From a candidate division FCPU426 bacterium (GTDB lineage: Bacteria > Oederibacteriota > Muellerivitia > Muellerivitales > Muellerivitaceae): 64,000 nucleotides of DNA. The DNA lies in NCBI GenBank assembly GCA_963796105.1, contig CAWCKJ010000004.1, positions 256,001-320,000 on the forward strand, read 5' to 3'. Shown one piece after another: positions 1-64,000 of the stretch. The number at the start of each line of letters is the position of its first letter. Within the stretch, counting starts at the first letter, position 1. Both the position numbers and the translations under genes were made by a program. The notes beneath the pieces are model-generated. The model was not told the origin of the DNA, did no database searches, and was given only the letters and a program-made list of their open reading frames with translations.

Positions 1-546
1 AGTACCTAAATTCTTTTGACGTTCTATTAACTCTTTTTGATATTCAACGAAAGTTTGAAAGTCTTTAGGATCAACAGTCGGGGAAATTGGCTTATCTCGT
101 TGTAGCTTTGTCTTTATAGTATTTATATTTTTTTTGATTACTTCCTTTAATTGATCGGGTGGGTCTCGAAATCGTCTTTTTGCTAATTCCCAATTTCTTT
201 CAAATTCCTTTTTAAGGTCATCAGCATCTGACGTTCCGGGATAAGCTTTATCAAAATTTTTAACTACTTGTCCTTGCCATATATCCAACGTATCCCACAG
301 CCAATATCCATAATCTTCTAGTTTGAAATTTAATAAAATTTTCGCATCATTTTCTAAACACACTTTAAATTGTTGGAGGGTAGAAAATTCTTTTTTGGTT
401 TTGAAGAAAAAATAATGGCATACCATAATTAAACCGATAGCTATTCCAATAATTCCTATAGAATCAGATTGCGGTAGGTGTGTCAATCTTCCTACCCCTC
501 CATAAATAAGCGCAAACGCAGAAACTAAATTCCAAGGATTTCGCAT
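1..546 (-). CDS. Hypothetical membrane protein (3' end runs off the window); cargo of the left integrated element
   Basis: ATG at 546 opens a frame (MRNPWNLVSAFALIYGGVG...) with two N-terminal hydrophobic stretches that stays open to position 1; AT-rich. Confidence 0.6.
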   Translation of the reverse strand, partial: MRNPWNLVSAFALIYGGVGRLTHLPQSDSIGIIGIAIGLIMVCHYFFFKTKKEFSTLQQFKVCLENDAKILLNFKLEDYGYWLWDTLDIWQGQVVKNFDKAYPGTSDADDLKKEFERNWELAKRRFRDPPDQLKEVIKKNINTIKTKLQRDKPISPTVDPKDFQTFVEYQKELIERQKNLGT

Positions 547-599
547 AGGAGGTATTATAAATAACAAACTCATTTGTGGAATTAACTATATAAGTTTCT

Positions 600-788
600 T
601 TATTCTAGGGTTTGGTCGGTTTTATCCTCAAAAATTATTTGTGCTTGAGTTCTTGAAGATAAAGAAACAGCTTTCAATCTATCTTTCAAAACTTCTCTTG
701 AAATAATTTTGGCCAATATTCGAATGCCGGATTTTATACTCTCTTTTGATTCTTCATCAGATTCCATTTTAAACCTTAAGGTATTCAA
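600..788 (-). CDS. Small hypothetical protein
   Basis: 62-aa ORF overlapping the stop of the upstream lipoprotein gene (TTGA coupling). Confidence 0.45.
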   Translation of the reverse strand: MNTLRFKMESDEESKESIKSGIRILAKIISREVLKDRLKAVSLSSRTQAQIIFEDKTDQTLE

Positions 789-1351
789 TACAGGATAATT
801 TGACTGCTCTCGAAACTTTTAGGCAATTTGCATGGGGCGTTGTGCATATAAATTTCGGTGCTATCTGCTGATTGAATAGAACTTAAATCTGTCATTGTTT
901 GACATGTAATTGTAATTACCGCTGAGTTTGCAGAGCAGGGTAACGTATCCCCGCAATTAATCGTAAGGTTTGAAGAGTTTATAGAGCCTGAACAACTGGA
1001 AGGCCCTGCACAAGTTGTGGTAGGGGCGGAACATGCTGTGCCGGTTATGATGGAAACCGAAGAACTATTAAAACTTTGCGGTAAATGAGATGGAGCGGCG
1101 CAAGCAAAAATATCCGTACTATTAGCGGATTTAATTGAACTTAAATCCATTGGAGTTGAACAAGATAACGTGATTTCGGAGCTATTGGCCGATGAAGGAA
1201 GAGTAGCCCCACAAGGCAAGATAAACGAACTACTGTTTGCACTGGTTCCCCCCGTGGAAGGGGATGTAGCCGGTTTTGAAGTGCAAGACCAAACCAGCCA
1301 TGAGAAAACAGTAAGGCCTAATAAACCCAAAAACATTGTATTTTTTTTCAT
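785..1351 (-). CDS. Cys/Ser-rich putative lipoprotein with an internal duplication
   Basis: MKK + hydrophobic signal + WSC lipobox-like Cys; two ~63-aa homologous halves (CGATLPSSANSS.../CGDTLPCSANSA...); AAGAGGTG RBS before ATG 1351. Confidence 0.7.
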   Translation of the reverse strand: MKKNTMFLGLLGLTVFSWLVWSCTSKPATSPSTGGTSANSSSFILPCGATLPSSANSSEITLSCSTPMDLSSIKSANSTDIFACAAPSHLPQSFNSSSVSIITGTACSAPTTTCAGPSSCSGSINSSNLTINCGDTLPCSANSAVITITCQTMTDLSSIQSADSTEIYMHNAPCKLPKSFESSQIILY

Positions 1352-1473
1352 AAACACACCTCTTTTAAAATTCAATCCGGACCAAAAACTTGTTTTGCCG
1401 TGGATTCAACTTATTTCACGACTTAATATATAGTTTATGTACTGAACTAGGAGTTTCAACTGTAATTTGTCCC

Positions 1474-1719
1474 ATGAAGGACAAATTCATCACCATTCAA
1501 TTGGGGAAAAATATTCGGGAATTAAGGCTTAAAAAGGGATTAACCCAAGAGCAATTGGCCGAATTAACCCAAATTCATTCGGTATATATGAGCAATATCG
1601 AGAACGGCTTACGAAATATTACTGTGATTAAAGCCTTTAAAATCGCTCAAGCGTTGGATTGCGACGTTTCGAAATTGTTCAAGGGGATTCCCCGTACACC
1701 TAAAAGCGCTTCAAAATAA
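1474..1719 (+). CDS. XRE-family HTH regulator (controller C-protein-like)
   Basis: LGKNIRELRLKKGLTQEQLAE...SNIENGLRN motif; imperfect palindrome TAGTTTA-N5-TGAACTA at 1431-1449 upstream. Confidence 0.85.
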   Translation: MKDKFITIQLGKNIRELRLKKGLTQEQLAELTQIHSVYMSNIENGLRNITVIKAFKIAQALDCDVSKLFKGIPRTPKSASK

Positions 1720-1727
1720 ATTCCACC

Positions 1728-2165
1728 AAACCCATAAACCCATTCTCAGAATCCATTCTTAGAATGCCATTCTTAGAATCCCAAACCCCTTGAGCAGGGT
1801 TTAAAAGCCATTATTTATGTGTTTATTAACCCATAAACCCATTCTTAAGAATCCATTCTTAAGAATCATTCTTAGAATGCCATTCTTAGAATCCACAAAC
1901 CCATTAGGCAGGGTATAAAAGCCATTATTTATGGGTTTTATTAACCCATAAACCCATTCTTAAGAATCCATTCTTAGAATCATTCTTAGAATCCATTCTC
2001 AGAATCAAAACCCATAACCCACAAACCCATTACCCATACCCATAAACCCTTTAGGTATGCCTAAAACCATGTTTTATGGGATATAACCCACCCCTAAACC
2101 CATACACACAAACCCATTACCCATAAACCCATAACCCATTTCCAAACCCATCGCCTTATGGGTTT
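1728..2165. repeat. Nested direct/palindromic repeat region, putative replication origin of the element
   Basis: About three ~105-115 bp units containing clusters of palindromic ATTCTTAGAAT and many AAACCCAT motifs; no ORF. Confidence 0.75.
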
Positions 2166-2280
2166 TGTTTTCAATCTAAGAAACACTCTCAAAGACCAAT
2201 CCGGGGATTTTTTAATGGAAAAATCGAGGGCGGATTCAACGATTTGCGAACCTATTTTCAGGGGGTGTTTTTAGGTTTTC

Positions 2281-2493
2281 CTATTTCACTTTTTGCGGGG
2301 GAAGGGTAGCTTTGACGGTAGCCGGGTTTCGACGCATTGCCCCGGTCACCAGCAATTCTATCAACTGCTTGGAGAACTCATGGCCTTCTTCAGGGGCAAT
2401 CGGAACAAAGTTAATTTCCACGTAAAAAGGTCTTTTTTTATTATGCCCATTAGTCATATTCCGGAGTATAATCCGATTATGCCTTATGGTCAA
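2281..2493 (-). CDS. Small hypothetical protein divergent from the XRE repressor
   Basis: ORF track; position typical of the Cro/Xis-like slot in integrative elements. Confidence 0.4.
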   Translation of the reverse strand: MTIRHNRIILRNMTNGHNKKRPFYVEINFVPIAPEEGHEFSKQLIELLVTGAMRRNPATVKATLPPQKVK

Positions 2494-2531
2494 GTATTCT
2501 GAAAAATAATTTCATCGTTTAAAAAAGGTAG

Positions 2532-3005
2532 GTGCTTATGGCAATGACAGGTAAAAGGCTGGAGCCTCAAGTCTCTGAGGAGTTCGTCAAGCTATTTGAG
2601 GAACACCTGGAAAAGAACAAACTAACCTTGATGGAAGTGGCGGATAAGGTGGAAATGTCCCAAAGCTACCTTTCCAGGATTCTAAGCCGGGAAAGGGGCC
2701 TTCCATCGGATGAGAAAGTCCTGCAAATGGCAAAAGCCCTCAAGATCAATCCCCCTGAATCCCTCTTGATTGTGGCCGGAAGGATACCGGCCACTAAGGG
2801 GGAAACGGATTCAGCCAAGATTGACAAATGCATCGATAAAATCAACCAACTAGCCCAAGAATCCAAGGAAATCAAAGAGGCCGCCGAATCCAACGCCTTT
2901 ATAGCCAAAGTCCTGTTAGGCATTGCGGCACTTGCGGGGGTGATTCTTATAGCCATAGCGGCTATTACCCTAAAACGGAAAAAAGAGATAAAGAATGACG
3001 CCTGA
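2532..3005 (+). CDS. XRE-family HTH repressor with a C-terminal transmembrane segment
   Basis: LTLMEVADKVEMSQSYLSRILSRERG HTH; hydrophobic VLLGIAALAGVILIAIAAITL followed by KRKK. Confidence 0.8.
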   Translation: MLMAMTGKRLEPQVSEEFVKLFEEHLEKNKLTLMEVADKVEMSQSYLSRILSRERGLPSDEKVLQMAKALKINPPESLLIVAGRIPATKGETDSAKIDKCIDKINQLAQESKEIKEAAESNAFIAKVLLGIAALAGVILIAIAAITLKRKKEIKNDA

Positions 3006-4818
3006 AAAGGTTAAATGCGGCCTATACGTCAGGGTATCAAGCCAGAACCAATTAAGCCCGGAATATAACTCTCTGGCAAGCCAAAGGGAGAAATTAGAGG
3101 CCTACTGCAAGAGCCAGGAAGGCTTTGAAATCTACCGGGTTTATGAGGATGGGGCTTTTTCGGCTGACAGCATGGAAAGGCCGCAATTGCAAGCCATGTT
3201 GACCGATATTCGTTTTGGGAAAATCAACTGCGTTTTAGTTTACAAGATTGACCGGCTCACCCGTTCGGTTAAGGACTTTAATACCCTTCTGGAAATATTC
3301 GAAAAGTACAAGGTCAAATTCGTTTCAATCACCCAAAGCTTAGACACTACCAGCCCGTCAGGGCGCTTGATGCGAAATATCATTGTGGACTTCAGCCAAT
3401 ACGAAAGGGAGATGACTTCCGACCGCACCAAGGACAAGATGCACCAAAGGGCGGAAAAAGGAATGTGGAACGGGGGAGTTGTGCCTTTTGGGTACAAAAA
3501 CGAAAACAAGAAGCTTGTCATTCATCCCAACGAATCCCCCATAGTTCAATTCATGTTCCGTCAATTCTCACAAGAGCCTTCCCTTGCCAAGCTAAGGGAA
3601 AAACTAAGGCTTAGGGGATATATGAACCGTGCCGGGAAGGAATGGGACAAAACCGCAATCATGCATATTCTTAAAAATCCGGTTTATTGCGGGAAAATCC
3701 GTATTGGTGAACAAATCTATAAAGGGCTTCACGAATCAATAGTTGAGGAAGCCCTATTCTTGCGGATCGAGAGATTAACACCCGACCGCACACACCCCAA
3801 AACCAAAATTGAAAGGCCGTTTCTGTTAAAGGGGTTGATTAGATGTTCCTATTGCGGTTCCTACATGACGCCCCATTACACCTTGAAGCACAGGAAAGAC
3901 GGCTCAACCCATGCGGTTTGTTATTACCGATGCACCAAGACAACCCATTTCAATAATCAATCCTGCAAGATCAGGCACATCAACGCCGAATTTGCGGAAA
4001 ATTGGGTCATAAGTTCCTTAACCCAAGTTACCTACAATGACGTTTATTTAGAAACCACTATCGAGGAAATAAACAAGAACCTACTTGGAAAAACGAATGA
4101 TTTGGAAAAGGAAGTGGATAACTTCAAGAAGAGTTTAGAAGAAGTAGAAAGCAAGATAGACCGCTATGTGAAGGCAATAGGGGAAGGAACCACTACCGCT
4201 AAACTCATAGAAAAAGAAATCAAAGTCCTAACGGATGATAAAAGAAAACTGGAAATCCAGTATGAAGCGGCCCAAGTGGACTTTAACAGCCAAGCAATGG
4301 CCGCTTTCGACGTTCAATTGATAAAAGAGAGTTTGAAAAGTTTCCGTGACAGCTTTGGGGCTCTTACGACCGAGGAAAAGGCGCAAACTCTACAGAAGTT
4401 TCTCAAGACCATCTTGGTTTATCCTGAAAAGATGTCCCTTGATGTCTATGAATTACCCACCTTTTCCGTCGGTTCGCAAAAGCGTTTGAAATGGCTCCCC
4501 GTGCTGGACTCGAACCGGGCACAATCGTCTTTGATGCCAATATTTTACCGTTCTGGAATAAAAGGCGGGAATTCTTTGGAAAACCGCTTTTCACCACAGG
4601 GACTCAGAGACTCAGCCAAAATCCCAGTTTATTGGCATAAATTCGGCTTATGCCAGCAGGAGACCCGGCCTTTCCGACAGGCCTTTCGACAGTCAAGCTG
4701 TCCATTCCGACAGAAACCTGGCCTTTCCGACAGGGCGCCCGATAGGCAGACCGCCCATTCCGACAGGAGCCCGGCCTTTCCGACAGGGCGTCCTGGGACC
4801 TTGGAACTCTGGAACTAG
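2995..4818 (+). CDS. Large serine recombinase/integrase (resolvase + recombinase + zinc ribbon + coiled coil); conserved part ends near 4515
   Basis: YVRVSS catalytic motif, RPQLQAML, VYKIDRLTRS, PFGY, ILKNPVYCG, LLKGLIRCSYCG...YYRC. Confidence 0.95.
   Translation: MTPEKVKCGLYVRVSSQNQLSPEYNSLASQREKLEAYCKSQEGFEIYRVYEDGAFSADSMERPQLQAMLTDIRFGKINCVLVYKIDRLTRSVKDFNTLLEIFEKYKVKFVSITQSLDTTSPSGRLMRNIIVDFSQYEREMTSDRTKDKMHQRAEKGMWNGGVVPFGYKNENKKLVIHPNESPIVQFMFRQFSQEPSLAKLREKLRLRGYMNRAGKEWDKTAIMHILKNPVYCGKIRIGEQIYKGLHESIVEEALFLRIERLTPDRTHPKTKIERPFLLKGLIRCSYCGSYMTPHYTLKHRKDGSTHAVCYYRCTKTTHFNNQSCKIRHINAEFAENWVISSLTQVTYNDVYLETTIEEINKNLLGKTNDLEKEVDNFKKSLEEVESKIDRYVKAIGEGTTTAKLIEKEIKVLTDDKRKLEIQYEAAQVDFNSQAMAAFDVQLIKESLKSFRDSFGALTTEEKAQTLQKFLKTILVYPEKMSLDVYELPTFSVGSQKRLKWLPVLDSNRAQSSLMPIFYRSGIKGGNSLENRFSPQGLRDSAKIPVYWHKFGLCQQETRPFRQAFRQSSCPFRQKPGLSDRAPDRQTAHSDRSPAFPTGRPGTLELWN
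4492..4516 (-). other. tRNA 3'-end fragment (tRNA-Asn-like), attachment site
   Basis: Minus strand reads GGTTCGAGTCCAGCACGGGGAGCCA (T-loop, acceptor 3' strand, G discriminator, CCA); no tRNA 5' half adjacent. Confidence 0.75.
4590..4616 (+). repeat. 27-bp REP-like dispersed repeat, copy 1
   Basis: TTCACCACAGGGACTCAGAGACTCAGC is identical to the reverse complement of 17361-17387. Confidence 0.8.
4660..4792. repeat. TTCCGACAG repeat block with ~53-bp higher-order period
   Basis: CC(T/A)TTCCGACAG recurs about 6 times; CCATTCCGACAG at 4702 and 4755. Confidence 0.75.
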
Positions 4819-4971
4819 CCTGGAACCACTGAAACTCGGGATTTCTGGAACTTTGGAACTTCTGGAACTGGCCTGGAACCACCAAATTCGGGATTCCTGG
4901 AACTCTGGAACTCTGGAACTTCTGGAACTGGCCTGGAACCACCAAATTCGGGATTCCTGGAACTCTGGAAC
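4793..4971. repeat. GGAAC-rich ~52-bp tandem repeat, left part
   Basis: Unit GGAACTCTGGAACTTCTGGAACTGGCCTGGAACCACCAAATTCGGGATTCCT with variants. Confidence 0.95.
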
Positions 4972-5134
4972 TGTCATTGGCCACGAGCTTTAACCCCCTA
5001 GCTGGCCAAGCACTTTGACCCCACCTCTGGCCAGTCACTTTGACCCCCTGTCTGGCCACCGACTTTGACCCCCTTGCCAAGGGCCTCTCTAACCGTCATT
5101 CCTTTCTCTTTTCACTTCATGTGAGGAGAACGGC

Positions 5135-6691
5135 ATGACCCGACAAGGGAGGCAGAGCGACATGACGACTATTCGTGAGATTTTGAGGACTTACCAGGCC
5201 TTGGGCGGGTTCAAACCCACTGCCCGGGCCCTGGGATGCAATAAGCACACGGTCAAGCAATACGTGCGTTGGGCGAAAGAACATGGCTTTCTCCAAGGGG
5301 AACTTCCCCTGGAAAAGGATTTGGCGAAGGCTTGGGAAGACGGCGAAAAATCCACGCCCGTTCCCGCTCATGCCTTGGAGGCCCTCAAGGGAATCATCCA
5401 AGAATGGTTGAAGGAAGATTTCACCTTGATTCGCATCCAGGAGATGCTTCAAGAGCGGCACGGGTGGAAGGGGAGTTACTCGACCCTGAAGAGGTATACG
5501 GAGCCTTTTCGCAATGAGAAACCCGCCTACGTGAGGCTGGAGGTTGCGCCCGGCGAGGAGGCCCAAGTGGATTTCGGGCTTTTGGGCCGCTTGTGGGACG
5601 AGACGCGTGGCAAGCAAGCCAAGGCCTGGGTTTTCGTGATGACCCTTTCCCATTCCCGGCATATGTACGCCGAGATTGTATTCGCACAGGACGTGAGAAC
5701 CTGGATCGCCTGCCACCGCCGGGCTTTCGAGTTCTTCAATTCAGTCCCTAAAAAAATCGTAATCGATAACCTGAAAAGCGCCATCGTCAAGGCGGCCCTC
5801 TATGATCCCTTGGCCAACCGTACCTACGTGGAATGCGCCAACCATTACGGCTTCATCATCTCCCCTTGCCGCGTCGCCACTCCACGCCACAAGGGTAAAG
5901 TTGAACGCGGCGTGCCCTATGTCCGTAATTCCTTCTTCAAGGGTCGTTCCTTCCAGGGCCGCACCGATGCCAACCATCAACTCCGCGATTGGGTGATGAA
6001 CAAGGCAGGTTTACGGGATCATGGCACCACCCGGCTTCAACCCTTGGCCGTCTTCCAGAGCGTGGAACAGAAGGCCCTTTTGCCCCTGCCTACCGCGGCT
6101 TACCATCCAACTTTCTTCAAAGAAGCCACTCTGCACCCCGATTGCCACGTAGTCGTGGAAGGTTCCTATTACTCGGCTCCCTACCGTCTTCGGGGCCAAA
6201 AACTACTGGCCCAATTAACCGACACCACCGTTGATATATTTCTCAAACACGAATGCGTGGCTTCCCACGCCAAGGCCACACGCAAGGGAACCTGGCGCAC
6301 CAACCCGGGCCACTATCCCCCTGAAAAAGCGGTCTTCTTGGAACGAACCCCACAATGGTGCCTCAAACAGGCCCAGGCCATTGGACCTAATACCCATCAA
6401 TTAATCCAACTCCTGCTGGAACACTCCCACCCCCTGGACCACCTGCGCAAAGCCCAGGGCATTCTGCGCTTGAGGGAAAAGTACCTGCCTTCCCGTCTGG
6501 AGGCAGCCTGTCTAAGGGCCCTCCATTTCGGAAACTACACGTACCAATCCATCAAAAACATCCTTCAAAAGAACCTCGATCAAAACCCGTTGGACCCGCC
6601 GTCGGATCCTTCACTCAAACCCCAGTCGTCTTTCGATTTCGCCCGGCCCGCGGAGGATTTCCTCCGTGCCTTGGCTCTGGATAAAAATTGA
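5135..6691 (+). CDS. istA: IS21 transposase IstA
   Basis: PGEEAQVDFG, IVIDNLKSA and KGKVERGV DDE motifs. Confidence 0.95.
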   Translation: MTRQGRQSDMTTIREILRTYQALGGFKPTARALGCNKHTVKQYVRWAKEHGFLQGELPLEKDLAKAWEDGEKSTPVPAHALEALKGIIQEWLKEDFTLIRIQEMLQERHGWKGSYSTLKRYTEPFRNEKPAYVRLEVAPGEEAQVDFGLLGRLWDETRGKQAKAWVFVMTLSHSRHMYAEIVFAQDVRTWIACHRRAFEFFNSVPKKIVIDNLKSAIVKAALYDPLANRTYVECANHYGFIISPCRVATPRHKGKVERGVPYVRNSFFKGRSFQGRTDANHQLRDWVMNKAGLRDHGTTRLQPLAVFQSVEQKALLPLPTAAYHPTFFKEATLHPDCHVVVEGSYYSAPYRLRGQKLLAQLTDTTVDIFLKHECVASHAKATRKGTWRTNPGHYPPEKAVFLERTPQWCLKQAQAIGPNTHQLIQLLLEHSHPLDHLRKAQGILRLREKYLPSRLEAACLRALHFGNYTYQSIKNILQKNLDQNPLDPPSDPSLKPQSSFDFARPAEDFLRALALDKN

Positions 6692-6704
6692 GGAGGAAAC
6701 ATAT

Positions 6705-7484
6705 ATGGAAAATAAACATCAGTTGGAGCCGCACCTGAGAAGGTTAAAACTCGCAGGAATGTTGGAGACGCTGGAAATCCGAAACCAGCAGGCCATTGAA
6801 TCCCAGATCGGTTATATGGATTTCCTGGGCCAGTTGCTGTTGGATGAGCTGGAGCGCCGCCAAGTGGGCCAACTCCAAAGAAGGCTGAAAAAGGCGGGCT
6901 TCTCAACCCATATGACTCTAACGGGGTTCGATTTCGCCTTCAACCCGGCCATCAACCGGCAACAAATCCTGGATTTGGGTACTTGTTCTTTCGTGGAGCG
7001 AAAAGAGAACCTATTTTTCATCGGTCCCTCAGGTGTGGGCAAAACCCATTTGGCCTGCGCTTTGGCCCATGAAGTCTGCCGCAAGGGTTATGAGGTACTC
7101 TTTATCAAGACCTCGCATGCGGCCCAACGATTAGCGGCCTCGCGCGGGGACGGTACCTGGGAAAACCGATTCGCATCCTTCCTGAAACCCGACCTCTTGA
7201 TCCTGGACGACTGGGGTCTCAAGCCCTTCGACACCAAGGTCGCCGAGGATTTTTACGACATCATCTGTGAGCGTTATGAAAAGGGCTCCTTGATTTTTAC
7301 CACCAACCGCAGTCTGCGGGAGTGGCCGGAGCTTTTCGGCGACGCCCTCCTAGCCTCGGCTGCCATGGACCGCCTGGTCCACCATGCCACTGCCGTCGTC
7401 ATTCAGGGCCCTTCCTTTCGGACCCGTTCCATGCGCGAAGAAATGAAAAAAGAACACAGCAGGGAAAAAGAGGCAAAACTATGA
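6705..7484 (+). CDS. istB: IS21 helper ATPase IstB
   Basis: GPSGVGKTHLA Walker A, LLILDDWG Walker B, DRLVHHA; GAGGAGG RBS before ATG 6705. Confidence 0.95.
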   Translation: MENKHQLEPHLRRLKLAGMLETLEIRNQQAIESQIGYMDFLGQLLLDELERRQVGQLQRRLKKAGFSTHMTLTGFDFAFNPAINRQQILDLGTCSFVERKENLFFIGPSGVGKTHLACALAHEVCRKGYEVLFIKTSHAAQRLAASRGDGTWENRFASFLKPDLLILDDWGLKPFDTKVAEDFYDIICERYEKGSLIFTTNRSLREWPELFGDALLASAAMDRLVHHATAVVIQGPSFRTRSMREEMKKEHSREKEAKL

Positions 7485-7742
7485 GAAACCCATCGTTCGA
7501 TGCTGTCTTATTCGTGCAATCTTGCGCCTATTGGTTACGGGATTTGCGCGGGACTTCGTATCATCCAATGTTGGGGAAGCAAAACGCATCTTGTGAAAGG
7601 AGTTTGATGGGTCTAAATTAATCTAAAAAAAAGGCCCCGCAAGGCAGGGGTCGAAGTCCCCGAAACAGGCACCCCTCGAAGTGCCCAAAAGAGGGGGGGC
7701 AAAGTAGGCGGCCAGGGGGGTCAAAGTGACTGGCCAGTGACA

Positions 7743-8138
7743 GGAACTTCTGGAACTAGCCTGGAACCACCAAATTCGGGATTCCTGGAACTTCTGGAAC
7801 TGGCCTAGAACCACCAAATTCGGGATTCCTGGAACTCTGGAACTTCTGGAACTGGCCTGGAACCACCAAATTCGGGATTCCTGGAACTCTGGAACTTCTG
7901 GAACTGGCTTGGAACCACCAAATTCGGGATTCCTGGAACTCTGGAACTTCTGGAACTGGCCTAGAACCACCAAATTCGGGATTCCTGGAACTCTGGAACT
8001 GGCCTGGAACCACCAAATTCGGGATTCCTGGAACTCTGGAACTTCTGGAACTGGCCTGGAACCATTGGAACTCGAGAATCCGGGAACCTTGGAACTCTGG
8101 AACTGGCAGGGAACCACGGGAACTCGGGAACTGGCCTC
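7743..8138. repeat. GGAAC-rich ~52-bp tandem repeat, right part
   Basis: AAATTCGGGATTCCT at 7772, 7816, 7868, 7920, 7972 and 8015, then degenerate units. Confidence 0.95.
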
Positions 8139-8154
8139 TTGGACAGCTTTTTCC

Positions 8155-9138
8155 ATGCTTCTGTATTAAGTGACCCTTGAAATAAAGGAATACATAGGTA
8201 TACTGTCCGCTACGGGAGGTGGTACATGAGCTACCAGCGGATGAAAAGCATTAAAATTCTGAGGAAAATCCACACGGAAGAAGAAGCCCGCCAATGGGTG
8301 TGGAGATGCCGTTTCGGCGGGAAAGACTTTGTTTGTCCCCAATGTGAGGGCGAAAGCTTCTGGCAACACCAGGCCAAGCCTGAAGTGAGGGAATGTGACT
8401 ATTGCCGGAAACGTCTTCGGCTTCGCGCCGGGACGATTTTTGAAAGCTCCAAGCTGCCTCTTTTAACCTGGGTCAGGGCCATCAGTTTGATGATGCAGGG
8501 CAAACGGGGTATTTCGGCCCTGGAACTGAAGCGGCATTTAAATCTTTCGGATCATTCGGCATGGCTTCTATTGCATAAGATCCGGGAAGGTCTTAGGCAA
8601 AAGGACGAAAGCTATACTCTAAAGGGCGTCATTGAGTTGGATGGGGCGGTTTTTGGGAAAAAGGCCAAGGAAAACCAAGTGGAAGTCTTGGTGGCGGTGG
8701 AAAGCAAGGAATGGGTGGATGAGAATGGTTGCAAGAAGGAAAAAGCGGGTTTTGCCAAGGTGAAGGTAGCTATGGAAACCAAGTGGGAGAGCCAGGAATT
8801 CGTGAATCAGACTATGGAAAAAGGCTCTTTCCTCAACACAGATGCTTCGCCAGCCTTGCGTGAACTCAAAGGAGTGGAGGCAGACTACCGGGTGATGGCC
8901 AATGACCCGAAAGAGTTGGAAAGTTGGTTGCCCTGGGTACACCGGTTCATTTCCAACGCCAAGGCCTGGATCATTGGAACTCATCATGGCGTTGATGCTA
9001 AGTATTTAGGCCGGTATCTAAGTGAATATGCCTATCGGTTCAACCGTCGTCATGATCCCGATTCCTTATTTCACCGTGCTTTGACCGCATGTGCCTTAGC
9101 AAAACCCATTACAGCACGGTCACTTTGTGCATAAGCAT
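8155..9138 (+). mobile_element. IS1595-family insertion sequence
   Basis: Imperfect IRs ATGCTTCTGTATTAAGTGAC / GTCACTTTGTGCATAAGCAT; flanking direct repeat AGCTTTTTCC (8145-8154 and 9139-9148). Confidence 0.85.
8226..9134 (+). CDS. IS1595-family transposase
   Basis: CPQC...CDYC zinc ribbon, AGTIFESSKLPL, IELDGA, GTHHGV...YLSEYAYRFNRR. Confidence 0.95.
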   Translation: MSYQRMKSIKILRKIHTEEEARQWVWRCRFGGKDFVCPQCEGESFWQHQAKPEVRECDYCRKRLRLRAGTIFESSKLPLLTWVRAISLMMQGKRGISALELKRHLNLSDHSAWLLLHKIREGLRQKDESYTLKGVIELDGAVFGKKAKENQVEVLVAVESKEWVDENGCKKEKAGFAKVKVAMETKWESQEFVNQTMEKGSFLNTDASPALRELKGVEADYRVMANDPKELESWLPWVHRFISNAKAWIIGTHHGVDAKYLGRYLSEYAYRFNRRHDPDSLFHRALTACALAKPITARSLCA

Positions 9139-9164
9139 AGCTTTTTCCGTTTGAAAAGGGGGAT

Positions 9165-9503
9165 TTAAATCTTCGTCAAATCCGCTTCTTGAAACATCCT
9201 GCGGAATGGGACACCTAAGGCTCGGGCGAGCTTTTGCACGATCTTTACGGAGGTATTGTACTTATCCGAAAAAGATTCAATGTAAGTGATGACTCTTTTG
9301 GCCACCCCGGCGCGGGAAGCAAGTTCCGCCTGGCTCCATCCTTTTTCTCCACGTAGTTCAATGATGTTGTACGCCAAACAAGCCAGCGGTTCCGGCTCTT
9401 TCAAGGCCTTATAGGCTTCTGGTTTTCTTTTTTTTAGTTCCTTCAAGTAATCTTCGTGGCTGGTGCCTAGCGTTTCGGTACTCTGCCGGTGTTGCGTTTT
9501 CAT
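9165..9503 (-). CDS. XRE HTH protein, HigA-like antitoxin
   Basis: NIIELRGEKGWSQAELASRAGV HTH, downstream of a toxin-like gene. Confidence 0.8.
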   Translation of the reverse strand: MKTQHRQSTETLGTSHEDYLKELKKRKPEAYKALKEPEPLACLAYNIIELRGEKGWSQAELASRAGVAKRVITYIESFSDKYNTSVKIVQKLARALGVPFRRMFQEADLTKI

Positions 9504-9527
9504 AAATTCTCCTATTCCCCGCTATGT

Positions 9528-9821
9528 TTAACCGTTTTCTATCTCTTTGATATATCTCTCAACCGCCTTATTCTCGGCCGGGCCCGGTTCTCCTTTGCGA
9601 TCCAAATGAGCCGCAAGAACATAAAGAGTATCTTTCCCGTCGTAATAGTAATAAACGATTATGGCTTCACCATCTTGGGTTTCTAGTGATCGCTCAAATT
9701 TACCCGCTTCTTTGGCCTCCCCTTCGATCTGCTTGTATTGAAGCGCCTGTTTAACAATTTCCCTTGGGCCATAATGCTTCCATGTAAATTCTTTGAAGAA
9801 AGGTTTCAGCTCAATCTTCAT
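9528..9821 (-). CDS. Putative RelE/HigB-like toxin (divergent)
   Basis: ~97 aa, MKIELKPFF start, IIVYYYYD...LYVLAAH strands, toxin-before-HTH order. Confidence 0.55.
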   Translation of the reverse strand: MKIELKPFFKEFTWKHYGPREIVKQALQYKQIEGEAKEAGKFERSLETQDGEAIIVYYYYDGKDTLYVLAAHLDRKGEPGPAENKAVERYIKEIENG

Positions 9822-9862
9822 TTTTGGTTTACCATCCAAAAGCCAAAATTTACTATATTCCA

Positions 9863-9891
9863 AGTATATAGCATTATAATGCTACTTTCAA
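9863..9891 (-). promoter_or_regulatory. Sigma70 promoter of the TA pair with an operator palindrome
   Basis: TTGAAA-17 bp-TATACT on the minus strand; the spacer holds the perfect palindrome TAGCATTATAATGCTA (9869-9884). Confidence 0.75.
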
Positions 9892-10149
9892 GAACCTAAA
9901 TAAAACCGCAAAAATGATCGTACGGGAAGGATCCCCGCCGCGGACAAGGCTTGATCCCCATTTTCATTAATTACTCAGGAAATTTCTGTTTTATCAACAA
10001 ATCCCATCGCAACTAATCCCAATTTTTTCGGGAAAACCGACTACCGCTGAAAACAAGTGGAATTTTAAACTCTAAATCCTTCGATGAAACCTGTGGGCAG
10101 GGCTACCGATACCTTTGGGCATGGGATTCTTGGAGAAAAATTCGACCCC

Positions 10150-10374
10150 CTACGCTGGCTTCTCGTCCATCCCTTGGCGTTTAATGCCGCTCCCGAAGTC
10201 ATCCGTGAATTGATCCAGGGATTTTTCAAGAATTTCCCACCCTTTGCCCCGGGGAAACAAAACCAACAAATCGCCGATCCTGTTGATGACAACCTCTTTG
10301 GAACCGAACCGAAATTCCTTCGGCATTCGGACGGCCTGGCTCCTACCCATTTGAAAAACTTTAGCTGTATTCAT
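10150..10374 (-). CDS. vapB: VapB/VagC (AbrB-type) antitoxin, orphan
   Basis: [21 protein letters not shown] motif; no PIN gene downstream. Confidence 0.85.
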
Positions 10375-10413
10375 GTAAAAACCTCTCTGGTATATACAAA
10401 TACGGATGTCAAA

Positions 10414-11460
10414 TTACTGTTTTTTCGGCTGGGGCCACTGGTCCTTAGGAACGTCCTTATAGACTTCCTCCATCTTCTGGAATCCGTCCGCGATAACCGT
10501 GTCCACCATGTTGTCCTTGGTGACCGGGATAGGGTCCAGGAAATAGCTGGGCACGTCCTTCTTCCCATTGTTGGTGGTGAGGGCGCTGGGCGGCATGGGT
10601 TCGTGCTTGGCGAGCTTCACCGCGATCTCGGCCGCCTTGGCGGCCAGGTACCTGACGGGCTTATAAACTGTCACGGTCTGGGTGCCGGCCACGATCCTCT
10701 GGCAGGCCGCCAGCTCCGCGTCCTGGCCAGAGACCAGGACTTTTCCCGCCAGCTTCTGCTCGGCCAGGGCCTGGATGCTCCCCCCCGCAGTCCCGTCGTA
10801 GGAATCCACCACCGCGTCCACCTTGTTGTCGGTTCGCGTGAGGATGTTTTCCATGTTCTTCAGGGCGTTCACGGCCAGCCAGTCGTTGGACCACTGGTCC
10901 CCCACGATCTTGATGTCGCCCTTCTTCACCAGGGGGTCCAGGATGTTCCTCTGGCCCTTCCTAAGCAATATGGCGTTGTAGTCGGTCGGCGCCCCGCCCA
11001 TGAGAACGTAATTCCCCTTGGGCTTGAGGTTGACCAGGGTGGAGGCCTGTAGTTCCCCCACCTTGATGTTGTCGAAGGAAACGTAAGCGTCCACTTCCTC
11101 GTCGAGGATCAAACGGTCGTAGGAAACCACCGGCACGCTCATCTTATGCGCAGCCGCCACCAGCGTGGCGCAGCTCTTGGCGTTGTGGGGAACAATCACC
11201 AGGCACTGGATTCCCTCGGTGAGGAGGTTCTCCCCCTGGGAATTCTGGAGGGTGTCGTTGGAGTCGGCGCACTGCACCAGGACGTCGGCGCCCAGCTCCC
11301 GGCACTTGGCCGTGAAAACGTCCCGGTCCTGGGCCCAGCGGGGAGCCCGCAAGGTGTCCATGGTCAAACCGATCTTCAGGGTGTATTTATTCTTATGCCC
11401 GCAACCGGCCAGAAGTAAAATTCCGAGTCCCAAGACCGCAATGAGTTTTATTCCTCGCAT
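10414..11460 (-). CDS. xylF: D-xylose ABC transporter substrate-binding lipoprotein
   Basis: RWAQDRDVF, SYDRLI, YVSFDNIKVGELQA, GAPTDYNA, SGQDAELAACQRIVAGTQTVTVYKP; LLAGC lipobox. Confidence 0.9.
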   Translation of the reverse strand: MRGIKLIAVLGLGILLLAGCGHKNKYTLKIGLTMDTLRAPRWAQDRDVFTAKCRELGADVLVQCADSNDTLQNSQGENLLTEGIQCLVIVPHNAKSCATLVAAAHKMSVPVVSYDRLILDEEVDAYVSFDNIKVGELQASTLVNLKPKGNYVLMGGAPTDYNAILLRKGQRNILDPLVKKGDIKIVGDQWSNDWLAVNALKNMENILTRTDNKVDAVVDSYDGTAGGSIQALAEQKLAGKVLVSGQDAELAACQRIVAGTQTVTVYKPVRYLAAKAAEIAVKLAKHEPMPPSALTTNNGKKDVPSYFLDPIPVTKDNMVDTVIADGFQKMEEVYKDVPKDQWPQPKKQ

Positions 11461-11544
11461 TTTCTTCTCCTTTAAAATCCGTTTCACCACAGATCCCCCC
11501 GTGGACAAACCATTTTTACTTTTTGGGAAGGGGTTCTAATGGGA

Positions 11545-11946
11545 TTAATTCAAGAAATCATGAATGCTTAGCGCCCATTTCCCGCCCACTCTCCTTAAAG
11601 CTTTGTCCTCAGTTACCAATGGGACATCCAGCATATGGGCCAAAGCCAGGTATTGGGCATCATAAAAACTAATTTTTTTCTCCGCGGCGAGTTGAAGGGT
11701 TAGGTCGGATTCGGCCTGCATTTCACCCGGGATAAAAACCCCTTTGGCCGTTTGGAATAATTGAGCCGCCATCTTTGGGGTTAAATGCTTCTGATGGATC
11801 ATCAAGGCCAATGCGTTTCCAAACTCGTATTCCCAAAGCGGGGAGGTCCGCCAGTCAGGATCTTTTTCCTGTAAGCGTAATGCCGAAGCGGTCATTTCCC
11901 CTTCCACTATCCGGTAAACCAGTATATTGGCGTCCACCACGATCAT
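11545..11946 (-). CDS. vapC: PIN-domain VapC toxin
   Basis: MIVVDANIL, SFYDAQYLALA and LVTED PIN motifs. Confidence 0.9.
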   Translation of the reverse strand: MIVVDANILVYRIVEGEMTASALRLQEKDPDWRTSPLWEYEFGNALALMIHQKHLTPKMAAQLFQTAKGVFIPGEMQAESDLTLQLAAEKKISFYDAQYLALAHMLDVPLVTEDKALRRVGGKWALSIHDFLN

Positions 11947-12161
11947 TGGCGGCCCCATCGCTTTGCATGATCCAGCCATTCATTGGTAGGCCGGAATTTC
12001 AATTTCACCGGCGGAGGAAGCCGGCCGATGCCAGGCCTTCCCAAAGCCTGTTCCAAAATAGAGACCGCTTGTTTGTTCATGGAGCGGTGATTGAGTTCGG
12101 CCTGCTCTTTCAATTTTTTCCGGAGATTCTCGGGAATGTTTTTAATCAATAGGCTCGACAT
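11943..12161 (-). CDS. Arc/FitA-like ribbon-helix-helix antitoxin
   Basis: LLIKNIPENLRKKLKEQAELNHRSMN; ATGA overlap with the PIN toxin. Confidence 0.85.
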   Translation of the reverse strand: MSSLLIKNIPENLRKKLKEQAELNHRSMNKQAVSILEQALGRPGIGRLPPPVKLKFRPTNEWLDHAKRWGRQ

Positions 12162-12293
12162 GGACCCCTCCACCCGCAAGATACCATTAAGATACCGTTA
12201 TGGTATCCCTTTGTCAATTTCCTTTTGTCCCATGCCCCTGCGCCAAGCCTGGGGCTGGGCGCTCCCCGCCGAACTCCGTGTTAAATGTTTTTG

Positions 12294-14525
12294 CTATTTG
12301 ACCTCGATGGGTCCCAAGGGGCCCTCGTACAATCCCGCGCCGCCGGGGCCGTTGTAATTCCGGATGGCGATGACGTTTTCCCCGCCGAAATGGACCAAAC
12401 CCGCCGGTACCTCGTAATGCCTCTCCTTGTTCCAGGCCGTGTCGTAGTTGGGGGGCAATTTTCCCATACGCCCGATTTCCTTGCCGTTGAGGTAGCTGAA
12501 ATCCACGTCGTCGATCTTGCCCAAGGGGATGACCAGGGAATGCCCTTTCCACTCCGCAGGAATCACCACCTTCTTGCGGTACCAGCCGAAACATTGTTCG
12601 CATTTGTAATTGGAATGGTCCTCCCAACTGGCGGGAAGTTTCACTTTTTCCCAATCCTTCTCATCCAGGTCGGGTTTAGACCAGGTGGGGTCGTCCCCCC
12701 TATGGAAAAGCCACTCCCCTGAAAGGTCCATGGCTGGCAGGGCCGCCTTGGACGCGAAAGCCGGATATCCATCCGTTTCCACGGACACGTGGTAGATCCC
12801 CGCATTGGGCATTTCGCTTTTGATTTCCACCCTGCCTGTGGCCAGCGGCGCGACCGTAACCTCCTCGGAAGCAACCTCTTTCCCGTCAACTAAAAGGGTC
12901 ACGGATTTCACCAGGTCGGTATCCTCATAATTCTGGAAAGAGGCGGAGCCTGTCAGGGTCTGTCCCTGGGCCTGAACCTCGGTTCCTCCCATGCAAGCCC
13001 CTTTCAGGACCGCCTTATAAACCACGGGCATGACTCCCTTTTTAGGCGGGTTCGGAAGCACCAGGGCCTGGTCATTCCTTTCCCATTTGATCTTCTCGTC
13101 CGATCCCAGCAGGGATACCTCATCAATCACCAGGGCTGGCGAGGCTTTCTTGCCCAGCATCGCGGCCTTGATGGAATGGGTCGGGGGCAGGAGCGAGAGG
13201 ATATAGAGGGTGTTGCCCTTGAGTGTGAAGCGGATATCGCCTTCCTTGTAGTCGCCGCCCTCGGAGAATTTCCCCCCCTGTTCCTGGGTCGGGCCCTCGC
13301 CGAAGGTAACCCAGGGCCTGGTGCCGTAGATGGCCTCGCCGTTCGCCTTCAGCCATTGGCCCATGTCGAGAAGAACCTCTTCCTCTTCCTTCGGGATGGT
13401 TCCGTCGGGTTTCGGGCCGATATCCAACAGCAGGTTCCCGTTCTTGCTGACGATATCCACGAGGTTTCGCACCAACAGGTCGGCTTTCTTGTAATGGTCG
13501 TCCTTCAAGTATCCCCAGGAGCCGTAGCTGATGGTGGTGTCGGTCTGCCAGGGCTCGGGATTGATGCCGGTAAGTTTGCCCTTCTCCACGTCCATGACGG
13601 AAGTCCCCTTGACGTAGGCCTTGTCCTTGGTGTTGAGGACCGACCAATTCTTCCTCTGGGCCGCGCGGTCGTAATAATAGGCCGTGAACTTATCCAGGTA
13701 GGGCTTGAACACCGGCTTCTCGCCGACCCACCAGTCGAAATACACCACTTGGGGATGGTACTTGTCCACCAGCTCGCAGGAGCGGGCCAGCCAGTTGCGC
13801 AGGTACTTGTCGTCGGGGACGGTGTTGTCGGGCTCCGCCGGGCCGTAGAACTCAGCGTACTTGGGGTCCTTCACGTCGGAATCGAACTTCATCCCGCCGT
13901 TCATGAACCACCAATGCTCGGCCCGGTGCGAGGAAAGTCCGAAGACCAGCCCGGCTTTCCTGACGGCCTTGGCTAGGTCCCCGATCACGTCCCGCTTGGG
14001 GCCCATTTTCTTGGCGGTCCAGTTGGAAAAATCCGAGTTGTAGAGGGCGAAACCGTCGTGATGTTCCGCCACGGGAACCACGTACCTGGCCCCGGCTTCC
14101 TTGAAGACATCGGCCCAATGGTCCGGATCGTAGTTCTCGGCCTTGAACATGGGGATGAAATCCTTGTAGCCGAATTTCGATTGGGGACCGTAGGTGGCCA
14201 CGTGGTGCTTGAAGGCGTCGTCGCCCTCCTGGTACATGTTGCGCGAGTACCATTCGTTGGCGTAGGCTGGAACCGAATAGAGGCCCCAATGGATGAAGAT
14301 GCCGAACTTGGCGTCGCGGTACCATTGGGGCACCTGGTATTTTTTCAGGGATTCCAGATTGTCCCGGAACAATCCGTGACGGACAACATTGTTTACTGCC
14401 TGGACCTTCTGGTCGACTTTCCTCTTTTGAGCCGCCGATTCCCAATTAGCGCCCATGGCGAGTCCCGTGACAGCCAGGATGATGGCGGATAATGTTAAAA
14501 CCGGTTTCATTTTTACTGAGTTCAT
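12294..14525 (-). CDS. Secreted GH29 alpha-L-fucosidase with C-terminal Ig-like and jelly-roll sugar-binding domains
   Basis: WYRDAKFGIFIHWGLYSVP, AEHHDGF, VYFDWW, DIVSKNGNLLLDIGP, NGEAIYGTRPW; C-terminal LSGEWLF...GWYRK...LGKIDD. Confidence 0.92.
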   Translation of the reverse strand: MNSVKMKPVLTLSAIILAVTGLAMGANWESAAQKRKVDQKVQAVNNVVRHGLFRDNLESLKKYQVPQWYRDAKFGIFIHWGLYSVPAYANEWYSRNMYQEGDDAFKHHVATYGPQSKFGYKDFIPMFKAENYDPDHWADVFKEAGARYVVPVAEHHDGFALYNSDFSNWTAKKMGPKRDVIGDLAKAVRKAGLVFGLSSHRAEHWWFMNGGMKFDSDVKDPKYAEFYGPAEPDNTVPDDKYLRNWLARSCELVDKYHPQVVYFDWWVGEKPVFKPYLDKFTAYYYDRAAQRKNWSVLNTKDKAYVKGTSVMDVEKGKLTGINPEPWQTDTTISYGSWGYLKDDHYKKADLLVRNLVDIVSKNGNLLLDIGPKPDGTIPKEEEEVLLDMGQWLKANGEAIYGTRPWVTFGEGPTQEQGGKFSEGGDYKEGDIRFTLKGNTLYILSLLPPTHSIKAAMLGKKASPALVIDEVSLLGSDEKIKWERNDQALVLPNPPKKGVMPVVYKAVLKGACMGGTEVQAQGQTLTGSASFQNYEDTDLVKSVTLLVDGKEVASEEVTVAPLATGRVEIKSEMPNAGIYHVSVETDGYPAFASKAALPAMDLSGEWLFHRGDDPTWSKPDLDEKDWEKVKLPASWEDHSNYKCEQCFGWYRKKVVIPAEWKGHSLVIPLGKIDDVDFSYLNGKEIGRMGKLPPNYDTAWNKERHYEVPAGLVHFGGENVIAIRNYNGPGGAGLYEGPLGPIEVK

Positions 14526-14792
14526 AAAACCCTCCTGAGATTTTTTCGCCCATAAGTTGGTAAATCCGGTGGCCTGAAATGAGAGGCCTATTATCGTTTT
14601 TAAAAGGAAAGGCTGTCAAAAAGAATATCAGGGGGAAAGATCAATCAAACCACAGAGTTAATGGAGTTACACGGGGTAAAAAGTTATATGAAAGATTGGC
14701 ATGTAGCTAAAGACTATTTAGGACAGGTGTGAATGGGAATAAACAATCAACGCGGGTTGAAACTGGTTTGATTTTCCAAATGAAAGAAAACG

Positions 14793-17717
14793 TTACCGCA
14801 AGACCAGGAGTTTCAGGACATAACTGTCGCGAACAGTCGTTACCCGGACAAAGTATAAGCCGTTGGACAAGGGTGCTCCCCAGTTGTCCACGACACTTAA
14901 CACGACTTTTCCGCTCGCCGGCACGCGGGGCACGATGAGATCCCGGATCTTCCGGTAATTGGTTGTAAGGACTTGGACTTTCACCTCGGAGCCGGAAGCT
15001 ACTTTCTTGATTGGCCCATTGTTTCCTGGTTTCACTGCCTGGATCTCCAGGGAAGAGGGGCTCAGTTGGATCGTGACTGATCCAGAGGTTTGGACCGGGT
15101 TCGGGTAAAGCTCCATCATGGAGTTTCCGCTGCTTGAGCCTCCCATGGGTGTATCCGTTGGGGTAGCGGTTCCAGTTGAAACCAACGTTTCAGTGGGTGT
15201 GAGGGTCGAAGTTGCGGAAGAGCCATTATCAATAGGAGAAGGAGTTGGGGTAAGAGTTGAAGTGGGTGAATTCGTAGGTGTCAGAGTTGTTGTAAAGGTA
15301 GGGGTAAGGGTCGGCGTGGGTGTAAACGTTGGGGTGACTGTATAGGTTGGAGTAATAAAAATGGTTGGAGTCGAAGTGGGGGTTGCCGTAAAGGTGGGGG
15401 TATAAGTCGAGGTGGGTAAGGGAGCGGGGTTATAAAAATCCCCCGCGTCAAATTTTGCAATAAAACCGTCTTGAAGGCCCAAAGAATAACAAGCCGTCTG
15501 ATAAACCCCGCTGGTCGCGGGAAATCCTCCCTCATCTTCTCCAGTTATATAGACATTACCCGAACCGTCTAAAGCAATACCTCCGAGTGGTAAAGGTCCG
15601 CCAGTTGCCCCGCTGCCCATAAATGTTGAATAGAACAACGCGCTTCCATCGGCATTCAGCTCTGTCAAAAATGCATCCGCTTCATTAACCGCATTAAATG
15701 AGGTTTGAAAGGCCCCGCTGGTCGTGGGAAAATCACTTGAACCAGTAACACCCGTTATATAAGCGTTCCCCGATCCATCCACTGTAATTCCGTAACCCAT
15801 ATCATAGTACATTCCAGTTCCGGCCAAAAAAGTCGAGTAAATCAAAGAACTTCCATCAGCGCTCAATTTCGTCACAAAAGGCGCGGTAATTGATGGCTCC
15901 TCAAGTATTCCACCCGGATAAGCCGTCTGAAATGCGCCGCTGGAAAATCTATTGATGATGTAAAACCCGTCACATAAGCGCACCCTGACCCATCCACCGC
16001 GATTCCATAGCCCCAATCCTGATAGCTGCCTCCTAAATAGGTCGAATAAACCAAATCACTCGCGTCGCCACCCGCCGGATTCAGTTTCATAACAAAAACA
16101 TTTTCACCACCAGCCGTATAATAATTACCTAAAGCGGTCTGAAAGGCCCCACTTGTTGTTGGAAATCCTTGCGCGGCATATCCAGTTATATAAGCGTTTC
16201 CCGACCCATCCAACGCAATACCATTAGCTCCAATCCAAGCGCTCCCCCCAATATAAGTTGAATAGAGCAAATTGGTTCCAGAGGAATTCAGTTTTACAAA
16301 AAAACAACCGCCGGAAGTTGTTTGATACGCTCCGTTAGTCGTAGGAAAATCGGCTGACGCAGCGCCAACAACATATGCGTTTCCCGATCCATCCAATGCG
16401 ATTCCTGAACAACTACCACTCAGATAAGTTGAATAAACCAAGCCGTTTCCTAAGGCATTTATCTTTGTCAAGAAGCCACTCCCCGGCGCTGTCTGATAGA
16501 CCCCACTGGTAGTAGGGAAATCCGTTGAATTCGAGCTGCCTGTCACATAAGCATTTCCCGCACCGTCCAACGCAATACCATTGCCAATATCGCCTCCGCT
16601 ACCGCCCAGATAAGTTGAGTAAACCAAATCGGTACCCGAAGAATTCATCTCTGTAATAAATACGCAATCGTTTCCACTAATCATGCCGTTATTAACAGTC
16701 TGATAAGCCCCACTGGTAATAGGAAACCCTCCGGTGGTCCATCCAGTTACATAAGCGTTTCCAGAACCATCCACCGCGATACCTCGAACCCCATCCTGCC
16801 CGTTCCCGCCAAGATAGGTTGAATAATCCAATTGGGGGTCAATCACCAGAGGCAAGGTCTTGTCATAGATCCCCACAATGAAACTAATTTTCTGGTCCGA
16901 TCCCATTTCATAGCGGCCCTCCACCGGGATTGTTTGGCCGTCTTTCATCTGATATACCGTCGGGGAGGTGAATGGCACATTTCCCTTGTTCATGTGAAAC
17001 TGTAAGTTCCCTTGCCCGTCCACTTCAGCGTTCTGGGCGCCCTCGTAGCTAAATTTGATGACTTTCGGGTCAGCTCCCGGCTTCACCACGAAATCGTACT
17101 CCAACTTTCTTTGATTGCCGTAATACACCATATCCACACCGGGATAAACATCCTTCATCTTCACCTTGGCATAGTGGGCTATGTCAGTGTGCCACTTCGA
17201 ATGGTCATTCCCGATGAAGTAATTGCTCTTACCCGGCAACTCGTCCGCCGCCTCGAACTCCGACTTTCGGTTCCCTCCCTCAAGCCTCAGCCTTAAAACC
17301 TCCTGGGGTGCGGTTTTGAGTATGTCTTTAGGCGTTTGAGGTTTTCGTCCAAAGTTTTTAGCTGAGTCTCTGAGTCCCTGTGGTGAATTGTTTTTTTCAG
17401 CCCGCTTCAAGGTGAACACCGCCTCGGCCTCTGTCAGGTAAAGGGAGTAGCCCCTTCCCTTGGTGAGGAACTTCACCTGGGGGTCTGTCTGGCCCACGTT
17501 GGGCTCAAAGTAAAGGGGGATTTGGCCGTAATTCTTGTTGAACTTAAGCGCGCGCCTTATCTACTTTGGAAGTTTTAAGGGAGGCTTTGGACTTTTGCGC
17601 CGTGGGGGTTGAACCAGGATGATTACTTGAAACCAAACCCATCCCAAAAGCCGCGATGAGTAACGCGAAAATACCGGCGTTGATGAACCTCATACCATTC
17701 CTCGATACTTTGATCAT
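14793..17717 (-). pseudogene. SBBP beta-propeller surface protein with a Thr/Pro linker and C-terminal sorting-like domain; two frameshifts
   Basis: PLYFEPNVGQTD, YSTYLGG and GIAVDGSGNAYVTG repeats; frame breaks near 17550 and near 15942 (DFPTTSGAFQ repeat missing 7 nt). Confidence 0.8.
17361..17387 (-). repeat. 27-bp REP-like repeat, copy 2, in-frame inside the SBBP gene
   Basis: Identical to 4590-4616; encodes SPQGLRDSA. Confidence 0.8.
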
Positions 17718-18008
17718 GACCTTTCTCCCGTTTGCTCAATTTCACGCAGAAAAAGTCTAGGCATACCCTGTTTCAATCTTTTAAAAGTATACCCCTGATG
17801 CTTGATAACTTCCTTGCCGGACTACCAATAAGATGTCTGCATTCCCGCAGTCAAAACCTAAAAACTGGTCTTTCTCCTACTTTATAGTGCTCAATAACAC
17901 GCGTTTATTCCCTCAATCGGGACATTTAAAAATGGTTGTTTTAAAAGGATTTATTGAAGGAATGATTAAAATGCCGTTGTTACGTTTGTTTTATTAACAA
18001 CAACATTC

Positions 18009-20420
18009 TCACCGCAAAACCAAAAGCTTCAGGATTTGGCTCACGCCATTGGCGTTCACCTTTATGAAATAAAGACCATTGGCGAGGGGTTTCCCCCATT
18101 TACCCACTGTCTCCAATCCGATACTCCCGCCCGCCGGCACCCTGGAAACCGTAAAATCCTGGATCTTCCGATAATTCACCGTATAAACCTGGACCTTTAC
18201 TTCCATGACAGCCGCCGTTTTCTTGATTCTGCCGTTCGAGGCGGATCCCATATTCAGCTGGATGCTGACCGGGCCTGAGTTTTGAACCGGGTTGGGTGAA
18301 ACCAACATCACGGAATTCGCGTTTCCAGTCCCTTCAGTGGCGGTTCCTGTCGGAGTTTCTGCAGGCGTTGTAACCGGGGTTTCCGTGGGCGTGGCTGTCG
18401 CCGTAAAGGTTGTTCCCGTATCGGTATTGGAAGGCGTTGGTGTAGCGGTCAGAGTATCGGTGATGGTTGGGGTATTGGTCTGGGTATCTGTGGAAGTACT
18501 CGTCATCACGGGCGTTTCCGAGTAAGTTGGGGTGTTGGTAAAGGTATCGGACATGGTTGGAGTTTTGGTCAGGATTAACGGAGTATCCGTGAATGTAGGG
18601 GTATCCGCGGGAGTGGACGTGTTGGTCCAGGCCACCGTGGGGGTTGGCGTTTGCGTTGGCGTATTGACCAGGGTGAAGGTGTAGGTGCTCGTGTAAGTCT
18701 GCGTCACGGTAGAAGTGGCCGTCAGGGAGTTTGAAACCACCAAGGTCTCGGGACTGTTCGAGAACCAATAAGGCGTGAATCCCATGTTTCCGTAGCCAGT
18801 GGCGTTGTAAAGGCTTGTCGTAATGGTGCCCGAAGCGTTAGGGACCAAGACATAGTCGACGGTAAAACTGCAGGAATGGCCCTGCCAAATCGGTGAACCT
18901 GAAAAGCTGAGCGGTACCCCGCCCTTGCTGACGCTGACAAGGGTGCCGTTAATCCACAACTGCATTTGCTGGATTTGGGTCTCATCGTTTACGCTAAAAA
19001 ATATGGACGTAATATCGTAAAGACTGCCGGGGCAAAAGGAATCGTCCGTAGAAGCGGTGCCGCTATAACCCACCACCGTGCCCCCGCCCGAAACAGGATT
19101 GGCCGGAAGGTTTGACTCATAAAAAATAAACATCGCGCACCCCGTCGGGGTTGAGGTTTGGGTGACTGTCGGCGAAAGGGTAAAGGTGAACGTGGGTGTC
19201 GGGGTGTTCGAGGGTAGCGGCGTGTTGGTCCAGGTCGGCGTGGCGCTTAACGTCTGCGTCGGTGTCAGGGTTGGCGTATTGACCTGGGTGAAGGTGAGGG
19301 TGCTCGTGTAAGTCCGCGTCGCGGTGGAGGTATGGGTGGCCGTCCTGGTGAAGGTGGGGGTGTAAGTCCGGGTCGGGGTGCGGGTCCATGTCAGTGTCCG
19401 GGTGAACGTCTTCGTGGGCGTATTGGTGATGGTATGGGTGTAAGTGGGAGTATGCGTGAAAGTCCGGGTGGCGGTCGGAAGGGTGCCGGTCGCGGTGGGG
19501 GTATGGGTTGGGGTCTGCGTCCTCGTCAAAGTGAAGGTTCTAGTTGCGGTTTTGGTGAATGAAGGCGTGAATGTGCCCGTCTGGGTGCGCGTCCAGGTCG
19601 GTGTTCGTGTGGGTGTTATTGTGTGGGTAGGGGTCCGAGTATTGGTAATAGTGGGAGTCAACGTTTGCGTCCGAGTCAAAGTGAATGTCGGCGTACTAGA
19701 TTGGGTTGGGGTAAATGTAGCCGTTGGTATGGGAGTATTTGTGCCAGTCAGAGTTGGAGTCGGCGACATATATCCCCCTGCCACCGCCAACGCATCCCAT
19801 GCCAGTGGAAATGAATTCCACAACCCGTTTCCCGAGTCTTCCCAAGTCAATTGCACTCCGCTTCCATCCACATACCCCGATATACCCGTAATTTGTGTAT
19901 CCAGGTCCCCTTGAGCAGAGGACGACAAAATATAATCCACCGCGCAGCTATTTCCGCCAAATGAACCGCTGAAAGAAAAACTGCTGCTGAAACTTGTCGT
20001 CACAGCCGTATTCCCGTCAGTCAATATTACCCCCAGAACATTGCTCGCGAGGTTTCCATCCACGGTAGTGGCAAAGCTGTAATTGGTGATGGTCTTAGGA
20101 CAAGGTGCGTCGTTATCGTAAAAGGTGTAATTAACCTTATAACCCACCACTGTGATTCCCGCGGCCACAGGATTTCCTCCTCCAACCATGATTGGGGAAT
20201 AAGTGGTGGGTGAAAAACCATAATTTATTACTGTTTTAGAGCATCCGGTGGCCGTGGGGGACTGGGTAGGTGTCCATGTGTAAGTGAATGTTGGCGTGAA
20301 GGTCCAGGTAAAGGTGGGAGTCTGGGTTGGCAAGATCGTAGGCGTGGATACTTGGCCCCTGACCTGGCCGGCGATTAATATATTCAGGCTCACAATCATC
20401 AATAATGTTGATTTTTTCAT
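18009..20420 (-). CDS. Secreted Thr/Pro-rich (mucin-like) protein with two related Cys-containing domains and a C-terminal sorting-like domain
   Basis: Signal peptide, long (T-x)n tracts, C-terminus PNPV...WGKPLANGLYFIKV...KLLVLR. Confidence 0.85.
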   Translation of the reverse strand: MKKSTLLMIVSLNILIAGQVRGQVSTPTILPTQTPTFTWTFTPTFTYTWTPTQSPTATGCSKTVINYGFSPTTYSPIMVGGGNPVAAGITVVGYKVNYTFYDNDAPCPKTITNYSFATTVDGNLASNVLGVILTDGNTAVTTSFSSSFSFSGSFGGNSCAVDYILSSSAQGDLDTQITGISGYVDGSGVQLTWEDSGNGLWNSFPLAWDALAVAGGYMSPTPTLTGTNTPIPTATFTPTQSSTPTFTLTRTQTLTPTITNTRTPTHTITPTRTPTWTRTQTGTFTPSFTKTATRTFTLTRTQTPTHTPTATGTLPTATRTFTHTPTYTHTITNTPTKTFTRTLTWTRTPTRTYTPTFTRTATHTSTATRTYTSTLTFTQVNTPTLTPTQTLSATPTWTNTPLPSNTPTPTFTFTLSPTVTQTSTPTGCAMFIFYESNLPANPVSGGGTVVGYSGTASTDDSFCPGSLYDITSIFFSVNDETQIQQMQLWINGTLVSVSKGGVPLSFSGSPIWQGHSCSFTVDYVLVPNASGTITTSLYNATGYGNMGFTPYWFSNSPETLVVSNSLTATSTVTQTYTSTYTFTLVNTPTQTPTPTVAWTNTSTPADTPTFTDTPLILTKTPTMSDTFTNTPTYSETPVMTSTSTDTQTNTPTITDTLTATPTPSNTDTGTTFTATATPTETPVTTPAETPTGTATEGTGNANSVMLVSPNPVQNSGPVSIQLNMGSASNGRIKKTAAVMEVKVQVYTVNYRKIQDFTVSRVPAGGSIGLETVGKWGKPLANGLYFIKVNANGVSQILKLLVLR

Positions 20421-20836
20421 AGCAATCCCCTTTCCATACCTCTAGACGGCAAAGGGCCGTTTTATTGCAAAGATTTTTTAAAATATTTATCGAACGGTGA
20501 CATTGAGGAAAAACCTTTAAATCCAGGCCTTTTCTTGAGTTTCAATTGGCCCCAGGCCCGGTTTGGAGGAGATATTTTGACCAATGCGGCGGATTTTACC
20601 GATAGATATTTTTCAAGGATTTTAGTATTCGGATCTTCTCGCGGTTTTTAAAATCGAAAACACTTGAACCGCTAAAGCCGATTAAATTATTCACAGGTTC
20701 TGGTAAAATTAGGTGAAGTGAAACAGAGTGTATATCCCCATTGTGAAAGTTTCGCTTTCCGCGTCTTTGAATATTCTGTTCTCCGGGTTTTCTAATCGCT
20801 GTTCTAAATTATTTCAATTTAGTCAAAGGCCGGCAC

Positions 20837-22801
20837 ATGAGGACTCTTTTTCTTTTTTCACTCACCGTCATTCTGCTTCAGGGCATTCAGGCGTTCGGAA
20901 CCACGCCCATGGAGTATTTCAACAGCCTGGTGGCGGGAGGGGATGAACCAGGGTACCGTGACGGCGCCTTTGTCTCGGCGCGTTTCAACAATCCGGCGGG
21001 CCTTTGTTTCGACGAGTCGGGAAAAACACTTTATGTGGCCGACTCGGGAAATCACCGTATCCGAGTGGTCAATCTGGATAACAGCAATGAAGTCGGGACC
21101 CTCGCGGGCAGAGGCGCCGCCGGTAAAGAGGACGGCTCCTTCGACAAGGCGACCTTCAACTCTCCTACCAGGATAGTCAGTCTTCCTAATAACCGTTTGG
21201 CAGATTACGACGCCGGCACGACGCTGATCCGCCTCCTCGACCTGAAGACGCGTCTTGTCTCCTCAGTCCCCGTCCCGGCGAATATTTGGGATATGCTTTA
21301 CCGCCCCCAGGACGACAGCCTTTATTTCTCGGAGCCGGAAAGTAAAAGCCTTGGAAAACTGGATCTAAAGTCCCTGGCCATTTCCACCGTTTTCACCAAT
21401 GATCCCCAACTTCCCTCCCCGCAGGCTCTTTGCCTGGGAAACGACAAGTTTTACGCGGCCGATAGGGATTCATCCGCGGTGTTCGAGTTGAGCCTGCCGG
21501 ATGCGAAAACACCTGATCAAAAAGTTGTAACTTTCAAGCAAATCGGGCAGGCGGACCATATTCAGGGGATGGCTTATTCGGATGGGGTCCTCTACGCAAT
21601 TCAAGCCGGGGCATATCCTTTTGTCCAGGTGGATTTGCCCAAATCCAAGCCCGTCAGTTTGGCGACCGCCTGGGGTTTCATGGTCGATAACGGCAATCCC
21701 GGCGCCGAACCCCTCTTGGATTTTAAAGCCGGTCAACCCGTTGGTTTTTCCGCCCCGCCGCAGGAGCCGTTGAAATTTTTCGTTTCCCGCCCCGGAATTG
21801 ATAAGCACTCCATCGTCAGCCTTAAAGATTACCATTTCGACAAGCTGTGGAAAGCCGACAACAGGTCGGATTCGGACAGCTTTGGACATGTGATGGATTA
21901 TGACTACCCGCTCGAGAAACCCCGGGGGACCTACCGTATTTTTTTGGTCGGGGACTCAAGAACCTATATCGCCCCTGAAGTCACCCCTGGTTCGTCCTAT
22001 GGGGATGATTGGTTCTATGGCGCCCCTAGAAACTACACCATAGGCAAAAGATTGGAGCTGTTTTTAAACACGGAAGCCGCCCTCAGGGGGGTGAAAACCC
22101 ATTTCGAGGTTTTGGAATGGAATCGAAAAGGAATGGCTTTAAGCAACTACGCTTATTACGAGTTGCCCCCCGTTGTTAAAAGATACAACATCGACCTGGT
22201 CCTGGCTCTGGAAGGGCACCCTGGATACGACGACTATTACATGAAGCCCATGACATCGGAGGGCATCCCCTCCCAAAAAGAGGATTTCGAGTACATCCTG
22301 AAGCCCTTATCGCAAAGGGTTCCGCCGGGCGTGGCCGCGGATTTATACCAGCGTTACAAAAAAAAGGTCACGACCGACACTGAGAAATTCGGGTACCCGA
22401 GCCCCAATTCGGACACGGATTTTATTTGCGGCGCCGATCCTGAGATGAGGAAGGATCTCATCGAGATGTCGGGCCGCCGGTTGCAGATGCTGTCCGAGAA
22501 ATTACAATCCATGAAAACTCCCGAGGGCTATCTTCCGAAGCTGGTTCTTTTCCATGTCCCGCAGAGGGGCTGGGACAACGACTGCATCGTATCCTACTGG
22601 AGGGACCTTTGCGAAAAATACAGCCTTCCCCTTATCGACCTGACCAAAAGCTATAACGCCTTGAAAATCGCCTATTACCCAGCGGCCACTGACTGCTGTT
22701 CAGGCCATTTCACGGCTTACGGAAGTAAATTGGTCGGTTATCTATTAAGCCGTTACTTGATCGAGGATCAATTGATTCCGTTTGAGACAGCGGACAAGTA
22801 G
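20837..22801 (+). CDS. Secreted NHL-repeat + SGNH-family domain protein, paralog 1
   Basis: GYRDG...FNNPAG...LYVADSGNHRIR NHL repeats; VGDSRT block I and DCCSGHFTAYG block V. Confidence 0.8.
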   Translation: MRTLFLFSLTVILLQGIQAFGTTPMEYFNSLVAGGDEPGYRDGAFVSARFNNPAGLCFDESGKTLYVADSGNHRIRVVNLDNSNEVGTLAGRGAAGKEDGSFDKATFNSPTRIVSLPNNRLADYDAGTTLIRLLDLKTRLVSSVPVPANIWDMLYRPQDDSLYFSEPESKSLGKLDLKSLAISTVFTNDPQLPSPQALCLGNDKFYAADRDSSAVFELSLPDAKTPDQKVVTFKQIGQADHIQGMAYSDGVLYAIQAGAYPFVQVDLPKSKPVSLATAWGFMVDNGNPGAEPLLDFKAGQPVGFSAPPQEPLKFFVSRPGIDKHSIVSLKDYHFDKLWKADNRSDSDSFGHVMDYDYPLEKPRGTYRIFLVGDSRTYIAPEVTPGSSYGDDWFYGAPRNYTIGKRLELFLNTEAALRGVKTHFEVLEWNRKGMALSNYAYYELPPVVKRYNIDLVLALEGHPGYDDYYMKPMTSEGIPSQKEDFEYILKPLSQRVPPGVAADLYQRYKKKVTTDTEKFGYPSPNSDTDFICGADPEMRKDLIEMSGRRLQMLSEKLQSMKTPEGYLPKLVLFHVPQRGWDNDCIVSYWRDLCEKYSLPLIDLTKSYNALKIAYYPAATDCCSGHFTAYGSKLVGYLLSRYLIEDQLIPFETADK

Positions 22802-22875
22802 TTTAAACGCGTTTAGTCGATTGGGATTCCGGAAAACCGGTTCGCGATAAATAGGACCGGACGAGGAGGAAAAGT

Positions 22876-24696
22876 TTGGTGTATCGTTTATTTTTTTATC
22901 TTTGGTTTCCTTTCTTGTCCCTGCTTTTAGCCTCGGCCAGCGGCCGGGCGGGATCCATCACACCCATGGAATATTACAACAGCCTCGTGGCAGGGAATTT
23001 CGACAGGGGGTTCCGCGACGGCGCTTATGCCGGCGCCTTGTTCAGCGACCCGTCCGGCATCTGTTTCGATGAGACAGGGGAAAGGATTTTCGTGGCGGAC
23101 TCGGGAAATAACCGAATACGGGTGATTGATCTTTCCAACCATAATTCCGTCGAGACATTGGCCGGCACGGGTACCGCCGGCAATGGGAATGGTCCCTTCG
23201 AAAACGCCGCATTCAATAAGCCTTACAGGATAGTCGCCCTTCCCGGCAAACGATTGGCTGTCGCCGATGGCGGGGACAATCCGGTCCGGCTGTTGGATTT
23301 AAAAACCCGCACTGTTTCCCCGTTAACCGAAAACTCCGGAATTTGGGACATGGTCTACCGCCCCCAGGATGACAGCCTCTACTTTTCAAGACCTTGGAGC
23401 GGTCAAATTGGGAAGTTGGACTTAAAATCACTTGCCGTTTCCATCATTCTAACGAATAACCCCCAAGTTCCATCACCCCAGGCCCTTTGCATAGATCAAA
23501 ATAAATTATTCGTGGCTGATGCGAACCTGCCCGGGGTGTACGAATTGGTTTTACCCGATGGAAATTCCATGGATAAGGACGGGGTTGTTCTCAAGAATGT
23601 CGGCGAGGGAGACCATATCCAGGAAATGGCTTTCTCCAATGGCGTTTTATACGCCTTGCAAATGGCGAAAGAACCCATGGTACGGATAGCCTCCCCGAAA
23701 TCCGAACCGGTCATTCTTCCGACACAGTGGGGCTTTTTCACGAATGACGACAACCCCGGATTTGAGCCTTTCCTGTTGTTTAAACAGGGGTTCATGCCGG
23801 GATTCGCAGCCTCCCCGAGTGAACCCGGAAAGCTGTACATCTCCCGGCCCACCACCGGCGGCATAGCCTCTAGGTCTCCCGGGATCGGCCCAAACGCCGT
23901 CATCAGTGTTAAGGATTACCATTTCGAAAAAGGATGGTTTTCTAATGTCGTAAACACGGATGTTTCGGGTTTGACGGATTTTGAGTATCCGGAAAAGAAA
24001 CCGAGCGGCACCTACCGCATTTTAGTGACAGGAGACTCAAGGACTTGTACCGCCACAAGGATGACCGCCGGAAATCGAGATGGAAACCAGGAGCCCAATT
24101 CCCTGAGGACCGACACATTCCCCAAACAATTGGAGGTTTATTTGAACACGGAAGCTTCCCTCAAGGGAGTGGGCACTTGCTTTGAGGTGTTGACCCTGAG
24201 CCGCCCCGGGAAAGCCATAAGCTCCTATGCCTATGAGGAAATACCCCCTATCGCCCAAAAATACGGCGTGGATATGGTTCTCGGATTGGCGGGATCGGCC
24301 GGGCCCGACTGGAAATCGTTGATAGCTGGCGGTTCCGACGCGAGGAAAAATTCGATGGATTCGGCCGGGTCGCTTTTGAAGCAATTTTCCAAAAAACTGG
24401 ACACCCTGAAAACCTCGGGCGGCTCGCCGGTGAAGCTGGTTTTCATGTATGTCCCCTCCAGGTCCTTCCCGAACGATTATGCCGGCTCCTTTTGGAGAGA
24501 CCTTTGCGCGGAAAACAATTTTTCCTTGATTGACCTGACTGAGCCGTTTGACGGCTTGAAAACTAGCTACTATCCGGTGAATGAAAATTCCGGGGACAAA
24601 AATTACACGGCTTATGGAAGCGAGCTGATCGGCCTGCTTTTGAGCCGGTCCTTGGTGAGGGATAAACTCATCCCTTTTGAGCCCGCAAAAAAATAA
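22876..24696 (+). CDS. Secreted NHL-repeat + SGNH-like protein, paralog 2
   Basis: Collinear with paralog 1 (TPMEYYNSLVAG, WDMVYRPQDDSLYFS, TGDSRT); His motif replaced (GDKNYTAYG). Confidence 0.8.
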   Translation: MVYRLFFYLWFPFLSLLLASASGRAGSITPMEYYNSLVAGNFDRGFRDGAYAGALFSDPSGICFDETGERIFVADSGNNRIRVIDLSNHNSVETLAGTGTAGNGNGPFENAAFNKPYRIVALPGKRLAVADGGDNPVRLLDLKTRTVSPLTENSGIWDMVYRPQDDSLYFSRPWSGQIGKLDLKSLAVSIILTNNPQVPSPQALCIDQNKLFVADANLPGVYELVLPDGNSMDKDGVVLKNVGEGDHIQEMAFSNGVLYALQMAKEPMVRIASPKSEPVILPTQWGFFTNDDNPGFEPFLLFKQGFMPGFAASPSEPGKLYISRPTTGGIASRSPGIGPNAVISVKDYHFEKGWFSNVVNTDVSGLTDFEYPEKKPSGTYRILVTGDSRTCTATRMTAGNRDGNQEPNSLRTDTFPKQLEVYLNTEASLKGVGTCFEVLTLSRPGKAISSYAYEEIPPIAQKYGVDMVLGLAGSAGPDWKSLIAGGSDARKNSMDSAGSLLKQFSKKLDTLKTSGGSPVKLVFMYVPSRSFPNDYAGSFWRDLCAENNFSLIDLTEPFDGLKTSYYPVNENSGDKNYTAYGSELIGLLLSRSLVRDKLIPFEPAKK

Positions 24697-24745
24697 CTTC
24701 ATGCGGGGTTGATGAGAATGTTACCGGTCAGGGGATTTCATTTTA

Positions 24746-26362
24746 TTACCGTAACACGACCACTTTTCGGATGGTTTGTCCGGACGGCTGCTGGATGATC
24801 AGGAAATAAACGCCGTTTCCGACGATATCCCCGTTGGAGTTCCGCCCGTCCCAGGATTCCCTGTAACTTCCCGCGCTCATGGACGCGTCCATCAATTTCC
24901 TCACTTCTTCCCCCGCGAGATTGAAGACCAGCACTTTCACCCGGCCGGGGCTGTCCACGCGGATATCCATCCCCAGGGTCTGGCCGTTCCCGGGTTTGAA
25001 CACATTGGAATCCAGGACCAATTCGGAATTCGGCGTCGCGGTGGGGGTGGGGGTAAAAGTCGTTGTCGGAGTATAAGTTTGTGTATAGCTGGGAGTGGAC
25101 GTCGAAGAAGGAGTCGGTGTAGAGGTTGGGGTGGGGGTGGATGTAGGTGACGGGGTGGGCGTAGACGTGGGGGTGTCCGTAAAAGAAGGTGTTGGCGAGG
25201 GTGTGTTCGTCACCGTCGGAGTATAGGTGGGCGTGATCGTGGGTGTTAGCGTGGCTGTAGAAGTTGCGGTGGGCGTGGGTGTACTCGACGGCGTATTGGT
25301 GGTGGTATTTGTCGGTGTCACCGTCGGGGTATAGGTCGGGTAAACCGAAATGGAGCATTGGTAATACATTCCCAATCCTCCGGTAGATCCTTGAGGTGTC
25401 CCCGATCCGCCTGTGCCGCCTTGGACGCTGACCCCCCCGCTGTAGCTCATGCTTACGGAGGCGCAAAGGTTGATGATTCCCCCGGCTCCTCCCCCTCCTC
25501 CGCCCCCAGCAGATCCGGTACCGCCATTGCCGCCTTCGGCTGATACAACCCCTGTTCCCGTAATGGTCGCGGCTTGGACATAAAGCACCCCGCCCGCCCC
25601 TCCTCCTCCGCCGCTTCCCGCGGAGGCGTTTCCACCGCTGAGTCCCAGAAGAATAATCGAGCTGTTGGGACCGATGCTCACTTGCCCGTTCGGCGCGTTA
25701 ATCGCCAAATAAGAGCCCGCGTTCCCGCCCGTGACGGCAGCGCTTCCCCCTCCCCCGCTTCCCAAGGTTAAGGGGATTATTCCGGAGTCGTAAAGCGCCC
25801 CTCCATTGATGGCTCCCCCGCCGTTGCCGCCCAGGTCTCCGTGGCCCCCCCCGCCGCCGCCTGTGGTGGAAGTCCCTGCGCCCCCGCCGCCCGGGCCTTG
25901 GCCGGCCTGGCCGACTGCCCCTCCAGCGTAGCCCCTTCCGTCTCCCGTCACCAAATTGCTGGCGGCCATGTTGAAACTGCCTTGCTCAACGTTAACGGTG
26001 ACCATCCCGAAAATCGTGAACCAGGCGTTTCCGGCCATGTAGAAATCCCCGCTGATCACATTGATCGTGATGGGTCCATCGGCGATTAGATTGGAGGTGT
26101 TTGAACCAGTGATCGTCACCCCGCAAAAGTTATAGGTCCCGGAGGTTAAGGTAAGGCTGCCGGAGGAGAGGTTGATGGTGGGGCAAACCGTAACGGTGTA
26201 AGTCGGGGTGGCATTGGAGGTGTTGGTCGCCGTGGAGGTCAAAGTGGGCGTCGGGGTCTGGGACCATCCGGTTGACGGCGCGAGTAAACCCAGGAAAACG
26301 CAAACTAACCCAAATTTTAAACATCGGGTCATCCGGCTGTCATTTTCGGAAAGGACTTTCAC
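24746..26362 (-). CDS. Secreted glycine-rich protein with a Thr/Pro linker and FlgD-Ig-like C-terminal domain
   Basis: GGGGGG/GSGGGG tracts, TPT repeats, NVFKPGNG...[18 protein letters not shown]...KVVVLR. Confidence 0.85.
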
Positions 26363-26481
26363 TTGTGGGCTTATCCTTCTTGCTCAATCAGCGCATGGGT
26401 TAAAAACCTCATTTCCAAGTCTAACGCTTATGGCAATCAGCGTCAAACCCATGCCCGTATTGTCGGATAAAGCGGAACCCC

Positions 26482-28890
26482 TTACTCCCCGGAAACCGGT
26501 CCGATCCAAAGTTCCCCCTGGCCGGAAGCCTGTGGCCCGAAATTCATGCCGTTCACTTTCGATAAATCCATGGGATGCCCCATTTCGGCGTTGTCCGGCG
26601 TGTAATAGGGATCCTTCACGAAGGAGGAAAGGGGAACCCTTACCTCAGTCCATTCCTTTGACGGCACCGAAACTTTGGTGGTGTACTGGACATTCCACTT
26701 GTCTTTCAGGGACACCTGCACTTCCCCCGGCAGGGTGGTCTTGGCCTGGAAGACCATCGTCTGGTCCTTGGAGAGGTCGTAGGCCGCGTTGTGCCAGAGG
26801 CCGCAAAAGCCCCCGGCCTTGAGATCAAATGTCAGCTTTACGGCTTTTTGCCTCTTCTCCGGGCCCTTCTCCATCGAAAAAGAAAGAGTGGAGCCTTTCG
26901 AGTCGGCGTAGACTCCGGTTTGGTCCAGGGATTTCCAAGCCTCGAAAAACGCCTTGCTCTCCGCCTCGGGCTCCGTCTCGGTGCTGAAGCGGAAAGGCGA
27001 GGCCGGCAAGCCGTCCTCATTGAGGAGGTTGCAGGCCGGATTGTCGGCCCAGGCGTATCGCACTTCCACGGGCTTCCTCACGGAATCGCTCCAGACTTCC
27101 AGGGTGTCCCCGCCGGTGATCTTCGCGTCGGCCCAATAAAATTGGCCGTCCTCATCGGAGACCGCGAAACCCGTGACGGGCCCGCCGTCCTTGGCCGCCA
27201 GGCCTTTTCCTGTTTCTTTGAACTTCAGGAGCATTTTCGATCCCTTGACCTTCAAGCTCTCAAAGAGGGGCCCGGAATAAACCAGGGGTTTCTGGTAAAC
27301 CTGGGCCAAGGCAGCCAGGGACAGCCTCCTCCCTACCTCGGTCTTGTTCTTCGGGTGGATGTTGCCGGCCTCCCCCAGGTCGATGGTGGTCACCAAACCC
27401 GTGTTGGGAACCGCCAGGGTTCTCAATTGGGCTTCCCTCAGTTCCGCCCAAGAGCTCTCGGAAGGCTGGAGTTTCCTTTCCATGTAGTTCGGCAATTGCA
27501 CGATGAAAAAAGGCAGTTCCTTACCCCAGGCCGTGCGCCAGCTTTTGATAAGGGTGGTCAACAGAAGTTGGTAATCGGAAGCCCGTCCCGCGTTGGATTC
27601 CCCCTGGTACCAGACCACGCCTTTGACGTCGAAGGCGGTCAGGGGCGCGATCATGGCGTTGAAAGCAACCGAGGCGATCTCGGGATTGTAAGGAACTTCA
27701 ACCGTGATGACCATGGACTGGATGGCCTCCTGGGTGAAGGCCTTGGGCTGGCCCCATCCCCCCTGTTTGAGCGAGGAAAGGGGATAAGTCATAAGCTTCC
27801 ATTCGCTGGAAGCATTGAAGACATCCGTGGAGTAGTAATCGTAGTCGGCGATGGAGGATTGGCCCAGCTTCATGCGGTACTTGCCGTTCCCCTTGGCGTA
27901 AAATTCGATGGAGCCGTAATCGCTGAGGTCCACCGAGGAGTTGTCCCCCTTGAGCGGCGTCGAAAGGGTGATCCAGCCCTTGCCCATCATGGTGCCGGAC
28001 AGGGTCGCGGCTGGCCCCCCCTCGGGGCGCTTTCCGTCGGCCTTGAAGGCGCCGGTGGAACCGCTGTTGGCGAAACAATTCCAGGCCCCGCCCAGGCCGT
28101 CGGAACCGGCTTGGAGTAGGATTGGCTTGGCCTTGCCTTTGTCATCCTTGGGCATAAGGCGGATATCTGAAAGCTCGAGGTCATAGCTTGCGCCGACCGT
28201 CCAGGCCTTGACCTGGTCCGGGTTATTGTCCCAATCCTTGAGTAAAGAGGCGAACTGAGGTTCCTTGTTGAGGGCGTCCCGGGGCACCCAGCACTCTCCC
28301 GAGGTCCCTCCCCAGGCGCTTTGGATCAGCCCGATGGGAACCTTCAAAACCTGGTGGATGTCTTTCCCGAAGTGGTAGGCCACAGCCGAGAAATCCTTGA
28401 CCGTGTCGGGCGCGCAGACCTTCCAGGCACATTTCACCTCGGTCGTAGGCGCCGCCGCTGTAGCCTGTTCGATCATCAACAGCCGGATATTGGGGATATC
28501 CGCCTTCGGGATCTGCTCATCGGCGTCATGAGTCCGGGCCATCGGAAATTCCATGTTGGACTGGCCGGAGGCGAGCCACACGTCGCCCACCAGAACGTCA
28601 TTGATCGTCACCGCCCCGTCGCCTGAAACCACCATGTCATAGGGTCCCCCCGCTTCCAAAGCAGGAAGGCTTACTTTCCAGTTCCCTTTCGAGTCGGCCA
28701 CCCCTGTGGCATTTTGGTCCGCCAGCGTAACCGTGATGGTTTTTCCAGCCTCGGCCTTGCCCCAAACCGCGGGTTTTCCCCGCTGGAGGACCATGTGATT
28801 CCCGAAAATCGTCGGCAGCCGCAGCTCGGCGTTGGAATGGGAAGCCAACAACACCAATCCCAGCAGAAAGAATGAGAGTCGCTTGTTCAT
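26482..28890 (-). CDS. Sialate O-acetylesterase (SASA/SGNH) with two CIA30/CBM11-like domains
   Basis: HMVLQRG, GDVWLASGQSNME, WYQGESN, IHPKNK, VRYAWADNP; inserted VDLSDYGSIEFYAKG domain and a similar C-terminal one. Confidence 0.9.
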   Translation of the reverse strand: MNKRLSFFLLGLVLLASHSNAELRLPTIFGNHMVLQRGKPAVWGKAEAGKTITVTLADQNATGVADSKGNWKVSLPALEAGGPYDMVVSGDGAVTINDVLVGDVWLASGQSNMEFPMARTHDADEQIPKADIPNIRLLMIEQATAAAPTTEVKCAWKVCAPDTVKDFSAVAYHFGKDIHQVLKVPIGLIQSAWGGTSGECWVPRDALNKEPQFASLLKDWDNNPDQVKAWTVGASYDLELSDIRLMPKDDKGKAKPILLQAGSDGLGGAWNCFANSGSTGAFKADGKRPEGGPAATLSGTMMGKGWITLSTPLKGDNSSVDLSDYGSIEFYAKGNGKYRMKLGQSSIADYDYYSTDVFNASSEWKLMTYPLSSLKQGGWGQPKAFTQEAIQSMVITVEVPYNPEIASVAFNAMIAPLTAFDVKGVVWYQGESNAGRASDYQLLLTTLIKSWRTAWGKELPFFIVQLPNYMERKLQPSESSWAELREAQLRTLAVPNTGLVTTIDLGEAGNIHPKNKTEVGRRLSLAALAQVYQKPLVYSGPLFESLKVKGSKMLLKFKETGKGLAAKDGGPVTGFAVSDEDGQFYWADAKITGGDTLEVWSDSVRKPVEVRYAWADNPACNLLNEDGLPASPFRFSTETEPEAESKAFFEAWKSLDQTGVYADSKGSTLSFSMEKGPEKRQKAVKLTFDLKAGGFCGLWHNAAYDLSKDQTMVFQAKTTLPGEVQVSLKDKWNVQYTTKVSVPSKEWTEVRVPLSSFVKDPYYTPDNAEMGHPMDLSKVNGMNFGPQASGQGELWIGPVSGE

Positions 28891-29048
28891 GAAAACCTCC
28901 TAGGTGTTTTGCCCCGGCTAAAGACTTCATCGGCAACGAGGGATGATTTTACATATTTTGGAGATATCTTTGCCGATCAAAAATATCATATTACCCAATT
29001 CCGGGGTTGGCTTTGAGTTTGCTTTTAAACATCCGCCCTTTTATAAAC

Positions 29049-30971
29049 TCAGCTTCCTTTCAACACCCAAAACTCATGCCCCGCGACCGTCTTGAAAAAA
29101 CGGTAATGCCCCCGGATGAAATCTGAAATAACGGGGAATTTCTCGTCATTGGGGATGCCGTCAACGCGGTAGGACCAGTCCTCATCTTTGAAAAGCACCC
29201 ATTTCACTTTCTTTGCATCCAGGTCCCGGACAATCTCCTTTTGGAAAGGCCTGGGTGCCGCCACCCAGACATAAGGAAATCGGGTCGGGCAGGGCAGGCC
29301 GAGGTAGTAATACCAGATGGCCTCGGAAGTGAGGGTGAAAAACAAGTCACCCTTTTTCATGTTCCCCTGGAGGAATCCCAAAGCCTCCGCGTCATCCGGC
29401 GGGACATAGGCGCTGTCAGGCACCCGGATGGGGAAATTCTTTTCAAGAATATCAGCCCGGTAACCCCGCGCCAGGCACAATAGCCCAACCAAGACCGTCC
29501 AAAGCGCAAAACCATTCTTGAGGGCCGGAAGGAATGGTGTGTCCCAAAATTTCCACCCTTGCGTGGCCTTGATAACCGAATAGAGGGTCAGGATGAGAAG
29601 CGGACCCATGCCGTAAAAGAGGTGCTCCTCGTCCGACCGGGCAAGAACATTCCCGAAGAAAAGTACCGACATGAAAGCTAAAACCAACTCAACCAGATGG
29701 CCGCGCGCGTAATCTTTGAGCCATTTCTTATTCCCTTCCCCGCGGCTTTTGAGACCGCCCAGGGCCAGCCGGAACAGGTGCGCTGAAAGCAAGAGGCAGG
29801 CGGCCAGGAATTTAAACTCCCCCAGCGGGAACGGAATTTTTTCTGAAAGCTCCTTGTAGGCCGGCAGGGTCAAGAAAGTGAATTTGAAAAACCCGGCCCA
29901 ATTCCCATCCAGCAACCACCCAAGCGTATAAAGTCCGCATGCCAGCCCGAGTCCCGTCCAGAGGACGAATTCCCCCTGCATCAAACCCCTCCCTTGATAG
30001 AGAGAGTGAAGGGCGAGGAAAACCACGGCGCAAGCCAGAGTCAGGTAGAGACCCCGGTCCAGGGAATAACCCAAGGCTAAAACAGGAATGAACGTAAACA
30101 GGAAAAGGCGCCCCCTGAAAACCCACCTGTTTTCCTCCTCCTCGCCCGCCAGGAATGCCCGGACTCCCAGAAAAATCCAAAGAAACGAATAGGTTAAAAC
30201 ATCCCTGGCTGGAAGAATGAGGAACTGGAATTTTTCCCAGAGGGAACGGTGCCTCAGGAAGGCTTCGGCCACGTCGTCGGGGTTGAGGGACGAAAGGAAT
30301 GTCGAGTGAACAACATTGAACAGGAAACTGACGTGGACAACCGCCAGGACCAACAAGATGCCCAATGCCGCCCTAACGCTCCTGAATAGCCCCCGGAGAA
30401 AAAGGGCCAAGAATACCCAAGCCAGCACCTTCATCATGGACTCAAAGGCTCTCGGCGCCCCGATAGACCTGCCGAACCAGTCAAAGGTCCAGACCGACCT
30501 CAAGGGATCCTGGATGAGCCCGTGGAAAAACAAGTAATCGCGGTATGGTTCCCCCCCCTTAAGATGGGAAATGGCGCTTCCCAGCGATTCCCCCTCGTGG
30601 TAGCGGTCCAACCGCCCAAAGGAGTGGTAGGTGGGAACGTTCAGGGCGATAAGAACGGCAAGAAGGAGAAGAAGAAAAAAAACCGTCCGAGAGCCTGAAG
30701 AAGTCTTTTCAGACAAAACCTCCCTATCTGTCCCGGTCTTGCCCGGTATATACCTGTAGAAAAGAAACAATAAAATCGAAGGCGCGAGGATGAAAAGGAG
30801 GAACCTCAGAAGATCATTCTGGGGGTTGAAGCCGATCCTGGCGCAGTAGCCGACCACTTCCAGGGGATTATGAAAAGGGAGACGGATAGAGTCCCAAAGA
30901 GCGGAAACTAAAAGGACCCCGGCCAGAAACAAAACCAAATAAGAGATTGTCCTAGTGTTATTTCGGAACAT
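29049..30971 (-). CDS. Polytopic membrane protein, GT-C glycosyltransferase-like
   Basis: Many TM segments; DRYHEGE and GGEPYRDYLFFHG loop motifs; soluble C-terminal domain. Confidence 0.6.
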   Translation of the reverse strand: MFRNNTRTISYLVLFLAGVLLVSALWDSIRLPFHNPLEVVGYCARIGFNPQNDLLRFLLFILAPSILLFLFYRYIPGKTGTDREVLSEKTSSGSRTVFFLLLLLAVLIALNVPTYHSFGRLDRYHEGESLGSAISHLKGGEPYRDYLFFHGLIQDPLRSVWTFDWFGRSIGAPRAFESMMKVLAWVFLALFLRGLFRSVRAALGILLVLAVVHVSFLFNVVHSTFLSSLNPDDVAEAFLRHRSLWEKFQFLILPARDVLTYSFLWIFLGVRAFLAGEEEENRWVFRGRLFLFTFIPVLALGYSLDRGLYLTLACAVVFLALHSLYQGRGLMQGEFVLWTGLGLACGLYTLGWLLDGNWAGFFKFTFLTLPAYKELSEKIPFPLGEFKFLAACLLLSAHLFRLALGGLKSRGEGNKKWLKDYARGHLVELVLAFMSVLFFGNVLARSDEEHLFYGMGPLLILTLYSVIKATQGWKFWDTPFLPALKNGFALWTVLVGLLCLARGYRADILEKNFPIRVPDSAYVPPDDAEALGFLQGNMKKGDLFFTLTSEAIWYYYLGLPCPTRFPYVWVAAPRPFQKEIVRDLDAKKVKWVLFKDEDWSYRVDGIPNDEKFPVISDFIRGHYRFFKTVAGHEFWVLKGS

Positions 30972-31061
30972 AATGCGATTTTAACAATTGGATTAGGGTT
31001 CTAATACGCAAATATAAATAACACGGACTTTGAGGCTGGATCAGTATAATTTTACTAGTCT

Positions 31062-32978
31062 GTGTCGAACATTTTCCTTCTCAAAGACCGGTCAAAATTG
31101 TCCAAAAAAAAGAAAAAAATAGAGGCCACCCCCCCCGGTATGGGAAATCTACCTGCCGCAGAATCTCAAGTCCCAATGAAGCTAGCGCAGCCTGTTTCCG
31201 CCGGGATGAACCGTTGGGCCTTCTGGGCCTGTGTTCTTTTCCTTCTTCTAGCGGTGGTTTTGTTTTACCTGCCCCTCTTGAAAAACGGTTTTACCAACTG
31301 GGATGACCGGGATACCATCACGGAGAATCCCTTCATCCGCTCACTTGATTTCAAAAGCTTCCATTGGATGTTCACGACGAATGCCCCTGGTTATTGGATA
31401 CCCCTCTACTGGCTGTCCCTCGCCTTAAGTTACCAAATCGGCGCTCTCAACCCCTTGGTTTTCCACCTCACGGACCTTTTCCTACACCTCCTGAATACCC
31501 TTTTGGTTTTCCTGGTCTGCTTGAGGCTTTTGGAATTGGCCGTGGCGGCCCGCGAGGCCAGCGCCTCAAGGATTTTCATCCTTCCAACGACCTTGATGAC
31601 AGCCCTCTTGTTCGGCCTCCATCCCATCCACGTGGAGTCCGTGGCCTGGGCCACGGAGCGCAAAGACCTTCTCTACGCTTTATTTTACCTTTTGGGGATT
31701 TTTCTCTACCTGGATTACGCCTCCACAGCCGTAAGAAATACCTGGAAGTGGTACGCTTGCCTGGGGCTCTACCTGCTGGCCATGATGTCCAAGCCCATGG
31801 CCGTAACCCTTCCCCTTGTATTTCTCATCCTGGACTTTTGGCCCCTGAGGCGCTGGGGCGGGCAATTCTCCAAAACCCTCAGCGAGAAAATTCCCTTCTT
31901 CCTTCTAGGGGCTCTCATCAGCCTGGTCACCCAAGTGGAGATGACCCAGATCAAGGCCATCAAGGTGAACCTGCCACTTTTCTTAAGGGTCTTGAACGCC
32001 TTTCATTCCACGGTCTTCTACCTTTGGAAAATGGCGGTGCCTTACCACCTTTCCCCCTTCTACGCTTATCCCCCGGTTTTAGACGAAGAATATTATATGA
32101 GCTTGAAATACCTCTTGGCGGTTTTAGGGGTGGCGCTTGTGACGTTCGTTTGTTTTTATTACCGAAAAAAAGCCCCCCACTTGGGATGCGCTTGGGTTTT
32201 TTACCTGGTGAGCCTGGCCCCGGTGAGCGGGATCATCCGCATCGGGGGCCACGAGGCGGCGGACCGCTACACCTACCTTTCCAGCCTGGGAATATTCCTG
32301 CCCTTGGCGGCCGGCATTGCGTGGCTTTTGGGGAACCGCCCAAAACTCCTGGCCGGGTTCATCCTGGTCTTAACCGTGGCCCTGGGGACCGGGACCGCCG
32401 CTCAAATCGGGATTTGGAAGGATTCCGTGACTCTCTGGGAATACGCCACCTCCATTTCCCCTTACGAATCCAAGACCATGCGCCAGCTCCTGGCCCAGGC
32501 TTATGACAAGGCTGGGCAAAAGGAAAAGGCCCTCAAGGAATACGACTCGGCCATCGCCATCTTTCCTCCGGATGATATCCCCCTCAACAGCAAAGCCACG
32601 GTTCTTTGCGGGATGGGAAGATACCAGGAAGCCATTCCCCTTTTTCAATCCGCCATCCAGGTCAATCCCTGTGGCATCTTGCCCTACACCAACCTTTGGA
32701 TCACCTATCAAACGCTTGGCCAATATGAGAATTCCCTGCAAGCGGCCCGGGACGCGGCCCGGCTCCAGCCCGATAGCGCCAGGGCCTATGACCGTTTGGG
32801 AATCAGTTACGGGGATTTAAGGAGATTTCCGGAGGCCCGGGAGGCTTTTTTAAAAGCCATGGGACTGGAACCCTGGAACGTGGAAATCCAAAAGCATTGG
32901 GAGGCCACCCTTTGGCGGGAAAAGAACCCCAGGAGCTCGGATGAGGATTACCAGCGCGGGTTATTGGGAGGCCCATGA
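31062..32978 (+). CDS. TMTC-like protein O-mannosyltransferase family membrane protein with TPRs
   Basis: FTNWDD, LFGLHPIHVESVAWATERKD, SKPMAVTLP, ADRYTYL, WKDSVTLW, C-terminal TPRs. Confidence 0.85.
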   Translation: MSNIFLLKDRSKLSKKKKKIEATPPGMGNLPAAESQVPMKLAQPVSAGMNRWAFWACVLFLLLAVVLFYLPLLKNGFTNWDDRDTITENPFIRSLDFKSFHWMFTTNAPGYWIPLYWLSLALSYQIGALNPLVFHLTDLFLHLLNTLLVFLVCLRLLELAVAAREASASRIFILPTTLMTALLFGLHPIHVESVAWATERKDLLYALFYLLGIFLYLDYASTAVRNTWKWYACLGLYLLAMMSKPMAVTLPLVFLILDFWPLRRWGGQFSKTLSEKIPFFLLGALISLVTQVEMTQIKAIKVNLPLFLRVLNAFHSTVFYLWKMAVPYHLSPFYAYPPVLDEEYYMSLKYLLAVLGVALVTFVCFYYRKKAPHLGCAWVFYLVSLAPVSGIIRIGGHEAADRYTYLSSLGIFLPLAAGIAWLLGNRPKLLAGFILVLTVALGTGTAAQIGIWKDSVTLWEYATSISPYESKTMRQLLAQAYDKAGQKEKALKEYDSAIAIFPPDDIPLNSKATVLCGMGRYQEAIPLFQSAIQVNPCGILPYTNLWITYQTLGQYENSLQAARDAARLQPDSARAYDRLGISYGDLRRFPEAREAFLKAMGLEPWNVEIQKHWEATLWREKNPRSSDEDYQRGLLGGP

Positions 32979-34188
32979 GGGGTAAACCCGCGGATTCTAA
33001 TGCCGCTTGCGGTCCTAAAGCGTTTTTATAACGTCGTCAAAACCAGTATTCGGGACAAAAGGGATCTTTAAAATATAATTTCACCCGACATGAAAACATT
33101 TTCTCACCCATTTATTGGCCGGATTTTCGAAATAATAATACGAAATGGCCGAAATCGCGGTAACTGCCGAGGCAAAAACCACGAAAGCCATGACAATATT
33201 CATCTCTTTTAAAATCGCGTTCAAAAAATAAATAGCCATTATGTGAAATAAGTAATTGCCATAACTAAATTTACCCGGCAGAGAAAATATTTTTAAATAT
33301 TTCGACTCCAAGATGGGCAGGTGAATACCGCCCAAAAGGAACAAGAACATTCCGACGCACAAGAGAGCTGGAACAAATACTCTTACTAGTTTTTCAGCAC
33401 CGCTAAATGTCCCTAAATAAGTTGAAACAAGTGTAATCATTCCGACGCAGAGAAAAGCAAAACAGAACTTCTCATTCTTGCTGAGCCAGGATTGGTAACG
33501 CTTACAGGTCAAATAAAGCAAAGCACCGAAAGCGATTTGGTCAAACGCCCCCGGGCTTAAAACCAGGGAATAAGCGGAGATGTCCGGCCCCCAAAGGTAA
33601 ATCATCACCCTCCAGGCATTTCCAAAGATAATTACGCCCAACAGGAACAATACCAAATTCTTCGTTTTCCCGATATTGATTAGAATCAACGGATAGAAAA
33701 AATAAAATTGTTCCTCCACGGCCAGGGACCAAAAGAGCGACCAATGAACCCCTATCCCTTTCCATGGCGCCGTTTGAAACACGCTTGACCAATTAAAATA
33801 AAACGTGAAAAGTGAAACCCAGAACTTGATATCCGCCGGATTTTCAGGCAGTTTAAAACAGTAAAAATATTTCTTGGATTGAGCGTCAAAAAGCGCCCAC
33901 CAAAAAAACAGCCCCAAGAAAACGCTTAAAAGGAAAAGCGGAATAATACGCCCGACCCTTCTGACATAGAAAGCCTTCAAATCGGGTTTGATCAAACCCC
34001 CGGGGGTTTGATCGATGATCCTCGTGATTAAAAAACCAGAAATTAAAAAAAACATGCAGACTCCATAATTGCCATTCCGCTGAAAATGATCCCAAGCCCA
34101 GCGGAATATAGGGCTTGGCAATGGCAAAGTGGGCTTGAGATGAAGAGCCATCACCACTAGGATGGCCATGGTTCTTGCCAAGTTGATA

Positions 34189-35832
34189 CCTGAATTTTGC
34201 ACCGAGTTTACCGATTCCGTGGCCAGATCGGCCTGAATCGGGACCCGACAGTGGCCATTTTCATCAGAAGTGAACTTATGTGCAAAGAATTTTTTGCACC
34301 AAGCCACTTCTAGGCCGCCCTGGGTCTTTCCAATCGTTTTCGATCAAGGTATTTGAGGAAACCCAATAGGCCCGCTGTCCTATCATCATGGATTGAATAC
34401 CTCACCACATCCCGATGGCCGTGATACTGGATTCGGGCGGCTACAAAGAGCATCTTCAAACGTGCGATCCGAAGGGTATGGTCCGGCATGGTGATCTGTT
34501 CCTTCTCCTGTGGCTTCTTTCCCGGTCGCTTTTCTTTTCCACAATGGCCCACCATTAGTTTCATCCACCTCCAGAGGTTGTAAGCCAGCATCACGATCTG
34601 GAAAAAAGCATGGTGGCTTTGGAAACTCTTAGAGGGAATTGCTAATAACCCCTCCCGTTGCGCCTCACCAATCAGGTTTTCCACATCCGCGCGCAGGTCG
34701 TATTCCTCAACCACCCGATGGGGTGCTCCCAGACAGTTGGTCGCGAAGATTCGGTAGACATATCCTTCCATTTCAGGAAGGCTCAATTGTTTCTCCCGCG
34801 CTTTTTCATCCAGCGTCCTCATCGCCACAAACCGGACTGGTTGTTGCCAGCCTATGGGTTGATGGACACATTCGTTGTATTCGTGTTCTCCATGGCGGTA
34901 CCAACCCTTTTTCGTGAAAGGCGGGTCATGCCGCTTGTTCCCGAAGATGAAAGAAAACCCTTCTTTTTCACAGGCTTTCACGCTTTCCCAGCCGATCATT
35001 TCACCGTCACCGCGCACCAGAATCGTCCGGACACAGGACGGCAAGAGTCGCCGGAATTGTCTAATTTGGCGGGCCACTTCCTCAGAACTAAGGGTGGTTC
35101 CGCGTCTTTGGGTTCCGCACAAATATTCCCGGGTTTCCTGGAGAAAACACAGAATGGGCCTCAGTCCCTTCTTGCCCCGGTGCTTGGGGTTGTATCCTTT
35201 TCGGCTTCCCTCGATATTTCCGTAGACCGTTGCGGTGGTGGTATCGATGTTGATCTCCACCTTCTTGGGGGCATATTTCACCTGTCCCCAAACCTTGGCC
35301 CGTAACGCCCCACTCAGATTCAGCAACGATGCCGACTGCCCGATCCCCAGCGACCTCAGGTATCTCCAAAAAGTTGTCACTACCGGCAACAAGGGAACCC
35401 GCAGTAAACCGCACAGCATGACCTCACCCCGCAGGTAGGCAAAATGGCCAAGTCTTTGGAACCCGATGAAAAGAAGCATTAGGATGCCGCTTACCATCCG
35501 GTAGTGGCCCAAATTCGGAAGGCGTTTAGGTGCGGCATAGTGTTTTTTGAATTCCCGCTCAAAATCAAGAAGGTCGAACATCTTCGCCAATGCCAACAAT
35601 CCGCCAAAAGCTGTTAGGCGGTCTTCGCAAATACCTACGGGAGTATTGGCCGTAATCTTGGGCGCGATTCTCCCGTTTCGATTGGCTTTTTTCTGGACTT
35701 GCGGGTTTGATTTCTGAGGCGTATCTTGACGTTTCACCATCTGGGGGACCCTCTTTTAGGATGAGTTGGCTTCGCAACCCTTATCCTATAATGGTTTCCT
35801 AGATGGTTTTTTTATTAGGCGCAAAATTCAGG
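34189..35832 (-). mobile_element. IS1380-family insertion sequence, 1644 bp
   Basis: Terminal IRs CCTGAATTTTGC / GCAAAATTCAGG; 5-bp target duplication TGATA (34184-34188 and 35833-35837). Confidence 0.92.
34310..35740 (-). CDS. IS1380-family transposase
   Basis: LTAFGGL, INIDTT...VYGNIEG...GYNP, VRGDG, YDLRADVENLIGE. Confidence 0.92.
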   Translation of the reverse strand: MVKRQDTPQKSNPQVQKKANRNGRIAPKITANTPVGICEDRLTAFGGLLALAKMFDLLDFEREFKKHYAAPKRLPNLGHYRMVSGILMLLFIGFQRLGHFAYLRGEVMLCGLLRVPLLPVVTTFWRYLRSLGIGQSASLLNLSGALRAKVWGQVKYAPKKVEINIDTTTATVYGNIEGSRKGYNPKHRGKKGLRPILCFLQETREYLCGTQRRGTTLSSEEVARQIRQFRRLLPSCVRTILVRGDGEMIGWESVKACEKEGFSFIFGNKRHDPPFTKKGWYRHGEHEYNECVHQPIGWQQPVRFVAMRTLDEKAREKQLSLPEMEGYVYRIFATNCLGAPHRVVEEYDLRADVENLIGEAQREGLLAIPSKSFQSHHAFFQIVMLAYNLWRWMKLMVGHCGKEKRPGKKPQEKEQITMPDHTLRIARLKMLFVAARIQYHGHRDVVRYSIHDDRTAGLLGFLKYLDRKRLERPRAA

Positions 35833-35943
35833 TGATAGCTTGAATGTTATTAGGTAATGAATTTTTCAGGAAAGTCATATGAGCTTTCTAAGGAATAAAA
35901 TGGACAGTTTTACTATAGCCTCTCAAATTCTCCTGAATTTTCT

Positions 35944-36525
35944 TCAGACAATAATATCCTTGATGCTCTTGTTGATATTTAAGTCGATCTCCCCGAAGGC
36001 TTCCTCTAAGTCAGCCGGTATGGACTTAAACTTGTTGATCATCTTATGGTCCAAAACCTTGATCCAGTCCGTGATACCGCTCAAAAGCGAATAGGCCTGC
36101 TCGGCCTGCTGTTTCCGGACGAAACCCTCCTGCTCCAATGGCATGAAAACGATCCCGAAAACCGTGGCGGCAGAATCCTTCGCGGCCTTGGCCACCACCG
36201 GAGCCGCTCCGCCTCCCGTCCCCCCGCCCAGGCTCGCGATTAAAAAGACAATCCTGGAACCGGCAAAGACCTTCTTCAATTCATCCACGCGCTGTTCCGC
36301 GCCCAGCCGCGCTTTTTCCAAACTGCCCCCTGCCCCGATTCCGGCACCGGATAGCTGGATCCGGTGAGTGGTATTGGAGCTGTTGAGGGAACTGGCGTCC
36401 GTATCCATGGCCCAGCGCTCGACATTTTTATCGGTTTCAAACTTCATGTTATTGAGGATTTCGCACCCGGCTCCGCCGACGCCGACGATCTTGATTTGGG
36501 CCGAGTTGGTTTGAGGAATCATTGG
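35944..36525 (-). CDS. FtsZ/tubulin-family GTPase domain-only protein
   Basis: IKIVGVGGAG, DTD, GAGG, SLGGGTGGGAAP, P-xx-EG-xx-R; ends before the T7 loop and C-terminal domain. Confidence 0.85.
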   Translation of the reverse strand, partial: PMIPQTNSAQIKIVGVGGAGCEILNNMKFETDKNVERWAMDTDASSLNSSNTTHRIQLSGAGIGAGGSLEKARLGAEQRVDELKKVFAGSRIVFLIASLGGGTGGGAAPVVAKAAKDSAATVFGIVFMPLEQEGFVRKQQAEQAYSLLSGITDWIKVLDHKMINKFKSIPADLEEAFGEIDLNINKSIKDIIV

Positions 36526-36628
36526 CATTCTCCCGTGACTTCTCACGCTTATTTGTTCCTAATATAACCCTTGGTTTGCCGCTTTGTGTACTTCCTATGT
36601 ACCTTTTTGAACGGCATGGAGGCCGACC

Positions 36629-36870
36629 TTTCCCCATACCTCTTACGGTTCGAATCCTCTCACTTCAAATAATAAAACCCAGCCTCTCTTTCGGGGGGCT
36701 GGGTTTACAAGGGCGGTGGATACCAACCGCTTCGCTCACAGGGGAAGAAACCCCTGTGTACCCCATCTAACAACCGGGAAACTCCCGTTTCCCGTACCTT
36801 TCCCAAATGTTCGAATCCCTTTCACTACAAATAGTGAAACCCAGCTTCCTTTTGGGGGGCTGGGTTTTAT
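36629..36870. repeat. Two copies of a ~80-bp module (GTTCGAATCC + AAACCCAGC...GCTGGGTTT terminator-like hairpin) downstream of the tRNA-Gln att site
   Basis: 36629-36707 aligns with 36788-36869. Confidence 0.7.
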
Positions 36871-36893
36871 TGGCTGGGGCGGTAGGATTCGAA
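36871..36893 (-). other. Distal att site: 23-bp duplicate of the tRNA-Gln 3' end
   Basis: TGGCTGGGGCGGTAGGATTCGAA is identical to 46294-46316. Confidence 0.95.
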
Positions 36894-37098
36894 GAGTCCA
36901 ACCCGCTCAGACAAATTCTTCTTGAAAGACTTAGATTCATGAGGATTTTAGACCGTATCCATCAACGAAACAAGAACAAGTCCACTATCACTTTATAACG
37001 GTTTAAAACTCATTGTCACTCGTTGAGATGTGGAAAAGGTAGACGAAAGGTAGATGATTTCGTAAGAGATATTACCGAGTTGAAGACAAAAAATTAAT

Positions 37099-37437
37099 TC
37101 AGCAGGACCGGAAAAATTTGTTTCGATAGATAAAAACGACCAAGGCCCCAATCGTGACAACGTTTACGATACGCCAAATTTCACGACCTAAATGCGGGGT
37201 AATAATTGGATTGTAAAGAAGCGCTCCAATCCCCAAAAACCATGCCCAGGATTTCTGAATTTTCCCATTTGCGGCAAAAGCCAAGTAACCCAATGTCGGA
37301 CAACAAACCCACCTCAACAAGATGTAATAGCCGTAGGGATCACGGGGGCGAAGCGCATACGCCAACATCAAAATACCAATAATGGACATAGCTTGAAACT
37401 GGGGACCAGTGACATTATTAGAAGAAGTATCCGCCAT
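37099..37437 (-). CDS. Small membrane protein (DUF6804-like)
   Basis: PYGYYILLRWVCC...LLYNPII..HLGREIW motif. Confidence 0.7.
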   Translation of the reverse strand: MADTSSNNVTGPQFQAMSIIGILMLAYALRPRDPYGYYILLRWVCCPTLGYLAFAANGKIQKSWAWFLGIGALLYNPIITPHLGREIWRIVNVVTIGALVVFIYRNKFFRSC

Positions 37438-37442
37438 GAATT

Positions 37443-38360
37443 TTACTCCCCGGTCTTGGATGGCGTTGCCCAAAAAATATTGCCCTTTTCATCTAACAGT
37501 GTAAGAAAGGGCTCTTTGATTGTACCTAACGCCACACGGTTCGTATGGTTTTCATCAAATAAAACCAACTCTGGCCCAACACTGAAAGCATTTAATTGGA
37601 CTCGATCTAAACCATTGCCGTCAGACAGTTCAAGCATTGAACCTTTATCTTTTATTAAAGTTAACATGGCATTTCTTTTTCCATTTTTTTCATATTGGCT
37701 CAGACTAGGGCGATCATCGTATGTAGTGAGACTTTCAATAGTTTGTCCATTCCCATCTAAAAAGCTTAATCCAGGCCCCTTCTTGAACTCAGCCAGAACG
37801 ACACGCAAATTGCCGTTATCATCTGTCATAACAAGGTTTGGACCTTCGTTGGTCATAAATAGGCCAGCCCTATTAGTACCGTTCTCATCCTCAAGAACGA
37901 TTTTTTTTGCTCTAATTTCATCAAAAGTCTTTTTGGTCGTAGGCTCCTCCCAAATGATTTCTCCACCCTGATCTTGTATAAGCATACGAGAAGAAGACAA
38001 CATAACCATGTTTTTGTCGTTCTCACAAAGATAGAGATGGCTAGAATTAACGTCCACGCCTAACGGTTTCATGCTGTCTACGGATAGCCTAATGATCTCT
38101 TTCGCATTTTCATCCAAAAAAACCAACCTTGGTTCTCCGTCTTTCATACATAAATTGGCACGAGTATTTCCGGTTTCATCCTCAAGAATGAAACTGTTTG
38201 CCCGTATTTCTTTTAGCTGATGTAATGGCGCTGCACCAATTAATCCAATTGTGGCAACCAACAGGGCAGCACCCAATAAGTAACGGTTGAGGCGTTTTGT
38301 TCTTTTAACTTCTTTTTCCAAGGTACTCAAGCGTTCTTCAATCGTCATTTCGCCCTCCAT
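37443..38360 (-). CDS. Membrane-anchored beta-repeat hypothetical protein
   Basis: IEERLSTLEKE + TM; repeated EIRA..LEDE.G..RA.L and P.L...D.NG..R units. Confidence 0.75.
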   Translation of the reverse strand: MEGEMTIEERLSTLEKEVKRTKRLNRYLLGAALLVATIGLIGAAPLHQLKEIRANSFILEDETGNTRANLCMKDGEPRLVFLDENAKEIIRLSVDSMKPLGVDVNSSHLYLCENDKNMVMLSSSRMLIQDQGGEIIWEEPTTKKTFDEIRAKKIVLEDENGTNRAGLFMTNEGPNLVMTDDNGNLRVVLAEFKKGPGLSFLDGNGQTIESLTTYDDRPSLSQYEKNGKRNAMLTLIKDKGSMLELSDGNGLDRVQLNAFSVGPELVLFDENHTNRVALGTIKEPFLTLLDEKGNIFWATPSKTGE

Positions 38361-38551
38361 TCAATCTTATAGATAACCACATAAGTAATAGAATGCGCCA
38401 CGCTTTAAATCCATTGATATTTCAGTGTTTCTAGCGTGCGATGCATTCGTTTATTTTTGCAGCTATCTATAAATACTAATTTTGGTCGCTTTATTGGGTT
38501 CAACATTTCCGCTTAGAAAATTACCCATTATCATTGTGATGGTTTAGTCAC

Positions 38552-39004
38552 TCATTGATTTGACTGACCGAGATTGGAAGAATCTAAAGCTTTTGAAAAA
38601 TCTTCAACGACCGCTTCCGTGGTAGTGTAATTACTATTCATTGTAAAAACTTCTTGGCCAGTTTTTACGTCAACAAAAGACAAATCGAGATTTATTTCAT
38701 CTGCTTCAGTTCCAACTCGCCTATAACCCAATAGAAGTCGATAACGAGCCGTCGGGGTGGAAGAAGTTGAATATGAGTTTTGATTAGGCAACCCTGTTGT
38801 TACGCTGTCCCCTCGGTTTGATACATAAACATTCCATCCTTTTTCTCGCAAAACCCTTTTCAACTGGCCAGTCAGGCCCCTTTCCCCCAGGGGAGCAAAA
38901 ACAGTCTTATCAGATGTGTCAATCCGAGAGTACATATTTACGAAAGGCCTACCAGCACAACCAACTGCGAAAAAGGCGATAAAAACAATTGTCATTTTTT
39001 TCAT
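38552..39004 (-). CDS. Hypothetical lipoprotein
   Basis: MKKMTIVFIAFFAVGC lipobox. Confidence 0.75.
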   Translation of the reverse strand: MKKMTIVFIAFFAVGCAGRPFVNMYSRIDTSDKTVFAPLGERGLTGQLKRVLREKGWNVYVSNRGDSVTTGLPNQNSYSTSSTPTARYRLLLGYRRVGTEADEINLDLSFVDVKTGQEVFTMNSNYTTTEAVVEDFSKALDSSNLGQSNQ

Positions 39005-39091
39005 TTTCACATTCCCGAAATCATAATTAACATTCAATTACCCATTATCATGGGTGGTCTTAGTCTAGGGATTTTCATTTAATCCGTAAAT

Positions 39092-39310
39092 ATGAAAGAC
39101 ACCGTTTCAAAAAAGTTTGGAGAAAACCTGCGAAAACTAAGGGCCAAAAAGAGCATTTCACAAGAGAAGCTTGCGGAAATAGCCGATTGCCATCATAACT
39201 TCATCGGTTCCGTTGAGCGGGGGGAACAACAGGCCACCGCCGGTAAAATTCTTCAAATTGCCAAGGCCCTTAATTGCAAAGTCTCCGATCTGTTCAAAGG
39301 GTTGGAATAA
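39092..39310 (+). CDS. XRE-family HTH regulator (controller C-protein-like)
   Basis: FGENLRKLRAKKSISQEKLAE...GSVERGE; palindrome ACCCAT-N4-ATGGGT at 39040-39055. Confidence 0.88.
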   Translation: MKDTVSKKFGENLRKLRAKKSISQEKLAEIADCHHNFIGSVERGEQQATAGKILQIAKALNCKVSDLFKGLE

Positions 39311-39365
39311 TTCCAAAAAGGCCCTTTAACCCTTTAAATCTTCATCCTCAATTATGCGACTTTTT

Positions 39366-39660
39366 GGGGCACTAAGACACTACCTGGACACTAAATTTTA
39401 AGTTACTGTCCATCTCTAAAAACCTGATTTTAAAAGGTGTTCCCTACTTCTTGGACAGTAAGACACTAATTTTCTTTATCTTGAGAAAAAATAAAATAAA
39501 GAGAGAGTAAGGGTATAAGGCGGGGTATTGGTGGGTAAAAGAGGGTAGAGAGTATCAAAATTAGTGTCTTTAGCGTCCTAGTGTCCAAACGATTAAATTA
39601 AAAGGGTTTTCGACTGGACACCATTTTTTTGGTACCGTCCAAGCATCGTCCTAGCCGTCT
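39366..39660. repeat. Putative replication origin of the tRNA-Gln element
   Basis: (G/A)GACACTA direct repeats on the left and inverted TAGTGTC(T/C) on the right, around a purine-rich core. Confidence 0.65.
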
Positions 39661-40081
39661 GATGATTTGCCATTAGATTTATTCGGCCTAATGGGGATTT
39701 TATACCGCTGGTGTAAGGTTGGAAAAAAACCTTTTCTTCCGAATTTCAGGCCCTCCCCCGGTGGCCTACCCCCCTTTTCATTTTGGCAAACCAAAAACAC
39801 AAAGAGCCAATCATCAAAAGTTGAAAGACAAAGACCCGCACTTTCGGAGGGTGTCCCTCCGGTAATGTACCGCATTTTTTTGGACGGCCTTTGACCTTTA
39901 TCGGTTCCGCGAAAAATAACATCTTTGAGTGTCATTGCTTTATTCGAACTGTTTCCGGTTTCGTCATTAATCCCTAAATTTTTGCTTTCTCTAATCCCCG
40001 TTTAGACAAGCAAACCCCAGACGGATCAAGAAAAAAACTTTTAGAATTTTAAAATAATTTAAAAATATTTTTCCTAACCTC

Positions 40082-40122
40082 TTGACCGTATATAATAACT
40101 ATGTTACTATTAACTAAGTTAT
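40082..40122 (+). promoter_or_regulatory. Sigma70 promoter overlapping an 11-6-11 lox/dif-like inverted repeat
   Basis: TTGACC-17 bp-TACTAT; ATAACTATGTT-ACTATT-AACTAAGTTAT at 40095-40122. Confidence 0.6.
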
Positions 40123-40142
40123 CATATTATTTCAGGGGGTCC

Positions 40143-41126
40143 ATGATGGAAGAAATAAACCAAACCAACCTTGCCAAGCAAAACCATGTCACAGAAGATT
40201 TTTCCCCGTTGTTGGTGGTTGAGGGTTCACAATGGAAAGAGGTTTTAAATACATTCCTTGAAAGTTTAAGCCCGCGCACTAGGGTAGCCTACGGGGAGGC
40301 TTTTCAGGACTTCGCCGGATTTATAGGCATCCCCACCCCTGCCCAAGCGGTCTTTCATCTTTTCCGCCAAACCCCAGGTGAAGCTAACCGCCTGATTCTC
40401 TCCTACCGTTCCCACTTAACCACAAAGGGCCTTTCAAGCTCTTCCATCAATCAAAAGCTTTCGGCCATCCGTTCTTTAGTCCGTATGGCGCGGGCCTTGG
40501 GTGCAGTAATTGGTCTTTGGAAATTCCAGGCTTGAAGAAAGAAGCGGTCCGGGATACCAAAGGACCTGAGCTTGGGAGGGTTTAAGATGCTTTTGACTGT
40601 AGCGAATAACGAGCCCTCCCCTAAACGTGAAAGGGACACGGCCCTTTTACATTTGGCCCTTTCCTTGGCCTTGCGTCGAGCGGAAATGACTTCCCTGGAC
40701 CTTGGCGACGTGGACCTAGAGAAAGGTCTTTTAAGGGTTCAACGAAAGGGCAAACGTCAAAAGGTTGAGCTTCAAATACCCTCCGAAACCTTAGTGGCTT
40801 TGAAAGAATGGGTTTCCGTTCGTGGTCAAGTGGACGGGCCTTTCTTTTCCAACCTGGATCACCGGGGCCGGGGCCGTTTGACCGGCCAGGGCCTTTATTA
40901 CCTGCTAAAACAGCTTGGCGGCCAATGTGGGGTGGTTGTTCGTCCCCACGGCTTGAGACATACGGCCATCACCACGGCCCGGCAAGTAACCGGGGACCTG
41001 TACGCCACCCAAGTCTTCGCTGGTCATGCCGACCCCAGGACTACACAAACCTACTTTGACGACGACAAGAAGGAAGTGGCCGCGAAGGTATCACAGGCCG
41101 TAGCCTTAAAGGTGGCCTTGGCATGA
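40143..41126 (+). pseudogene. XerC/D-like tyrosine recombinase (resolvase type), split by two compensating frameshifts
   Basis: N-terminal SAM-like domain; RDTALL...LRRAE, KG, RPHGLRHTAIT, GHADPRTTQTY; segment WSLEIPGLKKEAVRDTKGP (40511-40567) lies in another frame. Confidence 0.8.
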
Positions 41127-41359
41127 ACCCAAACATCTTAAAAGAATGGCTCACGAATCCCCCCGTGCTTCCCGAATGGCGGCCCCAAGACGCTAAAACA
41201 TTGAAAGAATGGCGGAAGAAAAATAAAATCGGTCCCGTGGCGTTGGCGAAAGTCTTGGGCGTTGGCTATACGGCCCTTTTCCTTTTGGAAAGCGGTCAAC
41301 GTAAACCAGGTGGCCCCATGCTTCGCCTATTACAGCTTTTAGGCGCGTGGAAGCCTTAA
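41123..41359 (+). CDS. Small XRE HTH protein
   Basis: LKEWRKKNKIGPVALAKVLGV...LESGQRKP; ATGA overlap with the recombinase. Confidence 0.75.
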   Translation: MNPNILKEWLTNPPVLPEWRPQDAKTLKEWRKKNKIGPVALAKVLGVGYTALFLLESGQRKPGGPMLRLLQLLGAWKP

Positions 41360-41402
41360 GACAAAAATGCTTTTAATTCGGCTTTAACTTCCAGAGGTTC
41401 TT

Positions 41403-42215
41403 TTGATAAACGATATTTTTAACCTGGATAAAAAAAATAAGCGCCTGACTTTCAATGGGAAAACCTATCTTAATTTAACCAATCCTCAAATGCTCTGCTT
41501 GGAAGCTTTTAAAAAAGACCTCGATGACGGCGGAAAGGGTTTGCACGAGGATTACCTTGTTGAGATTTCAGGTAAATCCTTTGGGCGCGTAAAGGATATT
41601 TTCAAATCCATGAAAGGTTGGAATAACGTTATTAAAAAGGTTAAAACAAAAACATACAGCCTAAAATTAAAAAAGAAACCTTCCCTACTCAAAAATAGAA
41701 TAATGTTTGGTCGCGCAACACCGCTTCACGTATTTCAAGGCTATTTGAAAAAGATGATTACAAACGGAAGCAAACTTATGAAGAGCAATTTGAAAGGTAA
41801 CAACACAAAATACAGGCATGTTGACGTTACGCACTACAAAAGATTAGCCCTTGGACCCTATCTCCCCCCATCGGGCGATTACGTAGAACTTCGCCCTGTT
41901 AACAAAAAACGCAGGGAAAAATTTGAACGGCTATATTTTCGCTGGAGAAAAAACTGCTTTGACGCTTTAACCATGGCCCTAAGTGAAAATATTACTAAGA
42001 CCTATGAATCGTGGAGTAGGTCTTATAATCCGAAGAAAGGCTCATTCGGCGTGGACGGCCATTCCCAATATCTGGCTACTAGTATCTATGGCGGTGGGAA
42101 AAAAGCTTTAAAAACCGATGTTGATTTTTTTAAAAAACTACTTCAAGAAACAAAAACTATTCACTTATCCGATACTTTTCTCAGGAACCCCCGTCAAATA
42201 ATTGAATATCTCTAA
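41403..42215 (+). CDS. Basic hypothetical protein, possible N-terminal winged helix
   Basis: 270-aa Lys-rich ORF; family not recognised. Confidence 0.6.
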   Translation: MINDIFNLDKKNKRLTFNGKTYLNLTNPQMLCLEAFKKDLDDGGKGLHEDYLVEISGKSFGRVKDIFKSMKGWNNVIKKVKTKTYSLKLKKKPSLLKNRIMFGRATPLHVFQGYLKKMITNGSKLMKSNLKGNNTKYRHVDVTHYKRLALGPYLPPSGDYVELRPVNKKRREKFERLYFRWRKNCFDALTMALSENITKTYESWSRSYNPKKGSFGVDGHSQYLATSIYGGGKKALKTDVDFFKKLLQETKTIHLSDTFLRNPRQIIEYL

Positions 42216-42340
42216 ATAAAACTCATAACTCTTTAATCAGCTTCGTTCCCAATAATTTCCCAATCTCTTCCCAAAAATTCCAGCGGTTTTATACGACTAT
42301 TGCGGGTAGTGAAATTGACTAACCAGCAGGAGTTAACAAC

Positions 42341-42619
42341 ATGTCCCGAACGACGAGTTTAAAAACAGCAGTTTTGTGGTCAATATGCGCTAATGTTTCC
42401 CCTAATATTCTTCTTTCCCCCTACCCCACTGGCAATAACTGCGAAGTGATTTTTGACTTTTCCCATACGTTTGATAATAACGCCCTCTTCGTACTCCCCA
42501 ATACTCTTTCTTTTTTTCACAATTTATTGAGCAGTTATGAAGATTTAGGCCGCCTTCAACGGACCTGCCAAGTAGCTTGGCGCGAGTTTGGGGAGGGGGT
42601 TCGTCATGGAAGGATTTGA
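42341..42619 (+). CDS. Small hypothetical protein
   Basis: AGGAG RBS, ATG, overlaps the start of the replication gene. Confidence 0.55.
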   Translation: MSRTTSLKTAVLWSICANVSPNILLSPYPTGNNCEVIFDFSHTFDNNALFVLPNTLSFFHNLLSSYEDLGRLQRTCQVAWREFGEGVRHGRI

Positions 42620-44606
42620 AAAGTTAGAACAAGTAAAACTCAAAATATTGAAGGAAATTTTTAGGCTAAAAGAAAAATCCAAAAGAGGGCAGTATCAAGA
42701 AGAAAAATTGGTTTGGTTGATCCATTCTTGTAAGTTATTCGGGTCTTTTCACAATTCCCCCGAACTCATCCAGAAATATCAAAGGCTACTTAACCGTTGG
42801 TATGACTATGAAGATAAACCTGACGAAAAAAGCCGACGAGAGATAGCGCGTATCGAATCCGAATTAAAAATTGTGGAAAAGGAGATGAAAAACGAAAAGG
42901 AAACGTTAGATAAAATGTATGAGGATGCCCCCACATCTCTCCCCTTGTGGTCCTTGGTCACGCCCGAAGAACAGGAAGAGATAACCCCACGCCGAATGAT
43001 TACAAAATCTGAGGGAAAAACAGAGGAATTAATTCACATCTTCGATGACCATGGCGGATGGGTTTTTCGGGACCAGTACAATACCCCTTTCGTCTATCTA
43101 CCTCCGGGGATTAATTCGCCGATTGAATCAGAGAATCTTGAGGCTTGGCTTAGACAAAAACACGGTGAAAAGTCCCTTTCCGACCAACAACTTAAGAATG
43201 TCAAAGGGAGTTTAAAGGGCCGGGCCTTTTCCGAGGGAAGCCCAGTTTATACCCTTTACACCAGAGTGGCGATTATTCGGAAATCCGAAGAGTTTGAGCG
43301 TTCGCCTTGGTTGTTTTGGGGAAGCACGGGGATGGACCCAGAACCCTGGATAATTTACTACGATCTGGGAGACGGACGCGCCGTTCGGATTACTTCTGAG
43401 GATTGGTCTATAGTGGTTCGCCCTCCGATTCTTTTCCGCCGATTCTCCCACCAACATCCACAAGTTGAGCCCAAACGAAGAAAAGGGGCCGATTATTTGG
43501 TTGAAGACGTTTTTAAGCTTTTGGATTTTGTCAATCTTCCAAGACTTCCATGGAAAAAAATTCCTTCAGGTGAAATAAAAGTATACAGCGACCAGGAAGC
43601 CCTTTTCCTGGTTTGGTTTATCGCGGCTTTCATACCGGGATTTCCCCACCCCTTTCTTGCTATCCACGGACCACAAGGAAGCGCGAAATCCACAATGATC
43701 AGGGTTATAAAGGAACTTCTCGACCCGTCCGCTATTCAAACCCTTTCCTTGACCACCCCGGATAACTTTGTCCTTCAAGCCCATTCCCATTGGTTCATCC
43801 CATTAGACAATCTTTCCCACATCTCCGGGGAGATGTCGGATCTTCTAAGCCGAGCTTGCACGGGAGATGGTATTTCCAAGAGAAAGTTATACACAGATGG
43901 GGACGAGTTCATTCTTTCCTTTCAACGGGTTATCGGTCTGAACGGAATCACCTTGGTGACAGCGGCGGCAGACCTATTGGACAGGGCTATTCTTTTTAAT
44001 CTCGACAGGGTTAGGGGAGATAGGCGGCAAACGGAAAAAGATATTTGGAAAAATTTCGAGAAAATGAAACCTTATATCCTTTGTGGTGTGTTCGACGTGT
44101 TGGTAGGTGTGCTTGATGATTTGGAAGAGCGAGAAAAGAACGAAAGAGAAGGCCGAACAAACAAGGACCTTCCCGCTGACCTATCCCGCATGGCCGACTT
44201 TCACCTTTACGGCTTAAAAATAGCCGAATGGCTAGGCTTGCGTAAAGAATTTGAGCGAGGTTACCGCTCCGCTATTCGGCAACAAAACGATGAAGCTATA
44301 GATGCTAACCCGCTTGCTCAAGTGGTCATATCGTTCATGAAGGACAAGACATTTTGGCAAGGTTCACCGACTGAATGCTTGAACGAGTTAAAAAACGAAG
44401 CGGAAAAAATGGGCATTGATACCAAAAGCAAGTATTGGCCCAAAGACTCATCTGCGCTTTCCCGTCGTCTTGAAAAGGCTAAAACGAATTTAGAAACTAT
44501 CGGCATTCGTATGGAACGGAGCAAAAAGGGGGAAAGGCTTATCAACCTAACCAAAGTCCCACTTAAACCAGAGGATGAAACGAATAATGACCATACAACC
44601 CATTGA
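42606..44606 (+). CDS. Primase/helicase-associated P-loop replication protein of the element
   Basis: PHPFLAIHGPQGSAKST Walker A, LDNLS, RKLYTD, LNGI...DLLDRA, RMADF, C-terminal WQGSPTE/WPKD winged helix. Confidence 0.85.
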   Translation: MEGFEKLEQVKLKILKEIFRLKEKSKRGQYQEEKLVWLIHSCKLFGSFHNSPELIQKYQRLLNRWYDYEDKPDEKSRREIARIESELKIVEKEMKNEKETLDKMYEDAPTSLPLWSLVTPEEQEEITPRRMITKSEGKTEELIHIFDDHGGWVFRDQYNTPFVYLPPGINSPIESENLEAWLRQKHGEKSLSDQQLKNVKGSLKGRAFSEGSPVYTLYTRVAIIRKSEEFERSPWLFWGSTGMDPEPWIIYYDLGDGRAVRITSEDWSIVVRPPILFRRFSHQHPQVEPKRRKGADYLVEDVFKLLDFVNLPRLPWKKIPSGEIKVYSDQEALFLVWFIAAFIPGFPHPFLAIHGPQGSAKSTMIRVIKELLDPSAIQTLSLTTPDNFVLQAHSHWFIPLDNLSHISGEMSDLLSRACTGDGISKRKLYTDGDEFILSFQRVIGLNGITLVTAAADLLDRAILFNLDRVRGDRRQTEKDIWKNFEKMKPYILCGVFDVLVGVLDDLEEREKNEREGRTNKDLPADLSRMADFHLYGLKIAEWLGLRKEFERGYRSAIRQQNDEAIDANPLAQVVISFMKDKTFWQGSPTECLNELKNEAEKMGIDTKSKYWPKDSSALSRRLEKAKTNLETIGIRMERSKKGERLINLTKVPLKPEDETNNDHTTH

Positions 44607-44772
44607 AATAGCAATCGGCCAAGCCGCTCCCATCCTTGCCGAAGGTCGCTTACGAGCCAAACGGGACCAAGTACCCATGATGGAAGGCTTAAAAAGAGTA
44701 ATTACCGAAAAATTGAAAACCGCCCTTGAGAAAGCCAATAGTTCTTCATCGGAAACCAATAAGGAAAGTTAA
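44575..44772 (+). CDS. Small hypothetical protein
   Basis: Overlaps the replication gene and is TAATG-coupled to the excisionase. Confidence 0.5.
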   Translation: MKRIMTIQPIEIAIGQAAPILAEGRLRAKRDQVPMMEGLKRVITEKLKTALEKANSSSSETNKES

Positions 44773-44999
44773 TGGAAACGCTACAACACCAGACTAAATA
44801 TTTAACCGTTAATGAGGCGGCGGCTTTCCTTGGTATCGCCGGGGGTACTTTAAGAAATTGGGTTTGCCGTTCCAAATATGAAGCCGATCCGATCCCCTTT
44901 GCCAAATTCACTTCAAGATGTTTGCGGTTCCCTGCTGAAAAATTGGAAGCTTGGGCGGGACGACGTAACACCGGGCCACAAAATGTTAAAGAGCTTTGA
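44772..44999 (+). CDS. Excisionase/AlpA-like HTH_17 protein
   Basis: YLTVNEAAAFLGIAGGTLRNWV...IPFAK...LRF. Confidence 0.88.
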   Translation: METLQHQTKYLTVNEAAAFLGIAGGTLRNWVCRSKYEADPIPFAKFTSRCLRFPAEKLEAWAGRRNTGPQNVKEL

Positions 45000-45071
45000 A
45001 AAAATCTCTTTGGAAGCAAACCACTTTAATGATAGGCTCCCAGCGAGATAAGTTTTGAAAGGTCGAATCTA

Positions 45072-46346
45072 ATGGCTACTCTACAAACGAAGCCTGACAA
45101 GAGAAACGGCGGTATTAAGGCTTTCGCCGTCACTTCAACCATGAATAAGGGCAAACGTTCACGGCAATGGTTATATTTAGGGACATTTCCCACAACAAGG
45201 GAAGCCAAGCAGGTATTTAAGCGGGTTTCCGACAATTTAGGCCGTGAAAAAGTAAGAGAAATTACCCAAGAACGTTTAGACATTAAGATTATTCCCACCC
45301 TTACTGAAGCGGTCCCCCAATATTTTGGTGCAGTAGAGGGCATAAAACTAAATTCATCCAAGGGCCTGAAACCTTACCGCATTGCTTTAAGCCATACTTG
45401 CCGCTTCTTGGGTGATCTAAAACTACATGAATTGACACCCGCTAAAATCGAAGGGTACATTACCACCCGGCGCAAAGAAATCACTTATAGGGGCACTCCT
45501 GTTGGAATAAAGACCATTTCCAATGAGGTTGCCCAACTTTCAAGCCTTTGCGGTTGGGCGGTTAAGAATCAGATATTAAAAAGCCACCCCTTTAAGACAC
45601 CCCAGCAACTTCTTAAGGACTACTTCCCCAAGGTTGAGAAAAAGCCGAAGAATTACCTTAACCAAGAGGAACAAACGGCCATCTTAAAAGCTTCAGAGGA
45701 AAGCCCCTATGCCCAGGTTGTAACCCACCTGCTTTTGTATCTTGGGATACGCCAAGGTGAATTAGCCGGGTTGCGTTATGCTGACGCCGATCTAGCCCGC
45801 CGGGAAATCACGGTAAGGGCGGAAAAAACGAGCGATTACCGAATATTGCCCATCGTTGGGCCATTACTCCCAATATTAGAAAAGCTTAAAACCCATCGCC
45901 CCACTTATCGCCATTGGTATTCCAGGGAAGAAAAGCATAAGGTTTTTTTACTATGTGACGAAGAGGGCAGACCGATAGACCAACCTGGAAAACAATTATT
46001 CGTAAATCTTGCGACCAAAGCGGGATTAACCAAAAAGGTCCGGCCCCATACTTTCCGGCATTCATTCGTTTCAAACATGAGGGCGGCTGGTTTATCGCCT
46101 TATGACATCATGAGCCTAACGGGTCATAAGAACGTGAGCACCTTGGAAGGATACGGAGTAAATGCGCCAAAAGATTTATTGCAGAAAATGGAAAAAGCTT
46201 ATCCCGAAATCAAAACCCAGGTTGAAAAGGTAGATGAAAAGGTAGATAGAAGGTTTATCTGGTTGCAAAGCCCAATAAATACGGGCAAAAAAATGGCTGG
46301 GGCGGTAGGATTCGAACCTACGAATGCCAGATCCAAAATCTGGTGA
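45072..46346 (+). CDS. Phage-type tyrosine integrase
   Basis: LGIRQGELAGL, K, RPHTFRHSF, LTGHKN...Y; last codons overlap tRNA-Gln antisense. Confidence 0.95.
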   Translation: MATLQTKPDKRNGGIKAFAVTSTMNKGKRSRQWLYLGTFPTTREAKQVFKRVSDNLGREKVREITQERLDIKIIPTLTEAVPQYFGAVEGIKLNSSKGLKPYRIALSHTCRFLGDLKLHELTPAKIEGYITTRRKEITYRGTPVGIKTISNEVAQLSSLCGWAVKNQILKSHPFKTPQQLLKDYFPKVEKKPKNYLNQEEQTAILKASEESPYAQVVTHLLLYLGIRQGELAGLRYADADLARREITVRAEKTSDYRILPIVGPLLPILEKLKTHRPTYRHWYSREEKHKVFLLCDEEGRPIDQPGKQLFVNLATKAGLTKKVRPHTFRHSFVSNMRAAGLSPYDIMSLTGHKNVSTLEGYGVNAPKDLLQKMEKAYPEIKTQVEKVDEKVDRRFIWLQSPINTGKKMAGAVGFEPTNARSKIW

Positions 46347-46368
46347 CTTACCGCTTGTCGACGCCCCA
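46294..46368 (-). tRNA. tRNA-Gln(TTG)
   Basis: TGGGGCG acceptor, CCAGA-TTTTGGA-TCTGG anticodon arm, GTAGG-TTCGAAT-CCTAC T arm, GCCA end; 75 nt. Confidence 0.97.
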
Positions 46369-46507
46369 ATCAGGAAAAAAGGCCGCGAAACCATGAACGA
46401 AACAACCGGCGGGGGGCAGATAATTTAAATCGGGTCCTGCCCCTATTCAAGCCTCAAATTCGGCCCTCTTCTTGAGAAAGAAACCGGGCCCATGGTAGGC
46501 TCAGGCG

Positions 46508-46708
46508 ATGGAAAACTCCTCCCCCGAACCTGAAATCCAGAAGCTTCCTTCCCTGCTGGGTTCCAAAATCACAACCCAGGGTCCTGTTCACAGGGACCTC
46601 CAGGAATCCATCTTCTATACCTGCCCCCAATGCGGCCACTCGATGACCGCCAAGAAGTGCAAGATCGTCTGCCGCCATTGCCATTACTTTATCGGGTGTG
46701 TCGAATAA
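46508..46708 (+). CDS. Small zinc-finger protein
   Basis: CPQCG...KCKIVCRHCHY...C. Confidence 0.6.
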   Translation: MENSSPEPEIQKLPSLLGSKITTQGPVHRDLQESIFYTCPQCGHSMTAKKCKIVCRHCHYFIGCVE

Positions 46709-46720
46709 TCCGGATTTTAA

Positions 46721-47731
46721 CTATTGTCCCTTCGGGGGATTCTTGCCGCCCCCGTATTCTTCCTTCCATTTTTCCGCCTCCGGAAATCCCTCCCTCAACT
46801 GTTCGAGAAAATTCAACACCGTTTTCTCGTAAACCAGGGGATCCAAGGTGGAAGTTTGCTCATGCCCCGCTTTCGGGAGCAGGACGAACCACGGATGCAG
46901 GGAGTCGCTTTGCCTGAACAGCCTCTGGACATCCGACGGCCGGGCCAAGTCATCCTCTTCCCCCACCAGATAAAGAACAGGAAGGCCCTTGAGGCTCCTC
47001 ACCACCGGAACCAAATCAAGGTCATCCGGGGTCAGGTTCAAGCCGGTAGCCCTGTCATAAGAGGATACGCACAGGCTGAGGAAACCCGGAAGCACCGCGA
47101 GGGGTCCCGCCAGCGTCCGTTTGGAGATGTAGTTCTTCAATTTTGGAAGGGGTGCGTCCGCGATGACCGCCTGGACATCAGACCCCTGGGTCCCAGCCCT
47201 CAAGGCCGCGATGGCCCCCAGGGAGAAACCGAAATAAACAACCGGTTTCGCCAGAAACTTCCGTGAGGCTAAAAAACGGGCTCCCGCCAGGTAATCCTTC
47301 GACTCAAACAGGCCGCCCGAGAGAACACTTTCTCCGCTGAGGCCGTGGCCCCGAAAGTCGAAAAGCAGGACCTGGTAGCCGCTTTGCACGAGGAACTCGG
47401 CTCGGGCCAATACCTGCTCCCGGTTCTTGAAAACCCCGTGGGAAAGAAGGATGGTTCCCCGGGGATTTTTTCCCTTCGCGGGAATCCACCATCCCGAAAT
47501 CGTCACGCCGTCATCCGCGGGGAAGGAAACGTTCTCGAAGGCAAATCCGTCCTTGGATGGGTCCGTGGTCAGGGCCAAGCGGGATTTAGCCTTTTCGGCG
47601 ATGGAAGTGGCCACTTTGCCCGGTAAGACGGCGTAAATGTAAGAAAGACATACCGCCAATAGGACAAGCGCAACGGATAAGAGCCAACCGCGCCACCCCA
47701 GTTTTTTTTTCTCTTTGGATAACCGTGCCAT
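46721..47731 (-). CDS. Membrane-anchored alpha/beta hydrolase
   Basis: LSHG, FDFRGHG, GFSLG nucleophile, D and GH triad. Confidence 0.9.
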   Translation of the reverse strand: MARLSKEKKKLGWRGWLLSVALVLLAVCLSYIYAVLPGKVATSIAEKAKSRLALTTDPSKDGFAFENVSFPADDGVTISGWWIPAKGKNPRGTILLSHGVFKNREQVLARAEFLVQSGYQVLLFDFRGHGLSGESVLSGGLFESKDYLAGARFLASRKFLAKPVVYFGFSLGAIAALRAGTQGSDVQAVIADAPLPKLKNYISKRTLAGPLAVLPGFLSLCVSSYDRATGLNLTPDDLDLVPVVRSLKGLPVLYLVGEEDDLARPSDVQRLFRQSDSLHPWFVLLPKAGHEQTSTLDPLVYEKTVLNFLEQLREGFPEAEKWKEEYGGGKNPPKGQ

Positions 47732-47740
47732 GATTCAATT

Positions 47741-48631
47741 TTACCCAGACTTGATTTGAACCCCGGAAGAAATCGTTTGGGCTGTCATCAACGTGAACCC
47801 AGGGTCTTTTAATTTTTCAGCTATCTCCAAGGCATGCTTACCGGTTTTGGCGATCCCAAAAACAGTGGGTCCGCTTCCCGCCACCAAGGCGCCCAAAGCG
47901 CCCGCCCCAAAGATCTTATCCTTTAAATCCCTAAGCGAGGGCATTAAATAAAAGGAAGAGGGTTCCAGACCGTTGAACAAAGCCGCCCCCGCCGCGGCCC
48001 CATCCCCCTTTTCCCAGAGGGTTCTGAATTGCCGCGCCCTTTCTCCCGAGCTCAACAGGGCTTTGTCCGACCGGTAAACTTCCATGGTGGAAAGACCCCC
48101 GAAAGGTTTCACCAGCACCAGGGAATAGGAAACCCGTGAATCCCAGGTGGTGATGGTTTCACCCCGGCCCGTGCCAAAGGCTGTCCCCCCCTTGAGGAAA
48201 AAGGGGACATCCGATCCCAATTGGGACGCCATTGCGGCTAAGGCGTGATCCGGAAGCCCTGCCCCGAAAAGCAGATTCAATCCTACCAAAGCGGCCGCCG
48301 CGTCGGAAGAGCCTCCCCCTAAACCCGCCGCCAGGGGAATCCGCTTGTGAAGGCGCATCCGGACGCCGGCTTTATTTCTAAGGGCCGTTCCTATGAATAA
48401 TTTGGCGGCCTTGACCACCAGGTTGGAGTCGCCCGCCTCAAGGGGCGACGGGCTTTCCTCGATGGAAAGCTCCACGCCGGAATCCGCTTTTTCCAGGTCA
48501 AGATCGTCGAACAGGCCGATGGCTTGGAAAACCAGGGCAAGCTCATGGAAACCGTCGTTTCTTTTCCCAAGCACTTCCAGGACTGGATTGATCTTGGCCG
48601 GGGTTTGGACGCTAAGGGAGTTCAAAGTCAA
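47741..48631 (-). CDS. ispE: 4-diphosphocytidyl-2-C-methyl-D-erythritol kinase
   Basis: PAKIN..LEVLGKRNDGFHEL, KRIPLAAGLGGGSSDAAA, LGSDVPFF, GSGPTVF. Confidence 0.95.
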   Translation of the reverse strand: MTLNSLSVQTPAKINPVLEVLGKRNDGFHELALVFQAIGLFDDLDLEKADSGVELSIEESPSPLEAGDSNLVVKAAKLFIGTALRNKAGVRMRLHKRIPLAAGLGGGSSDAAAALVGLNLLFGAGLPDHALAAMASQLGSDVPFFLKGGTAFGTGRGETITTWDSRVSYSLVLVKPFGGLSTMEVYRSDKALLSSGERARQFRTLWEKGDGAAAGAALFNGLEPSSFYLMPSLRDLKDKIFGAGALGALVAGSGPTVFGIAKTGKHALEIAEKLKDPGFTLMTAQTISSGVQIKSG

Positions 48632-50328
48632 AGGGAAGGTTGTTTGGACCGGATTTTTTCCAGGTAGTCCTTGTTGTCCGGGTCCAGTTGGAGGGCTTTC
48701 TGCCATTGGGCCTCGGCTTCCTCTTTTTCACCCAATTGCGTCAGCACCTGGGCCATATGGTCGTAAATGACCGCGTCGTCCTTTTGGGGGTTCTTGAGGT
48801 TTTGCAAGGCCTTCTCGAATACCACCCGGGCGCCGGCGAAATCCTTCAACCGGAAAAGCGCCCAGCCCAGGCTGTCCAGGTAATAGGCGTTTTCTGGGTC
48901 CAATTTCACGGCCTTCTCCAAATAGGCCTTGGCTTCCTCCAAATGGATTCCCTTATCCGCGTAGGAATAACCAATGTAATTGTAAGCCTCGGGATTATCC
49001 GGCTGGAGCTTGATGACCTTCTTGATTTGGTCCATGGAGTCGTCGAATTTGCCCGCCTTTTCCAGCAGCACTCCCAGCTCAAAATATGCCTGCACATTTT
49101 TGGGGTCCAATTGAACGGTCTTCCGGTAATCGGCTTCCGCCTCCTTCAGGTTTCCCCTCTCATGATTCAACATGCCCCTCATGAGAATGAGATCGGAGTT
49201 GTTCGGAATAGCTTTCAAGCCGTCGTTGATGGTTTTTTCCGTGAGATCGTCCTTCTTCTGTTTGTCATACAAAATGGCCAGCCTCTCCCATGCGTCGATG
49301 GACTTGGGATCCTTCTGGATGATGGCTTTCAATTGGGTTTCGGCCTGGTCCCATTCCTTATTTTCCTCGTAGGCGGCGGATAAGCGCAGGCGGGTCAGGG
49401 CGCTTTGGGGCTGCTTTTCCAGTACTTCCTGAAATGCCTCAATGGCTTGAGGATATTCCCTCAGCCGGAAATGGCAGAGGCCGATGTAATCCAAAACCGC
49501 CGAGTCGTTTGGTTTCAATTTCGAGTAGTTCTGGAACGCCTCCAGGGCCTGCCGCTCCTGCTTTTGGTTGTAATAAAGCTCCCCCAGGGCGAAATAAGCC
49601 AGGGAGTTATCTGGATTGACCTTGACCAAATCATTATAGGTCTCGATGGCTTTGTCGTTTTTCTGGTCCAATTCATAGACGAGCCCCAGGGAGGTATAGG
49701 CCGCCTCCAGGCTGGGATCGATCTGGATGGCTTTCTTGAAACAATCCTCCGCCTTCACCGCTTGATTTTCACGGGTATAGATGAGCCCCATGTTGTAATA
49801 AACGCCCGCCGATTTCGGGTTTTCATCCAGGATCTTTTGATAGGCGTCCAAGGATTCCTCGGTCTTGTTCTGGTTGGCCAAGACACCCGCCAGGAAATAG
49901 CGGGCTTGGGGGTTTTTAGGGTCGATTTTCAATACCTGTTGGTATTCCTTTTGAGCCTTTCCGAATTCATTCTGGCTGTTGAAGAGGTTCGCCAGTAGAA
50001 GCCGGTTGTCAATGTCGCCGGGATCCAATTTGATGGATTTCTGGAGTTCCTCCTCGGCTTTGTAGTCCATGCTTTCCATGTAATAAAAAAACGCGAGGCG
50101 GTTATGGATGGCCATGGACTTAGAGTCGAGATCGGAGGCTTTTTGGAATTCGGCGATGGCCCTTTCAGGATCATGGTTCTGCTGGGCCAGCATGCCGTTG
50201 GCGTAATGCCAGAAGGCCCTGGGATCGGCGGAAAGGCTCTCCTCCTCGGCGGTTAACAGGGCAGGGCGGAATAAAAAAAGACTTATTCCCAATATCAAGA
50301 AAACGGCTGGTTTTGCGTATTTGCCCAT
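48628..50328 (-). CDS. Secreted multi-TPR protein
   Basis: Signal peptide, many TPRs, YNYIGYSYAD and YLDSLGWALF. Confidence 0.9.
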   Translation of the reverse strand: MGKYAKPAVFLILGISLFLFRPALLTAEEESLSADPRAFWHYANGMLAQQNHDPERAIAEFQKASDLDSKSMAIHNRLAFFYYMESMDYKAEEELQKSIKLDPGDIDNRLLLANLFNSQNEFGKAQKEYQQVLKIDPKNPQARYFLAGVLANQNKTEESLDAYQKILDENPKSAGVYYNMGLIYTRENQAVKAEDCFKKAIQIDPSLEAAYTSLGLVYELDQKNDKAIETYNDLVKVNPDNSLAYFALGELYYNQKQERQALEAFQNYSKLKPNDSAVLDYIGLCHFRLREYPQAIEAFQEVLEKQPQSALTRLRLSAAYEENKEWDQAETQLKAIIQKDPKSIDAWERLAILYDKQKKDDLTEKTINDGLKAIPNNSDLILMRGMLNHERGNLKEAEADYRKTVQLDPKNVQAYFELGVLLEKAGKFDDSMDQIKKVIKLQPDNPEAYNYIGYSYADKGIHLEEAKAYLEKAVKLDPENAYYLDSLGWALFRLKDFAGARVVFEKALQNLKNPQKDDAVIYDHMAQVLTQLGEKEEAEAQWQKALQLDPDNKDYLEKIRSKQPSL

Positions 50329-50344
50329 GTTGTTGGTATTCCGT

Positions 50345-50797
50345 TCAAACTTGCTTGATTGATTCATTGGCCTTCCGGAGCCGTTCGTTCGCGATTTTAA
50401 GGAAAACCATCACGACTTTCAGCGCGATCTCCGGATGTTTTTCCATCATCGTGTTGAAAGCCTTTTTCGTCATGACCATGAGGGTCGAGTCTTCAGCCAC
50501 CCTCGCGGAGGCGCTGCGCGGCCGGTTATCAATCAACGACATTTCCCCCAATAGCTCACCCTCTTTCAAGACAGCCAGGACGGCTTCCTGGTTATTTCCG
50601 GTCTTCTTGACCAGTTGAACCGATCCTTTCTTGATCAAATAAAGGATCTCGCCTTCCATCCCCTCGATAAAAAGAGTGGAGTTTTTCGTATAGTTCTTTT
50701 CGAAAAAAAACGAAGCCAAGCTGACTTTTTGTTCGGAATTCAAATCCAAGAAAAGGGGTAGGTTTTTCAAGGATTCAACATCGATGGGACCCGCCAT
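50345..50797 (-). CDS. Stand-alone cyclic nucleotide-binding domain protein
   Basis: LYLIKKGSV, GEMSLIDNRPRSASARV. Confidence 0.92.
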   Translation of the reverse strand: MAGPIDVESLKNLPLFLDLNSEQKVSLASFFFEKNYTKNSTLFIEGMEGEILYLIKKGSVQLVKKTGNNQEAVLAVLKEGELLGEMSLIDNRPRSASARVAEDSTLMVMTKKAFNTMMEKHPEIALKVVMVFLKIANERLRKANESIKQV

Positions 50798-50967
50798 GAT
50801 TCCCCCTCGCGAAAAAGTAATTCGATTCCCAGCTTATCTTCCCACCCGTTCGGGTTGAGTTTTCCTCAAAACCGGTCCAGCCCTCCCCAGTTCGGGAAGG
50901 GTGCGTATTATAACACCCAAGGAGATAGGAATTCCCATCCCCTTCCCGCCTTGTCACGGCCTTCATA

Positions 50968-52278
50968 TTACCCGCTGAGAACCTTTCGAGCGGCCCCCAG
51001 GCCCTGTTCCATCGCGGATTCCATGGAGCCGTATTCCCAACGCCCATACCTCCCGACAGAAAGCACGTTTTTACGTTCATAAAATTCCAGCAAACGGCCC
51101 GCAGAATCCTCCCGGTTTTGGTCGTAAATCACATAAGCCCCCGGCAGATTCAGGTCTACCCTCGTAACCACATCCTGCGGGGAATGGATCCATTTCAACT
51201 TTTTGAGTTTTTCCAGCACATGGCGACCCAAAGATTCCGCGTCAGGCTTTCTTCCGCGGTAGGAAATCTCCACATACAGGGAGTAATGCCCCTTCGGAGT
51301 GACCCCCGGCACGCAGGCGCTCAAGGAACCCGCCCGGTGGAACAAAAATTCTTTTTCGGGAAAGTACACCCAACTATAGGGAATGGGCTGAAGGCCCTTT
51401 ATCCCGTAATTGATGTTATAGACGGAAGCAGCCTTTAGGCTGGAAGCCGCTCTTTGAAGAGGCGCGGGAAGACCTTGGGTCAAGGCGGCCAGCCCGGGTA
51501 AAGGCAGGCTGGAAACCAAGCTTTTGTATTTCAATTCCAGCCCCGAGGAAAAACAAGCCGTGTGTTTTTCGACATTAATCTTTTTTAATTCCATTCCGGT
51601 CCAAAGCCGGGGCAGCCCGCGCGAAACGGCCCCAGACAGGACGGCAATTCCGCCCGTTTCGGGATATAAAAAGGCAGCGTTATAACCTGCTTGGGAAGGC
51701 TGCCGTTTCAGGGCGCCTTGAATGACACGCAAAATCCTTGGCTCCGGAACAAACCTTCCCATCCAACGCCGGGAAAGTTTCCGCAGGGGGAATTTCCAAA
51801 GTTTTTCGTTGTAGGGAAACATGAAATTCTTTGAAATGCCATCCCCGAAAACGTGTTGGCAATAGGATTTGAAATCCTGCATTTGGTCCAAGTTCTCCGC
51901 CCCAAATCGGCGCCGGAGCATGGCCTCGAGATATCCTAAAACATTCTCTCGGATTGCGGCGGATGGCAATCCGGCGTTGTTCTCCTGGTAAGGATATTCG
52001 CAATAGGCGCTTTGGCTGAAAATAGCCGCGTGCCGGAGCCTTTTTTTCAACCTCAGCCCCGGCAAATTCAAAACCCACTTTTCCATCCCTGGTTTTTGAA
52101 AATGAAGGAAATGGCCAGTGTAGTCGAATGTGAATCCTTTGGTGAGAATCGTGCGGCAAAGGCCGCCTAATTCGCCGGTTTTCTCTGCCAAAAGATAGGG
52201 GCTTGAGGCCTCGGATAAAGCCCTCGCACAGGTAAGGCCCGCCAAACCCCCTCCGGCAATGAGAGTCTCAATCCTCAC
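50968..52278 (-). CDS. FAD-dependent oxidoreductase (protoporphyrinogen oxidase/UDP-galactopyranose mutase-like)
   Basis: IAGGGLAGL, GGLCRT...FTFDYTGHFLH, PYNEKLW, GRYGRWEY. Confidence 0.85.
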   Translation of the reverse strand: MRIETLIAGGGLAGLTCARALSEASSPYLLAEKTGELGGLCRTILTKGFTFDYTGHFLHFQKPGMEKWVLNLPGLRLKKRLRHAAIFSQSAYCEYPYQENNAGLPSAAIRENVLGYLEAMLRRRFGAENLDQMQDFKSYCQHVFGDGISKNFMFPYNEKLWKFPLRKLSRRWMGRFVPEPRILRVIQGALKRQPSQAGYNAAFLYPETGGIAVLSGAVSRGLPRLWTGMELKKINVEKHTACFSSGLELKYKSLVSSLPLPGLAALTQGLPAPLQRAASSLKAASVYNINYGIKGLQPIPYSWVYFPEKEFLFHRAGSLSACVPGVTPKGHYSLYVEISYRGRKPDAESLGRHVLEKLKKLKWIHSPQDVVTRVDLNLPGAYVIYDQNREDSAGRLLEFYERKNVLSVGRYGRWEYGSMESAMEQGLGAARKVLSG

Positions 52279-53372
52279 TTCTTTTTCCTCGGCTTGGCCG
52301 GTTTACCGGCGGAGGGCGGTTCCAAACTGACGCGGAATGGGTTTTCTCGGATTTTCTTGAGCCCATCATCCACCTGCACGTTGGAAATGAAAAAAGTGAA
52401 GATCAAAGTCATGAAAAAAAACAAAACCATTAAAGCCAGTGCCCTTTTTTCGGATATGCGGACAAGCAACCCCGCCCCGCACGCTAGTAAAAAGGAAAGG
52501 GTCCAAAGGCTTAGGACTGTTTGCTTGACCGTAAATCCCAAGCGCCTGATACGCAGGGCCAAATGGTCGTTGGAACCCCTGAACATCGAGCGACCTTTCA
52601 GGAAGCGCAGAACCATGACCAGGGCTGTGTCGTAAAGGGGAATGCCTAGAATCAGCAGGGGTCCGCATAACGCGACCACGTTCATTTGGGAATAACCATG
52701 GCCCAAGGCGAATCCGGCGAGCATGAAACCCAGGAAAAGGGCTCCTGAGTCACCCATATAAATGCTCGCAGGTTGGAAATTATAGGGCAAGAATCCCAGA
52801 ACGCTTCCTCCCAGCGCCGCAGCCGTTAGGAGGACATAACTTTGCCCGCCGAGAAAAGGCACGAATACGAATCCGGCGCAGGCGACAAAGACGATTCCGC
52901 CCGCCAACCCATCCATGATATCGATCAGATTGACGGCATTGGTCACCGCCACGATCCAAAAGAGGGTCAATCCATATCCCAGAAGAGGATGGCTGGGAAG
53001 GAACTCCAATTTGACGCCGAAAAGAATCAGCAGACCCGCGGCCAGGAACTCAAAAAGAAACTTGACCGCCGGGGAGAGGGAAAAAAGATCATCCACTAAA
53101 CCCATCAAAGCCATGACTGTCCCCCCTACCAAAAGGGCCAGGATCCGAGATGAGTCCGGCAGAGGGGTCAAGACTAAGGTTCCAAGAATAGCCATTAAAA
53201 AGGAGAAATAAACAGCCAATCCGCCCAAATAAGGGACGGGGGCAGTGTGTTTTTTAAGCTGGCCCAAGGGGGTATCCAGGAATTGGGATCTCCTGGCGAT
53301 CTTCCGGAATAGGGGGGTCAATCCAAGGGATAACATGAAGGAAATGATAAAAACAGACCAATTCGCGTTCGT
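52275..53372 (-). CDS. Undecaprenyl-phosphate GlcNAc-1-phosphate transferase (WecA/TagO, MraY-like)
   Basis: H..PVPYLGG, GLVDD, NAVNLIDIMDGL, YNFQPASIYMGDSG; SD-aligned codon is ACG (53372), first ATG at 53336. Confidence 0.9.
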   Translation of the reverse strand, partial: TNANWSVFIISFMLSLGLTPLFRKIARRSQFLDTPLGQLKKHTAPVPYLGGLAVYFSFLMAILGTLVLTPLPDSSRILALLVGGTVMALMGLVDDLFSLSPAVKFLFEFLAAGLLILFGVKLEFLPSHPLLGYGLTLFWIVAVTNAVNLIDIMDGLAGGIVFVACAGFVFVPFLGGQSYVLLTAAALGGSVLGFLPYNFQPASIYMGDSGALFLGFMLAGFALGHGYSQMNVVALCGPLLILGIPLYDTALVMVLRFLKGRSMFRGSNDHLALRIRRLGFTVKQTVLSLWTLSFLLACGAGLLVRISEKRALALMVLFFFMTLIFTFFISNVQVDDGLKKIRENPFRVSLEPPSAGKPAKPRKKK

Positions 53373-53515
53373 GAATCACCTCCGAAAGCTTGAAATGTAG
53401 GGAATCAGCACTTAAGTATTAAATATTGAGGTTTTTACCTATTGACCGCCCGCAATATAACATAAGGCTGGTTCATCCCCAATTGGGGATGATCGGAATT
53501 GAAAGGATTTTGGAC

Positions 53516-53546
53516 AAAAAAAAGCCCCGGTGGGTCAGACCGAGGC
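53516..53546 (-). terminator. Intrinsic terminator
   Basis: GCCTCGGT-loop-ACCGGGGC followed by T8. Confidence 0.8.
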
Positions 53547-53609
53547 TCCTAGGAGGTGAGTGTTTTAAAGATGTTTCGTTTGAAAGCCAGCCAACTAAAG
53601 CCAGCTGAC
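53516..53609 (-). ncRNA. Putative sigma54-dependent small RNA with an anti-SD motif
   Basis: Bounded by a -24/-12 promoter and an intrinsic terminator; 5' hairpin; single-stranded ACACUCACCUCCU. Confidence 0.6.
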
Positions 53610-53619
53610 TACTTTAATA

Positions 53620-53635
53620 AGCAAAGTCTATGCCA
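53620..53635 (-). promoter_or_regulatory. Sigma54 -24/-12 promoter
   Basis: TGGCAT-AGACT-TTGCT matches TGGCAC-N5-TTGC. Confidence 0.8.
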
Positions 53636-53697
53636 TGTTTTGGCGCATAGAAAAGCATTGAAAAACAAGGGTTTTTGGAAATAAATGAAAAATATAA

Positions 53698-53748
53698 CTG
53701 TATAAAAATTTTACACTATCAACAAAGTGTATTAATACTTAACACTTT
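53698..53748. promoter_or_regulatory. Two putative enhancer-binding-protein sites
   Basis: TGTATAAAAATTTTACA and AAGTGTATTAATACTTAACACTT dyads ~90-140 bp upstream of the predicted sigma54 start; IHF-like box at ~53657-53675. Confidence 0.55.
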
Positions 53749-53749
53749 T

Positions 53750-55633
53750 TCATTTGCTTTCCAGCGTAATCCCATATTTCCTCATTTTTTGATAAAGAGT
53801 TGGGCGGCTGATCCCCAATTTATTTGCTGCCCGTTTCTTGTTAAATCGCAAATCCTTCAATATCCTTAAAATCATGTCTTTTTCGACTGTTTCCAGGACA
53901 CCCGCGTTCGGCATGGTTTGTGTGTAGTGAGAAAGGTCGGAATTGAAATTCGTGATTTCGGGGGGCAAATGCTGGGGTTGAATCAAAATATCGTCGTTCA
54001 GGGTCACGATCCTCTCAATCACGTTTTCCAATTCCCGCACATTCCCCGGCCAACGGTGGCGCTGCAGGATCTCCAAAGCCTTGGCCGATACCCCCTCAAA
54101 ACGGTTGGGTTTCTTGCCTCTCATTCGTTCCAAGAAATACCGGATGAGAAGGATCATGTCTCCCTCCCTTTCGCGCAACGGAGGCATTTCAATCACGATC
54201 ACGTTCAACCGATAGAAGAGATCCTCCCGAAACCTGCCGTTTTGGATCGCCTTTTTCAAATTCCGGTTGGTCGCGCAGATCACGCGGATGTTCACCTTAA
54301 GCGTGTCATTTCCTCCCACCCTCTGGAATTCCCGCTCCTGAAGCACCCGAAGAAGCTTAACCTGGGTGGCAAGGGAGATGTCCCCGATCTCATCGAGAAA
54401 TATTGTTCCCTTGTCCGCGATCTCGAATTTTCCTTTTTTCTGGCCGATGGCCCCCGTAAAGGATCCTTGTTCATGTCCGAATAGCTCGCTTTCCAATAGC
54501 GATTCGCTTAAAGCCGCGCATGCGATCGGCACAAAGGGTTTATCGTGTCTTCCCGATTGCTGATGAACCGCCCGGGCAACAAGTTCTTTTCCAGTCCCAT
54601 TCTCCCCCAAAATCAATACAGTCGCGTCGCTGGCGGCAGCCCTCTTGATCAAATCCTGGATTTTCCGCATCGGCAGACTGTTCCCGATGAGGTTGGATTC
54701 CTCCAACAGCCGGCCTTTATCGGACGCAGCTACTGAGACCATTGATTTTGAAATGGAAAAAAGGATGGAAGCCGCGTCCTTGGACGATTTGACGAAATCC
54801 TCATAATCCTCCTTCATCCTTCCCGTCAAACCTTCATGGTAATAGACCTGCCCCAGATTATATACAGCGTTCACGTGTCCTGGGTTCACCTTGAGAACCG
54901 CCTTGAACTCAGCCACGGCCTTTTCCAGATCCCCTTTTTTGAAATACCCGATCCCAAGACCGTTTTGAATGTTTAGCCGTTCCTCTCCTACAGGAAAAAT
55001 TTTTAACGCCTTTTTATAGACTTTGATGGCCTCGTCATAACGTTCCAAAGCCATGAGGCATTCCCCAATGCTCCCCAACGCCATAACATTCACAGGATTT
55101 CCCCCAATCACTAATTGATATTGCTCCAAAGCCTTCTCAAGCTCACCTCTTTCCTTGTAAAGAGCTCCCAAGTTGAGATGGCATTGAAAAGTAAGGGACT
55201 CCGAGGAATGAAAAAGACCGAGATAATAGCTTCCCGGGGTTATTGGATGGATCAAATGCAGTGTTTCCATGAAGGAAAACATGGCGTCGTTGACATGGCC
55301 CCTTTTCATATGCATGAGCCCGATGTTGAAGTGGGTGTCCAATTGGTTTGGCTGGATTTTCAAGGCCTTTGCGTAATAATCCACGGCCATGTTGAAATCC
55401 TGCAAATGAAAGGCGGCGTGGCCGGCATCCCGAATCGAAAAAGCGCTGAATGGTTTTTTCTTTACCACTGCCTTGAAAAGCTTGAGAGCTTCGACGTATT
55501 CCCCTTCCTCGAATGCATCCATACCATCCATGGTTTCCTTTTCCAATGCCTCCTGGACCGCCCCGCAAACCGGGCAAAAATGGTATTCAGTTTGGAGAGT
55601 CTGCCCGCATTCACGGCAAGTGTAGGTATCCAT
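53750..55633 (-). CDS. Sigma54 enhancer-binding protein with N-terminal zinc ribbon and TPR array
   Basis: CRECG...CPVCG, TPRs, [39 protein letters not shown], Fis HTH. Confidence 0.95.
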
Positions 55634-55636
55634 GGC

Positions 55637-56056
55637 TTAATCCCCGGGCCGAGTTGTCTTAGGGCCTAAGTCCTTTGGAGCCTTTGATTTTTTTCGAGGT
55701 TTTTTGGGAACGGATGAGAGCTTCTCAATTTGAAGGGTGACTAAGTGGTTGGCCTGCGGATGATCTGCGTAATTTTTTCTGAGTCTTTCATAATATTTCC
55801 GGGCTTCCGTCAGGCGTCCTGCCTTCTCAAGTTTGTATCCCTTTCGAAATACTTTTTCAAACTCAATCAAGCGCTGCTGGTCGGCCTCGGACAAATGGGT
55901 GGTCCAAAGAAAACCGGAAGCCGTCAAAGCAGCCAAAGTCATCAAATAGATGAAGTAAGGGGGAAAAACCAAGACTCCCAAAAGATTGACGATTGTCAAT
56001 CCTCCCCAATCCACGTTTTTCAAAATAGTTTTTTGCAAAAGCAGGCTCCCAAACAA
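55637..56056 (-). CDS. Small membrane protein with a TPR-like helix pair
   Basis: N-terminal hydrophobic segment; stop 3 nt before the activator start. Confidence 0.55.
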   Translation of the reverse strand: MFGSLLLQKTILKNVDWGGLTIVNLLGVLVFPPYFIYLMTLAALTASGFLWTTHLSEADQQRLIEFEKVFRKGYKLEKAGRLTEARKYYERLRKNYADHPQANHLVTLQIEKLSSVPKKPRKKSKAPKDLGPKTTRPGD

Positions 56057-56084
56057 GCGTAAATAAATCTTACACTAATTGGCC

Positions 56085-56111
56085 AAAAAAAAACCCGGTT
56101 TTTCAACCGGG
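56085..56111 (-). terminator. Intrinsic terminator after pnp
   Basis: CCCGGTT-loop-AACCGGG followed by a T run. Confidence 0.75.
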
Positions 56112-56165
56112 GCCTTATTCTCTTAAATTATATAACGTAATCGGGATTACCCCGGTTTTTCCGTG

Positions 56166-58274
56166 TTACTTGCCGCGGTAATCCTCGATTTTCAAGTCCA
56201 GGGCGTCTTTTCGTGAAAGCTTGATTTTTTTGGTCTTGGGATCTATCCCAATGCACTTGACCAATAACTCATCCCCTTCCTTGAGCACATCCTCCACGTG
56301 TTCAACTCGTTTGCGGTCCAGTTGGGAGATATGCACCAGCCCATCCGTCCCCGGGATGATTTCAACAAAAGCCCCAAAATCCATGATCTTTTTCACGGTT
56401 CCCAGGTAAATTTTCCCTTCCTCGGCCTCCTCCATGAGGCTTCCGATGAATTTTTGGGCATTCTCTATATCCTTACCGTTCGCGGAAGAGATATGCACAG
56501 AACCGTCATCCTCCACGCTGACTTCCACGTGGAAATCGTCCTGGATTTTTTTGATGGTAGCCCCACCTTTTCCAATGATCTCGCGAATCCGGTCCACCGG
56601 CACCTTCAGGGTGACGATTCTGGGAGCGTATGGGGATAATTTTTCCCGGGGTGTCTTCAGGCTCTGATCCATCACGTCCAGGATGGTCAAGCGCCCTTGT
56701 TTGGCCTGTGCCAGGCCTTTTTCGATGATTTCAAAGGGCAATCCGAAAATCTTAATGTCCATTTGAATGGCTGTGATGCCCTTGCGAGTACCGGCCACCT
56801 TGAAATCCATATCCCCGAAATGATCTTCTAATCCTTGGATATCGGTCAAAATAGCGTACTTGGACATGTCCTCGTTTGAGATCAACCCCAGGGCCACGCC
56901 CGCGCAAGGACTCTTAATGGGTACTCCCGCGTCCATCAAGGAAAGGGACGCTCCGCACACGGACGCCATGGAGGAGGAACCGTTTGATTCCAAAATATCC
57001 GAGTTCACTTGAATGGTATAGGGAAACTGCTCCCGATCGGGTAAAAGAGACTCGATGGCTCTTTCCGCCAGGGCGCCATGCCCTATTTCCCGGCGTCCAG
57101 GGCCACCCAAGCGCTTGATTTCGCCCACGGAGTAAGGGGGAAAATTATAATGAAGCATGAAATGCTTCTTTTGCTCCCCTTCCAGTTCCTCTAAAATCTG
57201 CTGGTCATCTTTTGTGCCCAAGGTCGTAACAACCAACGCCTGGGTCTGCCCCCGCGTGAAAAGGGCCGAGCCATGAGTTCGGGGTAACACTCCCACTTCG
57301 CAGGTGATGGGCCTGAACTCGTCGAATTTCCTTCCATCCTGCCTCTCATGCCGTTCCAAAATGGCTTCCCGGACCAAGTCGGACTCGATGGAATGCATGA
57401 TTCCATGGATTTCCTTTTCCTTCTCCGGGTATTTCTCTTTCAGGGCTTCACTGGCGTCTTTCCCGACCTGGGCGATTTTCTCCTGCCTGACCAGTTTGTC
57501 CTTTTCGGCCATCGCGGCTTTCATCTTCGAAAGAGCGAAAGTTTTGACATCAGTTACCAGCGCCTCATCCGGCTTCACCAGAGTCAAAGCCCGCTTAGGT
57601 TTTCCGATTTTCTTTACCAGTTGCTCCTGGAGATCGACAATTTTCTGGCATGCCTGGTGGGCCTGCTTGACTGCCTCCAATATCACGGATTCCGATTCCT
57701 CCCGTGCGCTTCCCTCGACCATGACCACCGCTTTTCGGCTCGCTGCCACCACCAGATCCAGAGTACTGGTTTCCATTTGCTTGAAGGTAGGGTTGATGAT
57801 CAAGTCCCCATTCACCCGGCCTACCCTCACGCACCCGAACATGTTGCTCACCGGAATGTCGGATATCGCCAATGCCGCCGAAGCGGCTGAAACTGCCAGA
57901 ACATCGGAATCATTCTCTTGATCCGAGGAAATGACTGTCGCCATCAACTGAATCTCATTGAAAAAACCATCTGGAAATAATGGCCGGATCGGCCGGTCAA
58001 TCAGGCGGGAAGTCAGGGTTTCCTTCGTGCGGGGGCGGCCTTCCCTCTTGAACCAGCCGCCGGGAATGCGGCCTGCGGCCGATGTTTTTTCACGGTATTC
58101 GACGGTGAGCGGAAAGAAATCCTTGCCCGGCATGGGCTCCTTGGCCCCCACCACGGCGACCAACACCACTGTCTCCCCAAATTGGGCCAAGATGGCCCCA
58201 TCCGCCTGCTTGGCCATGCGGCCTGTTTCAAATGACAAAGTCGAATTCGCGAGCGTACAAGAAACACGTTCCAT
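56166..58274 (-). CDS. pnp: Polyribonucleotide nucleotidyltransferase
   Basis: DFFPLTVEYREK, RLIDRPIRPLF, HGSALFTRGQTQ, ESNGSSSMAS, KH and S1 domains. Confidence 0.99.
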   Translation of the reverse strand: MERVSCTLANSTLSFETGRMAKQADGAILAQFGETVVLVAVVGAKEPMPGKDFFPLTVEYREKTSAAGRIPGGWFKREGRPRTKETLTSRLIDRPIRPLFPDGFFNEIQLMATVISSDQENDSDVLAVSAASAALAISDIPVSNMFGCVRVGRVNGDLIINPTFKQMETSTLDLVVAASRKAVVMVEGSAREESESVILEAVKQAHQACQKIVDLQEQLVKKIGKPKRALTLVKPDEALVTDVKTFALSKMKAAMAEKDKLVRQEKIAQVGKDASEALKEKYPEKEKEIHGIMHSIESDLVREAILERHERQDGRKFDEFRPITCEVGVLPRTHGSALFTRGQTQALVVTTLGTKDDQQILEELEGEQKKHFMLHYNFPPYSVGEIKRLGGPGRREIGHGALAERAIESLLPDREQFPYTIQVNSDILESNGSSSMASVCGASLSLMDAGVPIKSPCAGVALGLISNEDMSKYAILTDIQGLEDHFGDMDFKVAGTRKGITAIQMDIKIFGLPFEIIEKGLAQAKQGRLTILDVMDQSLKTPREKLSPYAPRIVTLKVPVDRIREIIGKGGATIKKIQDDFHVEVSVEDDGSVHISSANGKDIENAQKFIGSLMEEAEEGKIYLGTVKKIMDFGAFVEIIPGTDGLVHISQLDRKRVEHVEDVLKEGDELLVKCIGIDPKTKKIKLSRKDALDLKIEDYRGK

Positions 58275-58309
58275 TTATTTCCTCCTCTATTAATTGTGAT
58301 AATTCAGGG

Positions 58310-58576
58310 TTATTTGCGCAGGCCCAAACGATCAAGAAGCGCGGCATACCGCTTCACGTCGTATTTTTTCAGGTAATCTAATAGCCTTCGCCGCTGTCCG
58401 ACAAGTTTCAATAGACCTCGGCGCGAAGCATGATCCTTGGGATGGGATTTGAAATGCTCGTTTAAATATTTGATGCGCTCGGTGATGAGCGCGATCTGGA
58501 CGTCCGGGGAACCCGTATCCCCTTCCTTTAACTTGAAATCTTGAATGAGCTGTGTTTTCTTTTCCTTCGTCATCAT
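58310..58576 (-). CDS. rpsO: 30S ribosomal protein S15
   Basis: [13 protein letters not shown]...[23 protein letters not shown]. Confidence 0.99.
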
Positions 58577-58728
58577 GGCACTTGACTCCTCAAAATATTA
58601 TTTGCCGGATTTCCCCTTTTCCAAGCAGCCGTTTGAGTGAACGGATACCGAGAAAAGGATCATTACCCTTCCGCCCTCTGTTCAATCAAGGCCGGACTCA
58701 CGCCCAATACCCCAGGCGCAAGGGCAGT

Positions 58729-58757
58729 ATTCTAGGGGCTTTGACCCGGAGTGTAAA
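58729..58757 (-). promoter_or_regulatory. Sigma70 promoter of rpsO-pnp
   Basis: TTTACA-17 bp-TAGAAT. Confidence 0.6.
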
Positions 58758-58806
58758 GGCATATGACTTGTGGACGCGATGGATTCTCCCGGGGTTTTAT
58801 AGGCTT

Positions 58807-64000: not shown

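Follow-up and report, generated by a model that had tools for sequence, protein, structure and literature searches.

A predicted small RNA with a sigma54-type promoter and complementarity to the starts of type IV pilin genes

The DNA analysed here, a stretch of 64 000 nucleotides from a candidate division FCPU426 bacterium (the window), very probably includes a gene for a trans-acting small RNA (sRNA) that would be transcribed from a sigma54 promoter under the control of a TPR-type activator, is complementary to the starts of pilin genes and likely blocks their translation. The main predicted seed is a 17-nt stretch that lies 5′ of an anti-Shine–Dalgarno (anti-SD) segment and matches the first pilin codons, and is not the anti-SD itself. 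The window lies on contig C4 of the host genome (G000), which is 4.98 Mb in size and 96.8% complete.

The features of the locus are listed in Table 1. The dyads, sigma54 box, hairpin, unpaired CUCACCUCC and terminator that the initial annotation had described on the minus strand were all found in their stated places. On that strand the sRNA unit consists of two hairpins flanking an open linker, with a folding energy of −30.7 kcal/mol (z −2.97) that was equalled or bettered by 3 of 200 shuffles. The plus strand of the same unit gave a z of −0.59. The 3′ end of the 16S rRNA of the host is GAUCACCUCCUU. The activator has an N-terminal CxxC..CxxC zinc-ribbon-like motif, TPR repeats, an AAA+ domain and a Fis-type HTH (SRPTLY), and it reaches the cut-off of none of the 25 NCBIfam families listed, including the LuxO model (296 bits against a cut-off of 800). 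The small protein encoded upstream of it matched no Pfam family above cut-off, with a weak TPR match at E 0.003.

Table 1. Predicted features of the locus and examples of the basic ORF found outside the order
Feature	Position	Strand	Basis or comment
Sigma54 activator (bEBP), 627 aa	53750..55633	−	Pfam PF00158, TPR families, PF02954
Small protein ORF, 139 aa, N-terminal hydrophobic stretch	55637..56056	−	Stops 3 nt before activator start
Upstream activator site 1, TGT-N11-ACA	53728..53744		Sequence; at least two such sites in 29/31 genomes
Upstream activator site 2, TGT-N11-ACA	53699..53715		29 nt from site 1
AT-rich spacer element	53651..53663	−	IHF site not supported
Sigma54 −24/−12 promoter, TGGCAT-N5-TTGCT	53620..53635	−	Box before 31/31 model matches; predicted +1 about 53609
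Predicted sRNA, about 95 nt	53516..53611	−	Folding, covariance model; probable 5′ end near 53609
5′ hairpin, sequence variable, structure kept	53585..53610	−	Both sides changed in 5/5 pairs
Site 1: 17-nt seed complementary to pilin codons 1–6	53571..53587	−	Ranking, exact complement, covariation
Site 2: unpaired anti-SD CUCACCUCC, predicted partner pilin SDs	53552..53560	−	Folding; per-genome matches
Site 3: terminator-loop GACCC, complementary to GGGUC of pilin 5′ leaders	53532..53536	−	31/31 RNAs
Intrinsic terminator, 12-bp stem and U-tail	53516..53550	−	Folding, sequence
Extended −10 element	53454..53462	−	3′ of terminator in 24/31 genomes
wecA/mraY-like gene (PF00953)	52275..53372	−	SD at 53376–53383; start probably non-canonical ACG (53370–53372)
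Basic ORF, examples from other genomes	L027:1094–1288, L028:1147–1332, L029:3529–3714, L030:3475–3660; also L272–L286		

Two further observations concern other parts of the window. A tRNA gene (46297–46368, minus strand) lies beside a tyrosine-integrase-like ORF (45072–46346) and a primase/helicase-like ORF (42588–44606), the labels being taken from translations, and the region 42588–46368 is likely the edge of an integrated element. A 25-nt motif near 34954–34978 (C4:290954) is found at about 20 places in the genome and probably marks one end of a multicopy insertion sequence.

To examine conservation, the DNA downstream of 30 activator orthologues was read and a covariance model was built from 23 copies of the RNA. 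The model found one copy each in 31 of the 32 genomes of the order and none in the 67 other genomes of the phylum. The single genome of the order with no match is 63% complete, and 8 of the 31 matches come from outside the training set. In an earlier search, a second weak match was found in G005 (E 0.009) and matches with E values of 0.013–0.15 were found in four genomes of other families, none of which passed in the final search. The RNA is 79–100 nt long in the relatives, and 9 of the 13 pairs in the structure change on both sides, which was reached in 0 of 500 shuffles of an alignment fitted to the model. The Rfam search that had been proposed returned no match to an sRNA; only the tRNA was found in the window at gathering score, and the best match in 53300–53800 was to an unrelated family with an E value of 0.44. 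These data support a conserved, structured, single-copy and apparently non-coding unit with its own predicted sigma54 promoter and terminator, as had originally been suggested.

A match to the sigma54 consensus is in itself at chance level in the window (1 found, 1.63 expected), and the box was taken as real because it is conserved just upstream of all 31 covariance-model matches. The dyads are of the TGTAA-N7-TTACA type, with at least one in 31/31 genomes and at least two in 29/31 (counts made without a shuffle control), and a spacing of about 29 nt between them recurs in most relatives. Across the host genome a dyad located 30–170 nt before a sigma54 box was found at this promoter only. This suggests that the sRNA is likely the main output of the activator, and the promoter is most likely driven by this adjacent TPR activator, in agreement with the link drawn in the initial annotation. 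The IHF-like box that it also listed did not hold up, with 2 or fewer mismatches to the E. coli consensus in 16/31 genomes compared with 14.6 in shuffles.

In a few relatives the activator gene and the RNA are separated. In G019 an IS-like insertion comes after the activator gene, and the RNA is found on another contig with both dyads kept, while G002 and G021 (L003 and L005) have about 1 kb of extra DNA between the activator and the RNA promoter. In all three (G019 is L010) the dyads and promoter remain with the RNA.

A self-search of the host genome located further matches to the linker of the RNA, in antisense orientation, where type IV pilin genes begin; these genes have the N-methylation motif. 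The longest exact complements of the linker elsewhere in the genome, of 17 and 15 nt, are both at pilin starts, and three 14-nt matches are at one pilin start, one other gene start and one unassigned position. Potential targets were ranked over 3804 gene starts from a self-trained gene set (79% coding) using duplex energies, which take no account of mRNA structure; one pilin start was mis-called and was scored apart. Ranks 1–4 were occupied by four pilin paralogues (C2:280209, C3:849022, C4:402674 and C4:403663), with energies of −34.0, −33.5, −32.9 and −30.2 kcal/mol. The next gene gave −24.4 kcal/mol and the mean of all starts was −10.9 (sd 3.9). The fifth pilin was found at rank 16 and the sixth (−21.0 kcal/mol) at about rank 38. 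When the ranking was left unfiltered (21 085 starts), shadow ORFs came out on top and the best pilins were at 13–14.

The six pilin paralogues of the host genome, the four listed above and those at C3:756491 and C4:545935, are dispersed and nearly equal in length, and two of the proteins are identical. The relatives have 1–7 pilins each, usually including one with a long (9-residue) leader. A gene at C2:180466 (plus strand) encodes a 406-aa protein whose N-terminus is lipoprotein-like; its start is exactly complementary to the linker over 14 nt and ranks 11 of 3804. It is a possible secondary target.

Pilin starts were gathered from the relatives, with G005 and G008 having no usable start. For pilins with short leaders, RNA and pilin pairs from the same genome gave −28.9 compared with −24.4 for foreign pairs, and this own-genome advantage was matched in 0 of 100 000 permutations both with 29 genomes and with one genome per genus (n=15), although such counts overstate significance because the genomes are related. 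In the long-leader class, 3623 of 100 000 permutations were as good (n=15). In the wecA control, 93 441 of 100 000 were as good (n=20) and there was no own-genome advantage.

The substitutions in the seed were examined column by column in 27 genomes; G017 and G025 (no seed anchor) were excluded, as were G005 and G008 (no pilin start). The RNA fits the majority pilin base at mRNA position +4 in 24/24 untied genomes, 5 of which have changed on both sides, and at +12 in 20/22. Counting only tree-independent pairs left 3 in each of these columns: at +4, 3.0 agreed in direction and 0 were opposed, and at +12, 2.8 agreed and none was opposed. With so few pairs p cannot drop below 0.25. Over columns 2–17, 27 cells had changed alike on both sides, with 332 unchanged and 39 ties. 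Of the 34 unmatched cells, 24 had a change confined to the RNA and 8 one confined to the mRNA, and the remaining 2 had changed in different ways; G–U wobble accounted for 3 of the 34. As individual examples, the pilins of the host genome begin with MFRLK and its RNA alone has the matching change, and the pilins of G004, G020 and G012 begin with MVR and their RNAs match. G017 and G025 were found to have no coding seed; their predicted pairing is concentrated at the SD, and the best values for own-genome pairs are −23.3 and −14.8, respectively. The anti-SD varies by lineage in step with the pilin SDs (G003, G007, G017, G023 and G025). The unit therefore has the properties expected of a trans-encoded sRNA, namely its own predicted promoter, an intrinsic terminator, conserved structure, no conserved ORF and an exposed seed whose complement lies in an unlinked mRNA, with changes matched on both sides, the independent events being as few as noted above.

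The loop of the terminator provides a third potential contact. The complement of its GACCC, GGGTC, was more enriched than any other 5-mer in the pilin leaders of the order (45 of 86 leaders, 25 of 30 genomes). Families that lack the RNA had it in 0 of 18 pilin leaders. GGGTC was also present in 11 of 112 non-pilin leaders of the order, in 260 of 3804 leaders of the host genome and in just 2 of the 6 pilin leaders of the host. Its position is restricted, with 48 of 56 occurrences 32–57 nt before the start, and of the 23 leaders that have a TTGAC-type promoter, 13 carry it downstream of the −10 element, placing it inside the predicted mRNA. The RNA presents its sites in the sequence seed, anti-SD and loop, antiparallel to the succession in the mRNA (GGGUC, SD, codons). 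In G012 and G008 (L022 and L023), GACCC is also present in the loop of the 5′ hairpin, so that the loop motif is shown twice per RNA.

The genome contains seven strict sigma54 boxes, none at a pilin gene, and the pilin genes examined have sigma70-type promoters rather than sigma54 boxes. It is therefore likely that the RNA converts an activating sigma54 signal into pilus repression. In the textbook case, PilR and sigma54 turn pilin transcription on. If the reading proposed here is true, sigma54 would in this organism turn pilin translation off through an RNA. Two of the strict boxes, at C4:748472 (minus strand) and C6:224449 (plus strand), have no SD and ATG immediately after them, and the stretch that follows one of them contains the anti-SD-like sequence CCCACUCCU. 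These are possible further sigma54 RNAs or long leaders.

The arrangement of sites suggests the following course of events. A signal, possibly relayed via the small membrane protein encoded upstream, would turn the activator on, and the activator would bind the two conserved dyads and fire the sigma54 promoter. An RNA of about 95 nt, predicted to end at the intrinsic terminator, would then meet the pilin mRNAs at up to three antiparallel sites, with the loop GACCC facing a GGGUC (mostly 32–57 nt before the start), the anti-SD facing the SD and the 5′ seed facing codons 1–6; the complementarity and covariation point to such pairing in the cell. The ribosome would be shut out and pilin synthesis would drop for all well-matched paralogues together. 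Occlusion of the ribosome-binding site, as the initial annotation had proposed, is thus the likely mechanism, over pilin starts and not over the wecA-like gene that it had named.

The host genome has a sigma54 gene, ComEC, four HU/IHF-family genes, KhpA/KhpB and a pilB/T/C/M/N/Q-like cluster (names beyond PilM read from translations). No member of the Hfq, ProQ or CsrA families was found in this 96.8% complete genome, and there was likewise no ProQ/FinO match in it. The system would work in a genome with KhpA/KhpB in which Hfq, ProQ and CsrA were not found. The long pairing may make an RNA chaperone unnecessary, and a role for KhpA/KhpB together with the sRNA is a guess that draws on the accessible part of one report (PMC10117727).

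It is improbable that the RNA pairs with the pilin mRNAs to some other end, sorting the paralogues, altering mRNA stability or being titrated as a sensor. Sorting would be consistent with the spread of the matches, from −34 to −21 kcal/mol within the host genome and similar in the relatives, and sorting or tuning with the recurrent mismatches, the A of the AUG being unmatched in 23 of 27 genomes and +7 in 4. However, three of the four best-matched paralogues encode near-identical proteins, which leaves little to switch among. The predicted pairing also spans the SD, the start codon and five more codons, the usual geometry for blocking initiation and the one described for Arp in the accessible text of that study (PMC12338739).

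We consider a plus-strand or DNA-level role of the element very unlikely, whether it be a relic or decoy of a pilin leader, a small ORF or a cassette for recombination. Its reverse complement does resemble a pilin leader, with GGGTC, an SD and pilin-like first codons, there is a 37-aa frame with an ATG in the host genome, and the unmatched cells have no G–U bias (3/34). However, the frame is 3–49 aa long in the relatives and is therefore not a conserved ORF; neither length nor sequence is kept past the seed, and an ATG is present in only 3 of 28 genomes (with the G012 row misplaced). The sigma54 box, the U-tail and the stronger folding all favour the minus strand. The three sites are separated by spacers that vary freely, more in keeping with RNA pairing than with homologous recombination.

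There is equally little to recommend silencing of the downstream wecA-like gene, or of many genes, through the anti-SD. The 8/8 match to the wecA SD reported in the initial annotation is real in this genome, GGAGGTGA is found at only 10 of 3804 called starts, and the RNA and wecA are neighbours in most genomes. However, the match is confined to 1 of 20 genomes (GGAGGUGA in only 1/20 wecA leaders), the duplex (−16.0 kcal/mol) ranks 373 of 3804, the RNA pairs no better with the wecA leader of its own genome than with foreign ones, and the lineage variation of the anti-SD fits the pilin SDs in the five genomes named above. On the ranking, the single leader match and the lack of an own-genome advantage, wecA was rejected as the sRNA target. 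A CsrA-titrating RNA was also rejected, as the CsrA family was not found in the genome.

The wecA-like gene likely has a separate sigma70-type promoter, to which the extended −10 element would belong. At the equivalent place in 20 genomes its apparent start codon is CTG in 15, TTG in 3, ATG in 1 and ACG in 1 (the host genome), each behind a GGAG SD at the same position. A non-canonical wecA start found across the order suggests deliberately low translation.

In sister families beyond the order, what comes after this activator is an ORF for a basic protein of about 60–66 aa with invariant GHxGxG and KKG motifs (Table 1). With the query used, this ORF was found in 28 of 67 genomes outside the order and 0 of 32 within it, and in the 15 loci that were read, the activator was adjacent in 13 and a sigma54-type box was present in 13. 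A structural model of the protein (pLDDT 88) most resembled ribosomal eL20/LX, weakly (Z 6.1, rmsd 3.1, 54 residues). Searches for a Pfam family, for an Atlas match at 0.9 and for a Foldseek match at E≤0.001 were all negative (eL20/LX had an E value of 0.15), and the likeness may be only a common fold.

A wider scenario, which is offered tentatively and which we regard as rather unlikely, is that the module swapped its output. In this order, a basic protein of about 62 aa with a predicted eL20/LX-like fold, driven in sister families by the same activator from the same promoter position, would have been replaced by an RNA born as an inverted pilin leader, which then co-evolved with the pilins and acts at three sites without Hfq or ProQ, so that one signal silences or chooses paralogues without DNA recombination, and the protein would stand for the RNA in that switch. 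Sister families have the small protein as output in place of the RNA, and this mutual exclusion offers a case for studying the origin of sRNA genes and promoter takeover. The targets of sRNAs can rarely be assigned from sequence, and here the target family, the sites and the matched substitutions are all readable from the genomes of an uncultured lineage.

Literature searches, with most subscription papers outside their scope, brought up Arp and the Neisseria antisense RNA but nothing on this RNA and no sigma54-driven sRNA directed at pilins. The description of the module as new has to be qualified, as a pilin-repressing sRNA, Arp, has been published. The RNA was not assigned to Arp, Qrr or Pxr because there was no Rfam match and the activator is different.

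The parallel with the wiring of Qrr and Pxr that was drawn initially is apt. In vibrios, Qrr/LuxO involves a receiver-domain activator, several RNA copies and quorum-sensing regulator targets, and it is Hfq-dependent. The LuxO sigma54 activator makes the translation-repressing sRNAs Qrr1–5, according to the available text of one source (10.1101/2021.07.01.450815). The RNA described here appears to share with Qrr a sigma54 promoter driven by a bEBP and the turning of activation into repression. It differs in its TPR activator, which is below the LuxO cut-off, its single RNA copy, its structural pilin targets, the lack of an Rfam match and a genome in which Hfq was not found.

In Myxococcus, the accessible part of the Pxr study (PMC5684412) describes an sRNA gene directly downstream of an NtrC-like activator in a host without Hfq, with a predicted sigma54 promoter and enhancer region, three stem-loops, input from PxrK/PxrR and a direct target that was not known there. 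The present sRNA is likewise directly downstream of its own sigma54 activator gene, but it has two hairpins and no Rfam match.

Two other RNAs act on pili or DNA uptake. An antisense RNA in Neisseria meningitidis is complementary to the major pilin transcript and lies within the pilin locus (pilE; PMC4402397, accessible text), whereas the RNA found here comes from a separate locus and has its matches in several pilin genes that are not linked to it. RocR of Legionella pneumophila, as outlined in the available portion of PMC12338739, represses the DNA-uptake machinery at an mRNA leader, targeting comEA, and needs the FinO-family protein RocC. In contrast, there is no ProQ/FinO match in the present genome.

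Arp of Acinetobacter baumannii is 72–96 nt long with two hairpins and a U-tail. Its repression of pilA involves pairing that covers the SD and the first codons, and four cytosines at the terminator-loop tip take part (PMC12338739, accessible text). It has been proposed to be activated by BfmR and has one pilA target in an Hfq-containing gammaproteobacterium, and RpoN is never mentioned in the same accessible text (PMC12338739). The likeness to Arp is one of working and lies in the predicted pairing over the pilin SD and first codons, the two hairpins with a U-tail and the C-rich tip of the terminator loop (GACCC in 31/31). The present RNA differs in having a sigma54 promoter, dyads and a TPR-type activator in place of a BfmR-linked promoter, several pilin paralogues as predicted targets, three separate colinear sites with the loop site upstream of the SD, and a genome in which Hfq and ProQ were not found. 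Arp is the closest parallel in working, and Pxr and Qrr are the parallels in wiring. That a loop site and a pilin target are shared with Arp in so distant an organism suggests convergence on one way of silencing pilin mRNAs.
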